A DNA stretch of 64,000 nucleotides from an uncultured Planctomycetaceae bacterium (GTDB taxonomy: Bacteria > Planctomycetota > Planctomycetia > Planctomycetales > Planctomycetaceae). Every line of letters starts with the position of its first letter. Within the stretch, counting starts at the first letter, position 1. The stretch covers positions 192,001 through 256,000 of the forward strand of contig CAWFGE010000019.1 of the NCBI GenBank assembly GCA_963815195.1, given 5' to 3'. Of this stretch, positions 1 to 64,000 are shown piece after piece. Under the pieces are notes generated by a model. That model ran no database searches. It was not told where the DNA came from and saw only the letters and a list, made by a program, of their open reading frames with translations. The translations under genes were made by a program, and so were the position numbers.

Positions 1-1502
1 TGGGCGACCCGGGCACGTTTTCGGTGCCGCACTATAAAGAAAAGGTCATCGAATACCTCGACCCCGCGAGCACCGACGGCGGCAAGCTCACGCGGGAAGA
101 AGCCTATTTCACCAACCAAGAGCTCGGTAACATCGGTTCACTCCCGCGCGGGGCGGCGTTCGAGTCGCCCGACGTGCAGGATGAAGCCTACGCCGACGGC
201 CGCGTTGCGGCGGAAACGATTCGCCGTTTGCAGGCCGCGAAACAGAGGAGGCGACAAGAAGGCACGCCGTTCTTCATCGCCGCGGGTTTTGCCCGGCCGC
301 ATCTGCCGTTCAGCGCACCGCGAAAATACTGGGATCTGTATGATCCCCAAAAACTGCCAATGCCCGAGTACGAAGAATTGCCCGCTGGCGCTCCCGCCGT
401 CGCGGGGAAGCGCGGCGGAGAGATCACCAACTACAAACCCGTGCCCCCGCGCGGCGATGTCGGCGAAAAGCTCAAACGGCAACTGATTCACGGCTATTAT
501 GCGTCCGCGAGTTTTGTCGATGCCCAGATCGGCAAAGTGCTCGATGAACTCGATCGGCTGGAACTTGATTCCAACACGATTGTCGTGTTGTGGGGCGATC
601 ATGGATTTCATCTGGGGGACTTGGGGATTTGGACGAAGCACACGAATTACGAACAGGCCAACCGCATTCCGCTGTTGTTTCGGGCCCCGGGCGTGACACA
701 GGCCGGCTCTTCGACGAAGCAGTTGGCCGAGAGCGTCGATGTGTTTCCCACACTCGCGGAACTCGCCGGTTTGCCAAAGCCGGCCGGTCCGCAACCGATC
801 GACGGCGTGAGCCTTGTTCCCGTTTTGAAAGATCCCGCCGCTCGGGTTCGGGATCACGCGTACCAGGCATACCCGAAGGCCAAGCTCGGCCGGGCGATTC
901 GCACCGAGCGGTATCGGCTCGTGGAGTGGAAGAAAATCGGCGAGGCCGCGGACCAGGCGGAGTATGAACTCTACGACTACGAAGCCGACCCTTTGGAAAC
1001 CGAAAACCTCGCGAAGAAGCATCCGGAAGTCGTCAAGCGTTTGCAGGCGGTCCTGGCGAAATACCCTGCGCCGGTGGAACGCGGCGTTTCGCGAAGCCCG
1101 CAGATCGCGAACCGGCCGCTGACGATCGAAGCCGTTGTGAAATCCGATCATCCGCAAGGCGTCGTGCTGGCCCAGGGCGGCCGGCAGCATGGCTATGCGC
1201 TTCATTTCATCGAGGGCAAACCCGCCTTTGACGTGCGGATCGACGGCAAGGTCACGCGATTGGCCGCCACGGAGCCGGTGCATGGCGAGGTCAAACTGAC
1301 CGCGACGCTGGACCCAAAGTCGATGACGCTCGCAGTCAATGGCGGGAAGGCTTTAACTCATGCTTCGCCGGGTTTGATCCCCGTCCAGCCGATCGATGAA
1401 TTGAGCATCGGCTCCGATGAACGCACCGCCGCGGGGGATTACTCGTCCCCCAACCGTTTCCGGGGCACGATCCTCCGCACGAAGGTCACGCCGGGGAAAT
1501 GA
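1..1502 (+). CDS. Sulfatase (iduronate-2-sulfatase-like) with C-terminal LamG/ConA-like domain; 5' end outside window
   Basis: Motifs GFARPHLPF, WGDHGFHLGDLGIWTKHTNYE, ELYDYEADPLETENLA; C-terminal VVLAQGG...GYALH beta-sandwich. The catalytic CxPxR motif is not in the window. Confidence 0.9.
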   Translation, partial: GDPGTFSVPHYKEKVIEYLDPASTDGGKLTREEAYFTNQELGNIGSLPRGAAFESPDVQDEAYADGRVAAETIRRLQAAKQRRRQEGTPFFIAAGFARPHLPFSAPRKYWDLYDPQKLPMPEYEELPAGAPAVAGKRGGEITNYKPVPPRGDVGEKLKRQLIHGYYASASFVDAQIGKVLDELDRLELDSNTIVVLWGDHGFHLGDLGIWTKHTNYEQANRIPLLFRAPGVTQAGSSTKQLAESVDVFPTLAELAGLPKPAGPQPIDGVSLVPVLKDPAARVRDHAYQAYPKAKLGRAIRTERYRLVEWKKIGEAADQAEYELYDYEADPLETENLAKKHPEVVKRLQAVLAKYPAPVERGVSRSPQIANRPLTIEAVVKSDHPQGVVLAQGGRQHGYALHFIEGKPAFDVRIDGKVTRLAATEPVHGEVKLTATLDPKSMTLAVNGGKALTHASPGLIPVQPIDELSIGSDERTAAGDYSSPNRFRGTILRTKVTPGK

Positions 1503-4500
1503 GGAATCGTCCGCTGAGGATGACTCGAGCCGATCGACCCGCGATTGATAAACCTGCGCGCCGGTCCGCTGGAAGCATTCGCGCGCATCCAGACGGTGAA
1601 GGATCCGATCCGGATCTTCGTCGGGAAGACCTTCGGCAAGTTCCAGGTGCAAGAGGCCTTCCTCGAAGGGCATGCGGAATTTCTTGGCGAGCCGCAGGGC
1701 CTTGTTCCAGCATCGGACGGCTTTTTTTCGTCGGCCCTGCTGCTGGTGGAATTGGCCTTCGTGCAATCCGGAGCGAACTCGGCCGACCGGATACATCACG
1801 CCGAATTCCCACAGCGACCGCCGGACCGCCTTGATCCGCCTTTCCAGATTTTGGCGTTGCTCCGGATCCGTCTCCTCGGACCAGAGGCCGTGATAGATCA
1901 TGAAGATTGCCGAATACGCCGGCAGCACGAAATGGCTGATCTGGTTGGATTCCGCGATCACGGTGCTCGTTCGCTCGGCCTCTTCAAACGCGGCTCGTTT
2001 TTCTCCCAGTCGCCATAGCGCCTCGCCGAGCATCCCCTGCCCGAGAATCTGATCGGCCGGCGTGATGTCGTTGTGTTTAAGACATTCCTGAAGCTCCTCC
2101 GCCAATTCGCGAATCGGGTCGGCGTCCTGGGATCGGGCGAGCAGGCACCGGAGCCGCCAGGTTAAGCCCCACAGTTGAATCTGCGGCATGCGGTCGCGCC
2201 GGCCGGCTTTGAGCATCTCTCCCGCGTACTTCTCGCACCGCGCCAACTCGCCCCGCCGCCAACTGCAGATGACATAGGTGTATGTGCTTTCGGCCCATCG
2301 CCGGCGCGCGCCGATGCCTTCGGCCAACGCCATGGCGCGGGTGACGATCTCATCGGCCGCGTCCCATTCTCCGACGGTCGCCCAATAGATTCCCACGATC
2401 AAGCCGACGTAGGACGTGCAGTCGGGATCGTTGACTTCCGCCGCCACTTGATGGGCACGTTCGGCATAGAGCCTCGCCCTTCGGTGCAGCATCAACAAGC
2501 CCGCAACGACCGCGGCATTCGCGTAGCAGCGGGCCAGCACGGACGACGGACCGACGGCATCCGCGAGGTTCAGTGCCTTGAACACGGCGTGAATCGTCGG
2601 CAGCCGGGCATTGTTGAGGTAGTGGATCTGAGCCAACCGTTCGTAACACTGGGCGGCTTGCAGCAAACGCGCGGGATGGTTCGCCGGCCGCCGGGGGAGC
2701 AATCGCAACAACCACCCGAGCCCGCACTGTTTGCCGAACTCCAGGAGCGTGCTGGCGATCGTGCCCGCGCGGTTTTGCGAAAAGGGAAACCCAAGCCGAT
2801 CGAGTGCCGACCGAAAATGCTCGAGGCTCGCCGCCAAATCGCCGATGTTGTAGCACGCCTCGGCCACCTGCCGTTCCCATTGGGTCCGCTGCTCCAAAGG
2901 CACGAGCTCGCCGCCGGCGTCGTCGATCTCCATCGCCTGGCGGAAGAACTGAATCACCTCGGCATTGGCAAATTGCCTGGCCGCGCTCTCGCCGGATTTT
3001 TCCAGATACTCGAGGGCCTTGGCGGTCTGGTCGGTGCGGCTCCAATGCTTGGCCAACAGCGCAAAAAACGGAGCCAGGTCCTCCCCGTGCTCCCGTTCGT
3101 ACCACTCGGCAATCGAGCGGTGAAGTGTCTGGCGCTGCGTGGGCGGGATGAGATCGTAGGCGACTTCCTGCGTGATCACGTGCCGAAACTGGTAGTCGTG
3201 CTCATTGTCCAGATCGTGGGCCGTGATCAGATCCCGCCGCGTGAGTGCCTGGAAGCTGGCGGGTTGCAGCGGGCGGTCCTCTTCCACGGGGAACATATCT
3301 TTCAAGATTCTGCAGGAGAACGATCGGCCGACGACGCTCGCCACTTTCAGCGTCAGTTGCTCGCCGGGCACGAGCCGGTCGATGCGGCTCGTCACCACGC
3401 CTTGCACCGTGTCCGGGAAACCGAGATTGGACAGGTCGGAGTCCGACGTCAACACGCAGCGGCCGCCGGCGATTTCGATCGCCCCGGCATCGCGGAGCGC
3501 AAACGCCAGTTCCTCTCCGAACAGCGGATTGCCCTGGGCTTTCGCGCGGATCAAATCCGCGACCTGCCGGGGCAGTTCGTTCGCGCCCAAGCTCCGGCAG
3601 ACCAGCGTTTCCACGTCGTCTTCCGACAACGGGGCGAGCGAAATCCGCGTGATGTTTTTCTGCTTCTGGATCCGCAGATAATCCCCGGGCGGCTTGTCGC
3701 CGAGCGGCCGGGTGACGATGAACAGCAAAAAATCGTCTGCCGACTCCGCGACCATTCGCGTGAGCGTCCACGAAGCCGAGTCCATCCAGTGGCAGTCTTC
3801 GAGAATGATCTGAACGGAGTGGAGGCCGGCTTCGATCTTCAACAGCCGCCTGAGCAAATCGTTCGTCATCGTGACGCGGGCTTCCTGGGTCAGCTGCGAA
3901 GTGAGTTCATTGTCGGAAAGCTCGGTCGCCAGCACGGGATTGAGCAGCGGCGCAAGTTCGGCGGAGAGGCCGTGCTTCTCGAGCAGATTGGGCAAGTGGT
4001 TTCCCAGATCGACGGTTTGCAAGGAGTCTCCATCGGAGCCTTCGACGGGAAACAGAGCGCGAAACACGCCGCGCCAGGCGAAGTAGGGCGTGGAGCGTTC
4101 GATGTCCAAGGCGGTGCCGATGTAGGTCGTCATGTCTTTGGTTTTCGCCCCTTCGCGGAGCGCCGCGACCAGGCGGGACTTCCCGATGCCCGGTTCGCCG
4201 TCCACGATGGCGATGGAACCTTTCGACTGCTCGATGAGCAGCCGCTGGAGCGCGTCCAGCCGGCGTTGTTCGCCTTCGCGGCCGATCATGGGTGTGAGGC
4301 TTCGCGGATTGACCGTCGACCGCCGCTTGCGCGGGGCGGTACACCGGCACCGGGGCGGACTTGCCTTTGAGAGTCACGGGCGGAAGCGTCTCGAAATCCC
4401 ACCGCCGCCGGGCCGCGGCAAACGTGGCCTCATCGCAGAGGATGTCCCCTTTGGCGGCCTGCATCAAGCGGGCGGAAAGATTGACCACGTCGCCGATCAT

Positions 4501-5610
4501 CGTGTACTCGCAGCGCCGGCGATTGCCGATGATGCCGCAAAACACCCGGCCGCTCGTGACGCCCACCGAGCACGCCCGCCCGAGCGCCGCAAGGCCGGAC
4601 TTGATGTCCACGGCTGCCAAGACGCCGCGGAGTTCATCGTCTTCGTGCGCCAAGGGCGGCAAGCCCAGCGCCGCGACGAAGGTGATGCCTTTGTCGTCCG
4701 CGCTCAACTTGTTGACGCTGCCCTCGTAGCGGTAGAGCGCGGTCTGCAAGGCCTCCATCACGCGCTGCGCTTCGGGCAGCGGCGTTTGACAAGTCAACTC
4801 CGGGAGGTTGATGAACAGCACCGTCAGCCGGCGGAGTTCCCCCAACCAATTTGCATGCCCGCCTTCGAGCCGCTTGTGAATCGCCGCCGGGATGTAGCCC
4901 AGGATCTTCGACTCCGCCGCTTGATCGAGTTCCGGAATCTCCTGCGGCTCGAACGACGGATCGGTCGACAAGGCCTCCAACCGCAACTGGCGGCCGGAGA
5001 GCCGCCGGCCCAGGGCGGAATCGGCCAAAAGTTCCAATGCATTCGGTCCCAAAACAACGTCGCCGCGGTCGGCGGCGTCCGCGGCGTCCGTGGCTTCGGC
5101 GATCGGACTTCCGGAGACCACATATTCCCATCGCCCGAACATCCCGCCCACGCTCGCCGTGCCGATTTCCCCGGTGCCGATGCCGATGCGGAGCGACAGC
5201 TTGTCCCCATCTTTGGTTTTGCGGTCGCGCAATCGGCTTTGAGCCGCCAGCCCGCAGCGAGCCGCCGCCTGCACCGAATCGGCGAGTTCTCCCTGGGCAG
5301 CCGGCCAGACGGCGAGCAACGCATCGCCGGCAAACTTGACGATGTCTCCACCGGACGACATCACAATTTCGATGAGGTCGCCGAAATAGTCATTGAGGGT
5401 TTGCGTCAGTTCCTCCACACCGGCGGAGCCGCGCTGACCCAGCCGTTCACTCAGGCTGGTGAACCCGGAAATATCGGCGAACAGCACCGTCCCGGCGAAC
5501 AGGTCCTTCCGCGGAGCCAGTTGATCGCCGTCGCCGTCGGCCAGTTGCCTGAGCACTTCCAAAGGGAGGAACCGCGAAAGATTATCAGCACGGGAAGTTG
5601 TGGACACCAT
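1353..5610 (-). CDS. Tandem class III nucleotide cyclase + AAA/STAND ATPase + TPR-like protein (soluble adenylyl cyclase-like); one apparent frameshift near 4300
   Basis: ORF 3907-5703 has two cyclase domains (FADISGFT, KFAGDA; DKG, EYTMIGDVVNLSARLM). ORF 1353-4289 has Walker A GEPGIGKS, Walker B IILEDCHWMD, GNPLF and helical repeats. The exact 3' end is uncertain. Confidence 0.85.
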
Positions 5611-5890
5611 GCCGGCCCGCTCCATGGAAGATGGGAGGAAGAATCCCGCCCCCCGGCGATGCCCGATTGATTCTCGGCGAGACGGGAGCGTGGAATGACG
5701 CAAACAACCCGAACGGATTTCGGGTGCTTAAACATGGCATTCGGCTCAACGTTCTGCGGAAGCACGTTTCTTTTTTGCATCAAAACCCGGCCGCAGAAAA
5801 CCAATTGGCCCTCAGAACGCAATGCTTCGCTATAACGCGACACCGGAAAAAACCGGAAAATCGATTTGATCGTTACAGCTTTACGGTCGG

Positions 5891-6835
5891 CTAACGTTCC
5901 CGCCAAAGCACCGCGTCGGCGATGCCGAGCTGTTGTTGGACCTCCGCAATGTCCTTGCGAAACCGGCGGGCGTCCGTCGGATAACCCTTGGTGGGTTTTA
6001 GATCGGGAAGATGGGTTTGCCAGAAGCGGTTAAAAGTGATCATGGCGACTTCGCGGAGATATTTCGAGATCATCGAGGCCGCCGCGACCGGGAAATGTGA
6101 TTCCGCTTTCGTTTGAAAACATAGCTCCGTCCGCCCCACGCGATACCGGCTGCGGGCGGTCCCCTCGTCCAGGCGGAAGATAAACTGGCCGTCGAGCACC
6201 TCCGCCAGCAGCTCATCATACCGGTTCCGCCCGCCGTGCTTGTCGGCGACGATCGACACCGGCTCGGGGTGTTCGGGATCCCAAAGGGTCCTCAAAAGCG
6301 CCAGGCTCATCCGCGACAACGCGAGCCCCTTGCTGCCGTATCGATCGACGGTGCGGTTATATCGCTCGGTGAAAACGACATCGCTCGCAACGCCCCGCAG
6401 GCTGACGCCCGCGTCGTCGCAGGTCCTTTGCCACTGGGCCGGGAGTTCCTCATCGAGGGGACTCACCGCGGGCAGAATCAGATCATCAGCAAACCAAGGT
6501 TCGTTCTTCGCGTGCTGCCGGCAACCCGGAGCCAGGGCGTCCAAGAGTTCGTGAAAGCCTTTCGAAGCCGCACAAAACGTGCTCGCGAGTGTGTGGACCG
6601 CCTCTTCCAGGTCGCCGAGTCCGCGGGACGGCGTGTAGACCTTTTTCGAGTCCCCGACATAAATGCGGCCCGGCGGTTTTTGTTTTTCGTCCATCGTCGC
6701 CACGGCGGGGCTCAGGGCGTCCCAAAGATCGATTTCAAAGGGAGAACCGGGAACTTCCCAGGCGGTGACGGTGATGACGAGCGGTCCGAGGTTCGGCCCA
6801 TATCCCGCTTCGTCCATCCCCAACACCAGGCCCAT
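5891..6835 (-). CDS. Ribonuclease HII-family protein (divergent, with insertions)
   Basis: GMDEAGYGPNLGPLV, GDSKK, KAESHFPVAAASMISK and KGYPT match RNase HII motifs. Confidence 0.75.
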   Translation of the reverse strand: MGLVLGMDEAGYGPNLGPLVITVTAWEVPGSPFEIDLWDALSPAVATMDEKQKPPGRIYVGDSKKVYTPSRGLGDLEEAVHTLASTFCAASKGFHELLDALAPGCRQHAKNEPWFADDLILPAVSPLDEELPAQWQRTCDDAGVSLRGVASDVVFTERYNRTVDRYGSKGLALSRMSLALLRTLWDPEHPEPVSIVADKHGGRNRYDELLAEVLDGQFIFRLDEGTARSRYRVGRTELCFQTKAESHFPVAAASMISKYLREVAMITFNRFWQTHLPDLKPTKGYPTDARRFRKDIAEVQQQLGIADAVLWRER

Positions 6836-6895
6836 GTTCGCTCCTCATACTGATTCGATGAAGTCCATGCCGCTAGATCAACCGCCCCAGACATC

Positions 6896-7771
6896 TTACA
6901 AAGCGCTCGTGCCATAATATCGTTCTACCGGCAGGCCGGTTTTTTGGGCGACGGTCTCGGCGATCGCGTCCACCTCGGCGTCGGCGAGCGGGGCGACGTA
7001 GGACTCGGCGGGTTGGCGGGCGATGGTGTAGATCTGGATGAGCTTCAAGCGGCCGCCGGCTTCGGTGATTTCGTTGAGTCGCTCGCAGTAAGCGGCGATT
7101 TCCTCAGGCGCCGGGGGGATGTTTTCGATTCGCATGAACAGCGTTTGAATTACCAAGGAGCGGACCTTCGCGGCGGCGGTGATGTTCTCCAGCACCTGCC
7201 GAAACGGGATCTTTGTCCGCTCCACAAGCTGGTAATAATCGTCGGTGCCTGCGTCGAGCTTGGCCCAGATCTCGCCGTTGTTCTGGTCGAGGATTTCCAA
7301 GCCGGCTTTCACCGCCGGGCGGTGGAACATGCTCGCATTGGTGATCAGCACCATGTTCACGCCGGACAGGCCGTGTTGTCTTTTCAGCTCGGCCACGGAC
7401 CGCATGAGTTCATCAAAGTTGCGGTACGTCGTCGGCTCGCCGTCGCCCGAGAATGCGATGTCGTTCAACCGGCGGAGCGGTTCGGGGACATCGGCGAATT
7501 TCTCGTCCCGGTAAATTTCGCCGGTCTTGACGAACCCGAGCATGTGATCGAGTTCGGCCATCAAGCGATCCATCTCCACGAACCGCGTCTCGGCTTCGCT
7601 TCGCCGGTCGACCTGGCAGTAGATGCAATCGAAGTTGCAGACTTTGTCCGGGTTGAGGTTCACCCCAATCGAAATCCCCTTGCTCCGCCGGGAGAGCACG
7701 GGGTACACGAATTTGTTCTCGTGATACGAGCGGGAATGATCGGTATAAAGCGGCAGAGCAGGATTTGGCAT
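6896..7771 (-). CDS. Radical SAM protein
   Basis: CNFDCIYC (CxxxCxxC), FSGDGEPT, ITNAS, AKLDAG. Confidence 0.9.
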   Translation of the reverse strand: MPNPALPLYTDHSRSYHENKFVYPVLSRRSKGISIGVNLNPDKVCNFDCIYCQVDRRSEAETRFVEMDRLMAELDHMLGFVKTGEIYRDEKFADVPEPLRRLNDIAFSGDGEPTTYRNFDELMRSVAELKRQHGLSGVNMVLITNASMFHRPAVKAGLEILDQNNGEIWAKLDAGTDDYYQLVERTKIPFRQVLENITAAAKVRSLVIQTLFMRIENIPPAPEEIAAYCERLNEITEAGGRLKLIQIYTIARQPAESYVAPLADAEVDAIAETVAQKTGLPVERYYGTSAL

Positions 7772-7835
7772 GGCGTTTCGTTAGGATTCGGGAATAAGGA
7801 ACGTGAAGAAAATAACTTCAACATGGGGACAAAAA

Positions 7836-7865
7836 GGCGAGCGGGGGGCGTAAGCCCCCTGGTTA
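7836..7865 (+). repeat. REP-like palindromic unit, family B (GGCGAGCG-hairpin)
   Basis: GGCGAGCGGGGGGCGTAAGCCCCCTGGTTA, near-identical to the copy at 53873. Confidence 0.8.
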
Positions 7866-8023
7866 TGTCGAGTCGTTCAATATCTTAGATTATTTCCTTG
7901 GCGATCCTAAAGAAGGCCGAATTCAACCTTATCGGGATTCTATTTTAGTGACGCCGCGACGGCATCGCGATGTGGGCGGCCGGATCTCCCATCGCTCGAC
8001 TTGATTTCCTCCGTCGCCACGAT

Positions 8024-9589
8024 TTACTTCTTTCCCGCCGCAAAGGCAGCTTGCAGCTTCGGGTGGGACAGATCGAGCCGGTACATGATTTGGTTGTAGT
8101 TATACCGCGGCGTGGCGGGGGAGTTGGTGAAGGTGTTCGCGTAGGTGCCTTCAAAATAAATCATCCGCCCGCCCTCTTCATTGAAGAAGGGATGATGGCA
8201 GGGATTGTAGAAGCTCTGCTTGTTGTGCGTCACGATCCGCACCGCTTGGCGGAACGGGCCTTGGGGCGACGGGGCTTCGGAATACCACACCTCGCCCAAC
8301 ATCGACGGGCTGCTCTTGTCGAAGCTCTGCTCGATGGCGATCAAGATGTACCGCTTGCGAAACGGGTTCCAATAGACGCTGCCGGTGTGCATCAGGATGT
8401 GACGACTCGGGTTCTCCGCATCGACGGGCAGATACCGCGCTTCTTCGGGGCGGATGAGTCCCTGCTTGAGCCAGCGCTGTTCCGTTTTCTGCGTCACCGG
8501 CGGACCGGCTTGCCAACGCCAATCGAGTTCGCCCGATTCTTTCCGGCGGGGCCGGGCGGTTTCCGGATGGGATTGAGGATCGACGCAGGACCAGGATTCA
8601 TATTTCGACGGATCCAGCACCGCGGAGAGTTCCGCCCGCACCCGCGTGACGGGAAAGGGAATCCCGCACATCAGATAATCCGTGTCTCCGTCGCGGACCG
8701 GGATCGGGTGATTCTGCAGAGACCGCCACTCATCGTCTACGGGGAGATGCGTTTCGACTTCAAAGAGTTCCCGTTGATCGTTGTACAACATCATGCCCTG
8801 CTCGTAAGCCTTCGCCAAACCGGGCCGGCGGGAGAAGTGCCCCACCAGACGCGTTTTGCCCCCGGCGTCGTTCACCGTGCAAACGCCGTCGATCCAAACG
8901 ACGCCCTTGGAATTTTCGACCTCTGCCATCGCCCGCGCGAAGCCATCTTTGCCGGTGAAGTAGTCGTAGTTGATGCCCTCGGCCGGCGGCAAGTCACTTT
9001 TAACAGGCAGCGGCGATGTGCCGCCCGCCATGCGGAACAATCCCAAAGGATAGGACAAGCGGTTGGTGTCGCCCCAGAACCAGTAAATCTTGCCGCCGTA
9101 AACCGCGGCTTGCACCGAATCCTGCCCCGCGACTTTGCCCGCACCCAAGGGCTCTTTGAGCGGCGTTTTCTTTCCAAGCAGCACCGAATCCCGATACAGC
9201 CCCTGCCCCGTCGCCCGGTACAACCGCTCGGCGAGGTTGATCCGCTCCAAAGCAATCGCCCTAGTCTGGCCCGGCTCGATCTTGAGCCGCACGCCGGCGA
9301 TGCCGAAGCCGTCTTTCGGCACGTTGTAGCCCGGGGCTTCGATGCGGAAGAAAATCGTCTGCCCGGCGTGTCCTGGTTCCGAGTAGGCAATCCGCCCCGC
9401 GTTGTCGGTGACGTAGCGGACATCGTTGACCGTGACCAACTCCACCAAAGGCACGCCTCGCTTGGTCTCCTGGTCGATGACCTGAATCTCAAAATACAGG
9501 GCAGGCTCGGCAGCCGAACTTCCAGAAATCGTCCCCAACAACGCGGCCAGGAAGCACACAGCGAGCGGTCGATTGACTTTCATCTTCAT
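8024..9589 (-). CDS. Secreted hypothetical protein (possible beta-propeller)
   Basis: Long ORF with N-terminal signal peptide ending SSA-AE; FWGDT motif; no function recognised. Confidence 0.75.
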   Translation of the reverse strand: MKMKVNRPLAVCFLAALLGTISGSSAAEPALYFEIQVIDQETKRGVPLVELVTVNDVRYVTDNAGRIAYSEPGHAGQTIFFRIEAPGYNVPKDGFGIAGVRLKIEPGQTRAIALERINLAERLYRATGQGLYRDSVLLGKKTPLKEPLGAGKVAGQDSVQAAVYGGKIYWFWGDTNRLSYPLGLFRMAGGTSPLPVKSDLPPAEGINYDYFTGKDGFARAMAEVENSKGVVWIDGVCTVNDAGGKTRLVGHFSRRPGLAKAYEQGMMLYNDQRELFEVETHLPVDDEWRSLQNHPIPVRDGDTDYLMCGIPFPVTRVRAELSAVLDPSKYESWSCVDPQSHPETARPRRKESGELDWRWQAGPPVTQKTEQRWLKQGLIRPEEARYLPVDAENPSRHILMHTGSVYWNPFRKRYILIAIEQSFDKSSPSMLGEVWYSEAPSPQGPFRQAVRIVTHNKQSFYNPCHHPFFNEEGGRMIYFEGTYANTFTNSPATPRYNYNQIMYRLDLSHPKLQAAFAAGKK

Positions 9590-9721
9590 ATCACCGATTG
9601 TTAATGCAATGAGTTTGGTTTTCGTAGCGGTGGCTTCCAGCCGCCGACCGGACCGTTTCATAGGTTCATTAAGGCAAACTTCCGCCAAAATGAAAACCCC
9701 CATGATAAAAGGGCGAGCGAT

Positions 9722-11422
9722 ATGGTGCGATGGATCTTGTTGGGATTGACCTTATTCGGATCGGCGGGGCCCGTGCTGGCTCAACCGTCCGCATCCTCGA
9801 ATGATAAAACGCAGCCGTTCTTCGTGTTTCGCGATGCGACCGAAGAAGCCGGGATCTTGCCCGCGGCGAAGGGCATCATGGGGCATGGAGCGGGTTGGGG
9901 GGATGTCAACGGCGACGGCTGGCCCGACTTGTACGTCGCGACGTTCCATTACCCGGACACCCAGCCGAATTTGCTGTTCCTCAATCATCAGGGACATTTC
10001 GAGCAGGCCGACCAGAAATCTGTGCGGATTTCCACGCGGGCGACCGGGGTGATGCTCGCCGACCTGGACAACGACGGCGACTTGGATCTGTATGTCGCCA
10101 GCATGCCCGGCCCCGCCGGCAGCAAGCTCGCCGAGCGCAACGGCCACCCTTTCGCCGGGTGTTCGCTGTTTCGAAACGAAGGCGGCGGAAAATTCACCGA
10201 CATCTCCCAAGGCAACGGAGCCTGCCCGCCCGCGTTCGGCGGTCGCAGCACCGCGGTCCTCGATTACGACGGCGACGGATTTCTCGATCTGCTCGTCGGC
10301 GAAGATCCCATTCCCGGCTACAACGGCTCTAAAACCAAGACCTCCAAGCTGTTCCACAACGAAGGCGGCCTCAAGTTCCGCGATGTCTCCCGCGAGGCCG
10401 GGATTTCCGAAGACCACGCGGGCCTCGGCGTGGCGGCGGCGGATGTCAATGCCGACGGCTGGCCCGATTTCTTCCTGGTGTCCACCTTGGGGATTCATCT
10501 CTACTTGAACGACGGCCACGGCAAGTTTCACGAGGCCCCCGAAGTCAGCCGGGTCATGGCGTGGCCCAAAGCCAAGGGCGACGACATGGTCTGCGGCGTC
10601 GCGGTCGGAGATGTCAACGGCGACGCCCGGCCGGATGTCGTCCTCGGCCAGCATTTCAGCCGGCCCTGGCTCGAAGGCGTGGCGAACCGGCTGTATCTCA
10701 ACCGGGGCGTTGTAGACGGTGTGCCCGAGTTTGAAGATGTCACCGAAGCCGCCGGTTTAATCCCCCTGCCAATGAAAGGCCCGCACGTCGAAATTCAGGA
10801 TTTCGACAACGACGGCCGGCCCGACATTTACACGAGCATCGTCAAGTTCAAGGACGGAAAATCCTACCCGGTGATCTTTAAGAACCTCAGCGAGCGAGAC
10901 GGCCGGCCTCGCTTCGAAGAACGCGCGCTCGGCGTCAATGATTTTCCCACCGCGGAAGACAAGGCGGTCAAACGGACGGGCACGTTTTTCGACAAGATGG
11001 TCGCCGACCGCAAAATCATCTACACCGCGCCGGGGCCTGCCTGCGATTACGACCGCGACGGGCGGTTGGATTTATTCCTGGCAAACTGGTGGGCCGAGTC
11101 GCCTTCGATGCTGCTGCACAACGAAACGCCCGGCGGCAATTGGCTGGACGTGAAAGTCCAAGGCAAGGACGGCGTGAACCGCATGGGCATCGGCTCCCGC
11201 GTGTTTGTTTACTCGGCGGGAAAGGCGGGAGACGAGAAATCACTCCTCGGCGTTCGCGAGATCTCCAAGGGCTTTGGTTACGCTTCCTCCCAAGAAGCCG
11301 TCGCCCATTTCGGTTTGGGAAAAACCGACTTCGTGGATCTCGTCATTGCACTGCCCCACCGCAAGGGGACGCTGACGAAGAAGAACATCAAAACCAACCA
11401 GCGCATTACCATCAAACAATAA
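9722..11422 (+). CDS. CRTAC1-family protein (FG-GAP/VCBS repeats + ASPIC/UnbV domain)
   Basis: Signal peptide; repeated DxNGDGxxDL motifs; C-terminal NRMGIGSRV...GYASS...HFGLG. Confidence 0.9.
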   Translation: MVRWILLGLTLFGSAGPVLAQPSASSNDKTQPFFVFRDATEEAGILPAAKGIMGHGAGWGDVNGDGWPDLYVATFHYPDTQPNLLFLNHQGHFEQADQKSVRISTRATGVMLADLDNDGDLDLYVASMPGPAGSKLAERNGHPFAGCSLFRNEGGGKFTDISQGNGACPPAFGGRSTAVLDYDGDGFLDLLVGEDPIPGYNGSKTKTSKLFHNEGGLKFRDVSREAGISEDHAGLGVAAADVNADGWPDFFLVSTLGIHLYLNDGHGKFHEAPEVSRVMAWPKAKGDDMVCGVAVGDVNGDARPDVVLGQHFSRPWLEGVANRLYLNRGVVDGVPEFEDVTEAAGLIPLPMKGPHVEIQDFDNDGRPDIYTSIVKFKDGKSYPVIFKNLSERDGRPRFEERALGVNDFPTAEDKAVKRTGTFFDKMVADRKIIYTAPGPACDYDRDGRLDLFLANWWAESPSMLLHNETPGGNWLDVKVQGKDGVNRMGIGSRVFVYSAGKAGDEKSLLGVREISKGFGYASSQEAVAHFGLGKTDFVDLVIALPHRKGTLTKKNIKTNQRITIKQ

Positions 11423-11445
11423 TCCGCCATTCGCACAGGGGAAAG

Positions 11446-12825
11446 ATGATGTTGATCTCTTCGATTCAGAACCGACTTTTTCAGACGGCCCTTTTGGGGT
11501 TGCTGCTCAACACGGCGGCTCTCTTCGCACAAAAGAAGGCGGAGGACTTGACGTTTCCGCCGAAGCTGCCGGGCGGGAAGACCGTCGTCACCGACAAATC
11601 CGCGGAGTTTTTGAAGCCGGCGGACACGTTGAAAGACGGTGTCGCGATTGCCAAGACGCCGCCGACGGTGGATTTTCTGTTTTATCCCGGACAGAACTAT
11701 CCCGGCAAACCCTGGTCGAACTGGGGCGACTCGATCGCGGCGGACGGGAAATATTACTCGGCCATCGGCGATCATCTGGCGATCAACGGCAAAGGCGACG
11801 GAACCCACGGCACCGGAACCGGGCATGTCTTCGAGTACGATCCGCAGACGAAACAACTCCGCGAACTGGTCGATCTCGCGGCGTTCCTCAAACTGCCCGA
11901 AGGCCATTACACGCCGGGCAAAATCCACACGCCCTTGGCGATGGGCAGCGACGGCTGGTTGTATTACGCCACGCATCGCGGCTCCCCCCGCGCGACCACG
12001 GCCGAGTTTCATTACGAGGGCGATTGGATTTTCCGCACCAATCCCAAAACCGCAAAAACGGAGATCGTGGCCCACGCCCCGGTGCCCAAGCATTCCATCC
12101 CCGCCGCGACCTTCGATCCCGACCGCCTGATTTTCTACGGAGCCACCGCCCCGGCCGTCGATCGCGAAGAGGAAGGCATCCGCTTTTTCGCCTACGACTG
12201 CAAAAACCACAAGCTCTTGTACTCCGGTCCCAATGGCCCGGCCCGGTATCTGATGTTCGCCCGCTCCACCGGCCGGGTGTATTATGTGCCGGGAGCCCAG
12301 GAAGGTGAGTTGATGCGGTTCGATCCGGAAGTCGGCAAGCCGCAAAAAGTCGAAGGCAGCCGCATCGGCATCCGCGCCGCCACAGAGGAACCGCGCGACG
12401 GATTGATTTATACCGTCTCCATTGGCCAGCGTTCCTCCGATGCCGACGTCTGGTCCTTTAACACGAAGACCGAGGAGACGAAAAAGATCGGCACGGCGGC
12501 GGTGGGCGGGCAAGCTTATGTCGCCTCGATCGATGCCGACCCCAGCGGGCGGTATTTGTATTACGTTCCCGGAGCCCACGGCGGCAGCGACCGCGACGGC
12601 ACCGCGGTCGCGCAGTTCGACGTCAAGACCGGCAAGAAAAAGGTCATTGCGTTTCTGGAGCCGTTTTACACCAAGAAATACGGCTTCACGCTCAAAGGCA
12701 CTTACGCCACGGCGGTAAGTGCCGAGGGCGATAAGCTGTACGTCACGTGGAACGTCAGCCGAGGCAGCCGGGCCTGGGACTGCTGCGGGATGACGGTGAT
12801 CCACATCCCCGAATCCGAGCGGTAA
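11446..12825 (+). CDS. Secreted hypothetical beta-propeller protein
   Basis: Signal peptide, repeated YDP/FDP blade-like turns, GKIH motif; 23 nt downstream of the previous gene. Confidence 0.75.
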   Translation: MMLISSIQNRLFQTALLGLLLNTAALFAQKKAEDLTFPPKLPGGKTVVTDKSAEFLKPADTLKDGVAIAKTPPTVDFLFYPGQNYPGKPWSNWGDSIAADGKYYSAIGDHLAINGKGDGTHGTGTGHVFEYDPQTKQLRELVDLAAFLKLPEGHYTPGKIHTPLAMGSDGWLYYATHRGSPRATTAEFHYEGDWIFRTNPKTAKTEIVAHAPVPKHSIPAATFDPDRLIFYGATAPAVDREEEGIRFFAYDCKNHKLLYSGPNGPARYLMFARSTGRVYYVPGAQEGELMRFDPEVGKPQKVEGSRIGIRAATEEPRDGLIYTVSIGQRSSDADVWSFNTKTEETKKIGTAAVGGQAYVASIDADPSGRYLYYVPGAHGGSDRDGTAVAQFDVKTGKKKVIAFLEPFYTKKYGFTLKGTYATAVSAEGDKLYVTWNVSRGSRAWDCCGMTVIHIPESER

Positions 12826-12856
12826 GGATCCCTCGATCAATAATTGTCCGATTTAT

Positions 12857-12921
12857 TAGCCGCAGGGCGCTAGCCCCGGTTCATGGGAAGAACCGGACAC
12901 AAGCTACGCGCGTTCCGGCTG
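12857..12921. repeat. Degenerate inverted REP pair related to family A
   Basis: TAGCCGCAGGGCGCTAGCCCCGGTT faces AACCGG...TTCCGGCTGA; shares the GGCGCTAGCC core with the RAYT-flanking repeats. Confidence 0.5.
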
Positions 12922-12978
12922 ATAATTAGACAGTTATTTCTCGAATGGTGCTAAGCTAATAAGGCAGTTCGAGCAAAA

Positions 12979-13020
12979 GCAAAACCCGCGAAAGGCTCAT
13001 GGCCCTTCGCGGGTTTTTGC
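12979..13020. terminator. Bidirectional intrinsic terminator
   Basis: AAAACCCGCGAA...TTCGCGGGTTTTT between convergent genes. Confidence 0.85.
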
Positions 13021-13103
13021 ATTGAGATTGAAACCAAACAGCCAAGCCGCTCGTCTCTTCCCGGTTGCGGCCTATGCTCCTTTGTGGCCTTTGCCCCTTT
13101 CAA

Positions 13104-14863
13104 CTATTTCATCATGTCCTTCACAAAGCCCAGGAGGGGGCTGTTGAAGCCGCTGGGATCGTTCCAGGACCACATGGACCGCACGAGATCGAACATCATC
13201 ATCCCGCAGACGACCATCAACAGCGTGGAGAGCAGCAAGCCAACGAACGGGCCGGTGCCCCAATCGGCCTGGACGGGGGCGGGCATGGCTCCGGCGGCCA
13301 CGCCGGCGGGCGCTCCACGAAGTCCGGGTGGCTCGTGCCGGTGTCGAAATCGTCGTCGAAGTCGTCGGCCCCTTCATCGAACACGTCGAGATCGTCGAGT
13401 TCGTCGTCCTCGCCGACGACATCCTCCACCACGTCGAGGTCGTCTTCAAATCCGTCGGCTTCGTCGAATTCATCGGCTCCGAATTCGTCCCCGGAATCGA
13501 ATTCGTCGAAGGACTCGTCGAGATCGAACTCGTCCGCGTCTCCGGTCAGATCGAATTCTGCCGAGACGTCGCCCGATTTTTTGACGACCGTCGCCCCGCG
13601 GTCGTCCACTTCGTCCTCGTCGTCGAACATGATGACGTTGGTGCCGTCGTGGTCGCTGCCGGGGTTCATCGTGAGTTCAAACTCGCTGTCGTCCTCCATC
13701 GCGGGGACATCCATCGCCGTGTCGTCTCGGTCTTCGATGTTGGCCTTTTGCTTCATCATGGGGATGGTGCGGTCGTCGGCGTCGAGGGCGATGCCGCTGT
13801 CTTCGAAGCTTTCGAGGGCGATGCCGCTGTCGGCGGGGCTGAGTTCGATGCCGCTGTCTTCGGCGAGTCCGATGAAATCATCGGACTCGTCATCCATCAG
13901 CGAGATGCCGCTGTCGTCGAAGCCTTCGAGCGAGATGCCGCTGTCGTCGGTGGCGAGATGCAAATCGCTGTCGTCGTCCGCGCCGGCCCCGTTGTCGCGG
14001 CCTTTCGTGAGGCCGGAGTCGCTGCCGACTTTTTCCAAAGAGATGCCGCTGTCGGCCGCCAAGGTGATGCTGCTGCCGTCGCCCAGGGAGATGCCGCTTT
14101 CGTCCTCGTCAAAAACCGAGGCGTCGGTGCCGGCGACTTCGAGGGCGATTCCGCTGCCCGGGGGCGGAGGCACCAAGGTCACGTCGCTGTCGGAGTCCTC
14201 TTCCATATCCATCGCGGGCATGTCGTGTTCCGTCTTGGGCGGTTCGTCGTCCGGCACGAGCTGAACGTCGCTGTCGGAATCGTCGTCCATAATCCGCACG
14301 TCGCTGTCGCTGCCGCCCACGATCAACACGTCGCTGTCGCTGCCGCCCACGAGTTTCACGTCGCTTTCACTGCCGCCGACGAGTTTCACGTCGCTGTCGC
14401 TGCCGGGATCCGTCAGCCCCGCATCGACGAGCCGCACGTCGCTGTCGGAATTGCCCATCGAGAACAGATCCGAGCCGCCGATGTCCGTGAGCAGCTCGTT
14501 GGGAATCAATTGCACGTCGCTGTCGGAGGACATGCCCACCAGGAAGGGGTCGTCATCGTCGTCATCGTCGAGCGGATTGCTGCCCCGGATGACCGTCGGC
14601 TGCTCGCTGACGAGATCCTCTTCCTCCATCCCCAAAATCGAACTGCCGGCTTCGAGTTCCTCGTCCGTCAACAGCGGGACGTCGGGGTTCGAGTCGGCTT
14701 GCTGCGTGCGTTTGAGTTCTTCGATGTCGTCGGCTTTGAACTTCCAGGTTCCGCCGTCGGAAAACCCGCGAATCTCACCGCGCTCGCGGAGTTGTTTGAG
14801 TTCTTCGACCGAGACTCCGGCTTCGCGGGCCGCTTCCTCAAGACTTAAATACTTTTTGGCCAT
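13104..14863 (-). CDS. N-terminal excisionase/MerR-like HTH + long acidic repeat region + C-terminal TM helix; apparent frameshift near 13310
   Basis: YLSLEEAAREAGVSVEELKQLRERGEIRGF...WKF HTH; D/E-rich body; ORF 13104-13301 supplies the hydrophobic helix FVGLLLSTLLMVVCGMMMF. Confidence 0.8.
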
Positions 14864-15402
14864 TGATTTCCGACTCCAGTTGTTGTGGGAATCCCGTCAG
14901 GCGCGAGAAAAGCAAGGGAGTGTTTTCGATGTATGGAAATGCCGGTGCAGTTTGACAAGATCGGCTCAAGAAACGAACCGCTTGATTGTCCGAGAATGGT
15001 GTGTCCATGCGGGGGAAAGGGGAAAAACCCTCTTCCCCGATAAGAATTCCTTCTCAATCCATTCTAAAGGCCAATGACGCGCTTGCAAGGGCTTTCCCAA
15101 TCCAAACAGGCCGAAACGACGGAAATGAAGGCATGATAACACCTTTAGGGAAACCACCCCCCGTTGTGCGAAATACAACGGAGACAAAGTTCCAGCGCCA
15201 CGTCGACACGGCGGCATCTTGCCGCCGAAGATCGCTACGGAAAATGGCCGGCGGCTGGAAGCCACCACTACGGAAATTGGCACCGCTTTCCGAGAAACAA
15301 GTCCCCAGTTTTTCTTTGATCGCCTGTTGAATTCGAACGGCGTTCTACGTTTGTCTTCCTGGGAACGGAGGAACCACACGTCAAAAGGCAAAGAGAACCC
15401 CC

Positions 15403-16713
15403 ATGTCCTTTCCATTCGGCTCCAGGATCATCATTCTCTGGCTCGCCATGCCCGGGTTGGCTTTGGCGGAACATCCCCGGCACGAATTGCCTTCGATTCA
15501 AACCCTCAAGACCTTCCTGGAAGATGGAATTGTCCGGCAAGCGGATCTGGATCAAATACTGGCCGCCGCGAAACAGGCTCGGCTCTTGCATTCCAAAAGT
15601 CCGATTCCGGATTACGCCCACGGATTGGTGCTCTTGAAGCGAGACGAGTTGGCGAGGGCTCTGGATTGTTTTGAAGCCTCGCTCAAGCGCGACCCCACGT
15701 ATTTGCCGGCGTGGAGAGCCAGGCTCCGCACGCGGTTGCTTCGCGGGCAAACCGACTCCTTCCGGGCGGAATGCCTGTCGCTGGCCGAAATCGTCGGCGA
15801 CGATGCGATGCCTTGGGAGAGCGAAGACCGTCACGAAGCCGCCGCCTGGCTGGGCCGGATTGCGGGGTTTCTGTCGCTCCCGGAAGTGGAACTCATGCCG
15901 GCGAATTCGCGGGATTATTTCGAATGGATGTTGACCTCGGCCTTTGGAAAGTCGCAGCAATCCGGCGACGCCAATTCCTATTATGCCGCCGGCCGGCAGA
16001 CTCTGTTGGAAGATTATGAGCATTTCAAAAAAATCCTTAAGGAAGAGCTTGACGCAAAACTTCATCAGCAGGAAAGCCACCTGGCCGAACTGGAATTTCG
16101 CCGGCGGGAACTCGAGCAAAGGGCCGAGTCGCTGGAGCGAATCGCGGAGCAGTTGAAAAACCGGCTGGCCGACCGCCGGGAAGACGCCGCCCGGGAGTTG
16201 AAAACGCTGGGCAAGGGCTACGATGCCTTAAATCAGACCAGATGGCGGGTCCTACAACTCATGCGGCAAACCCAACAGGATGTGGTGCGATTGCATCTCG
16301 AACTGGCCACACGAGGCATCTTCGGGCTTGAAGCCGAGCGTCAGCCGGTGATGCTTCAACTCCGGCAGGAGCTTCTCAAATATCGCAATCAGTATCTCGT
16401 GCTCCAATGGCAAGGAGCGAACGTGCAAACACAGGGCCGGCGAATCGTCGCGGACCGCGCGGACGCGGCTCGCCGATACGAACTGGTCAAGAAACGAATC
16501 GGACATCAGATCGAGACGGTCAATCGGCGTCAACAACGATTTCAAACGGAATCGGAAAAAATCCAGGACGAGAGTCAAATCCTGTCGGAAACCTCTTTGC
16601 AGCAACAACTCTCCGATGCGTCCCGCTATTTGGAACTCGACGAACAGGCCGAGCTCGCACGGTTCATCGAACAAGCCGGCCGTCAACAGGCAACACTCGG
16701 TTTCTCCCATTGA
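15403..16713 (+). CDS. Secreted TPR + coiled-coil hypothetical protein
   Basis: Signal peptide; TPR-like YAHGLVLL...ALDCFEASLKRDP; long Q/E/R-rich heptad region. Confidence 0.7.
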   Translation: MSFPFGSRIIILWLAMPGLALAEHPRHELPSIQTLKTFLEDGIVRQADLDQILAAAKQARLLHSKSPIPDYAHGLVLLKRDELARALDCFEASLKRDPTYLPAWRARLRTRLLRGQTDSFRAECLSLAEIVGDDAMPWESEDRHEAAAWLGRIAGFLSLPEVELMPANSRDYFEWMLTSAFGKSQQSGDANSYYAAGRQTLLEDYEHFKKILKEELDAKLHQQESHLAELEFRRRELEQRAESLERIAEQLKNRLADRREDAARELKTLGKGYDALNQTRWRVLQLMRQTQQDVVRLHLELATRGIFGLEAERQPVMLQLRQELLKYRNQYLVLQWQGANVQTQGRRIVADRADAARRYELVKKRIGHQIETVNRRQQRFQTESEKIQDESQILSETSLQQQLSDASRYLELDEQAELARFIEQAGRQQATLGFSH

Positions 16714-16743
16714 ATCTCACACGAATACAAGGAACCCACTCCG

Positions 16744-18598
16744 ATGAAGAAACACTCCCTGTTGCTAACGGCCGGTGCCGCGATCACGTTGGCGTTCGCG
16801 CTGGCGGCGAATGCCGACCGTTCCGGTCATGACAATCCGCCGGAGTCCCTGTTGGAAAAAGCCGCCCAGGCGGAAGTCCAAGGTTCTTCCGAAACTCGCG
16901 ATCGGTTGTTGAACTCGATCGTCAGCGATGCGCCCCACGATCCTCAGGCGCTGGCAGTTGGGCCAGATCCGGCGGGACGGCCAATGGATCCGTTTTTCCG
17001 AACTGGCCGATCAACTCAGACACGACAAAGCCCTCGACGAATACCGCGAGGTTCGCGAGAAATACGGCGCGACCTCCCGCGAGCAGTTGGATTTGGCCGA
17101 CTGGTGCCGATCGAATCACCTGCCGGAACGAGAACGCGCCCATTTGACCGCCGCCTTGGAACTGTCGGACAATCCCGACGACCCCGCATTGCGGGCAAGG
17201 TTGGGATTTCGGCAGGTCAACGGCCGTTGGCGGACCCAAGCGGGTTTGGAGGAACTTCAGCAAACCCGCACGGAGCACCAAAAAAACCTCAGGACATGGA
17301 GGCCCAAAATCCAACGACTGTCCGCCCAACTCGACAGCTCGCGAACGGCGATTCGACAAAAGGCCCAGGCGGAGCTGAAAGCGATCTCGGACCGGGCGGC
17401 ATTGCCGGCCTTGGAAGCCGTGCTGGGCCACGGGGACTTGGAATCGGGCCGGCTGCTGGTGGAGTTGTTGGGGAAATTTCGTTCCCACCAGGCGGCCGAT
17501 GTCTTGGGGCGGGTCGCCGTACTTTCGCCTTGGGACGTTGTTCGGCAAGAAGCCGGGAAACAGTTGCGTTCCCGTCCCTACGGAGCCTACGTTCCGCAAC
17601 TCTTGGCCTCGCTGAGCACGCCGGTGGCCGTGAAGACTCAATTGCTGGTGAATGCCAACGGCGTGCAATTGTCGGAGGAGTTTACGCGGGAGACGCAATC
17701 GGCCCGCCAGGTGCTCGACCGTCGCGGCAGAAAATACATTGTTCCCGTGAATCAGGGAGGAACTTCGTCGATCCTGGGATTGATCCGCGACAGGCGCCGC
17801 CTGGACCGAGCCGCCGCCAATGCCGCGCTGGAAGCCCAACTGCAAGCGGCGGCCTCCGAGAGCGCCGTCGATGCGCAGAACGGAAGGATCGACGCTTTGA
17901 ACGACCGCGTCTGCGAAGCGCTCGCATCTTCCACGGGGGTCGGGCTGCCGGCCGATCCCACGGAGTGGTGGAAATGGTGGAACGACTACAACCAACTCAC
18001 AACGGAGGACAAGGCCTACCAGCACGTCCAATTTCAAAACGCCGCCGTGGAAATGGTGCCGGTCGGCACGCCGACCGCTTCGCAGGGCAGCGGCTCCGAT
18101 TTCGGGTCCAGCTCCAATTCCGGATCGGGCTCCGCGACTCCGCCCCGCGAGTGCCTGGTGGCGGGAACGGCGATCTGGACCGACCGGGGCTCCATGCCCG
18201 TGGAAGCGGTTCAGGTGGGGGATCTCGTGCTGGCCAAAAATCCGGAAACGGGAGAGTTGGACTATCATCCCGTATTGCGGACGACCGTTCGCGAAGCCGA
18301 GCCGGTGATGAAAGTCACCACGCCCGGCCGTTTTCTCCGGGCCACGGGCGGACATACGTTTTGGATCTCCGGCCAAGGCTGGACGAAACTCCGCGACGTG
18401 AAACCGGGACAGCGATTCCACACCGCCACCGGTCCGGTCGAGATTCAAGAGTTGGAGAATGACGGGACCGAAAAGACTTACAACCTCCTCGTCGCCGATG
18501 TCCACACCTACTTCGCGGGCGAGGATTTGATTCTCAGCCACGATGTCACCGTGACCCGGCCCGTTGATGCCCAGGTCCCCGGCGTCCTGCTCGATTAG
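16744..18598 (+). CDS. Secreted helical/HEAT-repeat protein with C-terminal HINT (intein-like) domain; apparent frameshift near 16950
   Basis: Signal peptide in ORF 16744. ORF 16928-18598 has HEAT-like repeats then CLVAGT...VGDLVL...ATGGHTFW...TYNLLVADVHTYFAG...SHD. Confidence 0.85.
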
Positions 18599-18662
18599 CC
18601 GCAAGCACGCCGGCGAGCCAACGGCGACAGCCGCGAACGGACCGGGCTTAAGAAATCCCCCC

Positions 18663-18740
18663 AAGACCCAAGCCCTGAAACAGCGAAACAAGCCTCGGAA
18701 AATGGCTTGCTTCGCTGTTTCAGGGCTTGGGTTCTTTTCT
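18663..18740 (+). terminator. Long inverted repeat / probable terminator
   Basis: CCCAAGCCCTGAAACAGCGAAACAAGCC pairs with GGCTTGCTTCGCTGTTTCAGGGCTTGGG (one mismatch), followed by TTCTTTTCT. Confidence 0.7.
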
Positions 18741-18774
18741 GTCCGTCCCGCACGCGCCTTTTTTTAATTGTCTA

Positions 18775-18803
18775 TTGACATAGTGAAATAGTACAACAAT
18801 AAT
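18775..18803 (+). promoter_or_regulatory. Sigma70-type promoter for the GntR operon
   Basis: TTGACA-N17-AATAAT in an AT-rich patch 44 nt upstream of the GntR start. Confidence 0.75.
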
Positions 18804-18847
18804 ATGATTGTTTCGATTCTCTTTGTCGGAAGGATTTCGTCCGCGGC

Positions 18848-19252
18848 ATGTCCCTCACGGTTCAGCTCAACAAGGAAAACGGCATTCCGCTGTATGTGCA
18901 GTTGGAGGAGCAGATCCGGCTGCTCGTGCATCGGGGCGAACTCGTGGCCGGGGATTTGATGCCCACCGTCCGCGAACTCGCGGTGCAACTGGAAATCAAC
19001 AGCAACACCGTCGCGAGAGTCTATCGCGACTTGCAGCAGGACGGGATTTTGACGCTTCGCCGCGGAGTCGGCACGTTTGTTTCGCGGGACGCGAAAATCG
19101 AACCTTTGCCCCGGCGGGACCTGAAGATCCTGGAAAAGCAGGCGGACGCGCTGATCGCCACCGGCCTCCGCATGCAATTGACGCCGGTGGAATTACTTCA
19201 ACTCATCGAAACCCGCTGGAAGGAGAACGCCGATGTTCACGGGAAGCAATAA
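18848..19252 (+). CDS. GntR-family regulator (YtrA-like, short)
   Basis: PLYVQL...GDLMPTVRELAVQLEINSNTVARVYRDL...RRGVGTFV; 134 aa. Confidence 0.92.
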   Translation: MSLTVQLNKENGIPLYVQLEEQIRLLVHRGELVAGDLMPTVRELAVQLEINSNTVARVYRDLQQDGILTLRRGVGTFVSRDAKIEPLPRRDLKILEKQADALIATGLRMQLTPVELLQLIETRWKENADVHGKQ

Positions 19253-20099
19253 CGTGATTGCCTGGACTTTGCTGCTGCTCACCGGCCTGGGGTCGGCTTT
19301 GGCTTACGAACAAGGCGTCCCGCCGGCATTTGTCGCCGGCGGCGCCTTCGCGGGCGTGCTCCTCAGTCTTTCCCCTCGAATCGTCAAGGAATGGGAGCGG
19401 GGCGTGCTCTTGCGGCTGGGCAAGTTCCGCCATGTGCTCCCGCCAGGGATTTCCTGGATCGTGCCCGGCGTGGATGCGATTGCATCCCGCGTGGACATGC
19501 GGATTCGCTCGACCACGTTCTCGGCGGAAAAAACGCTCACGCGGGACACGGTCCCGGTCAACGTCGATGCCGTGATGTTCTGGGTCGTGACCGATGCCCG
19601 CCGGGCGATTCTGGAAGTGGAGGAATACGCGAAGACCGTGGGCTGGGCGGCCCAGACGACATTGCGGGACATCATCGGCAAGGCCGATCTGGTCCGGATG
19701 ATTTCCGACCGCGAAAACCTCGATGTGGAACTCCAGCGGGTGATCGACGCGAAGACGAGCGAGTGGGGCATCACAGTGCAGTCGGTGGAGATTCGGGACG
19801 TGCGGATTCCGCCCGGCCTGGAAGATGCGATGAGCCGCAAGGCCCAAGCCGACCGCGAAAAAGAGGCCCGCGTGATCCTCGCGGAGTCCGAGCTGTTGAT
19901 CGCCGAGCAGATGCGGCAGGCGTCGGAAGTTTACAGCAAAAATCCCGTCGCCATGAGGCTTAGGGCCATGAACATGACGTACGAATCGATCAAGGAACGC
20001 GGGGCGCTGATGGTCGTCCCCAGCGGCATGGCGGATTCCATCAACCCCGGCATCATCGGCATGGCGGCCGCGGGATTCCGGCAGAACGGAGAGGACTAA
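19233..20099 (+). CDS. SPFH/stomatin-like (slipin) protein
   Basis: EWERGVLLRLGK, LTRDTVPVNVDAV, AQTTLRDIIG, AMSRKAQADREK. Confidence 0.92.
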   Translation: MFTGSNNVIAWTLLLLTGLGSALAYEQGVPPAFVAGGAFAGVLLSLSPRIVKEWERGVLLRLGKFRHVLPPGISWIVPGVDAIASRVDMRIRSTTFSAEKTLTRDTVPVNVDAVMFWVVTDARRAILEVEEYAKTVGWAAQTTLRDIIGKADLVRMISDRENLDVELQRVIDAKTSEWGITVQSVEIRDVRIPPGLEDAMSRKAQADREKEARVILAESELLIAEQMRQASEVYSKNPVAMRLRAMNMTYESIKERGALMVVPSGMADSINPGIIGMAAAGFRQNGED

Positions 20100-20680
20100 A
20101 TGGACCGCTGGATTCTCGTCCGATCCAAACGCCTGCACGACCGCCGGGTCGTCACGCCGGAACGAACCGTCGATCGGGCCACGCTGATTCCATTCTTCGA
20201 TCGCGAAGGCCGGAGCCAGTCGTTCCTGCTCGTCGATCCCGCATCCTCCGAACTGTTCCTCGGCGCTGGGCGGAATCGGTCCGCGTCCCGTTGTGGGGAC
20301 CGATCCGCATCAAAGACCCTTTGGAAATCCTGGCGGACGACAACATCGAAAACCTTTTGCCGCTTTGGCATTACGATCCTTGGTGGCTGCTGAGAGAACC
20401 CCGTTACGAAGATAACGAATTGGCGGCCGTGCTTCCCGGCACGAACTGCGTCAGCGACCTGGCCGCGGGCACCCAGAGCCTGCTGTTTTCCGGAAACCTC
20501 TTGCGGGTTCGCTGGGTAACTACGAAAACAAAGGATGGATGCCGGACCGACCGCTTTCGATCCTCGATGCTCCCCGAATACAATCGAGTCCCGCGAAGGG
20601 AAACAGGGACGCGGCGGACCGGCTGGCAGTTGGCCCCGTTTTGGGAATCTTCCGGGCGGAATTCTCGTGAACCGTTTTGA
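20100..20680 (+). CDS. Hypothetical protein, apparent frameshift near 20280
   Basis: Starts immediately after the slipin stop; two overlapping ORFs (20100-20393, 20291-20680) fill the gap to sppA. Confidence 0.5.
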
Positions 20681-20749
20681 AATGTGCCGCGTTAACAAAG
20701 ACCACAGTCCGAGTGCAAACCAATCACTCTCTCAGGAAAGGATAACACG

Positions 20750-22631
20750 ATGCTTACGAGACATGTTCTGCGATTGATGTTGCTGGCCGTCCTTGCGGTG
20801 ACATGGATGCAAAGCCCCATTGTCTTCGCCCAAGCCGACGCGAAGGCGGAAGACAAAAAAGAAGCGAAACAGGAAAAGAAGACCCCCACGAAAGTCGTGG
20901 TGCCGGTGTTTTCGCTGTCGTCGTCGATCACGGAAAAGCCCGCGGCGGAGGAGCTGATGTTCGCCACGAGCGGGAAGCCGGAATCGTTTTTGTCCTTTAC
21001 CGAACGATTGCGGAAAGCGGTCGATGACGATGAGGTGAAGGGTGTCGTCTTCCTTTCGGGCCATGCGAGCTTCGGGATCGCCCAGACCGAGGAATTGCAT
21101 CAGATCATGGCCGATCTCAAGAAGGCCGGCAAAAAGATCTACGCCCACGCCGACGACCTGGACACCAGGCGGTTTGTGCTCTTTTCCGGGGCGACGCATT
21201 TGGCGGTGTCTCCCACCGGGCATCTGTTTGTGACGGGAATCTACGGCGAGCAGCTTTATCTGCGGGGCTTGTTCGACCGCATTCGCGTCAAGCCGGATTT
21301 CCTTACTTGCGGAGCGTATAAAAGCGCTGCCGAGATGTTCATGCGAAAATCCGCCTCGCCCGAAGCCAAGGAAATGTACGGCTGGCTTTACGATGGGCTT
21401 TACGATTCTTACCTCACCGCGATCGCCGACGGCCGCGGCGTGAAGAAAGCCAAGGCCCGCGAGTGGATCGATCAGGGTTTGTACTCCGCCGAGTCCGCGA
21501 CCAAAGCCGGCTTGATCGATGCCGCCGAGTACCCGCAAGACTTCGAAGCCCGCATCCGCAAGGACCTGGGCGAAGGCATGGAGTTCGATCATCGTTACGG
21601 CAAGAAAAAGAAGAAGGAGATCGACCTCTCCAACCCGTTCGCGGCCCTGCAAATTTGGGCGGAACTGCTCAGCGGGGGGAAGAAAGCGGAGTCCACCAAA
21701 AACGCGGTCGCGGTGGTTTATGTGGAAGGCGCGATCATGCCCGGCAAAGGCACGCCGTCGCTGTTCGGCGATTCCGAAGCGGCGTACAGCGATCCCATCC
21801 GCAAGGCCTTGGACAAGGTCGCGGACGACAAATCGATCAAAGCGGTCGTGCTGCGGGTGGATTCGCCCGGCGGATCCGTCGTCGCCAGCGAACTGATTCT
21901 CAATGCGACCCAGCGGGTGAAAAAGAACAAGCCGCTGATCGTTTCGATGGGCAACGTCGCCGGCAGCGGGGGTTATTATGTCTCCTGCGGCACGGACACG
22001 ATCTTCGCCGAGCCGGGCACGATCACCGGGTCCATCGGCGTCCTCACGGGCAAGCTTGCGACGCAACAGATGTGGGACCAGATCGGCATCAACTTCGAGC
22101 CGCGGGCCCGCGGCAAACGGCGCCGCCTTGCTCAGCTCCGCGTCGACCTTTACCGACGAGGAGCGGGCCGACCTGCAAAAATGGATGGACGAAGTTTACG
22201 AAGACTTCAAAGACCACGTGCTCGCGGTCCGCAAAGATCGGCTCACGAAACCGTTGGACGAACTCGCCGAGGGCCGGGTCTTCACCGGCAAGCAGGCTCT
22301 GGAATATGGCCTGGTCGACAAGCTCGGCGGCCTGAACGATGCGATCAAATTCGCCGCGAAACAAGCCAAGGTGGAAGATTACGAAGTCCGCGTCGTGCCC
22401 GAAACCAAGAGCTTTTTTGAAATCCTGGCGGAGGATTTGAGCGGCGAGACCAAAGAGAGCGACAAGCACCTGCGCCTGGGTGCGGGTGGCTCCCTGTGGG
22501 ACGCCGTGCTGCCGATGCTCAAAGGCCTCGACCCCCACCGCGTCCGCGCGGTCCACCGAGCCATCCAGCAACTCGAGATCATCCAGCAAGAGCGGATGTC
22601 GCTCTCGATGCCGATCCTCAATTTGGAATAG
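20750..22631 (+). CDS. sppA: Signal peptide peptidase A (67-kDa type, S49); apparent frameshift near 22120
   Basis: YKSAAEMF, LRVDSPGGS, SMGNVAGSGGYY, TGSIGV, then AEGRVFTGKQALEYGLVDKLGG in the second ORF. Confidence 0.92.
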
Positions 22632-22725
22632 CGGCGGGCGACGACGGCTTCGAAATCCAGGCGAAGCGCCGCGGCGCTTCGCCTGGATTTCTTGTTTTGC
22701 GCCTTCCGAGGCAATCGAACGAGGG

Positions 22726-25700
22726 CTACTCCGGCTTGACCAGAATCCACATCGGCGAAGCCCAGACGAGTTCGCCCGCCGCCCCTTCGAGATCGGGCAC
22801 CTGCTCGCCGCGGACATAATAGTAGCTCGTCTTGCCGGCGGTCGGATGCGGATCGGTCCATTGGAAATGCACATCGTTCTGGTTCGGCTCGACGATGTGC
22901 ACTTCTTCGTCGTCCTTGATGATCGTCACCTTGGCGATCTTTTCGCGCCGATCAGATGCACGTCAATCGTCGGGGCGGTCTTCGTGGTGAACTCCTCGCC
23001 CATGAAATGCACCGTGCCGCCGACCTTGCAGCGGACGTCCGCGACGATGTTGTCCGTCGAGCCGTACACCCGGCGTTTGCGGATGGCGTCGAGGATGCCT
23101 TTCCGCGTCGGCTCGGTCACCAGGACGTTACAGTAGCTGAGGTGCGTGGAGATGTGGTCGCTGCTGGACTCGAACGCCAGGCGGTAGCCTTTGAGCAGAG
23201 CCAGATTGACGAAGCCTTTGGGACGCCAGCCGCCGAGGCTTTCTTTCTCCGGCGTGGACTGTTTGAGACGGGCTTCGGTCACGGCGGACCGGGGCGCGTC
23301 GGGGCGTTCGTAGTTGTTGCGGTCGCCTTGATAGATTTCCACGAACGGCTCGACTTCGGGATCGTTGTTTCGCCAATCGGTGCCCATGTTGGTCGCCGAC
23401 GTGTGTGAAGCGCAGATTCCGCCGAAGTAGTGCAAATACATATAGAGCAGATTCGTGTCGGGGGCGGGGGCGAACTTGTCGGGCGAGGAAATGGGCAGCC
23501 GGGGCAGCGACCGCACGCCGCGGTAGGCGAACATGCAGTTGCGATGCCCTTCGGGATACCGCACGCTGCGTTCGTAGCTGTAAACGGGAACGAAATGGCC
23601 CGGCAGCGTGAACAGCGTGACGGCTTTCTGCGTGGTCCACCAGGAATACTCGCGGCCGTTGCCGAAATCGTGGTCGCCGTCGCCGATCCAATCCATGCAA
23701 GCCGCATCGATGGCATACCGCCACAAGTCGAGCAGCCCGCCGTCGCCTCCGCCGTCGGGAGACAGTTCGGTGTGCCGGTGAAATTCGCCGCGCCAGATCC
23801 GCAGCGTTTCATCGCCGAGCTCCACGCGATAAGCCCGCATGCGCTGGATGTCCTCGCGTTCGGCGGGCACGTCGGGGGCGATGCCGGCGGGCGTTTCCGC
23901 GGGAATCGCCGCCAGCTTCGGTTGGCCGGCCGCGTTCTCGAAATGCGTTCCCTCAACCACGCTGTAGAGCAAATTGTTGTTCGGATCGATTTGATTGAGA
24001 TTCCGCCGGCGGATTCGCGGGGGGCGGTTGGGCTGTTGTTCCGCGGCCTTGATGTCGGCGTCGTCGCTGGTGCCCGGCAGATGCACATCCTCCATGTCGA
24101 GCGGGTTGACTTCCCCGCGGCCGTCGCCCGAGAACACCGCCAGGATGTCCGAATTTCCGACCGCCACGAGAGCCGGGCGGTTGTCGAGAATATTGTTGGT
24201 GTGCGGGATCCACACCGCGTCCGCCCAGCCGTCCGCTCCCAGTTTCGTGAGATATTCGCACCACACCGAGCCGACGTTGACACGCCAGTTGCCCCCGGGC
24301 TTGCCGCGAAACGCGAGCCAAACCTGGCCCTTGCCGTCGCAAGCCAGGCGGGGATAAGTCGGGGCGATGTTCACGATCGGCGACCGCCGGGGGCCTCGCT
24401 GTTGCCGATTCGGATTGCCCGCCGCACCGCGCCGCCGGGGCGTCGCCGAGGGGACGGCGTCCATCACGTCTTCGGGCTCGAACCATTGGCCTTTTTGATC
24501 CCGAACCTTCACCGCCAGACTCCGGCCCGTCTGGTACAGCGGGATGCCTTTCTTCTTTAAGGCGCCGAAATCTTTGCCCCATTGGTCGCCGCTGGATTCA
24601 TAAGCGATCCACAACCGGCCTTCCGCGTCGTAAACCAAGGAGGGCCTGACTTCAAACCCCAAAGACGCGGCCACGGCTTCGGGCGGACTCAGACGTCCCT
24701 CTTCGCCCCGGCTCGCGACATACACATCGTAATCGCCTTTGTCGAACGTGTCCCAGGCGACCGCCAAGTGGCCTTTCGAATCCGCGGCGATCGCCGGTTC
24801 CCATTCGTTGCCCTTAAAGTTGCTCGCGCGAACCGGCTTAGAAAACCCGCTGCCGGTTTGATGGGACGTGAAGACGTGAAAATTCTCTTCGCGGGCGCCG
24901 ACCCAGGCGACCCAAACGTTTCCGGCAGCGTCCGCAGCCGCGCAGGGCATGAAGTCGGTGCCCGGCGTTCCACTGATATTTACGGGGTCGGCGGGGTTCT
25001 TGCCATCGGCATCGAAGCTTCGCGCCATGACTTCCCAATTGCCGTAATCGAGGTTCTGGTCCGCATCGCGATGAGCCGAATAAAACACCCACACCCGGCC
25101 GTCGCCTGCGACCGCAATCGCCGGCCGATAGAGTTCCAGTTTGCCGTCGGTGACGGGAATCGGATCGCTCCAGCGTCCGCCGCGGAGCATCTGCAAATAA
25201 AGCTGCTCGCCACCCGCGGGTTGGGCGAGATAATCCAGGTCGCCGGGCTGTTCGATCATGCGGACCGGCGTGTTGAAGTTATTGACCGGGCCGGACTCCT
25301 TCGTCGCCGGCCGTTCTCTGAGGCCCTGGAAATCCCGCCCGTGCGTGAACGCGAGATACACCACATACACCGTGCCGTCTTTGCCCGTCGCCACCGCTGG
25401 GTAATCTTCGTCGGCCATCGTCGCGGCGAGGGCGTGAACCGTCGGCACGCGCTCCACAATGACGTTGCCCGCCTTAAATGGCTGGCTCACGCCATAAGAC
25501 AATTGATCGAGCCGAAACTTGACGGTGGCCGGTTCGGTCACGAACTCCAATTCTTCATTGGGCCGGCACCCGGTCAGAGTGACGAGGATCCCATTGTCGG
25601 AGATCGGCAACTTCAGACCGGCCGCGATCCGCTGCCGCTGGGCCGCGTTCTGTGCATTCGCCCGCCGGGTGCGGACCTTCCAGGTGTTGTTCTCGGCGGA

Positions 25701-25931
25701 GTCGTTCTGCGACCACCGCCAACCGCGGATCGATTCCACCTTGCCCGATCCGGCGAGCAGCTTTCCGCTCCAGTCGGTCGGGGTTTGATCCTTCATGCCG
25801 AAGCGGATGCGGAGCGTGACCGGGTTCTCATCCGCGGCCCGGCCCAGGCCGCTCAAAACGACCAGGCAGAAAAGCATTCCGGGCACAAACGAAAGGACAA
25901 GGCCTTCACAAAACGGGGATTTGCGCTGCAT
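22726..25931 (-). CDS. Large secreted protein: propeller-like region + PHP-like metallohydrolase domain; apparent frameshift near 22940
   Basis: Signal peptide; PAVA/PAIA blade repeats; GEFHRHT, GDHD, GHRN, SHT, SSDH metal-ligand motifs; C-terminal YYYVR...WASPMW. Confidence 0.75.
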
Positions 25932-25957
25932 GTTGCACCTCGAAAAGAATGAGAATC

Positions 25958-25982
25958 TGAGCGGTAGGCGCTAGCCTCCGGT
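25958..25982 (+). repeat. REP-like unit, family A
   Basis: TGAGCGGTAGGCGCTAGCCTCCGGT resembles the RAYT-flanking repeats. Confidence 0.6.
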
Positions 25983-26032
25983 CTCCGGCCGCTCACTTTG
26001 GCGGAATCTGCATTATCAACACATTCTGAAAA

Positions 26033-27262
26033 TCATCCGGCCACGAATTGTGACATCACGCGGGTCACAAGCCAATATCCACCAACCACTGCGACGGAAA
26101 TCGATCCCGCCGGCACCAGGCGCGCCACGAGCTGCTCATTTCGCCTGGTGAGCCATAACAGGGGGAGAAAAACCACCGCCACGCCCAGTTGCCCGGCTTC
26201 GACGCCGAGGTTGAATTCCAACAGCGGCCAAAGCACGCCGCCGGGAATCGTCCCCAAACCGATGTCGCGGAGGGCCGAGGCGAACCCCAACCCGTGCACC
26301 AATCCGAATAAGCACGTCACCGCCGCCCGCCGCCAGAGCGCCGGCGTGCCGAACAGGTTTTCGATGGCCACATACACGATCGACAACGCGATCACAGGCT
26401 CCACAATCTCGCCCGGCAGCCGCACGACGTCGAGGGCCGCGAGCGCCAACGTGATGGAATGCGCCACGGTGAAACACGTGATGATCACCGCGGCTTCTTT
26501 GAACTTCGTGCACGTCAACAAGAGCGCGGCCAGAAACAACAAATGATCGTAGCCGGTGATGATGTGCTCGACGCCGAACAGAAAAAACGAGATTCGCGAA
26601 GACGGTTGGCCCGACACCGGCGCGGTCTTCGGCTTTCGAACCACGGGGGCCGACTCCTTGACCTCGGCGGACGATTCTTTCGAGCCAACGCGTTGGGCCG
26701 GTGGCCCGTTGGTTTGAGCGGGCGGCTTCACGGCCGAGCCCTTGGCGGGCGGCACGGCGGTGAATCCCGCGTCCCGCTCCACCGTCAACACATCCTCCAA
26801 GCGGATCAGGCCCCGCTCCCCATCGGCGGGCGTTTCGCGGCGATCTTCGATAAACAGCAATTGCCGATGCCCGCGCGGCATGTGGATCAGGTGCTTGGAC
26901 CACACGAGCAATTCCACGGTCTCGTTCGACGGAGAAAAATCGTAATCGACATCGACCTCGATCAAGCCCACTTCCAAAAGGAACGCCTTGACCTTCACGG
27001 GCCGGAGCGGCTGTTCGTCGATCTGCAATTCCACAACCTCGCCCGCCGACTTTTCCAATTCGCGGCACACGTCGGCGACGTAGTCGGGATATTTCCCCGG
27101 CGGAAACCAGTCTCCCAAATCCCGCGTGTGCAGCGTGAGCGCGGCTTGCATCCGTCCCGGCATGACCGTGACGTGCATCCCGCTGAATCCTTCCGGATGC
27201 GCGAACGCCGCCGAGACACAACACAACTGCAACAGCCCCGCCAAAAGCCAGCCAATCGCCAT
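26033..27262 (-). CDS. HupE/UreJ-family membrane protein
   Basis: GVEHIITGYDHLLFL, FTVAHSITL, FGLVHGLGFA, FNLGVEAGQL. The start codon is uncertain. Confidence 0.9.
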   Translation of the reverse strand: MAIGWLLAGLLQLCCVSAAFAHPEGFSGMHVTVMPGRMQAALTLHTRDLGDWFPPGKYPDYVADVCRELEKSAGEVVELQIDEQPLRPVKVKAFLLEVGLIEVDVDYDFSPSNETVELLVWSKHLIHMPRGHRQLLFIEDRRETPADGERGLIRLEDVLTVERDAGFTAVPPAKGSAVKPPAQTNGPPAQRVGSKESSAEVKESAPVVRKPKTAPVSGQPSSRISFFLFGVEHIITGYDHLLFLAALLLTCTKFKEAAVIITCFTVAHSITLALAALDVVRLPGEIVEPVIALSIVYVAIENLFGTPALWRRAAVTCLFGLVHGLGFASALRDIGLGTIPGGVLWPLLEFNLGVEAGQLGVAVVFLPLLWLTRRNEQLVARLVPAGSISVAVVGGYWLVTRVMSQFVAG

Positions 27263-27490
27263 CCGCCTCCCCTCGCCGCCGGAACGAGGAGATCGATAAA
27301 GCCAAAACGTGGGCGGGTTTCGCCGCCGGGATGTCGATGCGTGTTCCAACCCCGATGACTCCGGCATCCAGGACGAGAGATGATAAGGAAAACGGTCCAA
27401 GGCCGATGGGATGAGTAGATTCTACCGCGATTCTCAGCCCACGCAATTCAGCACGTTCCCCGGATCATCTTTCCGGCTCATGGAACCCGT

Positions 27491-28786
27491 TCACTTCTTG
27501 GCGGGCAATTCCAGGGACATGAGTTTATCGGCGTCGCGGACATAAAGTCGGCCGTTCGCCAAGGCGGGCAAGGCGCGGATGGTATTGTTGCTGAGGCGCG
27601 TGCGGGCCAGTTCGCGATAGGCGGCCGTGTCGAGGGCGGCCATCACGAGTTCGCCGTCGGTGGTGAGGATCAACAGTTTGCCGTCGGCCGCCAAAAGCGT
27701 GGCGTATCCCAGCCCGGCTTTTTCCCAGAGGACTTTTTGCGCCAAGGGATCGATGCAGCGGAGCACCGGTTCGCCCACATCCTGCCGGCCGTGGATGCCG
27801 ATGAGCTTTCCTTTATGCTCAATGGGCGTTGTGTATTGGCTAGAAAGCAGGTCGTCGTTTTGCCAGAGGATCTTGGCGTTGTTCGGTTCGATTTTCGCGA
27901 ACACCGCCCCGGCTCCGTAGCTGGCGGTGACGAAGAGCTTGTCGCCCAAAATCACAGGATTGGCCGCACTGACTTTGGGGCCGGGGGCATTATAGGGAAA
28001 CCGAAACTGCAACTTGCCGTTGGCGGGATCGACCGAAACCACGCTCAGCCGCGCGATGACGAGCACGTGCCGGACGTCGTTCACGGTTGCGAGCATCGGC
28101 GAGGAATAGCCGGCCCGTTCCTTGGTGCTTTTCCAGAGTGTTTTTCCATCCTTGAGGGCGAACGCCACGATGCCCGCCTCGGCCGCGTCGCCGCCCACGT
28201 TGACGATCAGTTTGTCATCGACCGCCAGAGGCGTGCTGCCGATGCCGAAGTAACCCTCCGGCGGTTCGCCGCGGAACGGGCGTTTGGAATTGTAATCCTG
28301 ATAGGTGTCGCGGTGCCAAATTTCGTTTCCCGTGGCGAAATCCAGACAGCGAAGCTGCCCCATTGCTCCGTAAACGTACACGCGGTTTTTGTGAATCAAA
28401 GGCGTGCACCGGGGGCCGTTGTCGGAAATAAACGAAGGCACATAGCTCGCCTCAAAATCTTTCTTCCACAACAACTTGCCGGTCCGGGCATCCAAGGCTT
28501 CCACACGCTCCGAGCCGCCCACGCGATGAAACACGACGAGTTTCCCATCGGCGACCGCGGGGCCGGCGAACCCGTCGCCCACTTCGTGAGTCCAGGACGT
28601 CTTCAACCCGCCGTCCGGCCAGCGGTCGGCCAGGTTTTCCTTTTCCGCGATCCCGTTCCGGTTCGGCCCCAGAATCTGCGGCCAATCCCCGGCCCGGCTC
28701 GTTCCGGTGGATAATAAAAGAGCAACCGCGGTCGTCCCTGCCAAGAAAAAACGCATCGGATCGAAACTCGACAAAAGAGGGTTCAT
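27491..28786 (-). CDS. PQQ-binding-like beta-propeller protein
   Basis: Signal peptide, DWPQILGPNRNG, GPRCTP, YSSP, PALANGRLYVR. Confidence 0.9.
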   Translation of the reverse strand: MNPLLSSFDPMRFFLAGTTAVALLLSTGTSRAGDWPQILGPNRNGIAEKENLADRWPDGGLKTSWTHEVGDGFAGPAVADGKLVVFHRVGGSERVEALDARTGKLLWKKDFEASYVPSFISDNGPRCTPLIHKNRVYVYGAMGQLRCLDFATGNEIWHRDTYQDYNSKRPFRGEPPEGYFGIGSTPLAVDDKLIVNVGGDAAEAGIVAFALKDGKTLWKSTKERAGYSSPMLATVNDVRHVLVIARLSVVSVDPANGKLQFRFPYNAPGPKVSAANPVILGDKLFVTASYGAGAVFAKIEPNNAKILWQNDDLLSSQYTTPIEHKGKLIGIHGRQDVGEPVLRCIDPLAQKVLWEKAGLGYATLLAADGKLLILTTDGELVMAALDTAAYRELARTRLSNNTIRALPALANGRLYVRDADKLMSLELPAKK

Positions 28787-28879
28787 GGATTTTCAAACGC
28801 CGGCCTCTCAGAATAAAACAACAACGGCCAAATTGCGAATGTCCGCGTGAAACCTCTCCTGGAAACTTCCAAACGAACC

Positions 28880-29956
28880 ATGCCCCACACCAACACCACG
28901 ACCGTGATCATCGGCCAAGGCCTGGCGGGGACGGTCTTGGCCTGGCAGCTTCTGTGGCGGGGGGAATCGCTCGTGATGATTGACGACGGTTCCTTCCCCA
29001 CCGCGTCCCGGATCGCGGCCGGCCTGGTGACGCCCATCACCGGGCAGCGGCTCGTGCCCAGTTGGCGGTTCGCCGAGTTCTGGCCCGCCGCGCTAGGCTT
29101 TTATCGCCGGGTCGAGCAGGAAACCGGCCGATCGTTCTTCCGAGAAGTGCCGATGCTGCGGCTCTTCGGAAGCGAACAGGAACGCCTGCGGTTTTCGCAA
29201 TCACCATCCGCCGATTCCCCGGTTGCTGTCAAATATCCAGAACCACTCGTGGACGAGACCGCCTTCAAAAATGCATGGGGCGGATTTGAGATGCTCGGCG
29301 GACAGTTGGATGTCTGCGGGTTCCTGGAAACTTCGCGATCCTGGTTTGAAGACCGCGGGCTGTTGCGAACGAGTCGTGTCAATCTCCCCGCGGACCTGGA
29401 GTTGCAAATCGAATCCGTCGCCTTTTCCAAGTGGTACCTTGAAGCGAAGCGGGTGGTTTTTTGCGAAGGGTTTGCCGGTCGGAGAAATCCTTGGTTCCAG
29501 CGGGTGCCGTTTGATGCGGCCAAGGGGGAGATTCTGACGATCCGCGTGCCGGGCCTCGAGGAACAGCGGATCATCCACTGCGGGATTTGGCTGGCTCCGT
29601 TGGGAGAGGAACTGTTCCGCGCGGGAGCGACGTATGATCGGGAGAACCTGAACAACTTGCCCACAGAAAGCGGACGCGAGGAAATCTGCCGGCAGCTTCA
29701 AACCTTATTGCGATTGCCGTTTGAAGTCGTCGATCATCACGCGGCCGTGCGTCCCGTTGTGGTCGGCCGGCATCCGGTGATCGGATTGCATCCCCAATTT
29801 CCGCCGTTGGGTTATTGCAACGGCCTCGGTTCCAAAGGGGCACTCCAGGCTCCGTTCGTTGCGGAGCAGTTCGCGAGGTTTCTCCAAGGCGCGGGCGAGA
29901 TTGAAGACATCCTGAACCTCCGGCAGCGGTTTGGCGATATGTTATGGAACGATTGA
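28880..29956 (+). CDS. FAD-dependent oxidoreductase, DAO/DadA family (MnmC oxidase-like)
   Basis: IIGQGLAG dinucleotide motif, ASRIAAGLVTP, KGEIL, GATY, GLGSKG. Confidence 0.85.
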   Translation: MPHTNTTTVIIGQGLAGTVLAWQLLWRGESLVMIDDGSFPTASRIAAGLVTPITGQRLVPSWRFAEFWPAALGFYRRVEQETGRSFFREVPMLRLFGSEQERLRFSQSPSADSPVAVKYPEPLVDETAFKNAWGGFEMLGGQLDVCGFLETSRSWFEDRGLLRTSRVNLPADLELQIESVAFSKWYLEAKRVVFCEGFAGRRNPWFQRVPFDAAKGEILTIRVPGLEEQRIIHCGIWLAPLGEELFRAGATYDRENLNNLPTESGREEICRQLQTLLRLPFEVVDHHAAVRPVVVGRHPVIGLHPQFPPLGYCNGLGSKGALQAPFVAEQFARFLQGAGEIEDILNLRQRFGDMLWND

Positions 29957-30510
29957 CTGAGAAAGCCCATCAAATCGTGCGCTCTCGTGTGAGGCCGGGC
30001 GATGTGGCGATCGATGCCACCGCGGGGAACGGATACGACACCTTGTTCCTCAGCGAAGCCGTGGGAGACGCGGGGCTTGTGTTTGCCTTCGATGTGCAGC
30101 CGGCGGCTCTTGAGCAAACCGCCGCGCGGTTGGAAAATGCCGGCCGAAGCAACGTGCTGCTCGTGCCGCACAATCACGCGGAGTTGGCGAGTCACATCCC
30201 CGCCGAGCACCACGGCCAAATCGCCGCGGTGATGTTCAACCTGGGCTACTTGCCGGGATCCGACAAATCGTTCCACACGAAACCGGAAACCACAGGGTGG
30301 GCCATCCTGGGCGCGTTGCCTTGGCTCCGCGCGGACGGCGTTTTGACCGTGCTCGCCTACACGGGGCATCCCGGTGGGCTGGAGGAAGCCGCCGCCGTGC
30401 ACCAATTGCTGCAAAGCCTTTCTGGAGAGGAATTTACAGTCGAAACTCATGTCCCGGACCGGCCGTCGGCTCCACAACTGTTCGTGGTCGCCCGGCGGCA
30501 TAATCCGTAG
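29944..30510 (+). CDS. mnmM: SAM-dependent methyltransferase, YtqB/MnmM family
   Basis: DATAGNGYDTLFL, AFDVQ, FNLGYLPGSDK and YTGHPGG closely follow the YtqB/MnmM motifs. Confidence 0.8.
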   Translation: MERLTEKAHQIVRSRVRPGDVAIDATAGNGYDTLFLSEAVGDAGLVFAFDVQPAALEQTAARLENAGRSNVLLVPHNHAELASHIPAEHHGQIAAVMFNLGYLPGSDKSFHTKPETTGWAILGALPWLRADGVLTVLAYTGHPGGLEEAAAVHQLLQSLSGEEFTVETHVPDRPSAPQLFVVARRHNP

Positions 30511-30632
30511 CGGATCGAGGATTTTCTTCCGAAAACGATGTTTCTCCGCGGTCGAAATCCTCGGAATTCGTATGATACAATGCATTGACCACGGAAGAAT
30601 TAAAAACTCAATAGTTCCAAATTACGGTAAAA

Positions 30633-30730
30633 AGGACCGAAGGTCCGGGCCTATGTCAGCCCAGGGCAAGCGCAGCGCCGCCCTGGGTTATGGATGATAA
30701 ATGAAACGCAAGCCCAGCGGGGCGGCCCTA
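30633..30730 (+). repeat. REP-like composite repeat, family C (left copy)
   Basis: AGGACCGAAGGTCC..CTATGTCAGCCCAGGGC...GCCCTGGG...GGGGCGGCCCTA; inverted relative to the copies at 30786 and 46504. Confidence 0.8.
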
Positions 30731-30785
30731 GAGGGCACGCGCAGGGGCAGCTTCAATCCCACGCACGCATTACGTATCTTCGGTT

Positions 30786-30846
30786 TAGGACCGCCCCTTT
30801 GGGCCTATTGCATTTTGTTTGTTCCTGGTCCCCAGGGCTGCGCCCT
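30786..30846 (-). repeat. Family C repeat, first part, interrupted by IS110
   Basis: TAGGACCGCCCC...CCCAGGGCTGCGCCCT; continues at 32501. Confidence 0.85.
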
Positions 30847-30860
30847 TATAGGATTTGCTG

Positions 30861-31160
30861 AGGGATGGATCGGCCGCGGGAGAGGGCGGGGGACGCAAGT
30901 CTCTCCCCACGGACTCTTCCGCGCCGGAGCCGATCCAGCGCCGTTTTTTTCCTGTTTTTCCAGCCCCAACTTTGAGAGGATCAAAATCAGGCACGCGTCG
31001 CCCCGCTACGAATCGTGCGCCCCATCGCTTCAACGATTGAGCCCAGACTTTCGAGCGGGACGATGCTCTTGGGAACCAACGAATCACTCCAGATGATGAC
31101 GCCAAAACGTCTCGGACTATAAGGTTTTCGCCCGCTCCCAAGATCGCGTGCCCTTTTTGA
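30861..31160 (+). ncRNA. Predicted IS110 bridge RNA (5' hairpin + target-binding loop + donor-binding loop)
   Basis: Guides TGCGCCC (31016-31022) and AGCCCAG (31040-31046) match the target; CAGATG (31090-31095) and CTATAAG (31117-31123) match the donor junction; each pair sits in an internal loop closed by stems. Ends are approximate. Confidence 0.85.
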
Positions 31161-31192
31161 TTGTGTTTCACTTTAACAGGAGACGATCCCCC

Positions 31193-32474
31193 ATGCACTC
31201 GAATTTGCTCGACCCCAATGCCTGTGTGCTGATCGGCCTCGATTGGGCCGACCGCGAACATGCCGTCTGCCGGCTGCTTCCCGACGGCGGAACCGAACAC
31301 CGGCAACTCGAACACACGCCCGAAGCGATTGCCGACTGGCTCGCCGGCCTGCGGAAGCAATTCCCCGGTCGCCCGATTCGGATCGCGTTGGAGCAAAGCT
31401 GCGGCGCGCTGATGAGCGCTCTGCCGTTTCGCCGACCTGGAACTCGAACTGTATCCCATCAATCCCAAGCAGCTGGCCCGCTATCGGGACGCGATTCATC
31501 CTTCGGGAGCGAAATCCGATCTAGACGATGCGCAGCTCTTGGCCCGCTTTCTGCAAAACCATCAGGAGCAACTCCTCCCGTTCGTGGCGGACGATCCCGA
31601 AACCCGCCGCCTGGCCGAGTTGTCCGAACTTCGCCGCAAGCTGGTCGATGACCGCAAAACCCTTGTGCAGAAGCTCGAAGGCACGCTCAAGCTGTATTTT
31701 CCGCAACTGCTCGAATGGTGTGCCGGGAAGAGTCGCCAACCCCTGTTGCTCGCCGTGCTTCGCCGCTGGCCGAGCTTGGGCGATCTTAAGCGGGCTCATC
31801 CCAAAACGCTTCGCACGTTCCTCGCCGAGCATGGCCTGCGGAACCCCGACCAGCAAACCGAGTGGATCGACAACGTCCGCCCCGCCACCCCGTTGACCGA
31901 GGATGCCAGTTTGATCGAACCCCGCGCGATGTACGCCCAAAGTCTCGGCCGGCAAATCGAGGAACTGAACGAGGCCATTGCCAAATTCGAGAAGCAACTG
32001 GACGAGGCGACCGCCGCGCATCCCGACCACGAACTGTTCCGCTCGCTGCCCGGTGCCGGCGACGTCCTCACGCCGCGACTCATCGTGGCGATGGGCTCCG
32101 ACCGGGACCGCTACCAAGACGCCGGGGACGTGCAATCCAAAAGCGGCATCGCCCCGATCACCAAGCAAAGCGGGAAGACCCGGCTCGTGTTGTCGCGAAT
32201 CGCCTGCCCCAAATTTCTCCGGCAGACATTCCACGAGTTCGCCGACCAGGCCCGCCGCTGGAGCGATTGGTCCCGAGCGTTCTATCAAATGAAACGCGCG
32301 GCCGGCATGAGCCACCACGCCGCGGTCCGCGCCTTGGCCTTCAAATGGATTCGCATCATCTTTCGGATGTGGCAAACCGGCACCCCTTACTCGGAAATGA
32401 AGTACCAGGAACAACTCACAATCAGAAACAGCCCCGTCTGGAATTTATTGGAAACAACAACAGAAACCACCTGA
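31193..32474 (+). CDS. IS110-family DEDD recombinase/transposase; one extra base near 31427
   Basis: RBS AGGAG; IGLDWA, ALEQ, KSDLDDA (DEDD tetrad); SLPGAG and GIAPITKQSGK with the conserved serine. Deleting one T in GTTTCGCC gives a 426-aa ORF. Confidence 0.93.
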
Positions 32475-32500
32475 AACCCACTTGAAAAAACCTCAGATGT

Positions 32501-32532
32501 CTGGGCTGACATAGGGCCGGGCCTTTGGCCCT
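32501..32532 (-). repeat. Family C repeat, second part, after IS110
   Basis: CTGGGCTGACATAGGGCCGGGCCTTTGGCCCT is a near reverse complement of 30633-30664. Confidence 0.85.
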
Positions 32533-32559
32533 CAGAATCCTCTCGTTCATTTGTCGCCC

Positions 32560-33414
32560 ATGAACCCTTTAGCTTCACAACAGAATTCCGTGATCGATCA
32601 GGAACCGCCCTACTCTCCCGCCTGGCATCAAATGTTGGAACGCATGCTGGGAGCGGCGGCGTGCCGGCAGTTGGGGTTTTATTCCATCCCCTCCGATATG
32701 CTGCTCTCGGTGGTGATTCCCATCTACAACGAGGAAAAGACGCTGCGGGAAATCGTCGAGCGGGTGCGGGCGGTGCCGATCCGCAAGGAGATCGTGCTGG
32801 TCGATGATTGCAGCCAGGACAAATCCCGCGAACTGATGCAGCAAATCGCCGCCGATGTCGCCGACCAGGCCGACGAGATGAACCACATCGTCACCGCCTT
32901 TCACGAAGTCAACCGCGGCAAGGGGGCGGCCCTCCGGACGGGCTTTGAACATGTCGGCGGCGATGTGGTGATTATTCAAGACGCCGACTTGGAATACGAT
33001 CCCTCCGAATTTCCGCGGCTGCTTCAGCCCATCATCGAGAACAAAGCCGACGTGGTTTACGGCAGCCGATTTCTGGGCGACCAGCCGCACCGGGTGCTGT
33101 ATTTCTGGCATTACCTGGGCAACAAGGTTTTAACGACGTTGTCCAACTGCTTCACCAATCTGAACCTGACGGACATGGAAACCTGCTACAAAGTTTTCCG
33201 CCGGCAGGTGATCGACGATGTCACGCCCCGGCTCAAGCAGAACCGCTTCGGCTTCGAACCGGAAATCACCGCCCGCATCGCCCGCCGGCGGTTCCGGGTT
33301 TTCGAAATGTCCGTCAGCTATTCCGGGCGGACTTACGAGCAGGGCAAGAAGATCGGCTGGCGGGACGGCGTCAAAGCCCTGTGGTGCATCATCCGCTACG
33401 GCGTTGCGGATTGA
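32560..33414 (+). CDS. Glycosyltransferase family 2 (DPM1-like)
   Basis: [44 protein letters not shown]. Confidence 0.93.
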
Positions 33415-33432
33415 AGGTGGTTCGAAGCTGTC

Positions 33433-33600
33433 GTGACAAAAAAGACTTCTTTAACTCTGAGTAACGCAGAAGCTTTAGTCCTCTTTTGATCTTGATTCGC
33501 AGCTCGAAGCAATTCTTGTCGAGCCTCTGAGAGAAGATTACGAGCACGCTGTGAGCCGCGCAAAAGATGCATTGAGAGAAATGCACCCCAGCGAGAAGCC
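33433..33600 (+). pseudogene. Possible remnant of a small hypothetical gene
   Basis: Lower-GC patch reading VTKKTSLTLSNAEALVLF, then DLDSQLEAILVEPLREDYEHAVSRAKDALR in a shifted frame. Confidence 0.3.
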
Positions 33601-33697
33601 ACGATGGCGGATTGAGGATGGCAACGCCTTCGGTCAACCTCTATAATCCGCCTTCCAGCAAGAACCTTGCTCGAATATCCTCATCCAGGAGGTTCCG

Positions 33698-35458
33698 GTG
33701 TTTGCCGGTCCGATATTTCAACGCGAAACTCTGACCACGCCCCGGCAATTGCGGCATTTTCTGCTGCGGTCGGGTTATATCGCGGCGCTTTTGGTTTTGA
33801 TGTACACGGCGGGGCAAGTGACGTTCGGCTGGCAGCAGGTGCGGAGCGTGGGGGCGCTCGCCCGCTTCGGGAACCTGGTGTTTCAGGTGTTCTCGCTCGT
33901 GCAGCTCTCGCTGGTTTTGTTTTTTGCGATGTTGTTCACGGCGGGAAACATCGCCCAGGAAAAAGACCGCCGGACGCTGATTCTCTTGTTGATGACCGAC
34001 ATGCAGGACCGCGAACTCGTCCTGGGCAAACTCTGGGCGAGCCTGCTCAACGTCGGGGTGCTGATCGCCGTCTCGGTCCCGGCGTTTGTTCTGGTGCATG
34101 CGTTTGGGGGCGTGACGTTAAGCCAAATCCTCTGGGCGGTCGCCCTCTGTGCGGCCACGGCGTTCGCCGCCGGGAGTTGGGGAGCGTTGGTCGCCTTCTG
34201 GCGGGAGAAAACCTTCCAGACGCTCGCGGTGGGCGTGTTGGGGTTGGTCCTGTATTTGGGAATCCTCAAGTCGGCGATCCTGCTCGCCGGCAGCGAAACC
34301 ACCGTCGGGCGATGGCTGGGCGTTTTTGATCCATACGACGCATTGATGGCCGTCCTCAATCCGCTGTCGCAATATACGGGGTTGGAACCGGTGCATGTGA
34401 CCGCGCTGGCTCCGGTGCTGGCGATGCTGGGGTTGGGGATTGCGTTGAACCTGACGACCATCGCCCGGCTGCGGGTGTGGAATCCGTCGCGGTTCATCTA
34501 CACCCAGACCGAGATGAAGTCCGAGGACGAAGCCGCCGGCGACGAGGCCCAGGTCCGCAAAACCCGCACGCGCAACGTGTGGGCGAACCCCGTGCTCTGG
34601 CGGGAAATCCGCACGCGGGCCTACGGGCGGAAAGTCATTTTCATCAAGCTCGCCTATCTGGTGCTCGCGGGGTTTGTGCTGTCGTCGCTCGCGGAAACGA
34701 CCGCGGCGGGTGCCGAGTCCGCCGACAAAATCCTGGGGATGGTCTCGGCCCCCGCGTTTGCGTTTATCGCGCTCACGATCATCAGCTTGATGCTCATCAA
34801 CGCCCAAGCGGTCACGTCCCTCACCACCGAACGCGACGGCAAAACCCTGGAACTCCTGCTGGTCACCGACATCACCGCGCCGGAATTCGTGTTCGGGAAA
34901 CTGGGCGGCGTGCTCTATAACACCAAGGAACTCATCATCGTGCCCCTCTTGATGATCGGCTGGTTCGCCTACCGCGGCTATTTGACCTTGGAGCAGATGA
35001 CGTTCCTCTTCGCCGGCTTTCTCACGCTCGTGGCGTTCGTGGGGGCGCTCGGCCTGCATGCGGGCTTGAGCTTCGACAACTCCCGCTCCGCCATCGCCAA
35101 CAGCCTGGGCACGATTTTCTTTCTGTTCATCGGCATTTTTATCTTTATGATGCTGCTCGTGGAAGCGAGTTCCTCGTTTGTCCTGCAGTTCCAGAGTTTT
35201 ATCATCTTCATCGGCGCGGGAAGCATCGCGCTCTATACTTCCCTGCGGCACAAAATTCCGTCCGTGGCTTTGACGATCTCCGCGTTCACGCTGCCTTTCT
35301 TGACGTTCTATGCGATTACGTCGTTTTTGCTCGGGCATTATCTGGGGGTCTGCCTGGTGATTGTGACCGCCTACGGGTTCCCGGTCATCGCCATGCTGGT
35401 CCCCGCCGTCAGCGAATTCGATATGGCCCTCGGCCGCACGACCCTCGATCGCGGCTAA
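33698..35458 (+). CDS. ABC-2-type transporter permease-like membrane protein (duplicated domain)
   Basis: Many TM helices; EKDRRTLILLLMT...LVLGK and ERDGKTLELLLVT...FVFGK; NPVLWREI. Confidence 0.85.
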   Translation: MFAGPIFQRETLTTPRQLRHFLLRSGYIAALLVLMYTAGQVTFGWQQVRSVGALARFGNLVFQVFSLVQLSLVLFFAMLFTAGNIAQEKDRRTLILLLMTDMQDRELVLGKLWASLLNVGVLIAVSVPAFVLVHAFGGVTLSQILWAVALCAATAFAAGSWGALVAFWREKTFQTLAVGVLGLVLYLGILKSAILLAGSETTVGRWLGVFDPYDALMAVLNPLSQYTGLEPVHVTALAPVLAMLGLGIALNLTTIARLRVWNPSRFIYTQTEMKSEDEAAGDEAQVRKTRTRNVWANPVLWREIRTRAYGRKVIFIKLAYLVLAGFVLSSLAETTAAGAESADKILGMVSAPAFAFIALTIISLMLINAQAVTSLTTERDGKTLELLLVTDITAPEFVFGKLGGVLYNTKELIIVPLLMIGWFAYRGYLTLEQMTFLFAGFLTLVAFVGALGLHAGLSFDNSRSAIANSLGTIFFLFIGIFIFMMLLVEASSSFVLQFQSFIIFIGAGSIALYTSLRHKIPSVALTISAFTLPFLTFYAITSFLLGHYLGVCLVIVTAYGFPVIAMLVPAVSEFDMALGRTTLDRG

Positions 35459-35475
35459 CCTTTTGACGTTTCAGG

Positions 35476-36744
35476 ATGAGCGAGTTTTTGCAATTGATGG
35501 CGGGCGAGGCGCATTGGATGCTGACCATGTGCCTGTTGATGCTGGGGTCCGCGTTTTTTTCATCGTGCGAAACGGCGCTGTTTTTTCTGTCGCACGACGA
35601 ACTGCGGGCGTTCCGCATGGGCCCGGCTCGCGAGCGGATCGTGGCTCAACTCTTGAGCCAGCCCGACCGCCTGCTCAGCGCGATTTTGTTCTGGAACCTC
35701 ATCATCAACCTCACCTATTTCGCGGTGAGCGTCATCGTCGCCCATCAGTTGGCCAATTCCGGCCAGAACGCCGCGGCGGGGGCGTTTAGCCTGGTGAGCG
35801 TGTTCGGGATCATTCTCCTGGGCGAGGTGCTCCCGAAAAGTTTCGCCGTCGTGTTTCGCCGGCGGTGGGCGAAGGCCGTAGGCTGGCCGCTGGCGGCGGC
35901 GGTCCGGGTCTTGGATCCCCTGCTGCCGAAGCTCGACCGGCTCACGCGGGCGGCCCGGCGGACGTTTTGGCCCCAGATCAAACGCGAACCCTATCTCGAC
36001 GCGGACGACTTGGAACGGGCGGTCGAAGCGTCCAAACTCAGCGCGGACGTGGTCCGGCAGGAACGCCAGCTTCTGCACAACATCCTCGATCTCTCCGAGA
36101 TCACGGTGGAGGAAGTCATGCGGCCGCGGGGCACGTATTTCTCGGCGAAGTCCCCCCTGAGCTTGTCCGAGTTCCACGGCGAAGTCCCGCCCGGCGATTA
36201 TGTCGCGATCTATGCGCCCCAGTCGGACGAGATCACCGCCGCCGTGCCTTTGACGAGTTTCAGCCATGTCCCCGAAACGCACCTGGAAGAAGCCGCCGAG
36301 TCGGTGCCCTACGTGCCCTGGTGCGCGGACTTGGCGTTTACCCTGCAACTCCTCCGCGAGCAGTTTTCGGGCATGGGGGCGGTGGTCAACGAATACGGCG
36401 AGACCATCGGCATCGTCCTGGCGGAGGACATTCTGGACACCGTGTTGATGGCCCAGCCCAGCCGGGCCCGCAGGCTGCTCGAACGCGAGCCCGTGCTGGA
36501 AGTCAGCCCCGGCAAGTATCATGTCGAGGGCATCACGACGCTTAGGTATTTGTGCAAACGGCTGGGGATCGAATACGATTCGGACGAAGAGGATTTCGTG
36601 ACCGTGGCGGGCATGATGCACGAAGAACTCGAACACCTCCCCGCCGTGGGCGATGCGTGTTCCTGGAGAGGCTATGAAGTGAAAGTCATCGAAGTCATCG
36701 GCCGCGGCCGAGTCCGTGTGATGCTCTCGAAAGAGGAAGGATAG
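35476..36744 (+). CDS. CNNM (DUF21) + CBS + CorC domain protein
   Basis: SAFFSSCETALF, GEVLPKS, VEEVMRPR, VVNEYGETIGIV, TVAGM. Confidence 0.9.
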   Translation: MSEFLQLMAGEAHWMLTMCLLMLGSAFFSSCETALFFLSHDELRAFRMGPARERIVAQLLSQPDRLLSAILFWNLIINLTYFAVSVIVAHQLANSGQNAAAGAFSLVSVFGIILLGEVLPKSFAVVFRRRWAKAVGWPLAAAVRVLDPLLPKLDRLTRAARRTFWPQIKREPYLDADDLERAVEASKLSADVVRQERQLLHNILDLSEITVEEVMRPRGTYFSAKSPLSLSEFHGEVPPGDYVAIYAPQSDEITAAVPLTSFSHVPETHLEEAAESVPYVPWCADLAFTLQLLREQFSGMGAVVNEYGETIGIVLAEDILDTVLMAQPSRARRLLEREPVLEVSPGKYHVEGITTLRYLCKRLGIEYDSDEEDFVTVAGMMHEELEHLPAVGDACSWRGYEVKVIEVIGRGRVRVMLSKEEG

Positions 36745-36775
36745 ACGGCGGAACCGGCTCGCCGATTTCCCTTCT

Positions 36776-38840
36776 TCAATCCACCGGGCGGGACGGGCGC
36801 GGGCGGCGCATGCGGTAGCGTTTGAGCTTGCGGTCCAACGTGGAGCGTTCGATGCCCAGGATCTGGGCGGCGCGGGACTTGTTCCAATCGGTCCAATCCA
36901 GCGTGGCCAGGATGTGCTCTCGCTCGAGAGCTTCCAGGCTCACCTCGCGGTAGCCGGCGGGTGTGGTCATGTCGGGCTGGTCGGGCTTTTCGGCCCGCAA
37001 TGTCGAGAGCTGAATGTCTCCCGCCGTGACCTCATTGGCCTGGCAGAGAATCACCGACCGCTCGATGACGTTTTGCAGCTCGCGGACGTTGCCCGGCCAG
37101 TTGTAATGGAGCAGCGATTCGAGCACCCCCGGCTGAAGCCCGTGATCGGGCGGTTCGTCTTTTGGGCGGAGCGCTCGAGGAAATGTTTCGCGAGCAGCGG
37201 GATGTCCGAGCGGCGCTCCCTGAGCGGCACCACGACCAACTCCACGACGTGCAGGCGGAAGTAAAGGTCTTTGCGGAACGTGCCCTGGCCCACGGCTTCT
37301 TCGAGATCGCGGTTGGTGGCGGCGACGACGCGGACATTGACGGAAATCGGCGTGCTCCCGCCCACGCGCTCGAAGGGATGCCCTTCCAAAACCCTGAGGA
37401 ACTTCGCCTGGATCGCCTGGCTCATCTCGCCGACTTCATCGAGGAACAAGGTGCCCTTGTGGGCCTGCTCGAACTTGCCGGACTTGCGGCTGGTCGCCCC
37501 GGTGAAGGAACCTTTCTCGTGCCCGAAGAGCTCGCTTTCCAAGAGGCTCTCGCTGAGGGCGGCGCAGTTCATGCACACGAACGGCCCGTCGCGGCGGTCG
37601 CTGTTGAAGTGAATCGCCCGGGCCACCAGTTCTTTCCCGACGCCGCTTTCCCCGCGAATGAGTGCGGTGGCGTCGGTGGGGGCGATGCGGCGGATCGTTT
37701 CCCGCAGCTGCTGGATGGGCCGGCTTTCACCCACCAGCTCGCCGTCGAGCTCCAACTGCCGGCGGAGGGTTTTGTTCTCGTCGGTCGCGCGCACAGGCCG
37801 TCGGCCAGCGATTCCCGCTCGATGAAATGTTGGAGCACGACCGCCATCTGATCGGCGACCGCGAGCGTGAACTCCAGATCGTCCGGCTTGAGCGGCTTTT
37901 CGGGATCGGTCGAATACAAATGCACGAGGCCGTGGAGCGTGTCGTTGTTGCGGATGGGAGCGCAAATCACGCTCTGCACGCGAATCTCTTCCAGGCTTTC
38001 GCGGTTGGACAGTTTGGAATCGTCGGTGATGTCGCGGGCAAGCACGGCTTCGCGGCGATCGAGGACAATTTTGGAAAGGTATTCCGAAACCTGCTCGTAG
38101 GCCGAGTCGGTCTCCGCCCGGTACACGGCTTGATATAGCTGGTCGGGCGTGGGCGTGCCTTGGGAGGGCTCGTGCAACAGCAGAATCGCCCCGATGTCCG
38201 CCGGCGTCGCGGCAAACAGGCCCGTGAGCACCATCCGCGCGAGGGCCCGCGAATCGGAGGCGTTGCCCATCTCGAGGGCCAGGCGGTACAGGCTCGCCAG
38301 TTCCCGGCTGATGCGTTCGCGTCCGACGAGTTCGTCCGCCGAGGCGTCGCGGAAGCGGGATTTGCGGGTGCGGTGGATGATCTCCGCGCTCGAGCCGCCC
38401 TCGGCGTTGGGCGAGATGATGGAAATATCGGTCGCCGTGTCGGTGGGGCGGTCCAGCATTTCCCGCTCGCTGCTTTCGACAAACGGGCGGAACGGTTTGG
38501 AGATGTCGTAGGTGAAGCCGATCTCGCATTCGCCGATCTGGATGATCTCGCCGTCCTCGAGTTCCCAATCCGAGGTGACCGGTTCGCCGCTGACGAGGGT
38601 TCCGTTTCGGCTGCCCAGGTCGCGGAGCGTCCAGTGGGGGCCGTTTTGAAGAATCTCGCAGTGGTTCCGGCTGCAGACTTCGTCGGAGAGCACGATGCGG
38701 TTCGTCGGCGCACGGCCGACGGTGGTGACCTTGCCGGGCATCAGGCGGAACACATCCCGCCAGGAGGACCCGTCGCGGATGAGCAAATACGCCGGGCGAT
38801 CCCAGTCTTCGGAAGAAATGGAGGAGGAATCTGTGGGCAT
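36776..38840 (-). CDS. Sigma-54 enhancer-binding protein with FHA and GAF domains; apparent frameshifts near 37790 and 37130
   Basis: FHA GRAP...SRNH...[60 protein letters not shown]; Fis-type HTH. Confidence 0.92.
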
Positions 38841-39064
38841 TACCGCCAAGGGGATAAGAAAAAGGACAGGAAACCAAGGTCAGGGGTCAGGGAAAGCATA
38901 TCGGACGCAAATCGGAATCTGCAAGGACGCGCCCCGGCGCGGTACTCTTGCACTTGGCCCGCCCTTTTTGCATTCTAGTGTTTTGCCGCCCGGCCGGTGA
39001 ATGGGGATGTTTTGATCTGAAGAGGAATTCCGTCACACTCTTATCATACGAAAGATTGCCTCCG

Positions 39065-40314
39065 ATGCCCACAATTTGCTTTGCGAACTTTCGCCGATTC
39101 ACGTTTCTTCTGGCCTTGTTCCTCTTCGCCGGGTCCGCCCAGGCGGAGAATTGGACTCGCTTCCGCGGCGACAACGGCAACGGCGTCAGCGGACAGGAGG
39201 GGATTCCCGTCACCTGGAGCCCCGGCGATTACGAATGGAACATCGAGCTGCCCGGCCTCGGGCATTCGTCCCCGGTGATTTATGGCAATCGGTTGTTCGT
39301 GACCACCGCCGTCGACGATGGGGCGGTGCGGTACTTGTACGCCCTGGACGCCTCGACCGGGAAGGAAATCTGGTCTCAGGCGGTGGGCTACAACAAGAGC
39401 CATAAGCACAACAAAAGCAGTTGGGCCTCGAGCACGCCCGCGACCGACGGCGAGCGGGTGTACGTCGCCTTCGCCGATGAGGAACGCTACACGTTGGCGG
39501 CGTGGGATTTTGACGGCCGGCTCGTCTGGCGGCGGAATCTGGGGCCGTTCGTCAGCCAGCACGGGCAAGGCGTGTCGCCGATGGTGTTCGAGGGGATGGT
39601 GATTATGGCCAACGATCAAATGGGCCGAACTCCATCATCGCCTTGGAGGCCAAGACCGGCAAAACCGTGTGGAGCACGCTGCGGGATGTGCGGCGGACTT
39701 CGTACGCGACGCCGATGATCTACCAAAAGGAGGGCCAAAAACCGCAGTTGATCTGCGTCAGCGGCGCGATGGGCGTGACCAGCCTGGACCCGTACACGGG
39801 GAAGATGAACTGGATGACGGGGGAGTTTCCGCTCCGCACCGTGGCGTCTCCGGTGGCGGGCGACGATCTGATCATCGCGTCCTGCGGAGGCGGAGGCGTG
39901 GGCAAACTGTTGATCGCGGTCAATCCCAACGCCAACGAAGCCGCGGGCGAGCCGCGGATTGTTTACGAGCGCGAACGCATCCTGCCCTACGTCCCCACGC
40001 CGGTGATTTACGAAGGGCATCTCTACCTGTGGAACGACAACGGCGTGGTGAGTTGCGTGGAGCTCAAGACGGGCAAGAACATCTGGACCAAGCGCGTGGG
40101 CGGCAATTACAGCGGCTCGACGGTCGTCGTCGACGGCAGAATCTACATCATGAGCGAAGAGGGCAAATGCGTTGTGATCGCGGCGTCGCCCAAGTTTGAA
40201 AAGCTCGCCGAGAACGACCTGGGCGATCCCAGCCACGCCACGCCCGCCGTCGCGGGCGGCCGGTTGTATCTCCGCACCTTCCACCGCCTGATGTGCCTCA
40301 AAGCCGAGGAATAA
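39065..40314 (+). CDS. PQQ-binding-like beta-propeller protein; apparent frameshift near 39625
   Basis: ENWTRFRGDNGNG, GHSSP, SSTPATDG, SYATP, ATPAVAGGRLYLR. Confidence 0.9.
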
Positions 40315-40440
40315 TGCCCGGCGACGGAAAAGTGCAAGCCGATACGCGCGAGATTCCGCGCTGCGCAAGAAACAACGGCCCAACGATGGGCCGTTGTTTC
40401 TTGCCGGCGGCCCGAAGCCGCCCTTACGGAAAACTGCGCG

Positions 40441-40644
40441 TCAATTGGCGGCCTGCCAGTTGTATTTGGAGAGTTCGACCGTGAGCAGGGCACAGCCTGT
40501 GACGACGGCCAGAAAGCCGGCCATCAACAGGGCGGTGTAGGCGTCGAGAGGCGGTTTGTCGGAAGAGGATCCGCCTTTGGCTTTTTTGGTTTTGGTGGTT
40601 TTGGTGGCTTTGGGCTTTTTCGCTTTAGATTTTCGTGGTGACAT
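40441..40644 (-). CDS. Small membrane protein with lysine-rich N-terminus
   Basis: 67 aa, one TM helix; overlaps the upstream gene's end. Confidence 0.6.
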   Translation of the reverse strand: MSPRKSKAKKPKATKTTKTKKAKGGSSSDKPPLDAYTALLMAGFLAVVTGCALLTVELSKYNWQAAN

Positions 40645-41566
40645 AATCTCCCCGCTGAATGATGCCGTTTTTCGATTTTTGGATCACCTTGCCGACGGCG
40701 CGGTCCGCCTGAACATAGACTAACTGCATCCGGCCAAGATATTGGCCTCCGTTCGTGGTGCGATAGATGTCGAGTTCGTGGCCTAGAGAAAGCCCGTCGT
40801 CGCTGCCGATGGAGATTTCCACAAGCTCGTTGCCGCCCGTCCGCTGGGGGGTTTTGGTGTTAAAGACGAGGCCCCGCACCAGCGGCGGCGGTTCGTCCTT
40901 GGCCAAGGCTTCCTCTTCGTTGATACCTTCTTTGCGAATGACTTCCTGCAAATAGGCCACGTGCTGGAGCAAGCCCTTGTGCTTGGTGTTCATGCTGCGG
41001 GCCGCGGTCTCGTTGTTGAACAACTCGTCCTTCAGGGTGAAGACTTCATCCTGGAGGCCCGCGACCTGTTTGTTCAAGTTCTTGTTGGTTTCTTTGAGCT
41101 TGATCGCTTCCTCGGCGCGTTCCTTGGATTCCTTCTCGGCGTATTCGTTTTTAATTTTTTCGCGGTTGAAGTTGTCGTCGGATTCCATGAGTTCCTTCTC
41201 TTTGGCCGCGAGCTGCCGCTCCAGGTTGGCGGCTTTCGTTTCCGCAATTTCCGCCCGCGTGGCGAGGGCCGCGAGCTGCGTCCGCATGCCTTTGTCCTCG
41301 ATATGACCCGCAAACGTGTCGATATTGGCGATGTAGCCCTCGATGTCCTGCTGGATCGACTGCGTCGCCGCCAGGTCCTTGTTGAGGAGCGAGATTTCCT
41401 CGTCCTTTTGGGCGATGTCCTGTTCCCTGCTCTGGAGGTCCGCGACTTTCTGGTCGTAGGCCGTCTTCCAGTCCTGTTGGACGGTATACACCGCCCCGGC
41501 GAACGCCATGAAACATAGACTCAAAATCACTTGCACAATCACCAGGACTTTGCCGACGAAAGTCAT
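40625..41566 (-). CDS. Membrane-anchored coiled-coil protein with C-terminal beta domain
   Basis: N-terminal TM, heptads, VEISIGSDDGL...YLG...AVG. Confidence 0.8.
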   Translation of the reverse strand: MTFVGKVLVIVQVILSLCFMAFAGAVYTVQQDWKTAYDQKVADLQSREQDIAQKDEEISLLNKDLAATQSIQQDIEGYIANIDTFAGHIEDKGMRTQLAALATRAEIAETKAANLERQLAAKEKELMESDDNFNREKIKNEYAEKESKERAEEAIKLKETNKNLNKQVAGLQDEVFTLKDELFNNETAARSMNTKHKGLLQHVAYLQEVIRKEGINEEEALAKDEPPPLVRGLVFNTKTPQRTGGNELVEISIGSDDGLSLGHELDIYRTTNGGQYLGRMQLVYVQADRAVGKVIQKSKNGIIQRGDYVTTKI

Positions 41567-41568
41567 CC

Positions 41569-42411
41569 TCAGGTCTCCAAACAATTAAAGATTGGAAGTG
41601 TTTGCCGTTGTTGTATCCGAACCCGCACGAGTGGGCTTTTGACGGTGGTCCGCTGCGGCTTACGAGCCGGTTCCAGTTTGCGTCGCCGGGACCGGTTCGG
41701 GTTCTTCATAGTTCGAGCGCTTCCTGCGCTGACGAGCCCGCGAAGCTGCTGGTTTCGCTCTTTCAACCGCGCGATCACGCCCTGATACCGCTCCCAGGTG
41801 TCCCGCAGTTTTTTCTGATGTTCCACGGACCGGAACCGATCGGCGTCGGACTCGGCCACGTAATTCCGCAAGCGGTAGATGTCTTCCCGCCGCTCTTCCG
41901 CCGACGCGAATTTCAACTCGGCGTCGCGGGCTTTCTGGCTGACCTCCTGCGTCGTCTGCACCAAAGCCGCGCTGAGGTTGGCGAGTTCCTCTTCCAACCG
42001 CTGGCGGTATTGCTTGAGCGCCCGAATGTCCTGCAGAATCAGGGCTTTGATGCCTTCGTTGGGATCGTTGATGGAAAACTCGAAGCCTTCGATCCCCACG
42101 ATGCTCTTCGCCTGATCCCCTTGCTCCAATAGCGCGATCCGCTGCTGCTGGCGGGTTTGGATGTCGTTGAGCACATCGACGATTTTGGGGGGGAGCGCCT
42201 TGTCGGCGCCGCCGGCCGGCTGCTGGTCGTCCCGGACTTTTGCCGACCACTCGGGATTTTCGCCGCCGGAGTTTTCGAAGGTGTAGTTGTCGAACTCGTG
42301 GGTCATGCCTTCCCAGTTCGGGCCGGCGACGAGGGACACCATCACAAATCCGAGAAACGCAAAGCTCGCCGCCGTGATGAAAAGTGCCAGGATCTTGCTG
42401 AGGGTGGTCAT
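41569..42411 (-). CDS. Membrane-anchored coiled-coil protein; true stop may be 41660 if an indel lies near 41735
   Basis: N-terminal TM (MTTLSKIL) similar to the neighbour's (MTFVGKVL), followed by heptads. Confidence 0.75.
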   Translation of the reverse strand: MTTLSKILALFITAASFAFLGFVMVSLVAGPNWEGMTHEFDNYTFENSGGENPEWSAKVRDDQQPAGGADKALPPKIVDVLNDIQTRQQQRIALLEQGDQAKSIVGIEGFEFSINDPNEGIKALILQDIRALKQYRQRLEEELANLSAALVQTTQEVSQKARDAELKFASAEERREDIYRLRNYVAESDADRFRSVEHQKKLRDTWERYQGVIARLKERNQQLRGLVSAGSARTMKNPNRSRRRKLEPARKPQRTTVKSPLVRVRIQQRQTLPIFNCLET

Positions 42412-42966
42412 CAGGATGACAATCTTGGGTGGACTTGGGTGAAATCGTGGGAACCCGGTTGGAAGTGCTTCGGCAAAATCTGACTATACCAGACTTTACA
42501 CCAAAAATCACCGAATATTCCCGCGGGAAGGGGAATTTCCCAAGGGAATGGAAAAAGGTTCGGATTAAGACAGGCTGATGCGACGGCGTTCATCAAACAC
42601 CATCAGCGCTTGAGGACACCGCCCTCTGAAAGATTATAGGGGAGCGAAAAAACGAGAGTCAAATGGTAATCCGCGATTTTGTTCGACGACGCCCGTCTTG
42701 GAAAACCCAAAATCCGAATCTCGCAATCGAAACCTCGGATTTTCGTGTTTCGGATGTCCACGGGAAGGCCTCTCCCGCAACAATCCCGCACTTTTTGGCG
42801 GTTCTATCGAAGATTCCGGTTCTCCCGGTCGATACTTATGGTGCGGCGGATCCTGATCGTCAAAACCACGGCAGTCCGTGCCAACCACGCCGTCGTCGTC
42901 TTGTTCAATCGAGACGCACGAACACGCGTCTAGTTCATCCACACCGGGACGAGGGGTGTCTCTCTC

Positions 42967-43263
42967 ATGGATCGCAAAAAATTCACCCGCTGGTCGCAAG
43001 CGGCCGCCCTCGCCGGGGGACTGGGCGTGGCGGTACTCGCTACGGGCTGCCAAACCACTGTCGGCGGTCAAACGCTTCCCTCGGCCTATTACCTCCTGGA
43101 CGATGTGCAATACTTCCCCCACGGCCCGGAATTCGTGCTGACGAAAGAAGTCGAAGAGCACGAGAACTACCGGCTCAGGCAACAAGCCATCAATCAAGGG
43201 ATCAATCCAAACGCGGTGGCCCCGCCACCGCCCGCTGCGGGAGCCCCGCCCGTCGGTCCCTGA
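42967..43263 (+). CDS. Small lipoprotein
   Basis: RBS-like GAGGGG; lipobox LATGC; compact core GGQTLPSAYYLLDDVQYFPHGPEF. Confidence 0.8.
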   Translation: MDRKKFTRWSQAAALAGGLGVAVLATGCQTTVGGQTLPSAYYLLDDVQYFPHGPEFVLTKEVEEHENYRLRQQAINQGINPNAVAPPPPAAGAPPVGP

Positions 43264-43328
43264 TGTTCGGGCCGCAATCCGAAACTCCCTCCAACTCACT
43301 TTCAGGCAGACACGCGCAGTAATCGCGT

Positions 43329-43475
43329 GCGGCGGTCGGCCAACCGTGCGGACTTCTCTTGCGAGACACCGCACCGGCTTTCCGCCGCCAGGGGGGACGG
43401 TTCCCTCCGCAGGCCAGCGGCTTCTGATGTCCTGAGCTTTCAGGTCCGTCCGAAGCCGCCGGCCTGCGGAGGGAA
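43329..43475. other. Two adjacent long hairpins
   Basis: GCGGCGG/CCGCCGC enclosing GTGCGG/CCGCAC (43329-43388); 24-bp arms with one mismatch (43401-43475). Confidence 0.6.
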
Positions 43476-43681
43476 TTTCTCATTGGGGACGGGAGAAACT
43501 TGCGACGGGCTGAATCCTGCGCGCACAATTCGGCGCGTTTTTCGGTTAAAATCCGAAGCACGAAATCTTAAATCCGGCAACGAGAAGCCGGTTGACCCAC
43601 TCCCGGGCGATTGCGAACAATGGGGAACGCCCCGCAAACCCGGTAGAATTCCCAAGCCACTTTGATGCTATGGTTACTGAG

Positions 43682-44128
43682 ATGGAAGGACAACAAGCAT
43701 TTCCAATTGGGCGACGCTGGCTGGCTTGGGGATTGATCCTGTTGGCCCTCGGCGGAAGCGTGCCGGTCGCGAAGGCGGATGTGCCGCCGGAGCCGACGCC
43801 GGCCCAGCAGGAGTTTCGGGAACCCGACGCCGGCGAACCAGAGCGGCTCGTGACGATCGCGATTTACCTCTTGATCGCGGTGACGGTGGCGATTGTCTCG
43901 CTGTTGATTCTGGTGATTCTCTGGGGAGCGCGGGTCCGCCGGCAAGCCCGAAAGCCTTTGCCCTCCACGACACCCAACGATCCGCTCTGGTATTTGAAAG
44001 GCAAAAACTCCAAACTCGCCGAACCGAACCCGGCCCCCGGCGTGTCCGAATCAAGTCAACCCGGCGAACAGGAGGGAGGACAAGCGTCTGCGAATCCCGG
44101 CAACTCCGACGAACCGCCGTCCGCGTGA
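43682..44128 (+). CDS. Hypothetical membrane protein
   Basis: Signal peptide, one TM helix, positive-inside RVRRQARK. Confidence 0.65.
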   Translation: MEGQQAFPIGRRWLAWGLILLALGGSVPVAKADVPPEPTPAQQEFREPDAGEPERLVTIAIYLLIAVTVAIVSLLILVILWGARVRRQARKPLPSTTPNDPLWYLKGKNSKLAEPNPAPGVSESSQPGEQEGGQASANPGNSDEPPSA

Positions 44129-44149
44129 TTTATCTTGTGGAATCTTCCA

Positions 44150-44551
44150 GTGACCGAACCCGTCGTCCGCTACAAAATCTCGAAGGCGCAGCGAATTCGC
44201 AGTTCGCGGGAGTTTGCGCGGATTTACGATCACAAGCAGCGGGTGGGGGACGAGCATCTGCTCGTGTTCGGTTTGCGGAACGATCTGGGCGTCACCCGGT
44301 TTGGGCTCAGCGTCTCCAAGAAGCACGGCAACGCCGTCCGGCGGGCGCGGCTCAAACGGCTGTTGCGGGAAGCGTTTCGATTGTCGCAGCACGAACTGCC
44401 CGCCGGCTTGGACTTGGTGCTGATTCCCCGCCAGGACTCCGGGGCGGCGCTCGCGGATTACCGCGCATCGCTCGAAAGGTTGGGCCGCCGATTGGATCGG
44501 CGGTTGGGCGAACCTGCGGAAAACTATCCGCCCAGGAGCCAACCGCGATGA
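44150..44551 (+). CDS. rnpA: Ribonuclease P protein component
   Basis: [46 protein letters not shown]. Confidence 0.95.
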
Positions 44552-44552
44552 A

Positions 44553-44783
44553 ATGGCTCAAACTCCCCGGCGATCGCCCGCGCTCTTTTTGATCGGGCTG
44601 GTGCGGCTGTATCAGTTTTTTCTCAGCCCGTTTCTCGGCGGGCAATGCCGATTCCGCCCGACGTGCAGCCATTACTTCATCGAAGCTGTCGAAAAGCACG
44701 GGGCGATCTCGGGAAGCTGGCGGGGCATTCGCCGAATCCTCCGCTGCCATCCTTTCCATCCGGGCGGCTACGATCCCCCGTAA
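44553..44783 (+). CDS. yidD: Membrane protein insertion efficiency factor
   Basis: [32 protein letters not shown]. Confidence 0.96.
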
Positions 44784-44804
44784 TCGGAGACCAGGACGCA
44801 AACC

Positions 44805-45713
44805 CTACCGCGCGCGGCGGAGGCGGGTTTTTTGGTTGAGGTAATCGATGAGCACCTCGGCCATGTTCCGGCGGGTGTCCACTTCCACGCGCTCGATGCG
44901 GTTTCGCTGGCAAAGCTCGTCGAATTTCTGGTTGAAGTTTTTTAAGGCCCTCAAATAGCCCGCGCGGATGTCTTCGCTTTGGGACAGGAATTCCTCATCG
45001 ATTTCCAGGCCCAGAAACTTCACCATGCCATCGAACTCGAAATACAGCTCATCGTGATGCAGCACATGAAACAGCACGACTTCGTGCTGGTTGTAGCGCA
45101 TCCGCTGGAGCGCCGGTTCGAGGGCCTCCAGGTCGGTGAAGAAATCGCTGAAGACCATCACGATTTCCCGGCGGCGGGTGCGGCCGGCAAGTTCCATCAG
45201 GCAGTCGGCCATGTTGGTTTTTTCCACCGGCTGGATTTCGCCCAGGTGCTCGGTCATGCGGTGCACCTGGGCCATCGAGTTCGAGGGCGCGACGAAACCG
45301 CGCACGCGGTCATCGAACGTGGCCAGGGAGACTTTGTCGTTCTGCCGAATGATGGAATAGCCCAGCGTCGTCGCAAGCTGCGCGGCGTAAAGCAGCTTCT
45401 GCTCGGCTTCGTCGCCGTAGCGCATCGAGGCGCTCACATCCAACAGCAGATGGCAGACGAAGTTCGTCTCCATCTCGTACTGCTTGATGAAGTATTTGTC
45501 CCGCGTGAAATATAGCCGCCAGTCGATGTGCTTGGGATCATCGCCCCACACATACTCGCGATGCCCGGCGAACTCGACGGCGAACCCGGCCAGGGGCGAT
45601 TTGTGCGCCCCGGCGAGATTGCCCATCACCAGGCCCCGCGGATCGACGGGCCGATCCGCCACCCGGCTCAAAACTTCGGGATTCAAATAACGGGATAAAA
45701 CACTATTGGCCAT
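44805..45713 (-). CDS. DUF58 domain protein (vWA-like MoxR partner)
   Basis: EFAGHREYVWGDDPKHIDWR, LLDVSASM, FSDF. Confidence 0.93.
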   Translation of the reverse strand: MANSVLSRYLNPEVLSRVADRPVDPRGLVMGNLAGAHKSPLAGFAVEFAGHREYVWGDDPKHIDWRLYFTRDKYFIKQYEMETNFVCHLLLDVSASMRYGDEAEQKLLYAAQLATTLGYSIIRQNDKVSLATFDDRVRGFVAPSNSMAQVHRMTEHLGEIQPVEKTNMADCLMELAGRTRRREIVMVFSDFFTDLEALEPALQRMRYNQHEVVLFHVLHHDELYFEFDGMVKFLGLEIDEEFLSQSEDIRAGYLRALKNFNQKFDELCQRNRIERVEVDTRRNMAEVLIDYLNQKTRLRRAR

Positions 45714-45947
45714 GTTCGAGTCTCAAATTGGGTCAAAGACGAAAAGTTGGGAAAGGTTGGAAGCCGCCGGATTCCCCTTCGTGCGGAATCTCCCGGTCTT
45801 TCCTCCTCCCGATCTCCCCATCTCCCAGCGGGTTGGGGTTGTCGGAATTGAAATCCGCGAGTAATGTCCGCGGCTCAATTCTCTCTGGGTCACGTCTCTT
45901 GTGCAAACATTCCCCCCTTCTCGATCGCTTGATGGAGGGTTTCTCTC

Positions 45948-46403
45948 ATGGTGATGTCTTCGTGGTTTGGGTTCCTCAAGCGGGCTGTCATTGCGTTGAC
46001 GCTTTTCGCCGTGTTGTGCCAGTCGCTGGGTTGTGGGACGCTCCTCCATCCCGAACGCCGGGGCCAACCGTCCGGGCGGATCGATCCCGCCATCGCGGTG
46101 CTCGACGGCGTGGGATTGTTGTTGTTTTTCGTGCCGGGCGTGATCGCGTTCGCCGTCGATTTCGCCACCGGTGCGATTTATCTTCCTCCGCCTTGTTACG
46201 GCCAAAACGAAAACGTCCCGTTCGATCCCTCCCAATGCGAAGTCATCCACGTCCCGCCCGGCGAACTCACCCCGGAGAAATTGGAAACGGTTCTCCGCGA
46301 ACGCACCGGCCGGCCGGTCAAACTCGACCCCGGCCGTTACAACGTTCGCCCGCTGAACGAGAAAGAAACAGAAACCATCCAAGTCCTCGGCCAATCCGAA
46401 TAG
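45948..46403 (+). CDS. Hypothetical lipoprotein/membrane protein
   Basis: SLGC lipobox, CGTLLHPERRGQ, hydrophobic hairpin ending AVDFATGAIYLP. Confidence 0.75.
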   Translation: MVMSSWFGFLKRAVIALTLFAVLCQSLGCGTLLHPERRGQPSGRIDPAIAVLDGVGLLLFFVPGVIAFAVDFATGAIYLPPPCYGQNENVPFDPSQCEVIHVPPGELTPEKLETVLRERTGRPVKLDPGRYNVRPLNEKETETIQVLGQSE

Positions 46404-46503
46404 CCAATCGATCCCCCCCCAAGGCCGTCTCCCAATCTCAGTCGTTCCAAATTTCGTATTATTGTGGTGCAACCGTCCCGGCGTCATGAGCACCAAAAGG
46501 TGG

Positions 46504-46581
46504 AGGACCGCCCCGTTGGGGCTTGTGCATTTTGTTCGTTCCGGTTCCCCAGGGCTGACATAGAGCCGGACCTTCGGTCCT
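46504..46581 (-). repeat. Family C repeat lacking the internal palindrome
   Basis: AGGACCGCCCC...CCCAGGGCTGACATAGAGCCGGACCTTCGGTCCT is colinear with the reconstructed empty IS site. Confidence 0.85.
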
Positions 46582-46647
46582 TTTTCTGTAATCTGGAACT
46601 ACTGAATCTCCCTTTCTCCCCGTCTCCCAATCTCCCCGTCTTCTTCC

Positions 46648-47691
46648 TCACGCCGCGGGCTTTTCGTACTTCTTATCCGCGGGGATGGCTTCCATGAGCA
46701 TTTCGATCAGGCGTTCGCTGTTGACGTCGGCGGCCTGGGCCGCGTAGTTGCCTGCGATGCGGTGCCGGAGGGCGGGCTTGGCGACGGCCCGGACATCCTG
46801 AACGGTGGCATGATAACGCCCGTAGAGAATCGCCCGGGCTTTGGCACACGACACAAGCGTTAACACGCCCCGCGGACCGGCTCCCCAACTCGCCCACTGG
46901 TTGATAAAGGCCGGAGCCTCCACGGTGCCCGGGCGGGAGGCTCTGACGAGCGCCCACGCATAGCCCAGCACCTGATCGCTCACCGGGACCCGCTTGACGA
47001 GTTCCTGGTAGCCCACGATTTCATCGCCGGTCATAATCGCGGAGATCTGGCCCATGTCGCCCGTGGTCACCCGGCGGGCGATTTCCCATTCCTCCGCGCC
47101 GGAGGGGTAATCGACTTTGATATAGAGCAGAAACCGGTCGAGCTGCGCTTCGGGGAGCGGATAAGTGCCTTCCTGCTCCAAGGGGTTTTGCGTGGCGAGG
47201 ACGAAGAAGGGGCTGGGCACCTGGTGGATCGTCCCGCCGGCCGAGACTTGCCGTTCCTGCATGGCTTCGAGCATGGCCGCCTGCGTTTTGGGCGGCGTGC
47301 GGTTGATCTCATCGGCCAGAAGCAGGTTGGCGAAGATCGGCCCGGGGAGAAACGTGTATTCCCGCCGGCCCGTGTCGAGGTTTTCCTGAATGATCTCCGT
47401 CCCGGTGACGTCGCTGGGCATCAGGTCGGGCGTGAACTGGATGCGTTTGAACGTCAAGTGCAGCGACTGGGCGATGGAACTGATTAAGAGCGTCTTCGCC
47501 AGCCCCGGCACGCCTTCCAACAGGGCATGCCCCCGCGAGAAGATCGCGATCAGCACTTGTTCGATGACTTCATCCTGGCCCACGATGACTTTCGATAGCT
47601 CATCGCGAATCCGGTTGTAAGCCTGCTCGCAGCGCTGCACGGCGGCCAGGTCGTCTTGGGACGGAGAAACGGTCTGCGGGTGGTCGGTCAT
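46648..47691 (-). CDS. moxR: MoxR-family AAA+ ATPase
   Basis: GVPGLAKT, RIQFTPDLMPSD, LADEINR, ATQNPLEQEGTYPLPEAQLDRF. Confidence 0.95.
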   Translation of the reverse strand: MTDHPQTVSPSQDDLAAVQRCEQAYNRIRDELSKVIVGQDEVIEQVLIAIFSRGHALLEGVPGLAKTLLISSIAQSLHLTFKRIQFTPDLMPSDVTGTEIIQENLDTGRREYTFLPGPIFANLLLADEINRTPPKTQAAMLEAMQERQVSAGGTIHQVPSPFFVLATQNPLEQEGTYPLPEAQLDRFLLYIKVDYPSGAEEWEIARRVTTGDMGQISAIMTGDEIVGYQELVKRVPVSDQVLGYAWALVRASRPGTVEAPAFINQWASWGAGPRGVLTLVSCAKARAILYGRYHATVQDVRAVAKPALRHRIAGNYAAQAADVNSERLIEMLMEAIPADKKYEKPAA

Positions 47692-47723
47692 GGTGGAATT
47701 CCAGAGGGTTCTGTAAGTAATTC

Positions 47724-47828
47724 AGGCGAGCGGCCTGCGTCAGCGGGCCGGTGACTCACGAATGGTTCCGCATGTGGACCTTCTTGAGCGTTCCACATGA
47801 CCGGGGGGCTGACACCCCCCGCTCGCCT
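47724..47828. repeat. Inverted pair of family B REPs (REPIN-like)
   Basis: AGGCGAGCGG...CCGCTCGCCT with an inner CATGTGGA/TCCACATG hairpin. Confidence 0.8.
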
Positions 47829-47857
47829 TGCAACGGACAACGGACCAATTTGGACTT

Positions 47858-50800
47858 TTACTCGATGCTTTCAAAGTAGCGTTTCAAACGTTCTTGATAA
47901 GCCCGGGGGGCTTCTTGTTGGGCGTTGGCGCGGATGGCGTTGCGGAGGTTCGGCGGAAGCTTGGCGAACCAGGCATCCCGGCGGAATCGCCGCTGCCCGG
48001 TCTCGTCTTGTCTCGGGCCGGCGTTCGCCGTGCGGCTATCGCCCAGGGAGCCTTCGGTCGGCGTGGACTCGAGCGGGCCGTCTTTGAGGCCGTCGTTCTC
48101 GGCGAAGTTCCCGCCGCGTGATGTGCCGCCGCCTTGGGCCGTCGCCGAGGTGGAACCGAGTTGCGGCATCGGACTTTGGCCTTCGCCTTGTCCTTGACCG
48201 GGTTGTCCCGGCTGCCCCGCTTGTCCCGGCAGACCGGCTTGAGCCTGTCCGGGAGTTCCCAAGGCACTCGCCAGCATCGCCGCGATCTGGGAGGCTTCGG
48301 CCCCGGCCATCATCCGGGCGGTGAGTTCCGGCGAGTTCGGAACGAAGCCCGTGCCGAGTTCCGCATTCGCAAGTTGTCCTTGACCGGGTTGTCCTTGTCC
48401 CGGCTGCCTTGTCCCGGCTGGCCTTGTCCGGGTTGTCCTTGTCCGGGTTGTCCTTGTCCGGGTTGTCCTTGTCCGGGTTGTCCTTGTCCGGGTTGCCCTT
48501 GTCCGGGTTGTCCTTGTCCGGGTTGACCTTGGCCGGGTTGTCCTTGGGCGGGTTGTCCTTGGCCGGGTTGTCCTTGGGCGGGTTGTCCTTGGGCGGGTGG
48601 GTTTTGTCCGGGTTGTCCTTCGGCAGCCTGAGCCGGTCCGGCCTGCGGCTGTTTGGCGGGTTGCAGGTTGGATGCGAGTTCCAGCGCTTCGCGGATGGGC
48701 ACGTTCGCCACTTCCGTTTGCTTGGCGATCTCGGCGGCTCCCTGGCCTGTGGCGCGTTGGGCCTCGGCGAAGGTTTTCGTCGCTTGAGCCAAGGCTTTCG
48801 CCGCCTGCTTTTGGGCCTCCGTCAACGCCGGTTTGGTTTGGGCGGGATTGGCTTGGCCCGCGGGCGGGTTGCCCGTGGGATTGGCGGGGGCTTGTTGGTT
48901 CGGCTGGCTTTCCAAGGCATTTCGCTGTTGGGCGATTTGCTGGGCGGCTTGTTGCTGTTGGCGAGTCAGTTCCGCGAGACCCGCGGCGATCGCCTGGTCT
49001 TTACGAACCTGCTGTTCCTTGGCCGCCAGGTTCGCGGCGGCGCGTTCGAGGTTTTTCTGAACGGCTTCTTCCGCACCGGCGGCCTGGGCCGGCGTCGTGT
49101 TTTGACCTTGGGCGGCGGTTTGACGGGCGGCTTTTTGAGCTTCCCTGAGGGCTGCCGTCGCGCCCGGATCGACCGGAGCCGTCTTCGCGGCGACTTCGCC
49201 TGTCTTTGCGGCTTGCTGGGCGAGCTGGGCGGCTTCCTCTTCGGCGAGGGCTTTCATCGCCTGGGCGATCTGCTCGCCGGCTTGTTTGAGGCCTTGGGCG
49301 GCTTGCTCTTGGGCCGTTTTCGTGGCTTCCGCGTTGTCCGCTTTCGCGGCCTGGGCGGCGGCATCGATCGCGGCCTCAGCGGTTTGCTCTAACGTGTCCG
49401 CCGCGGGCTGGGCGTCTTTCATGGCTTTGTCCCCCGCCTCTTTCGCGGCCTGGGCGACTTGTTGTTGCGCCTCGGCGTCGGGTTTTTGCGTGGGGGCGGC
49501 TTTCATGGATTTCTCAGCTTCCGCCGTCGCGAGTTGCCCGGCGTTCTTAAGCGCCTCTTGAGCTTCCTGGCGGGCGGCGGCGGCTTGGTTGCTGTTGCCG
49601 TCGAGCGTCTGCCGGGCCGCTTCCGCGGCGGCGGCTTGGGCTTTTTGAAGCGCCTGCACCAACGCGTCCGAAGGTTTTTGATTTTCATTCGGATCGGCGG
49701 GATTGGGTTTATCGGGCGCGTTCTCTTTATTCGCGGCCGGTCGTTTGGCGGCGGCTTCTTTTGCGGCTTTGGCGAGGTCGGCCACTTCCTGCTGCTTGGC
49801 CGTCGCATCGAGCGGCGTGTTCGCTTTGCCTTCCGCCAGATCCTTCGCCGCCTGGTCCGCGGCGGCTTGATGTTCCGCGGCCTCGGCGACTTGTTTGGCG
49901 AGCGCCAATGCGTTCGCGGCTTCCGGCCGGCCCGCGGCTTTTTGCTGGAGCATCGCCGCTTCCCCGACCTTGTCCTGGGCTTCCTTGAGTTGCTTCAGGC
50001 GATCGGCGATCGACTCCGGCTGCTCGCCGGCAACCTGCTCGACCGCTTTCTGGGCTGCGCCGATCTCTTGGAGTTGCTCTTCGCTGAGTTCCGCGAGCTT
50101 GGTGGCGGAGTCTTCGATCTCCTTCCGAATCGCGGCCGCCGCTTTCGCCAGCTTGTCCGCGGCGCTCTCGGCCTGTTTCGACGCGTCTTTGGCCGACGGC
50201 TTCGATTGTTCGCCCGGAGCGTTCTTCGCGGTTTCGAGAGCTTTCTCCGCGGCGGCGGTGTCTTTCATCGCGTCTTTCAAAGCATCGCTCGCCTTGGGTG
50301 CCGTCTGCTCGACGCCCTTCGCGATCTTCTCGGCGATCTGGCCCACGTCTTTTTGCTGCTCGGCGAGATGTTTTGCCTCTTCGGGTTTGAGGCCTTCTTC
50401 CGCGGCGGCTTTCTTCGCGGCCTGGGCGATGTCGCGTTCGGTCGCGGCGGCGCGCTCCAGGGTCTCCGCCGCCCGGGCGAGTTCGCCGATCTTCACCGCG
50501 GCCTGGCGGCGTTTGGCATCGGCGAGAGCCGCATCGATTTCCGCCGCCGCCCGTTCCAGGGCATCGGTGGCTTTCTCGACGGCCTGTTCCTGGGCGGCTT
50601 TTGTTTCTTCAGGCTCGGCGTTCTTCGGCGGGTTTTCCAAAGTTTTCGCGGCGGCGGTCGCGGCTTCCTCGGCCTCGCCGAGGCGGGATTTCACGTCCTC
50701 CGGCAGGTCGCGGTCCTTGGCCGCAGCCTCGGTTTTTTTCGCCACCGCTTTTTCCGGCGTGGCGGCTTCTTGGGGCTTGGATTCGGCTGTCTTCTGGGCA

Positions 50801-52050
50801 GCGGTGTCTTGCAATTTTTTCGCTTCGGCGACGTCTTTTTTCGCGGCTTCCAGATCTTGGACCTGTTTCGCATATTCATCGGCACTCTTGTCGGAATTGT
50901 CCACGTCGGACATGCGTTCGAGTTCTTCCGCGAGTGCCGCGAGATGCCCGAGAACTTTGCTCTGCTCGGCGACGGCCTGGTCTTTTTCGCCGTCGAAAAT
51001 CTCCGTCGTCGCTTGCCCGGCGGCGGCTTTGGCCTGATCGAGATGCGTCTCGGCGCGGGGCTGTTCGGTGAGTTCCTCCGCCAACTCGCCCAGGGCCTTG
51101 CGGATCGCGTTTTGCTCTTCGATCAGTTCCCGCTGTGGGGGATCGGTGAGCTTCGTGGTCTTGGTTTTCTCGCGGAGGTCGTGCTGGCGGTCTTGGAGGG
51201 CGTGGATTTTGTCGAGAGCCGCCTGCCGTTCCGCTCCGATCAAACCCTGCGTCCGCTCGATGATTTTGAGGAGCTGGCTGAGGCCGTTGATGGCTTTGGT
51301 TTGATGGATCGCGGCCGAGGTGTATTCGGTGTCCGACAACGTGCGGACGGCTTCATCCAGGTGCGCCCCCGTCTCGGCGGCGGCGAGAATGCGGATGCCG
51401 TTGGCCGCTCCCGTGGCGATCGCCCCGTCCCAGCGGCTCACGTCGGTGAGCGTTTCCAACAGCTGCAAGAACAGCTTGTTGATGTCCCGCTGGTCCTCGA
51501 TGGTTTTGAGGGCCTCTTGTTCCCGGCGGGTCGGCGTCTGGGCGGGCAAGGCCTTGGTCGTGCCCAAGGCCGCGGTCTCCAGGCGAATCAAGCGGCGGAC
51601 CTGCTCGGCGATCTCGGCGGTCTTCAATCGGCGGAGCAGCTTCTGCCGTTCCACCGCGAGTTGGATGATGATCTGCCGGATGAGCTTGCGGGCTTCGAGG
51701 AACTTTTTCTCCTGGACCGCTTCCGTTTTCGCTTCCTGGGCTTCGACCAGAAGCTCGACGACCTGCGTCATTTCGGTTTTGACGAGTTCGCCGATGTTGG
51801 CCTGCATGGTTTTGATGTCGCGGTAGATCTGCATCTCCTGGAGGCCGTTTTCCTCGAGCTGCCGAATCTGCACGCGGAGGATGCTGTCGACCAGTTCGCC
51901 GGCCATGCGGCGGGCCCGCTGCTGGTTTTGCTGCCGGCGTTTGAGCGTCTCCCCATCGACCACCTGGGCCGAGACCGGCTTGGCGAACAGGCCGATCGCG
52001 AACAACAGAACGACGGACGCCATCAAGATAAGTCTTCGTGACGTGTTCAT
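47858..52050 (-). CDS. Very large secreted Ala/Gln-rich coiled-coil protein with GQPGQ tract; apparent frameshift near 48415
   Basis: Signal peptide, about 1100 aa of helical sequence; ORF 47858-48313 supplies the ending WFAKLPP...YQERLKRYFE. Confidence 0.8.
48378..48620 (-). repeat. 15-bp coding tandem repeat (GQPGQ / GQPAQ)
   Basis: (TTGTCCGGGTTGTCC)n, more than a dozen units. Confidence 0.95.
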
Positions 52051-53861
52051 TTTGTGTCTCCACTGCTGATTTCGATGATGTGATCGAGGCTTTGAGCCGA
52101 ACGTTCGTCCGTGTTGCGCATCCCCATCAGGATGCCTTGAACATCGGTCACTTTCAACACCAGCGGCTCGCTGATGCTGGATTGCGGTTCGAAGGGCCCC
52201 CGGTAATCGAAGGCTTCGAGCGTCACTTTGAGTTCATCGCCGGGGCTGAGCTTGAAACTTTCCAAGACGAGCGCATACCGCCCGGACAGCGAGCGCTCGG
52301 GCTGCTCTGAGGGCTTCACGATGAGCATGTCCCGCGAGATGTGATCGACCTGGTCCATCATGTCCGTGGGGTCGTCCTCGGTGAGCGGAACCTTGCGGAC
52401 CACCTGCACCTTGACGGCCAGCCGGGACAGGCCAAAATCGTCCGAGACATGAAAATCCACCGTCGGTTTCGCCTTGGGGAGCACGAGCTGCGTGACGAGT
52501 TCGGGCGGTTGGATCCGCGGGTTGCGGTCCGCGCGGATGCGGATGTAGCCTTCGATCGGCTGCTCCAAGGCGAGGCCGTCTTGATCTTCGACCTGAACCC
52601 GATACCTGAGCGGCTGGCGGATTTCATGCAGCGGCGAAGCGGGGCCGGCCAATGTCCACCGCCGGCCTTTTTCATCCCGGCGGGTGAGCGGGTAGGTTTT
52701 CTCGTCGACGGTGAGCACGGCTTTCGCCAGCGGCTTGTTGGTGGACTTGAGATCGACCGTCACGCTGCTGCCTTCCACGACCGCGATCTGGCGCGTGCCT
52801 TCGCGGACGGCTTCTTCCTTTTCCCCGGCGACCGCATAGCTCGGCGGGTGGGGATCGAGCGTGACCGTGACCACCGGCAGCGGGATAACTTTGACTTCCA
52901 AGGGTTCCGTCCACGTGTCGCCCAGATACACCAGGCAAGACACCGAATTCACCAGCCGCGGCAATCGGCCGTGATAGACGGCCTGCCCTTCGGTCTTGTT
53001 TGCAGGAGTTTCGATTTCAGCCGATCGCGAGGCACCGGACGACTGTGTTCCTGGAATCCTTGGATTTTTCACGGCGGGATCGGTGGCCATCGCGGGTTCG
53101 GCCGAGACGCCTCGGTTCAGTTCGATCTCCACGGCGTTTTCCAGCGATTCGGTTTGCAGGCGAACGCGGCCTTTTTCCGGGAGTTGGCCTTGACCCAAGA
53201 CTTCAAAGTCCAAGGGACTCCCGTAGGCGCAGGTGATCGTCACCGGTTCGCCGCCTTGGACGAGGACCGTTTTCCCATTGAGGGCCACGCGCTCGATCTG
53301 CGTGTCGGTGGGATACCGCATCGACCCCAGGAGCATGCGGTTCGCGAACGCCTCGGCGTAATCGGGAAAGATCAAGACGGCTCCGATCAATACCGCCACC
53401 GTGCCTGCGAGCCAGGCCAGTCGGCGTTTGAATCGGCGATAGGTAAAGCCCTCGAACACGTCCAGCGACGGGCTGAACTCTTCCACGTAGCTGATGACCG
53501 CCGACTCCAGCTGCGGCGAGCCCCAGTCGGCGGCTTCGGTTTCCTGAAACTGAAGCGCGGCCACGAGGTCGCTGTCGATGTGCTGATGCTTCTCGACCAA
53601 CAGGGCCACATCGATCAGATCTTCCTTCACGCCGACCCAGGGTTTGGTATAGCGCCAAAACGCCCAACCGACAATCAAAACGCTAAGGCACAAAGCCACC
53701 AGCCGCTGCGGGATGTCCATGAACAACAGCAGATCGACCACAAACACCGCCGCCACCAGCCACAAGACGGCCAGGACGACCGCGCTCCAGGCGGTCGTCT
53801 TCCGAACCATCGCCCGCCGGCGTCGCAGCCGATTCAATCGCGATCGCAAAGTTTCGAGCAT
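52047..53861 (-). CDS. Membrane protein with Ig-like domains (DUF4175-like)
   Basis: Three N-terminal TMs, SDLVAALQF, PPSY, SDDFGL, LSPGD. Confidence 0.75.
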   Translation of the reverse strand: MLETLRSRLNRLRRRRAMVRKTTAWSAVVLAVLWLVAAVFVVDLLLFMDIPQRLVALCLSVLIVGWAFWRYTKPWVGVKEDLIDVALLVEKHQHIDSDLVAALQFQETEAADWGSPQLESAVISYVEEFSPSLDVFEGFTYRRFKRRLAWLAGTVAVLIGAVLIFPDYAEAFANRMLLGSMRYPTDTQIERVALNGKTVLVQGGEPVTITCAYGSPLDFEVLGQGQLPEKGRVRLQTESLENAVEIELNRGVSAEPAMATDPAVKNPRIPGTQSSGASRSAEIETPANKTEGQAVYHGRLPRLVNSVSCLVYLGDTWTEPLEVKVIPLPVVTVTLDPHPPSYAVAGEKEEAVREGTRQIAVVEGSSVTVDLKSTNKPLAKAVLTVDEKTYPLTRRDEKGRRWTLAGPASPLHEIRQPLRYRVQVEDQDGLALEQPIEGYIRIRADRNPRIQPPELVTQLVLPKAKPTVDFHVSDDFGLSRLAVKVQVVRKVPLTEDDPTDMMDQVDHISRDMLIVKPSEQPERSLSGRYALVLESFKLSPGDELKVTLEAFDYRGPFEPQSSISEPLVLKVTDVQGILMGMRNTDERSAQSLDHIIEISSGDTK

Positions 53862-53872
53862 CGTTTTATCCT

Positions 53873-54015
53873 AGGCGAGCGGGGGGCGTCAGCCCCCTGG
53901 TTACGCCGATCGTTTATATCGTTTGAATGTGTTTCTAGTCCCAAACGTCTTACTTGGATTTCGAAGCGGTCTCTTCGTTGCGAGCAACCAGGGGGCTTAC
54001 GCCCCCCGCTCGCCT
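53873..54015. repeat. Inverted pair of family B REPs (REPIN-like)
   Basis: AGGCGAGCGGGGGGCGTCAGCCCCCTGGTT ... AACCAGGGGGCTTACGCCCCCCGCTCGCCT. Confidence 0.88.
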
Positions 54016-54016
54016 T

Positions 54017-56574
54017 TTAGGGGAGATTGATCACCTTCCGGGCCCACCATTCTCCCAGCATGAGGGCGATCAGCAGGGCAAAACAAGGCCAGGTGCTCCA
54101 CAGCGGGCGAATATCGACCGTCCGCTCGGTGAGGGCCGGGGGTGAAAAATCTTGGAGGAGGTTCTTCACGTCGGTCAGTTCGTAAGCCCGGCCGCCGGTG
54201 AGATCCGCCAGCCGATTTTGCACCGTGCTGTCGCGGACGGCGCTTCTCCTTTCGGCGGACAGGCTTGTCACTTGAAAATGGATCGGGTCGGCGTATTTGC
54301 CCGTGATCGGATCCCGCACGCGGACGCTGTATTCGCCCGCCTGAAACACAGGAATCCGCGTCTCAAACACGCCGGGCCGCAAGAGCGACACGCGGGCTTG
54401 CTGCTTCACAGTGGACGTGGAAGAGCCCGGCCCCGGCAGGCGGATTTCGTATTCCAGCGATTTCTGCTGGGTGCGTTTTTCGACCTCGGCTTCGCTTAAC
54501 GGATTGAAATCCTCATCGTAGGCTTCCACGGTGAGAAGCACCTTATCGTCGGCCTGGTATTCCTTGCGGTCGGTCCGCGTGACGAACCGCTTCTGCCGGC
54601 CGAGGGCATGGCTGAGGCCGAGCCGTTTGATCAAAGGCCCCCAGAAGTTCCGGTAATACTTTTCGCCGTAGAGCCGGCGGAGCCGCCACATTTCGTCGAA
54701 GGCGATATAGATGACTTCGCCGCGGCCGTATTGCCGGATCGCGATCAGCGGCTGTTTGGTCTTGCCGTTGATGCAGGTGTCGGTCGGATGCTCGGCGAGC
54801 ACGGTCGTCGCAGAGGGCTCCACGCTTTGCACCGGCTGATACCAGGGCAGGCGGCCCATGTTCTCCCAGGCCATCGCGGTCTCGTCCGGCGTCTGGCCGA
54901 GCTGCATGAAATCGTATTGGGCCAAGGCCGCCATCGGGGTGAGTTCCAGACGAAACTCCCGCTCGTCGCGGGGGCGGGCGTCAGGATCGACGAACACCGG
55001 CAGCATGTCCGCGAGCGGCGTTTTCGCCAGCTGCCCGGGACCGAACCTTGGCCCGGCCATCACCACCAGCCCGCCGCCGAATTCCGAGACAAACTCCTTC
55101 GTCATCTCGCAAAACCGCGTGGAGAGCACATCCGCCGGCATGTCGCCCAGGAAGATCACATCGTTCTGAAAGAACTCGCTTCGCGGCAACGTCAAGCTGG
55201 GCACAAAAAGTTCGTTGTTCTCGCGGACGATCGGATCGGAGGACCTGAGGAACGTGCGAAACCCGCGCAGTCCCACCAGTTCATCCCGGTGGAAAACTTC
55301 CTTCACGAACCGCCATTCCCAGGTGGGTTCGTACTCGACGAACAAGAGCCGCATGAAGTCGTCGATGATGGTGACTTCGCGCCCGGCGGAGTTGTTTTGA
55401 TCGACGACTTCGCCTTCCAGCGGGTCCAGCCGGGCGAAGCCGCGCTCGTCGGTGCCGGCGCCGAGTTTGCCGGCCTCGGCGAAGAACAGAAACCGCCCCG
55501 TCTCTTTGGGTGTGAAGGGAAAATCGACCGAGACTTTGTTATCCGCGAGCGTGATGTCTTTCTCGCCGACGAGGATCGGCTCGGTTTTTTCCTCGGCGTC
55601 GATCTTGCGAGCGGTCAGGCGGATGTGCACACTTTGGCCCTCGAGATCCTGATGGCGGAGTGTGACCGTCAGCGACGATTCCTCGGCCTTTTTCATTTTG
55701 ACGGGGGCTTCGAGATGATCGAGAGCCAGATCGACTGCGGTCTTGGCCCCCACGCCCACGGCGAAGATGGGCACTTTGAGCTTCTTCGCGGCCTCTTCGG
55801 GCAGCGGGCCGGCGTTGCGGTTGAAGTCGCTGACGACCAGCAGTCCCGCGAGATTGCCCGTCTGATGCCTGAGGGCCAAATCCTCAAACGCGGTGCCCAG
55901 GGCCGTGACTTGCCCTGCGGTCGTCAGTTCGGGGAGCGTCTTTTCGGGGTCGAAGTCATCTTCATTTTGGCCGAGCGAAATCGCCCGCACGCCGTCGGCC
56001 CGGTCCAACACATAGCCCCGCAGCCGATATTTCTCGGCGAGGTTTTTTAGGAGGTTATCGTCTTTCTTTTTCACCCACGCCCGCACGTAGTCCATCCGCG
56101 ATGCATGATACGCCTTCCGCGGCCGGCGGATGATCCAGAATTGTCGGGCGGGATTTCCAGCGAGACGCTCTTCGCGAGTTCCCGCTGCCCTTGCTCGGGG
56201 AGTTTGTCTTCGATGGCCATGCTGTCGGTGCCGTCGAACAGCACCCAGAGCACCGGCTTGGGCTGGTTGACGAGTTGGATCTCGAGGATCGGATCGGCGA
56301 GGATCACGAACAACAGGCACAGAAGCGCTCCCCGCAGTCCGGCGAGCAGCATCCGCGATTTGGTTTTGCCGTGGCGCTGATAGCGGCGGTAGAAGAAAAA
56401 CGCGAGCCAACCGAAGAGCAGGCAGCCGAACAGCACCCACGCGGGGCCGGCCTGGGCCCATTCCGCCCCGAACGTGATTCGCCAGGATTCGATCCGCGAG
56501 ACGTCGTCGTAGCCGAGCGCCCAGCCGAGCGCGCGGGTGATTTGATCCATGAGAGAGAAACCGGTGTTCGTCAT
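54017..56574 (-). CDS. Membrane protein with vWA-like and glutamine-amidotransferase-like domains; apparent frameshift near 56120
   Basis: ATGA overlap with the upstream gene; VLFDGTDSM, VVSDF, PTWEWRF, GGGLVVMAG, GRGEV, C-terminal EWWARK. Confidence 0.8.
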
Positions 56575-59361
56575 GCGGCCTGCTCCTTGGTTGGTTCGGC
56601 GGAGTCCTTGCCGGCCGCCGATGTCACGTCCTGTTTGACCGCGGGCCAGGCGAGGACGAGCATTTCCAAAACCAATCCGCACAGCACGATCGTGATTAGA
56701 GTTTTCCAATAGTCCCGGCCGCGAATTTGGGCCCCTTCGAGCGAAATCTTTTCGCCGGGACCGATCCAGCGCCACCGGCCCTTTTCGCCGGGCGCGCCGA
56801 GCCGTTCTTCCAAACCCTCGCGGCCCAACAGCGTGAGGTCGGATTCCGCCGCCAGCCCGTTGACCGCAAACCGCACGGCGGGCTGAGCGCTCGCCGCACT
56901 CGGCAGCCCTTCGCCGCTCGGCTGTTTGGCGGTGATTTGATAAGCCCCGCTCTGAAGCGCCTGCGGCACGGCGAGGCCATACACATCCGCCCCGAGCGCG
57001 CTTCACGGTCAGGGCTTCTTCATCGCCAGAGGGCCGGGTGAGCGTGTACCGCATTCGCCGATCCGGTTCGATGGGCAACACGATGGGTTCGCTGGTGTCG
57101 AAATTCCGCTGGGGCATCGTGTCTTCGATCAATCGCCGGAGAATGCGGTCGAACAGGCTGATGTTGCTGTTCTTCCCGGCCAGGGTGTTCCAACTGGAAT
57201 ATGTCCCCGACGTAAATAAGAGCACCTTGCCCAGACCGATTCGGCGTTCGATCAGAAATGGAACCCCCGCCGCTTCGCCGACGAACTCGGCATCGTCTTT
57301 CACATCGTACCGGGCCAACACGCGGGGCAGCGATTCCTGCACGATCTGCTCGACAGGCTCGGAGAGCCGATCGTTAATCCGCCCGGTCTGCCACAATAGC
57401 CACTGCGGTGCGATCTGCCGCTCGCGGGCCGTGTCCGCGGCTTCTTGGGATTCCTCCGTTTTGCCGAAGGTGCCTTGCTTTTGCATGTCTTCCCAAGCGG
57501 TTCGGCGCCGAGCGGCTTCGGCGAGGAATCTTCGCTGTTCGGCCAGCCGTTTTGTCTCGCGGGCTTTGAGATCCTTTAACAGCCTGGAAGAGACATCGGC
57601 CTGGGCCGCCTTGAAGAACATTGTGAGGCCGTACCAGCTTTCCAGGTCGTCGGGCTTCGCGTTTTCCAGGATGAAGTACGGATGCTGCATCGTGGCGAAG
57701 TCCATGTAGAACGGCTTGATCTGATTCGATCTTCCCGGCGAGCGCCCATTCTTCGGGCGTCTTGCCGAAGGGCTCCGGCCGGAGTGGCACCGGCAAAATT
57801 CCGGCCCCGTCTTGCCACGCGGCTTGGGTCCATTGGGCGGGATCGAACTCTGCCCCGGCGGTGATCACCACCTGGCCCCCTTGTTGGACGTATTCCCTTA
57901 AGAGCGGCACGGCGTCGCCGGGATTTTCCACGCCGCCGATGACGACGAGCCGGGCATCCTCCAAGAGCTTTTGATCGAGCTGATCGATCGTGACGTGCCG
58001 AATTTCGATGAGTTGCCTCTGGTATTCCTCGCGGCTCAGCCGGGGGCGAGATACCGGCGGAGCGGATAGGTCTCGCCGACTTCGCCGGCTTTGACATCCT
58101 CCCGCGGGCCGAGTTGATCGACGAACACCACCGGCAAAGCCGCCACGACGGGCACGACCAGATGCCTTGTGTTGTCGGACTTCAAGCGGTCGCCGGCGAT
58201 GGTCGCGGTCTGGACTTCGACGGACGCGTTCACGAACTGCGGATGCCCCGGCTCGGCGGGCACGTCGATTTGATATTTGAACTCCAAGAGCCGCGACTGC
58301 CCCGGATCCAAATCGACCGTCTGGCTTGCGACCGACACGCCGTCCACCGTGAGCGCGACTTGCACGTCTTTGAGTGGCTCCGGGCCTTGGCAGTCCACGG
58401 TCGCGAGGAAGGTGGAAGGCGTCTCGATGTCGGCGATGCCGTCTTGGATGTGAAAATCCGAAACCCAGACATTCTCCGGCCTGTCGGCGGCGATTTTGAC
58501 GACTTGCAGTTCGGGGATTTTGGACAACTCGGCTTTCAAAGACTCGGCCGGCCAGTTGCCGACTTGTTGATCGCCCAAAAACACAACCCGCTTGGCGGGG
58601 AGCTCGGGCATTTGCTCGCAGGCCTGAGCCGCGAGTTGGACGGCCATCGCCGCGGTACCCCGGCGGTCCACGACTTCGATGCTGCCCAGCGCATCGCGGG
58701 CGTCTTCCTTGCTGCGGTGGGCGTCGAGGCTATGCGCGTTCGGCGAACCGCACAGCGGAATGATCGAGATCGAACTCTCCGGCGGGAGTTCGTCGATGAA
58801 CTCCGCGGCCTTCGCCTTCGCCCCGTCAAGCAAGCTGCCTTCGAGCGTTTCGTAACCCATGCTCTGGCTGTTGTCGATCACCAAGACCGCATGCACGGGA
58901 TGCCGCTGGCTGATCGCTTCCTCGCCGCCGATGAGCCGGCTCTGGACCTGGCGAAAAAACCCCAACCCGGCAATGCCGGCGAGAAATAAACAACCCGCGG
59001 CGACGGCGAATTTCGTCACGCGGACCGAAGCCAGCACCGCCCAAATCCCCAGCCCGAGCGCCAGAGTCCCCACGAGCCAAGGCCAGACTTGCTGAAACAC
59101 CGATTCCCCGGTCGCGGTGGCAAAAAACGGCCGGGCGAGCGCGAAGCCGATCAACAAGACGCACAAAACTCGCAGCACGAGCAATATCAAATCCCGCATC
59201 TGCAGGATTTTGCGGTTCCGCTGGAGGGCTTCGCGGAGAAAATCCATCGCCGCCCAATCCACCACGCGAAACCGCCTGCGGTTCAAGAGGTGAATCAAAA
59301 TCGGCCCCGCCGCCGCGATGATCCCGGCAATGGCAAAAGGTTTGGCGAAGAAGTCCAGCAT
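56571..59361 (-). CDS. BatA-domain + vWA protein; apparent frameshifts near 58040, 57715 and 56995
   Basis: PILIHLLNRRR..WAAMDFL..LLVLR..ALARP (BatA); VIDNSQSM MIDAS; C-terminal ESDL and TM helix. Confidence 0.85.
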
Positions 59362-59391
59362 GGTTTTTGTCGGTTGTCCGTGGCGGTATCT

Positions 59392-59585
59392 GTGAGCGGC
59401 ACGGCGCTAGCCGCCGGCCTTACGCTATTAACTCTCGAATGCGATCCTGTGAGCGGCACGGCGCTAGCCGCCGGCCTTACGCTATCAATTCCACGGCGAT
59501 CCCATGAGGCGCACGGCGCTAGCCCCCGGCCTTATGCGGCAGACATTCAATTATTGGAACCCGGCGGCTAGCGCCCAACCGCTCA
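59392..59585. repeat. Family A REP cluster (three direct, one inverted)
   Basis: GTGAGCGGCACGGCGCTAGCCGCCGGC at 59392 and 59449, degenerate at 59505, inverted at 59561-59585. Confidence 0.9.
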
Positions 59586-60059
59586 TAATTTCCGATCCAT
59601 TCGGTCTTGTGCTTCCACGATGTAAAGAACCACTTTTGCCAAATCTTCTTCATCATCAATAGACTCAATGTCTCCTCCACGCGTCCAAACTTTTTTATTC
59701 AAAATCGGATCAGGCAATTCGCGCAAAACTCGCGTCGCATTGGCTTTGAATTGGTCTCGTGTTTTTTTCGGATCTTCGTCTGCCGTGACGGCAATATGAA
59801 CATGATTCGTGCGAGCATTTACGGCATGCAATTCCCACCCTCTTATCTCTGCATGTTCGCGACAGACTTTTTCAACCTCATGTCGGTGGGTTTCGCTTAG
59901 GATAACCGCGTTTTCATTCATCCGACCCCGACCCCATTGTTCCAATTGCGGCCGTGGCTCTTGGTTTCCTCGTTTCCATTTGCGCCATCCCCGATGATCG
60001 CCGGGAAGCCACGCGCCATAGGTTGTCCACGTGATGAAATAGGCAATGGTGTCGGGCAT
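59583..60059 (-). CDS. REP-associated tyrosine transposase (RAYT, Y1 HUH)
   Basis: YFITWTTYG, NHVHI (HUH), FKA, W, LYI catalytic Tyr; visibly lower GC; flanked by REPs. Confidence 0.88.
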   Translation of the reverse strand: MPDTIAYFITWTTYGAWLPGDHRGWRKWKRGNQEPRPQLEQWGRGRMNENAVILSETHRHEVEKVCREHAEIRGWELHAVNARTNHVHIAVTADEDPKKTRDQFKANATRVLRELPDPILNKKVWTRGGDIESIDDEEDLAKVVLYIVEAQDRMDRKL

Positions 60060-60128
60060 TTTCGTTACTGCCGAAGTCAGAGATTGAAAAATCCGTGACT
60101 CCTTATTTTACAACACACTCTCCATCCG

Positions 60129-60318
60129 GCCGGCGGCTACCGCCGTGCCGCTCACCGGATCCAATCCCTAATTCTTGATTAAACTCGCCAAGTTATGACT
60201 TACTCTCCATCCAGCCGGCGGCTAGCGCCGTGCCGCTCACCGATCTAAAAATCCTTGTGATGACTCCCTGCTAGGACTGACGCTCTTTAAAACCGGCGGC
60301 TAGCGCCGTGCCGCTCAC
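60129..60318 (-). repeat. Family A REP cluster (three inverted copies)
   Basis: CCGGCGGCTAGCGCCGTGCCGCTCAC (one with a substitution) at about 60129, 60214 and 60293. Confidence 0.9.
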
Positions 60319-61464
60319 CTATTCCAACCCTAGATTCTTGCTGAGGTCCTCGATCTTGCCTTCCTGCAAAATCGGCAAGTAGCGGTTGGGAATCGCCAGG
60401 ATGAAACAGGCGACTGCCGTTCCGTAGAGCCGGCCGGGTTTGCCGTGGACGTGGCGGGTGTCGGTCCAGTGGCCGTCGTCTTCGGGTTTGCCCGGGCTTT
60501 GGTATTGGCAGCGGGCGATGTAATCCCGCAAGGCGGGGTACGAATCCTGCCAATAGGTTTTTCCGATGTCCTTGCGGTCGCCGACCTGATACAGAGCCTG
60601 CCCGACGTAATACAACGTGTAGGCATCGAAGGGCAAGCGGCCGTCGCGTTTTTTGGGCAGCTTGAGCCGGCGGATTTCCTTGGTGATCACGTCCATGTTT
60701 TTGGGAATCCGCCAGTCCTGATATTGCCCGAACTCCTGCATGCACACCACGCCCGCGGCCGCCATCGCGGTCGTGCCGCGGTTGCCGTCGTAGGTGAATT
60801 GGCCTTCGCCCTGTTTGATGCGGGGATCGTTCGGGTTCCGCGCGCCGTTCTGGGCTTTGTAATGCTCGCGCACGCTTTGAATGGCGAGGGGCACCACGCC
60901 GGGCGGGACGGCGAGGCCGCTGTCCGCGGCGCTGCGAATGGCTTTGGCCTGCATCACCGCGAGGCTCAGATCGTGGCCGTTTCGCTGCCGGCGGGCCCGG
61001 TAATCCCAGCCGCCGTCTTCGCATTGCGTGTTGTAGATGAGTTTAAGTGCGAGATCGAGCGTCTTGCCGATCTGCGGGTCGCCCGTCATTCCATGGGCCT
61101 GCCCCAGGACGAACGTGGTCAAGCCGTGGTTGTACATGTCCCGCTGCGGGTCGGCGATGTTTAAGAGCCCCGAAGGCTTGGCGTTTCTCAAGATGTAATT
61201 GAGCGACTTCTCGACGACATCGCCGTACTTCCCGCGGCCCGGCATATGCCCCGCCGCGAGGAACGCCAAGGTGCCCATGCCCACCAGGCCCAGGTCGTTG
61301 GATTCCCAATTGCCCTCCGGCCCCTGGTTGCGGGCCAGCCATTCCAAGCCCCGCTCCAGAGCGAGTTCGCTTTCGGGCGTGATCTCCCAAGGCCCTTCCG
61401 CCCGCACGGGGGCGGCGAGAACGGAAACGATCAGCATTGTGAAAACAGGAATGCGATTTTTCAT
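60319..61464 (-). CDS. Secreted prenyltransferase/squalene-oxidase-repeat protein
   Basis: QW-like repeats WLARNQGPEGNW, TQCEDGGWDY, DDGHW; MYNHG; signal peptide. Confidence 0.88.
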   Translation of the reverse strand: MKNRIPVFTMLIVSVLAAPVRAEGPWEITPESELALERGLEWLARNQGPEGNWESNDLGLVGMGTLAFLAAGHMPGRGKYGDVVEKSLNYILRNAKPSGLLNIADPQRDMYNHGLTTFVLGQAHGMTGDPQIGKTLDLALKLIYNTQCEDGGWDYRARRQRNGHDLSLAVMQAKAIRSAADSGLAVPPGVVPLAIQSVREHYKAQNGARNPNDPRIKQGEGQFTYDGNRGTTAMAAAGVVCMQEFGQYQDWRIPKNMDVITKEIRRLKLPKKRDGRLPFDAYTLYYVGQALYQVGDRKDIGKTYWQDSYPALRDYIARCQYQSPGKPEDDGHWTDTRHVHGKPGRLYGTAVACFILAIPNRYLPILQEGKIEDLSKNLGLE

Positions 61465-61490
61465 GGGGAATAATCGGACCGTGATAAACC

Positions 61491-61572
61491 GGCGAGCGTA
61501 GGGCGTCAGCCCCATGATTCCTGGGTTTCACAAGCTTCATAGAAATCATGGGGCTGACGCCCCACGCTCGCC
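61491..61572. repeat. Inverted pair of family B REPs
   Basis: GGCGAGCGTAGGGCGTCAGCCCCATGATT ... AATCATGGGGCTGACGCCCCACGCTCGCC. Confidence 0.85.
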
Positions 61573-61676
61573 TTATCAGGAAGTCGTCATAAATTTATTT
61601 GCCTCTCCCGTCCACTCGTTACGGGAAATCTGCGGCGATTCTCTGTTTTCTCAGAATTGCCGGGGCTTGCCAAGCA

Positions 61677-63531
61677 TCACGGCAGAAACGGCCACGCGAA
61701 GGGCGCGATGGCGAGCGTAAGCACCGCGATCAGCAAACTCAACGGGCCGCCGACGCGGAGGTAATCGCTGGCCCGGTAACCGCCGGGGCCGTACACCATC
61801 AGGTTCGTTTGATACCCGACGGGGGTTGCGAAGCTCGCGGCGGAGGCGATCATCACCGCGACCGCGAACGGCATCGCGTTCACTTCCAGCCGCGCCGAGG
61901 TCGCCATCGCGATCGGAAAAAACAGCACCGCGGCCGCTTTGGCGGTAATGATGTTCGTGAACACCATCGTCAATCCGTAAATCACCGCGAGGCTCGCCCA
62001 CGGATGCGATCCCGCCGCCGACACCAGTCCCTCGGCCAGAAACCGGTCGGTCCCGCTGGACTTGATGCCTCCCCGATGCCCAGCCCGCCCGCGATCGTCA
62101 GCAACACGCCCCAATCCACGGAGCGTTTGGCTTCCGAGCCTTTGCAGCAGCGGGTGATGATCATCAAGCCCGCCGCGATCATCGCCGCCTTGAGCATGCT
62201 CACAAAACCCGTGGCGACGCCGACGATCATCGCCGCCAAAATCAACAGCGAGATCCACGCCCGCTCGTGGCGCGGCGGCGTCGAATCTTCGATCCGGCTG
62301 ATCAGAAAAAAATCCCGCGAGTTCCGCTGCAGCTCGATAAAGCCCGGCGGTGCTTCCAGGAGCAGCGTGTCGCCCGGCTCGAGGCGGATGTCGCCGATCT
62401 TCTTTTGAATCCGCTGCCCGTTCCGGGCGACGGCGAGCACGGCCGCGTTATAGTGGCTGCGGAACTGGGCTTCGCGGATCGTCATGTTCAAAAACGGATA
62501 AGTGTTCGAGACCACCGCTTCCACCAGCGAGCGTTCGTTCCGCGGGCCTTCCAATTTGAACATCTGGTCGGTTGCAGGTTTGAGGCCCGGCATCCGCTGC
62601 AATCGACGACCGATTCCACAATCCCCACAAACACCAGCCGATCGTTGGCCTCGAGGCGTTCGTTCCGCGAGACCGCCGCGAGGATGTGCCCGCCGCGGTC
62701 GATCTCCGCCAGAAACACGCCGGGCAGATGCCGGAGCCCCGCGGCTTCGATCGTTTTCTCCACCAGCGGGCTGCCCGGCTCCACGATCATCTCCACCGTG
62801 TACTCCCGCGGGTTTTCGAGTTGCTGCATGACGGGTTTGCGCTCCGGCAAGAGCCAGCGGGCAAAGATCAACAAATACCCCACGCCCAAAACCGCCGCGG
62901 CGGCGCCGACGACCGCGATCTCGAACATTCCCAGCCCCGGGCGGTCCTCCGCGCGGTCCAGAAAGAGCAACGGCCGCGCGGTCTCGTCGGCCGTCTTCGT
63001 TTCGGCTTCTTCCGCGGCCCGGCTTTGGGCATCGATCAACAGACCATTGACGACCAGCGTCGTGCTGGTGCCGACCAAGGTCATCAATCCGCCCAGGATG
63101 GTTGCGTAACTTAATGGCAAGAGCAGATGCGAAACCGAGAGGCGGAACTTCTTGGCCCAGTCGTTGACGATCGGGAGCCCCATCGCCACCACGGGGGTGT
63201 TGTTGAGGAAGGCGCTCATCACCGCGGAGGGAATCATGATTCGCGCCTGGGCCGAGCGGAGCGATTTCGGCTTGCCCAGAAGCGCCTGCCCGATGCCGCT
63301 CAGTCCCCCCGTTTGCCGCATGCCTTCCGCGACGACGAACAGCACCGCCACGGTAATGAGGCCTTCGTTCGCAAACCCGCTCAGTGCGCGCTTCGTATCG
63401 ACGATGCCGGCCACGAAGAGCAGCGTCAACCCGCCCAACAGGACAAACTCCGGCCCCACGCGCAGGAACGTCAAGGCCACGACCACGACGGCGAGCACCA
63501 ACAGCGTGAACAGAATGGGGAATTCGATCAT
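61677..63531 (-). CDS. SLC13/DASS permease with two TrkA-C domains; apparent frameshifts near 62600 and 62070
   Basis: [48 protein letters not shown]. Confidence 0.92.
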
Positions 63532-63928
63532 TGTTCGGGCGTGAAACGCGGTATTTGAGGCGGGGGGAAGGCCACGATGGCGCAAAGACCACAAAACGCC
63601 GGTCAGCCGAAATCGGGAAAACAGATCAGCTCTGCCCGCCTTCCCCAGGGATCCTTTGGCCTCGAGCCTTCCAAAGCCGCTGTGACGACACGCCCGCTTA
63701 TAGCAAAACGAGCCTGCGACTTACAGTTCGCGGCATGATGTGCTTCATCCGCCCGAACGGACGGAACCAAACAACAAGATCGCGGGGCACAAAATCCGCC
63801 GCGAGAATGCTCCTGCGGTTATCCAATGAGATCAGACACCCTTTTCCTTCGCCGAGGATATCACCCTTTGCCTCGCGCCCGATGGAATCCGGTGTCTGAA
63901 TCCTTTTGAAAACTTCAGAAACCGGCCG

Positions 63929-64000
63929 CTACGACTGGGCCAGGACCTGTTCGATCGGTTTGCCCTCGGCGATGCGGAAGGGGCGGCCGATGTCGGAGAG
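63929..64000 (-). CDS. C-terminal fragment, resembling a DUF1501 protein ending
   Basis: Reads LSDIGRPFRIAEGKPIEQVLAQS-stop at the window edge. Confidence 0.55.
   Translation of the reverse strand, partial: LSDIGRPFRIAEGKPIEQVLAQS

Follow-up and report, generated by a model that had tools for sequence, protein, structure and literature searches.

The window, that is the whole stretch of 64,000 nucleotides of planctomycete DNA analysed here, harbours an IS110-group element at positions 30845-32502, with CT on either end, which interrupts the right arm of a two-armed repeat. Repeat and element together occupy 30633-32532. They lie between a putative rRNA methylase gene upstream (29944-30510, PF06962) and a family 2 glycosyltransferase gene downstream (32551-33414, PF00535), both of which are syntenic in the congeneric species G001. 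Read along the sequence, the order is CCCAGGGCTGCGCC (30831-30844), a CT core (30845-30846), an insert of 1.65 kb, a second CT core (32501-32502) and GGGCTGACATAG. All features mapped in this region are on the forward strand, except the interior of the repeat, to which no strand is assigned.

The repeat, whose empty family members we aligned, is 244 bp long without the insert and has three hairpins in each arm. The left arm (30633-30730) contains a terminal hairpin (30633-30646), a middle hairpin (30660-30687) and an inner hairpin starting at 30712. After a variable interior (30731-30785), the left part of the right arm (30786-30844) carries an inner hairpin together with the 5' portion of the target hairpin, ending with the left target TGCGCC (30839-30844). 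Beyond the element, the remainder of the right arm (32503-32532) comprises the right target GGGCT, a linker and the terminal hairpin; joined to 30831-30846, it forms a unit resembling the Rfam family Acido-Lenti-1. The termini of the whole repeat, 30633-30664 and 32501-32532, are inverted arms of 32 nt that are 88% complementary.

The element itself opens with a left non-coding end (30847-31192), which starts with the right donor arm TATAG and contains a predicted -10 box, TAGGAT (30849-30854). The recombinase gene follows (31193-32474), and a short right end (32475-32500) contains a predicted -35 box, TTGAAA (32482-32487), and the left donor arm CTCAGATGT.

Copies of the element and their recombinase

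A genome-wide search of the source genome G000 (8.87 Mb, 94.6% complete) found five copies of the element, inserted at the same CT in five different copies of the repeat, and no further IS110 match. The five matches all start at the position equivalent to 30633 and stop at that equivalent to 32532, and the IS-bearing repeat copies are all located between open frames. A first-pass annotation of the window had placed an IS110 precisely inside a palindrome at a CT core; its coordinates and motifs are right, and both junctions, with CT at either end, are common to the five copies. It had also proposed that excision restores a sequence within a repeat whose inverted partner lies at 30633-30730. The restored hairpin does occur unoccupied, with a single CT, at C12:900523 in G000 and is found empty twice in G001.

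Only two copies, at C13:491390 and C18:86128, encode an intact recombinase, of 427 aa. In the window copy, the frame is disrupted by a 2-nt deletion near 31415 that the first-pass annotation does not mention; of the remaining broken copies, one is affected by a 1-nt insertion behind codon 371 and the other by a 1-nt and a 300-nt deletion. The protein comprises the DEDD_Tnp_IS110 and Transposase_20 domains (PF01548 and PF02371), i.e. an N-terminal DEDD RuvC domain and a C-terminal serine domain, and it scores 171.8 bits against NF033542, for a cut-off of 140. Residues D17, E67, D110, D113 and S327 of the intact copy align with the catalytic residues of IS621. As is usual in the IS110 group, a short core is common to target and donor, and there is no target duplication beyond the CT. 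By each feature that sequence can test, the element is thus of the IS110 group. In the IS1111 group, the RNA follows the gene, and the elements have inverted repeats in sub-terminal position. We rejected membership of the latter group, as the right end is only 26 nt long, the predicted RNA lies upstream of the gene and an inverted repeat of the IS ends is absent among the 25 longest pairs.

The bodies of the four non-window copies are 0-1 substitution apart, and they differ from the window copy by 4-6. In contrast, the repeat halves that precede the IS copies agree at no more than 156-183 columns out of about 200-215, and they are bordered by different genes. Even the two copies denoted C13a and C18, which have another 106-108 bp in common on each side at 97-98% identity, differ at 15 of 198 repeat columns versus 1 of 1661 IS bases. 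Since near-identical IS bodies reside in diverged repeat halves, we infer that the five insertions are independent of one another and younger than the repeats.

Two of the IS-bearing repeats, at C13:490741-492838 and C18:85475-87577, lie in turn inside a larger repeat whose hairpin arms are different and extend over about 108 bp per side, which makes up a three-layer element. Empty copies of this outer repeat with similar edges exist.

We also looked at contigs of four DNA sequencing runs; among the runs listed as containing the sequence, none was of RNA. In run X1, which may be the source sample, one contig spans 30831-32514 with an intact frame, at a depth of 14.8 versus 2.8-4.3 for single-copy flanks. 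A contig of run X2, from another study, runs across the right junction into the same arm. The contigs of these four runs cannot tell if the frameshift of the window copy is an assembly error. Neither a circle joint nor an empty-site joint was seen in them at the IS junctions, which does not imply absence, and the G000 assembly holds no copy of the circle junction.

The host repeat and Acido-Lenti-1

The repeat family has about 58 loci in G000 (63 clusters, five of which are split by the IS). We saw no tnpA fragment in the interior of the window copy; 5'-end fragments of such a gene, e.g. QSVARVLIHVAFSAK, are present in three other G000 copies and in one G001 copy. Among 19 contigs found with the target pattern, the metagenome contig L099 encodes an intact Y1 transposase of 151 aa that carries the motif Y..Q..HH and is located between arms of this type, which include the exact IS target. 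The motif Y---Q--HH defines subclass 1.2 of the TnpA-Y1 transposases (Quentin et al. 2018, PMC6006769), whose proteins are short, as in L099. Judging from these arms and gene remnants, the repeat is likely to be a doublet without a gene, made of the three-hairpin ends that belong to a subclass 1.2 gene. In the passages of that study that deal with subclass 1.2, its members are described as generally devoid of typical terminal structures and mostly found in Cyanobacteria and Bacteroidetes, unlike the three-hairpin ends in Planctomycetota reported here. The intact parent gene was not found in G000, where the L099 protein has no match at E <= 1e-30.

The first-pass annotation regarded the repeat as REP-like and compared its targeting at a CT core with that of IS621. 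Repeat targeting stands, whereas the identity as a classical REP does not. The repeat does have the dispersed palindromic-doublet character of REP/REPIN sequences, with an intergenic placement known for the five IS-bearing copies. REPINs, RAYTs and TIRtrons, as presented by Di Nocera et al. (2013, PMC3733652), likewise include Y1 genes bordered by hairpin ends in inverted orientation, as well as doublets that lack the gene. However, the GTAG/CGTC tag is absent from the aligned repeat ends, the linked protein is of the subclass 1.2 type rather than a class 2 TnpA-REP, and there is no Y1 gene beside the repeat in G000. These features set the repeat apart from classical REPs of the GTAG type. We also rejected a local RAYT partner, as each of the six Y1 matches in G000 is separated by at least 8.9 kb from the nearest member of the repeat family.

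The right arm aligns over all 46 positions of the Rfam model RF01687 (Acido-Lenti-1). Among the 150 of 1904 candidates that were scored in G000, five empty right arms pass the cut-off of 37 bits (37.1-44.7 bits), as do the G001 repeat copies (39.3 and 39.4 bits). The empty exact site scores 34.8 bits and the window copy, whose arm is split by the IS, 17-18 bits. We then considered 30 loci of L099-like genes drawn from 301 genomes of the phylum. RF01687 matches over the cut-off are present at 14 of these 30 loci, and 20 have matches at E <= 0.05 and 10 have none, counts that show a family linkage rather than a frequency because the query was taken from a motif-flanked gene. The matches mostly face outward and lie within about 120 nt of the gene ends. 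None of 20 control loci passes (17 other Y1 genes and three orthologues of the window locus, under stricter gathering filters). It is likely, from these alignments, that the outer part of the three-hairpin end is what Rfam catalogues as the Acido-Lenti-1 RNA.

Acido-Lenti-1 was listed as a small RNA of unknown function (Weinberg et al. 2010, PMC2864571), and a 2026 preprint still presents it as a family of unknown function (10.64898/2026.10.21.760802). Those accounts differ from the present case, in which it would form the DNA end of a Y1 transposase unit and serve IS110 elements as a target. In the literature passages that deal with both, no link between Acido-Lenti-1 and a transposase was found. 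The locus would thereby connect three layers of mobile DNA, namely a Y1 transposase, its gene-less doublets, for which Rfam has an orphan family, and a recombinase that is guided to these doublets by RNA.

In G000 as a whole, there are 46 Acido-Lenti-1 matches, many of them in outward-pointing pairs about 150 bp apart that belong to other repeat subfamilies, and one match, at C23:554829-555044, adjoins a tnpA fragment. In G001 (L080:988-1066), an IS200-type gene has a match to a group II intron domain nearby. Rfam matches to miRNA and SRP families, below their own cut-offs, were set aside as hairpin noise.

The predicted bridge RNA

For the 346-nt left end, the predicted fold has a stem-loop on the 5' side and two more that are interrupted by internal loops (z = -1.8 and -2.5). 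A bridge RNA at 30858-31152, the ends of which are approximate, would consist of this 5' stem-loop followed by a target-binding and a donor-binding stem-loop. Four guides that match target and donor sit in the two internal loops, as predicted from the DNA sequence. The left target guide CGTGCGCCC (31014-31022) pairs through its seven core-proximal bases with TGCGCC and the core C; its first two, distal bases mismatch the targets in all five copies. The right target guide AGCCCAG (31040-31046) is the reverse complement of CT-GGGCT. In the donor loop, the left guide CTC-C-AGATG (31087-31095) matches the right end CTCAGATG with one bulged base, and the right guide CTATAAG (31117-31123) is the reverse complement of CT-TATAG.

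Related elements argue for this prediction. We searched for the bridge-RNA scaffold in 52 sequences, i.e. 50 related loci, the G001 copy and the window, and recovered it in 35, the 17 without it being mostly truncated loci. Across relatives, donor guides and donor ends are nearly constant, and the target guides are variable. For the covariation analysis, we left out the G001 copy, removed one unparsed row, merged identical guides and corrected one guide by hand. For the left guide, agreement with its own flank amounts to 6.17 of 8 positions, versus 3.52 after shuffling (23 guides); for the right guide, it is 4.38 of 5, versus 1.77 (21 guides). In both cases, none of 10,000 shuffles did as well, although the sequences are kin and the shuffle test, like the Fisher tests below, takes related sequences as independent. 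Three relatives have a poor fit for a single guide, with 1 of 5 matches in L023, 2 of 5 in L026 and 4 of 8 in L028. In the consensus fold of 18 aligned RNAs of relatives, 22 of 33 predicted pairs are changed on both sides. Furthermore, joining the IS ends creates a predicted promoter that matches the consensus, with the -35/-10 pair TTGAAA-17-TAGGAT. Among elements for which both ends are available, such a pair is present in 21 of 23 reconstructed circle junctions versus 0 of 23 integrated left junctions. In seven relatives from Vicinamibacterales and other Acidobacteriota (L020, L025, L032, L034, L036, L039 and L048), the core is CC, and the right donor guide is changed to match.

IS621 of Escherichia coli is a close model for these features. 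The parts of its description considered here (Durrant et al. 2024, PMC11208160; Hiraizumi et al. 2024, PMC11208158) report the same DEDD RuvC and serine domains, a CT core, a junction promoter, a left-end bridge RNA with target and donor loops, and insertion in intergenic palindromic repeats, RNA and promoter being predictions in our case. With 326 aa versus 427 aa, the two recombinases are only weakly similar (E 1.4e-7). Donor and target sequences are different, and the right target match extends 5 bases beyond the core in our element. IS621 is described with 144 insertion sites in REPs, whereas the sites of the present element are scarce and nearly all filled, and its target is not a REP of the GTAG type. 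ISPpu10 of Pseudomonas putida, in the preprint passages that describe it (10.64898/2026.03.19.712850), also targets a REP hairpin at a CT core and tolerates distal left-guide mismatches with a strict match near the core, as here; ISPpu9 is named beside it as a close system. In our element, the core is part of the 3' strand of the target stem, versus just downstream of the stem in ISPpu10.

By analogy with IS621, the element would circularise at the CT, and its joined ends would form the promoter that drives the bridge RNA. The target loop would then read TGCGCC-CT-GGGCT and the donor loop CTCAGATGT-CT-TATAG, and the RuvC/serine recombinase, with the five residues listed above, would swap strands at the CT. 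The host repeat would supply intergenic sites, of which only those with exact guide matches would be used. The broken window copy might still be moved in trans by the intact copies. We consider it very probable that the five copies occupy one CT of the right-arm hairpin because the predicted left-end bridge RNA pairs with this site and with the joined ends, the repeat likely being a gene-less doublet of the TnpA-Y1 1.2 type. The mechanism is the established one; what is new is the host group, the class of target and the near-saturation of the exact sites. In the open-access literature, we found no paper on this IS110 clade, on its target or on bridge RNAs of planctomycete IS110 elements.

Landing sites, the sister species and competing explanations

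Our census of G000 comprises 93 arm-like sites, a few of which are duplicate or decayed. Only six match the guides over all 13 target bases. Five are filled, and the sixth is the lone arm at C12:900523. None of the 87 inexact sites is filled, nor any of the 15 among them with a single mismatch. Filled exact sites stand out against all inexact sites (Fisher p 1e-7) and against those with one mismatch (3e-4), values that are overstated because the sites are kin. In the entire G000 genome, the exact 13-mer target occurs seven times, five filled and two empty, versus 0.24 expected under a 5th-order Markov model. The second empty occurrence, at C13:264250, is within an open frame of 462 codons and is devoid of the hairpin partner arm CCCAGGGC. 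Thus, target sites for this element are few and nearly all filled, contrary to the many intergenic landing sites expected in the first-pass annotation. That annotation correctly noted two unoccupied near-cognate CT sites in the middle hairpin of the left arm, GCCGCC-CT-GGGTT on the forward strand and CTTGCC-CT-GGGCT on the reverse strand. As landing sites for this element, they do not hold up, since left-arm sites have at least three mismatches to the guides in 42 of 43 cases and none is occupied by it; one of the two is the predicted target of a relative, L012. The genome offers a natural test set for bridge-RNA specificity, with one guide pair facing six exact sites, 15 with one mismatch and dozens of worse ones, and only the exact sites being used among harmless, similarly placed repeats. 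Several G000 right arms have lost the target hairpin; its halves are nearly direct repeats of each other, and slippage between them would yield such a loss. In others, the stem is kept by a paired change from G-C to A-T that abolishes the guide match.

The sister species presents a different situation. Its orthologous locus is devoid of the IS and of almost the entire repeat. Only a 15-nt palindrome is present (L073:2215-2229), equal to the terminal hairpin of the repeat, which could be either what a deletion between two terminal hairpins left or the seed of the doublet. Two exact sites within G001 repeats are empty. The sole copy of the element detected in this draft genome, in which collapsed copies may be missing, is 94% identical, with the same four guides, and is inserted outside the repeat in unrelated sequence. 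The expectation that all copies would map to the same site is therefore borne out by all five in G000 and contradicted once, outside that genome. The G001 copy links a truncated IS66 to a unique gene region (L062, C25:389415-393692). On its left, IS66 is cut at a native CT, where two other IS66 copies continue differently. The right flank, CT-TATGG, resembles the right donor arm and can pair with the right donor guide if one G-U wobble is allowed, a fit noticed post hoc and expected at 0.2% of G000 CT sites. Its two flanks derive from different places, and no empty site for this copy was found. It likely results from a donor-half-match insertion accompanied by an adjacent deletion, by analogy with the RD-only events reported for IS621 in a preprint (10.64898/2026.08.31.748434).

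This copy, without either target flank, and the events reported for IS621 would also fit a looser mode of insertion, with half- or near-match events being common and the clean pattern in G000 being what selection against insertions at other places has left. We regard this as unlikely. The 87 inexact sites likewise lie in harmless, presumably intergenic repeats, none is filled, and selection would not have cleared those. As for a composite movement, in which repeat and IS travel or duplicate together via the repeat ends and the shared position reflects one old insertion, it would account for five matches with the same outer limits, for the additional sequence common to the C13a and C18 copies, and for the G001 locus devoid of the whole unit. 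The divergence pattern largely refutes it: four IS bodies at most one substitution apart reside in repeats that differ at 15 to about 57 columns, the C13a and C18 copies show the same imbalance, and the guides fit the site and covary with the flanks of relatives. We deem such a history highly improbable.

A further proposal adds to the bridge-RNA reading rather than replacing it. The guides might provide the address and the target hairpin a necessary second gate, as for ISPpu10, for which a stem-loop effect was shown in the cited preprint. All five insertions are in the hairpin, and a gate would explain why the exact 13-mer at C13:264250, without its partner arm, is empty. However, selection against disrupting the open frame there explains its emptiness equally well, the core is inside the 3' stem arm, unlike in ISPpu10, and many rebuilt targets of relatives have no hairpin signal. 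A clear local signal (z <= -2.7) was obtained for only 4 of 21 rebuilt targets, and for 5 of 16 in a second set; with such mixed local folds, we rejected a hairpin requirement common to the whole clade. A gate specific to this element seems to us conceivable but doubtful.

Guide-directed choice of the site, our preferred reading, also has a counterpart among the closest relatives. In a tree of 28 rows, the element groups with the G001 copy, L011, L012, L013 and L014 (support 99/97). Four of the six subclade members use arms of this type, at three different hairpin positions. L013 and L014 target arms that score above the RF01687 cut-off and are inserted in their inner hairpin. The guides of L012 read GCCGCC-CT-GGGTY, i.e. 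the unoccupied left-arm site of the window repeat. Three of the four right ends of L012 enter such arms, one of them beside a subclass 1.2 gene at a locus with no RF01687 match at E <= 0.05; the left ends are unseen. L011 is inserted in a different repeat (41 matches), which has no RF01687 match. It is tempting to speculate that the present element, L012, L013 and L014 form a specialised parasite of Acido-Lenti-1/TnpA-1.2 end repeats, which has kept one donor and rewritten its target loop at least three times for different hairpins. In G000, all five exact two-armed sites are filled, and targets would be running out as the repeat drifts. We rate the chances of this scenario as slightly below even. 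If true, it would provide a natural record of what drives guide reprogramming. The clade offers about 20 natural guide sets on one donor, useful for the engineering of bridge recombinases, and it includes one likely natural donor-half-match rearrangement, that of G001.

Flanks are repeated in the own genome of four of the six relatives tested (12, 69, 41 and 8 matches, including self), but four of the six were picked for the palindromic look of their flanks, and the repeat of L043 may be coding. For L013 and L035, the flanks had no match other than themselves in the respective genome (2.8 Mb in the case of L013). In a further genome, G002, in which no recombinase match was found, the segment C24:151874-151942 matches the IS left end at 75% and is possibly a remnant of a related element.

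Follow-up and report, generated by a model that had tools for sequence, protein, structure and literature searches.

Bridge RNA-guided recombinases of the IS110 group

There is demand for bridge recombinases as tools for programmable DNA insertion, and the orthologues in published tests are described as mostly close to IS621. Bridge RNAs have been predicted for 85.7% of IS110-group elements (PMC11208160), and a 2026 survey reports 32,190 bridge RNA loci under 86 models, many of them deviating from IS621 (10.64898/2026.10.21.760802). A screen of 72 orthologues is described as centred on a broader IS621-like clade (10.1101/2025.05.14.653916). ISEsa2 is listed in the Durrant tree, and its branch is therefore catalogued at the protein level; the element is grouped there with ISCfr13, ISCps4 and ISCps5 (PMC11208160, Supplementary Table 1). 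The 13 papers found to name these four elements are genome surveys, as judged by titles and the opening of abstracts. A literature search at this depth found no bench study of the ISEsa2-like branch, no paper joining IS110, Planctomycetota and bridge RNA, and none joining IS110, bridge RNA and three-way junction.

The locus described here lies in a 64,000-nt stretch of DNA from an uncultured Planctomycetaceae bacterium (the window; positions 192,001 to 256,000 of contig CAWFGE010000019.1, assembly GCA_963815195.1). With a probability of roughly 0.95, it is an insertion sequence of the IS110 group that works as a bridge recombinase and falls near ISEsa2, in the branch with long enzymes. This reading draws on the observed ends, core, guide matches, covariation, site preference and catalytic residues.

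Element ends, copies and core

Comparison of flanks places an IS110-group element with a CT core at 30845-32502 of the window (Table 1). Five copies occur in the 8.87-Mb, 25-contig genome and account for every IS110 match there. The junctions are identical in all five, joining the target CTGCGCC-CT-GGGCT to the donor CAGATGT-CT-TATAG with the CT core at both ends of the same site, and an empty version of this target is present in the same genome. The left end measures 346 nt and the right end 26 nt. Long inverted arms around the element (32 nt, 30633-30664 / 32501-32532) belong to a host repeat only, and none of the 25 longest inverted repeats listed runs between the element ends. A short shared core, a specific target and the lack of long terminal inverted repeats are traits of the IS110 family. 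The long RNA-bearing left end, the short right end and the lack of a 7-17-bp subterminal inverted repeat further point to the IS110 rather than the IS1111 group.

The enzyme is intact in two copies (contigs C18 and C13). The copy on C15 has a late frameshift, and one on C13 carries 1-nt and 301-nt deletions. In this fifth copy (G000:C13:1055031-1056402, G000 being the genome of the window), the 301-bp internal deletion is flanked by two GGGCTC words, each including GGGCT, the word of the right target. Plain microhomology is the probable origin of the deletion, and a guide-directed event may also have produced it. No end-to-end circle joint was found in the contigs of four DNA runs, in which rare forms are dropped. 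Two other genomes of the same genus hold diverged matches to the left end and the right end, respectively (L160, G130:C24; L159, G168:C5). A protein search gave no match at E 1e-60 in these two genomes, and the diverged ends are possibly remnants or non-autonomous derivatives.

Table 1. Positions of the element's features in the window
Feature	Position	Strand	Evidence or remark
Host palindromic repeat, left part (~200-250 bp, two arms)	30629..30844	.	inverted arms, genome-wide arm search
Left target (LT) CTGCGCC	30838..30844	+	copy junctions; empty site at G000:C12
CT core, left junction	30845..30846	+	5/5 copies
Right donor (RD) TATAG, element left end	30847..30851	+	copy junctions
Predicted -10 box TAGGAT of circle-junction promoter	30849..30854	+	inferred
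Long 5' stem-loop, then T-rich linker	30866..30938	+	9-bp basal stem, 3' bulge, two further helices; folds
Two-arm bridge RNA core	30990..31152	+	stem covariation; model R1 157.5 bits
Outer stem GGCACGCG / CGCGTGCC	30990-30997 / 31145-31152		
Arm-1 stem CCCGCT-A-CGAA / TTCG-AGCGGG	31002-31012 / 31050-31059		
Left target guide GTGCGCCCC, matches target positions 2-8	31015..31023	+	covariation across relatives
TGCGCCC, within left target guide region	31016-31022		
Right target guide AGCCCAG, pairs target positions 8-14 (7/7)	31040..31046	+	covariation across relatives
Target-loop handshake guide AC, complementary to donor positions 6-7 (GT)	31047..31048	+	relatives
Arm-2 stem TCTTGGGA / TCCCAAGA	31067-31074 / 31136-31143		
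Left donor guide region	31087..31097	+	CAGATG (31090-31095) matches donor 1-6
Right donor guide CTATAAG, pairs donor positions 8-14 (7/7)	31117..31123	+	guide comparison
Donor-loop handshake guide GT, G complementary to target position 7 (C)	31124..31125	+	relatives
IS110 recombinase gene, frameshifted here	31193..32474	+	copy comparison, domains, aligned proteins, structure model
Predicted -35 box TTGAAA, right end	32482..32487	+	TTG(A/C) in relatives
Left donor (LD) CAGATGT, element right end	32494..32500	+	copy junctions
CT core, right junction	32501..32502	+	copy comparison
Right target (RT) GGGCT (32503-32507) and terminal hairpin of host repeat	32503..32532	+	copies, repeat search

A closed two-arm RNA scaffold

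A preliminary description of this DNA had proposed a bridge RNA in the left end, with an outer stem enclosing two guide-bearing arms, and the stems and guides it named are all present where it placed them. The region 30960-31200 folds as two arms (z -2.37; 1/200 shuffles as good). Single-sequence folding is thus only moderately unusual, and the comparative evidence is much stronger. Folding and modelling of homologous left ends, put forward earlier as a check, recover the two-arm fold with covarying stems. In an alignment of 41 sequences with 42 named pairs, 93% of the cells are paired and two-sided changes occur in 28 of the pairs, whereas sliding the partners in the same alignment leaves only 29-42% paired. 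The covariation score reaches 0.381, and with slid partners it does not exceed 0.106. In this alignment, made from sequence only, pairing in the outer stem of arm 2 is lower, at 79%. The closing stem that ties both arms together has two-sided changes in 4/7 pairs, with 92% of cells paired. The earlier description assigned 30990-30997 to this outer stem; in relatives the stem has about 7 bp, and the base at 30997 forms part of a longer arm-1 stem. Overall, the comparison argues for two arms of the stem-internal loop-hairpin type with conserved, covarying structure.

The RNA model has five matches in the genome, all at element copies, and the ordered pattern of four guides also occurs five times in the 8.87 Mb, the number of copies. 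A search of 30500-33000 against Rfam gave six weak matches, all well short of their gathering scores. Just after the donor-arm hairpin, 41/41 aligned RNAs carry a second invariant CTC (31110-31114 region; columns 135-137 of alignment A1). It has no evident DNA partner and is perhaps a protein contact.

Target and donor guides

The order and polarity of the guides were said earlier to be those of IS110 bridge RNAs, and they agree with the description of IS621 (PMC11208158). Relatives were drawn from 157 loci, 156 of which match the protein, 112 of which have a gene start and enough upstream DNA, and 88 of which are non-redundant. Six of the 88 lacked anchors and were set aside. Of the 82 left, 63, the window element included, have ends that are unambiguous and share one core at the two junctions. 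Element ends in relatives were called from donor sequence only. The 63 elements carry 62 distinct targets and one nearly fixed donor, CAGATGTCTTATAG, which is common to 48 of them. A search of seven supplementary files of PMC11208160 did not find the donor words.

Left guides match their own left targets at 5.86/7 positions on average (shuffled 3.36, highest shuffle 3.84), and right guides their own right targets at 4.41/5 (shuffled 1.82, highest shuffle 2.49). Neither value is reached in 5,000 shuffles, nor in 5,000 shuffles within scaffold clusters. The register of the left guide varies by one base among members, and the best of three registers was taken for the data and the shuffles alike. 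A fixed register (n=60) gives 4.25 versus 2.55 for the left guide and 4.37 versus 1.85 for the right, with 0/10,000 shuffles as high. Among 31 disjoint pairs of nearest sisters, the differing right-guide bases fit their own target in 114/126 cases and the sister's in 6, and left guides won 27, lost 2 and tied 1 of 30 sister comparisons. The preliminary description had named guide-target covariation as a check, and target guides do track their flanks, also within clusters and sister pairs. Taken together, these comparisons show that the target guides covary with the target DNA, the left on the bottom strand and the right on the top strand, with one clear exception in the genome G070, discussed below. 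Poor matches occur among the 63: the left guide scores at most 4/7 in five elements and the right guide at most 2/5 in six; 10/63 match one guide poorly.

Departures from the nearly invariant donor are followed by the guide in 14/16 cases. Covariation at the donor is weak, as the donor varies too little for a strong test. The right donor guide of each element also served to call its left end, and agreement at the right donor is therefore partly circular. The left donor guide, flagged earlier as a weak 6-nt match, leaves donor position 7 mismatched and may form a G-U pair at position 8. This weakness is a trait of the branch: position 7 is unmatched in 36/63 elements and matched in 27/63, and position 8 is a pyrimidine in 52/63. 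CTC stands directly, or one base, before AGATG in 61/63 elements. In IS621, position 7 of the left donor is reported to be the most tolerant of mismatches (PMC11208160). A sub-branch (L135, L016, L129, L133, L155, L031, L014) has a CC core, with the right donor guide changed to match. Its named records are Acidobacteriota, and its leaders mostly measure 230-260 nt.

Handshake bases, junction promoter and 5' hairpin

Handshake guides were defined for IS621 as pairing with positions 6-7 of the non-cognate DNA (PMC11208158). In 62/63 elements, donor position 7 is complementary to the base that directly follows the right target guide. For the base that directly follows the right donor guide, the partner is target position 7 in 60/63 and donor position 7 in 3/63. 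The donor-loop value of 60/63 is reached by 0/5,000 free shuffles and by 10/5,000 within the tightest clusters. These counts suggest that handshake guides pair with the non-cognate DNA. In the window element, AC would have both bases paired and GT the first, which corresponds to an insertion-favouring state.

Joining the two ends of the element gives TTGAAA-17-TAGGAT. A TTG(A/C) word lies at most 25 nt upstream of the left donor in 62/63 elements, 14-18 nt before the right donor, and the linear form of the element holds no promoter-like site. A promoter may therefore form across the joined ends. Downstream of it, a basal stem of at least 8 bp is found at the position of the long 5' stem-loop in 38/63 leaders; the corresponding rates are 5.5% among 945 shuffles and 4.9% among 431 coding windows. 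The 41 basal stems of at least 7 bp carry 24 different arm sequences, and the ~73-nt hairpin is absent from some sub-branches. A position-fixed stem count was used here because the hairpin arms misalign and consensus folding of plain alignments recovered only 8 and 12 pairs. The preliminary description implied an RNA beginning at 30981. The 5' hairpin and the junction promoter place the start probably near 30860 instead, and since both lie upstream of the two-arm core, the RNA is probably about 295 nt long.

The functional guide could also be a shorter, processed target-arm RNA, of the seekRNA type or like the TBL-only species of CazIS110-1, with the two-arm RNA and its 5' hairpin acting as a precursor or in excision only. 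Short target-loop RNAs are reported to dominate in ISEc21 (74 nt; PMC11187229) and in CazIS110-1 (~77 nt, 90.4% of reads; 10.1101/2025.10.25.684509), and the target arm of the window element is a self-contained hairpin of ~67 nt. However, the conserved closing stem ties the target arm to the donor arm (92% paired), the donor-loop handshake base follows target position 7 in 60/63 elements, and CazIS110-1 is reported to require the full-length RNA for both excision and integration (10.1101/2025.10.25.684509). A short guide RNA is thus unlikely, if not without appeal, and it is compatible with, rather than opposed to, the bridge recombinase reading.

The recombinase

The recombinase gene of the window copy is broken by a 2-nt deletion after 31415. 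Its enzyme is dead, but in the RNA region this copy does not differ from the intact ones. The length of 426 aa given earlier is short by one residue, since intact copies encode 427 aa; the repaired recombinase that had been proposed for testing is unneeded, the genome holding two intact copies. The enzyme contains the domains PF01548 (3.7e-25) and PF02371 (8.8e-14). Residues D17, E67, D110, D113 and S327 are invariant in 67/67 aligned proteins and line up with the catalytic residues of IS621 and ISCro4. By domains and predicted catalytic residues, the intact copies belong to the IS110 family; the window copy is their frameshifted counterpart. A structure model (pLDDT 88) has its best fold matches in IS621 and ISCro4, at 18-20% identity in structural alignment, and places a small helical variable region at about residues 170-235, between the coiled-coil helices. 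A variable region of this kind is reported to be what makes the longer IS110 enzymes reach 395-455 aa (PMC11187229). The 90% protein cluster of the enzyme has five members, none of them named, and its nearest relatives are mostly Planctomycetota.

The window copy alone carries six substitutions and two small deletions relative to the other full copies, at 31400-32013. These may be real decay or assembly error; run X1 merges all copies into one intact-type contig.

Site choice in a dispersed host repeat

All five copies occupy the same 14-bp position of a dispersed palindromic repeat, and the element sits in the right arm of that repeat. Arms were searched with the repeat's outer hairpin and kept at 5/7 or more matches to the core plus right target, which gave 91 arms, 5 filled and 86 empty. 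Arms matching the guides perfectly are filled in 5/6 cases and imperfect arms in 0/85, and only one empty arm matches target positions 2-14 perfectly. Comparing filled arms (5/5 perfect) with empty arms of the same type (1/39 perfect) gives a Fisher p of 5.5e-6, with arm labels that are rough and repeat copies that are related. The 47 opposite arms mostly share CT-GGGCT and differ at LT 1-4, and none is used. This pattern is what the left guide predicts.

Site choice might additionally require the DNA hairpin of the repeat (CCCAGGGC-TGC-GCCCTGGG), as stem-loop gating has been reported for ISPpu10 (10.64898/2026.03.19.712850). The target lies in an 8-bp DNA hairpin, and 5/5 insertions are in the repeat, while a match to target positions 2-14 outside the repeat, on C13, is empty. 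Such a requirement is nevertheless doubtful: across 54 relatives, target folding is stronger than flank folding by a small margin only (-4.7 versus -3.7 kcal/mol, p=0.074), and many empty arms keep the hairpin and differ from the guides by one mismatch, such that sequence alone explains the pattern. A single empty site outside the repeat is too small a sample to decide on gating.

The repeat family is REPIN- or MITE-like, with another arm at 46552 of the window. A REP/RAYT link was looked for and not found: 0/6 Y1_Tnp genes have a repeat arm within 3 kb. The hairpin at the repeat end resembles Rfam Acido-Lenti-1 weakly (17-18 bits, cut-off 37). A second, commoner repeat of ~150 bp occurs at G000:C12:900451-901108 and on many other contigs, often in tandem at 190-215-bp spacing, and this family adjoins the one empty perfect target.

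A copy at a site unlike the target

In G070, a genome of the same genus, a 95%-identical element with the same four guides sits at CGCAAGC-CT-TATGG (L158, G070:C25:390884-392539). This copy was merged with the window element as a duplicate and stands outside the 63. Its site matches the target guides at 1/7 positions on the left and 0/5 on the right, and the right donor at 4/5, a level found at 0.47% of the CT sites in the window genome. Two perfect repeat sites in G070 are empty. Half-matches to the right donor only are described as making up 29.8% of insertion sites in an IS621 dataset that was analysed anew (10.64898/2026.08.31.748434), and the G070 copy would be a possible natural case of this insertion class. 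A later rearrangement may also have placed it there; no empty version of the site was found in three same-genus genomes. The left flank of the copy matches multi-copy DNA in G130, and it may adjoin another mobile element.

That the protein alone selects its targets, with the guide matches due to chance or left-over flanking DNA, is highly improbable: each match has only 6-7 nt and the G070 copy ignores its target guides, but guides at fixed loop positions in a covarying scaffold that change with their targets between sisters (114 versus 6), across 62 distinct targets among 63 elements of one enzyme family, already contradict it.

Proposed mechanism

The bridge recombinase reading leads to the following scheme, in which transcription, the circle, protein binding and catalysis are modelled on studied elements. 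By analogy with IS621 (PMC11208160; PMC13626964), read-through transcription would lead to a circle closed at CT, formed by excision or by copy-out; the literature disagrees on which of the two applies. The circle would put TTGAAA 17 nt before TAGGAT and drive a transcript from about 30860 that supplies both RNA and mRNA. Its left-end part could then fold into the long 5' hairpin and the closed two-arm RNA. The target arm would pair with CTGCGCC-CT-GGGCT, on the bottom strand on the left and the top strand on the right, and the donor arm with the circle junction. Strand cutting and exchange at the core would fall to a DEDD RuvC domain and Ser327, and the handshake bases would favour insertion, AC pairing with donor 6-7 and G with target 7. 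The programmed site would be one arm of the dispersed host repeat.

A broader proposal concerns the whole ISEsa2-like branch (400-430 aa, with many Planctomycetota and Acidobacteriota). Its members may share a three-domain RNA of ~295 nt, made up of a 5' hairpin of ~73 nt, to which the enlarged variable region perhaps binds, and then a closed three-way junction. Such RNAs would natively read nearly the whole 14-bp target against one fixed donor, and the G070 copy would be a natural half-match insertion using the right donor only. This combination is speculative and, as a whole, rather improbable. If true, the ISEsa2-like branch would provide genome editing with a starting point that is more selective than IS621. 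The element offers a ready-to-test system, with intact copies, exact ends and a defined target and donor. The relatives form a natural library of 62 targets paired with guides on one scaffold, and the repeat family is an in-genome read-out of specificity (5/6 perfect arms filled, 0/85 others). The gain is incremental, as the mechanism is known and tens of thousands of bridge RNAs have already been predicted.

Comparison with known systems

ISPpu10 and ISPpu9 of Pseudomonas putida are reported to enter dispersed palindromic repeats in a comparable way, with a hairpin beside the site. In contrast to these elements, a hairpin requirement is unsupported across the present clade (p=0.074, 54 relatives), the host repeat is longer, and none of six checked genes provides a linked RAYT-like gene. 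ISCro4 / IS622, a close relative of IS621, is described as having the same mechanism and fold as the element reported here (10.1101/2025.05.14.653916; PDB 9t56).

IS621 of E. coli is the best-described point of reference (PMC11208160, PMC11208158, PDB 8wt6-8wt9). As described for IS621, the RNA lies in a long left end, and the guides follow the order left target, right target, left donor, right donor with the same strand polarity. Both have a CT core, a 7+2+5 site, handshake bases, a junction promoter (predicted for the present element) and a DEDD plus Ser active site. Both have a target within a palindromic repeat, and the two enzymes share a fold (E 2.6e-14). The element differs from IS621 in its target and donor, and its enzyme has 427 aa compared with ~326, with a helical variable region of ~70 residues at the coiled-coil tip. 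Its predicted RNA has ~295 nt rather than 177, with a 5' hairpin of ~73 rather than ~33 nt. The outer stem closes both arms, which sets the RNA apart from IS621 as that element is described. The native right target guide pairs 7 bp here and 4 bp in IS621, and 44/63 relatives match 5/5 outside the core. The number of perfectly matching guide bases, ~27, compares with a reported survey median of 25 (10.64898/2026.10.21.760802) and 28 in IS621.

The nearest named element is ISEsa2, with 42% identity across 406 residues of the enzyme. The two elements share a scaffold, since model R1 fits the ISEsa2 left end along its full 167 positions (68 bits, E 7.6e-17); ISEsa2 has other guides and another donor, and its host is enterobacterial. 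The element is thus a further member of a group whose mechanism is already known, from a branch for which the search found genome surveys rather than bench work. To this group it adds modest extras: a closed junction, a long 5' hairpin, a native 7-bp right guide, a pattern of specificity readable within one genome and a possible half-match insertion.
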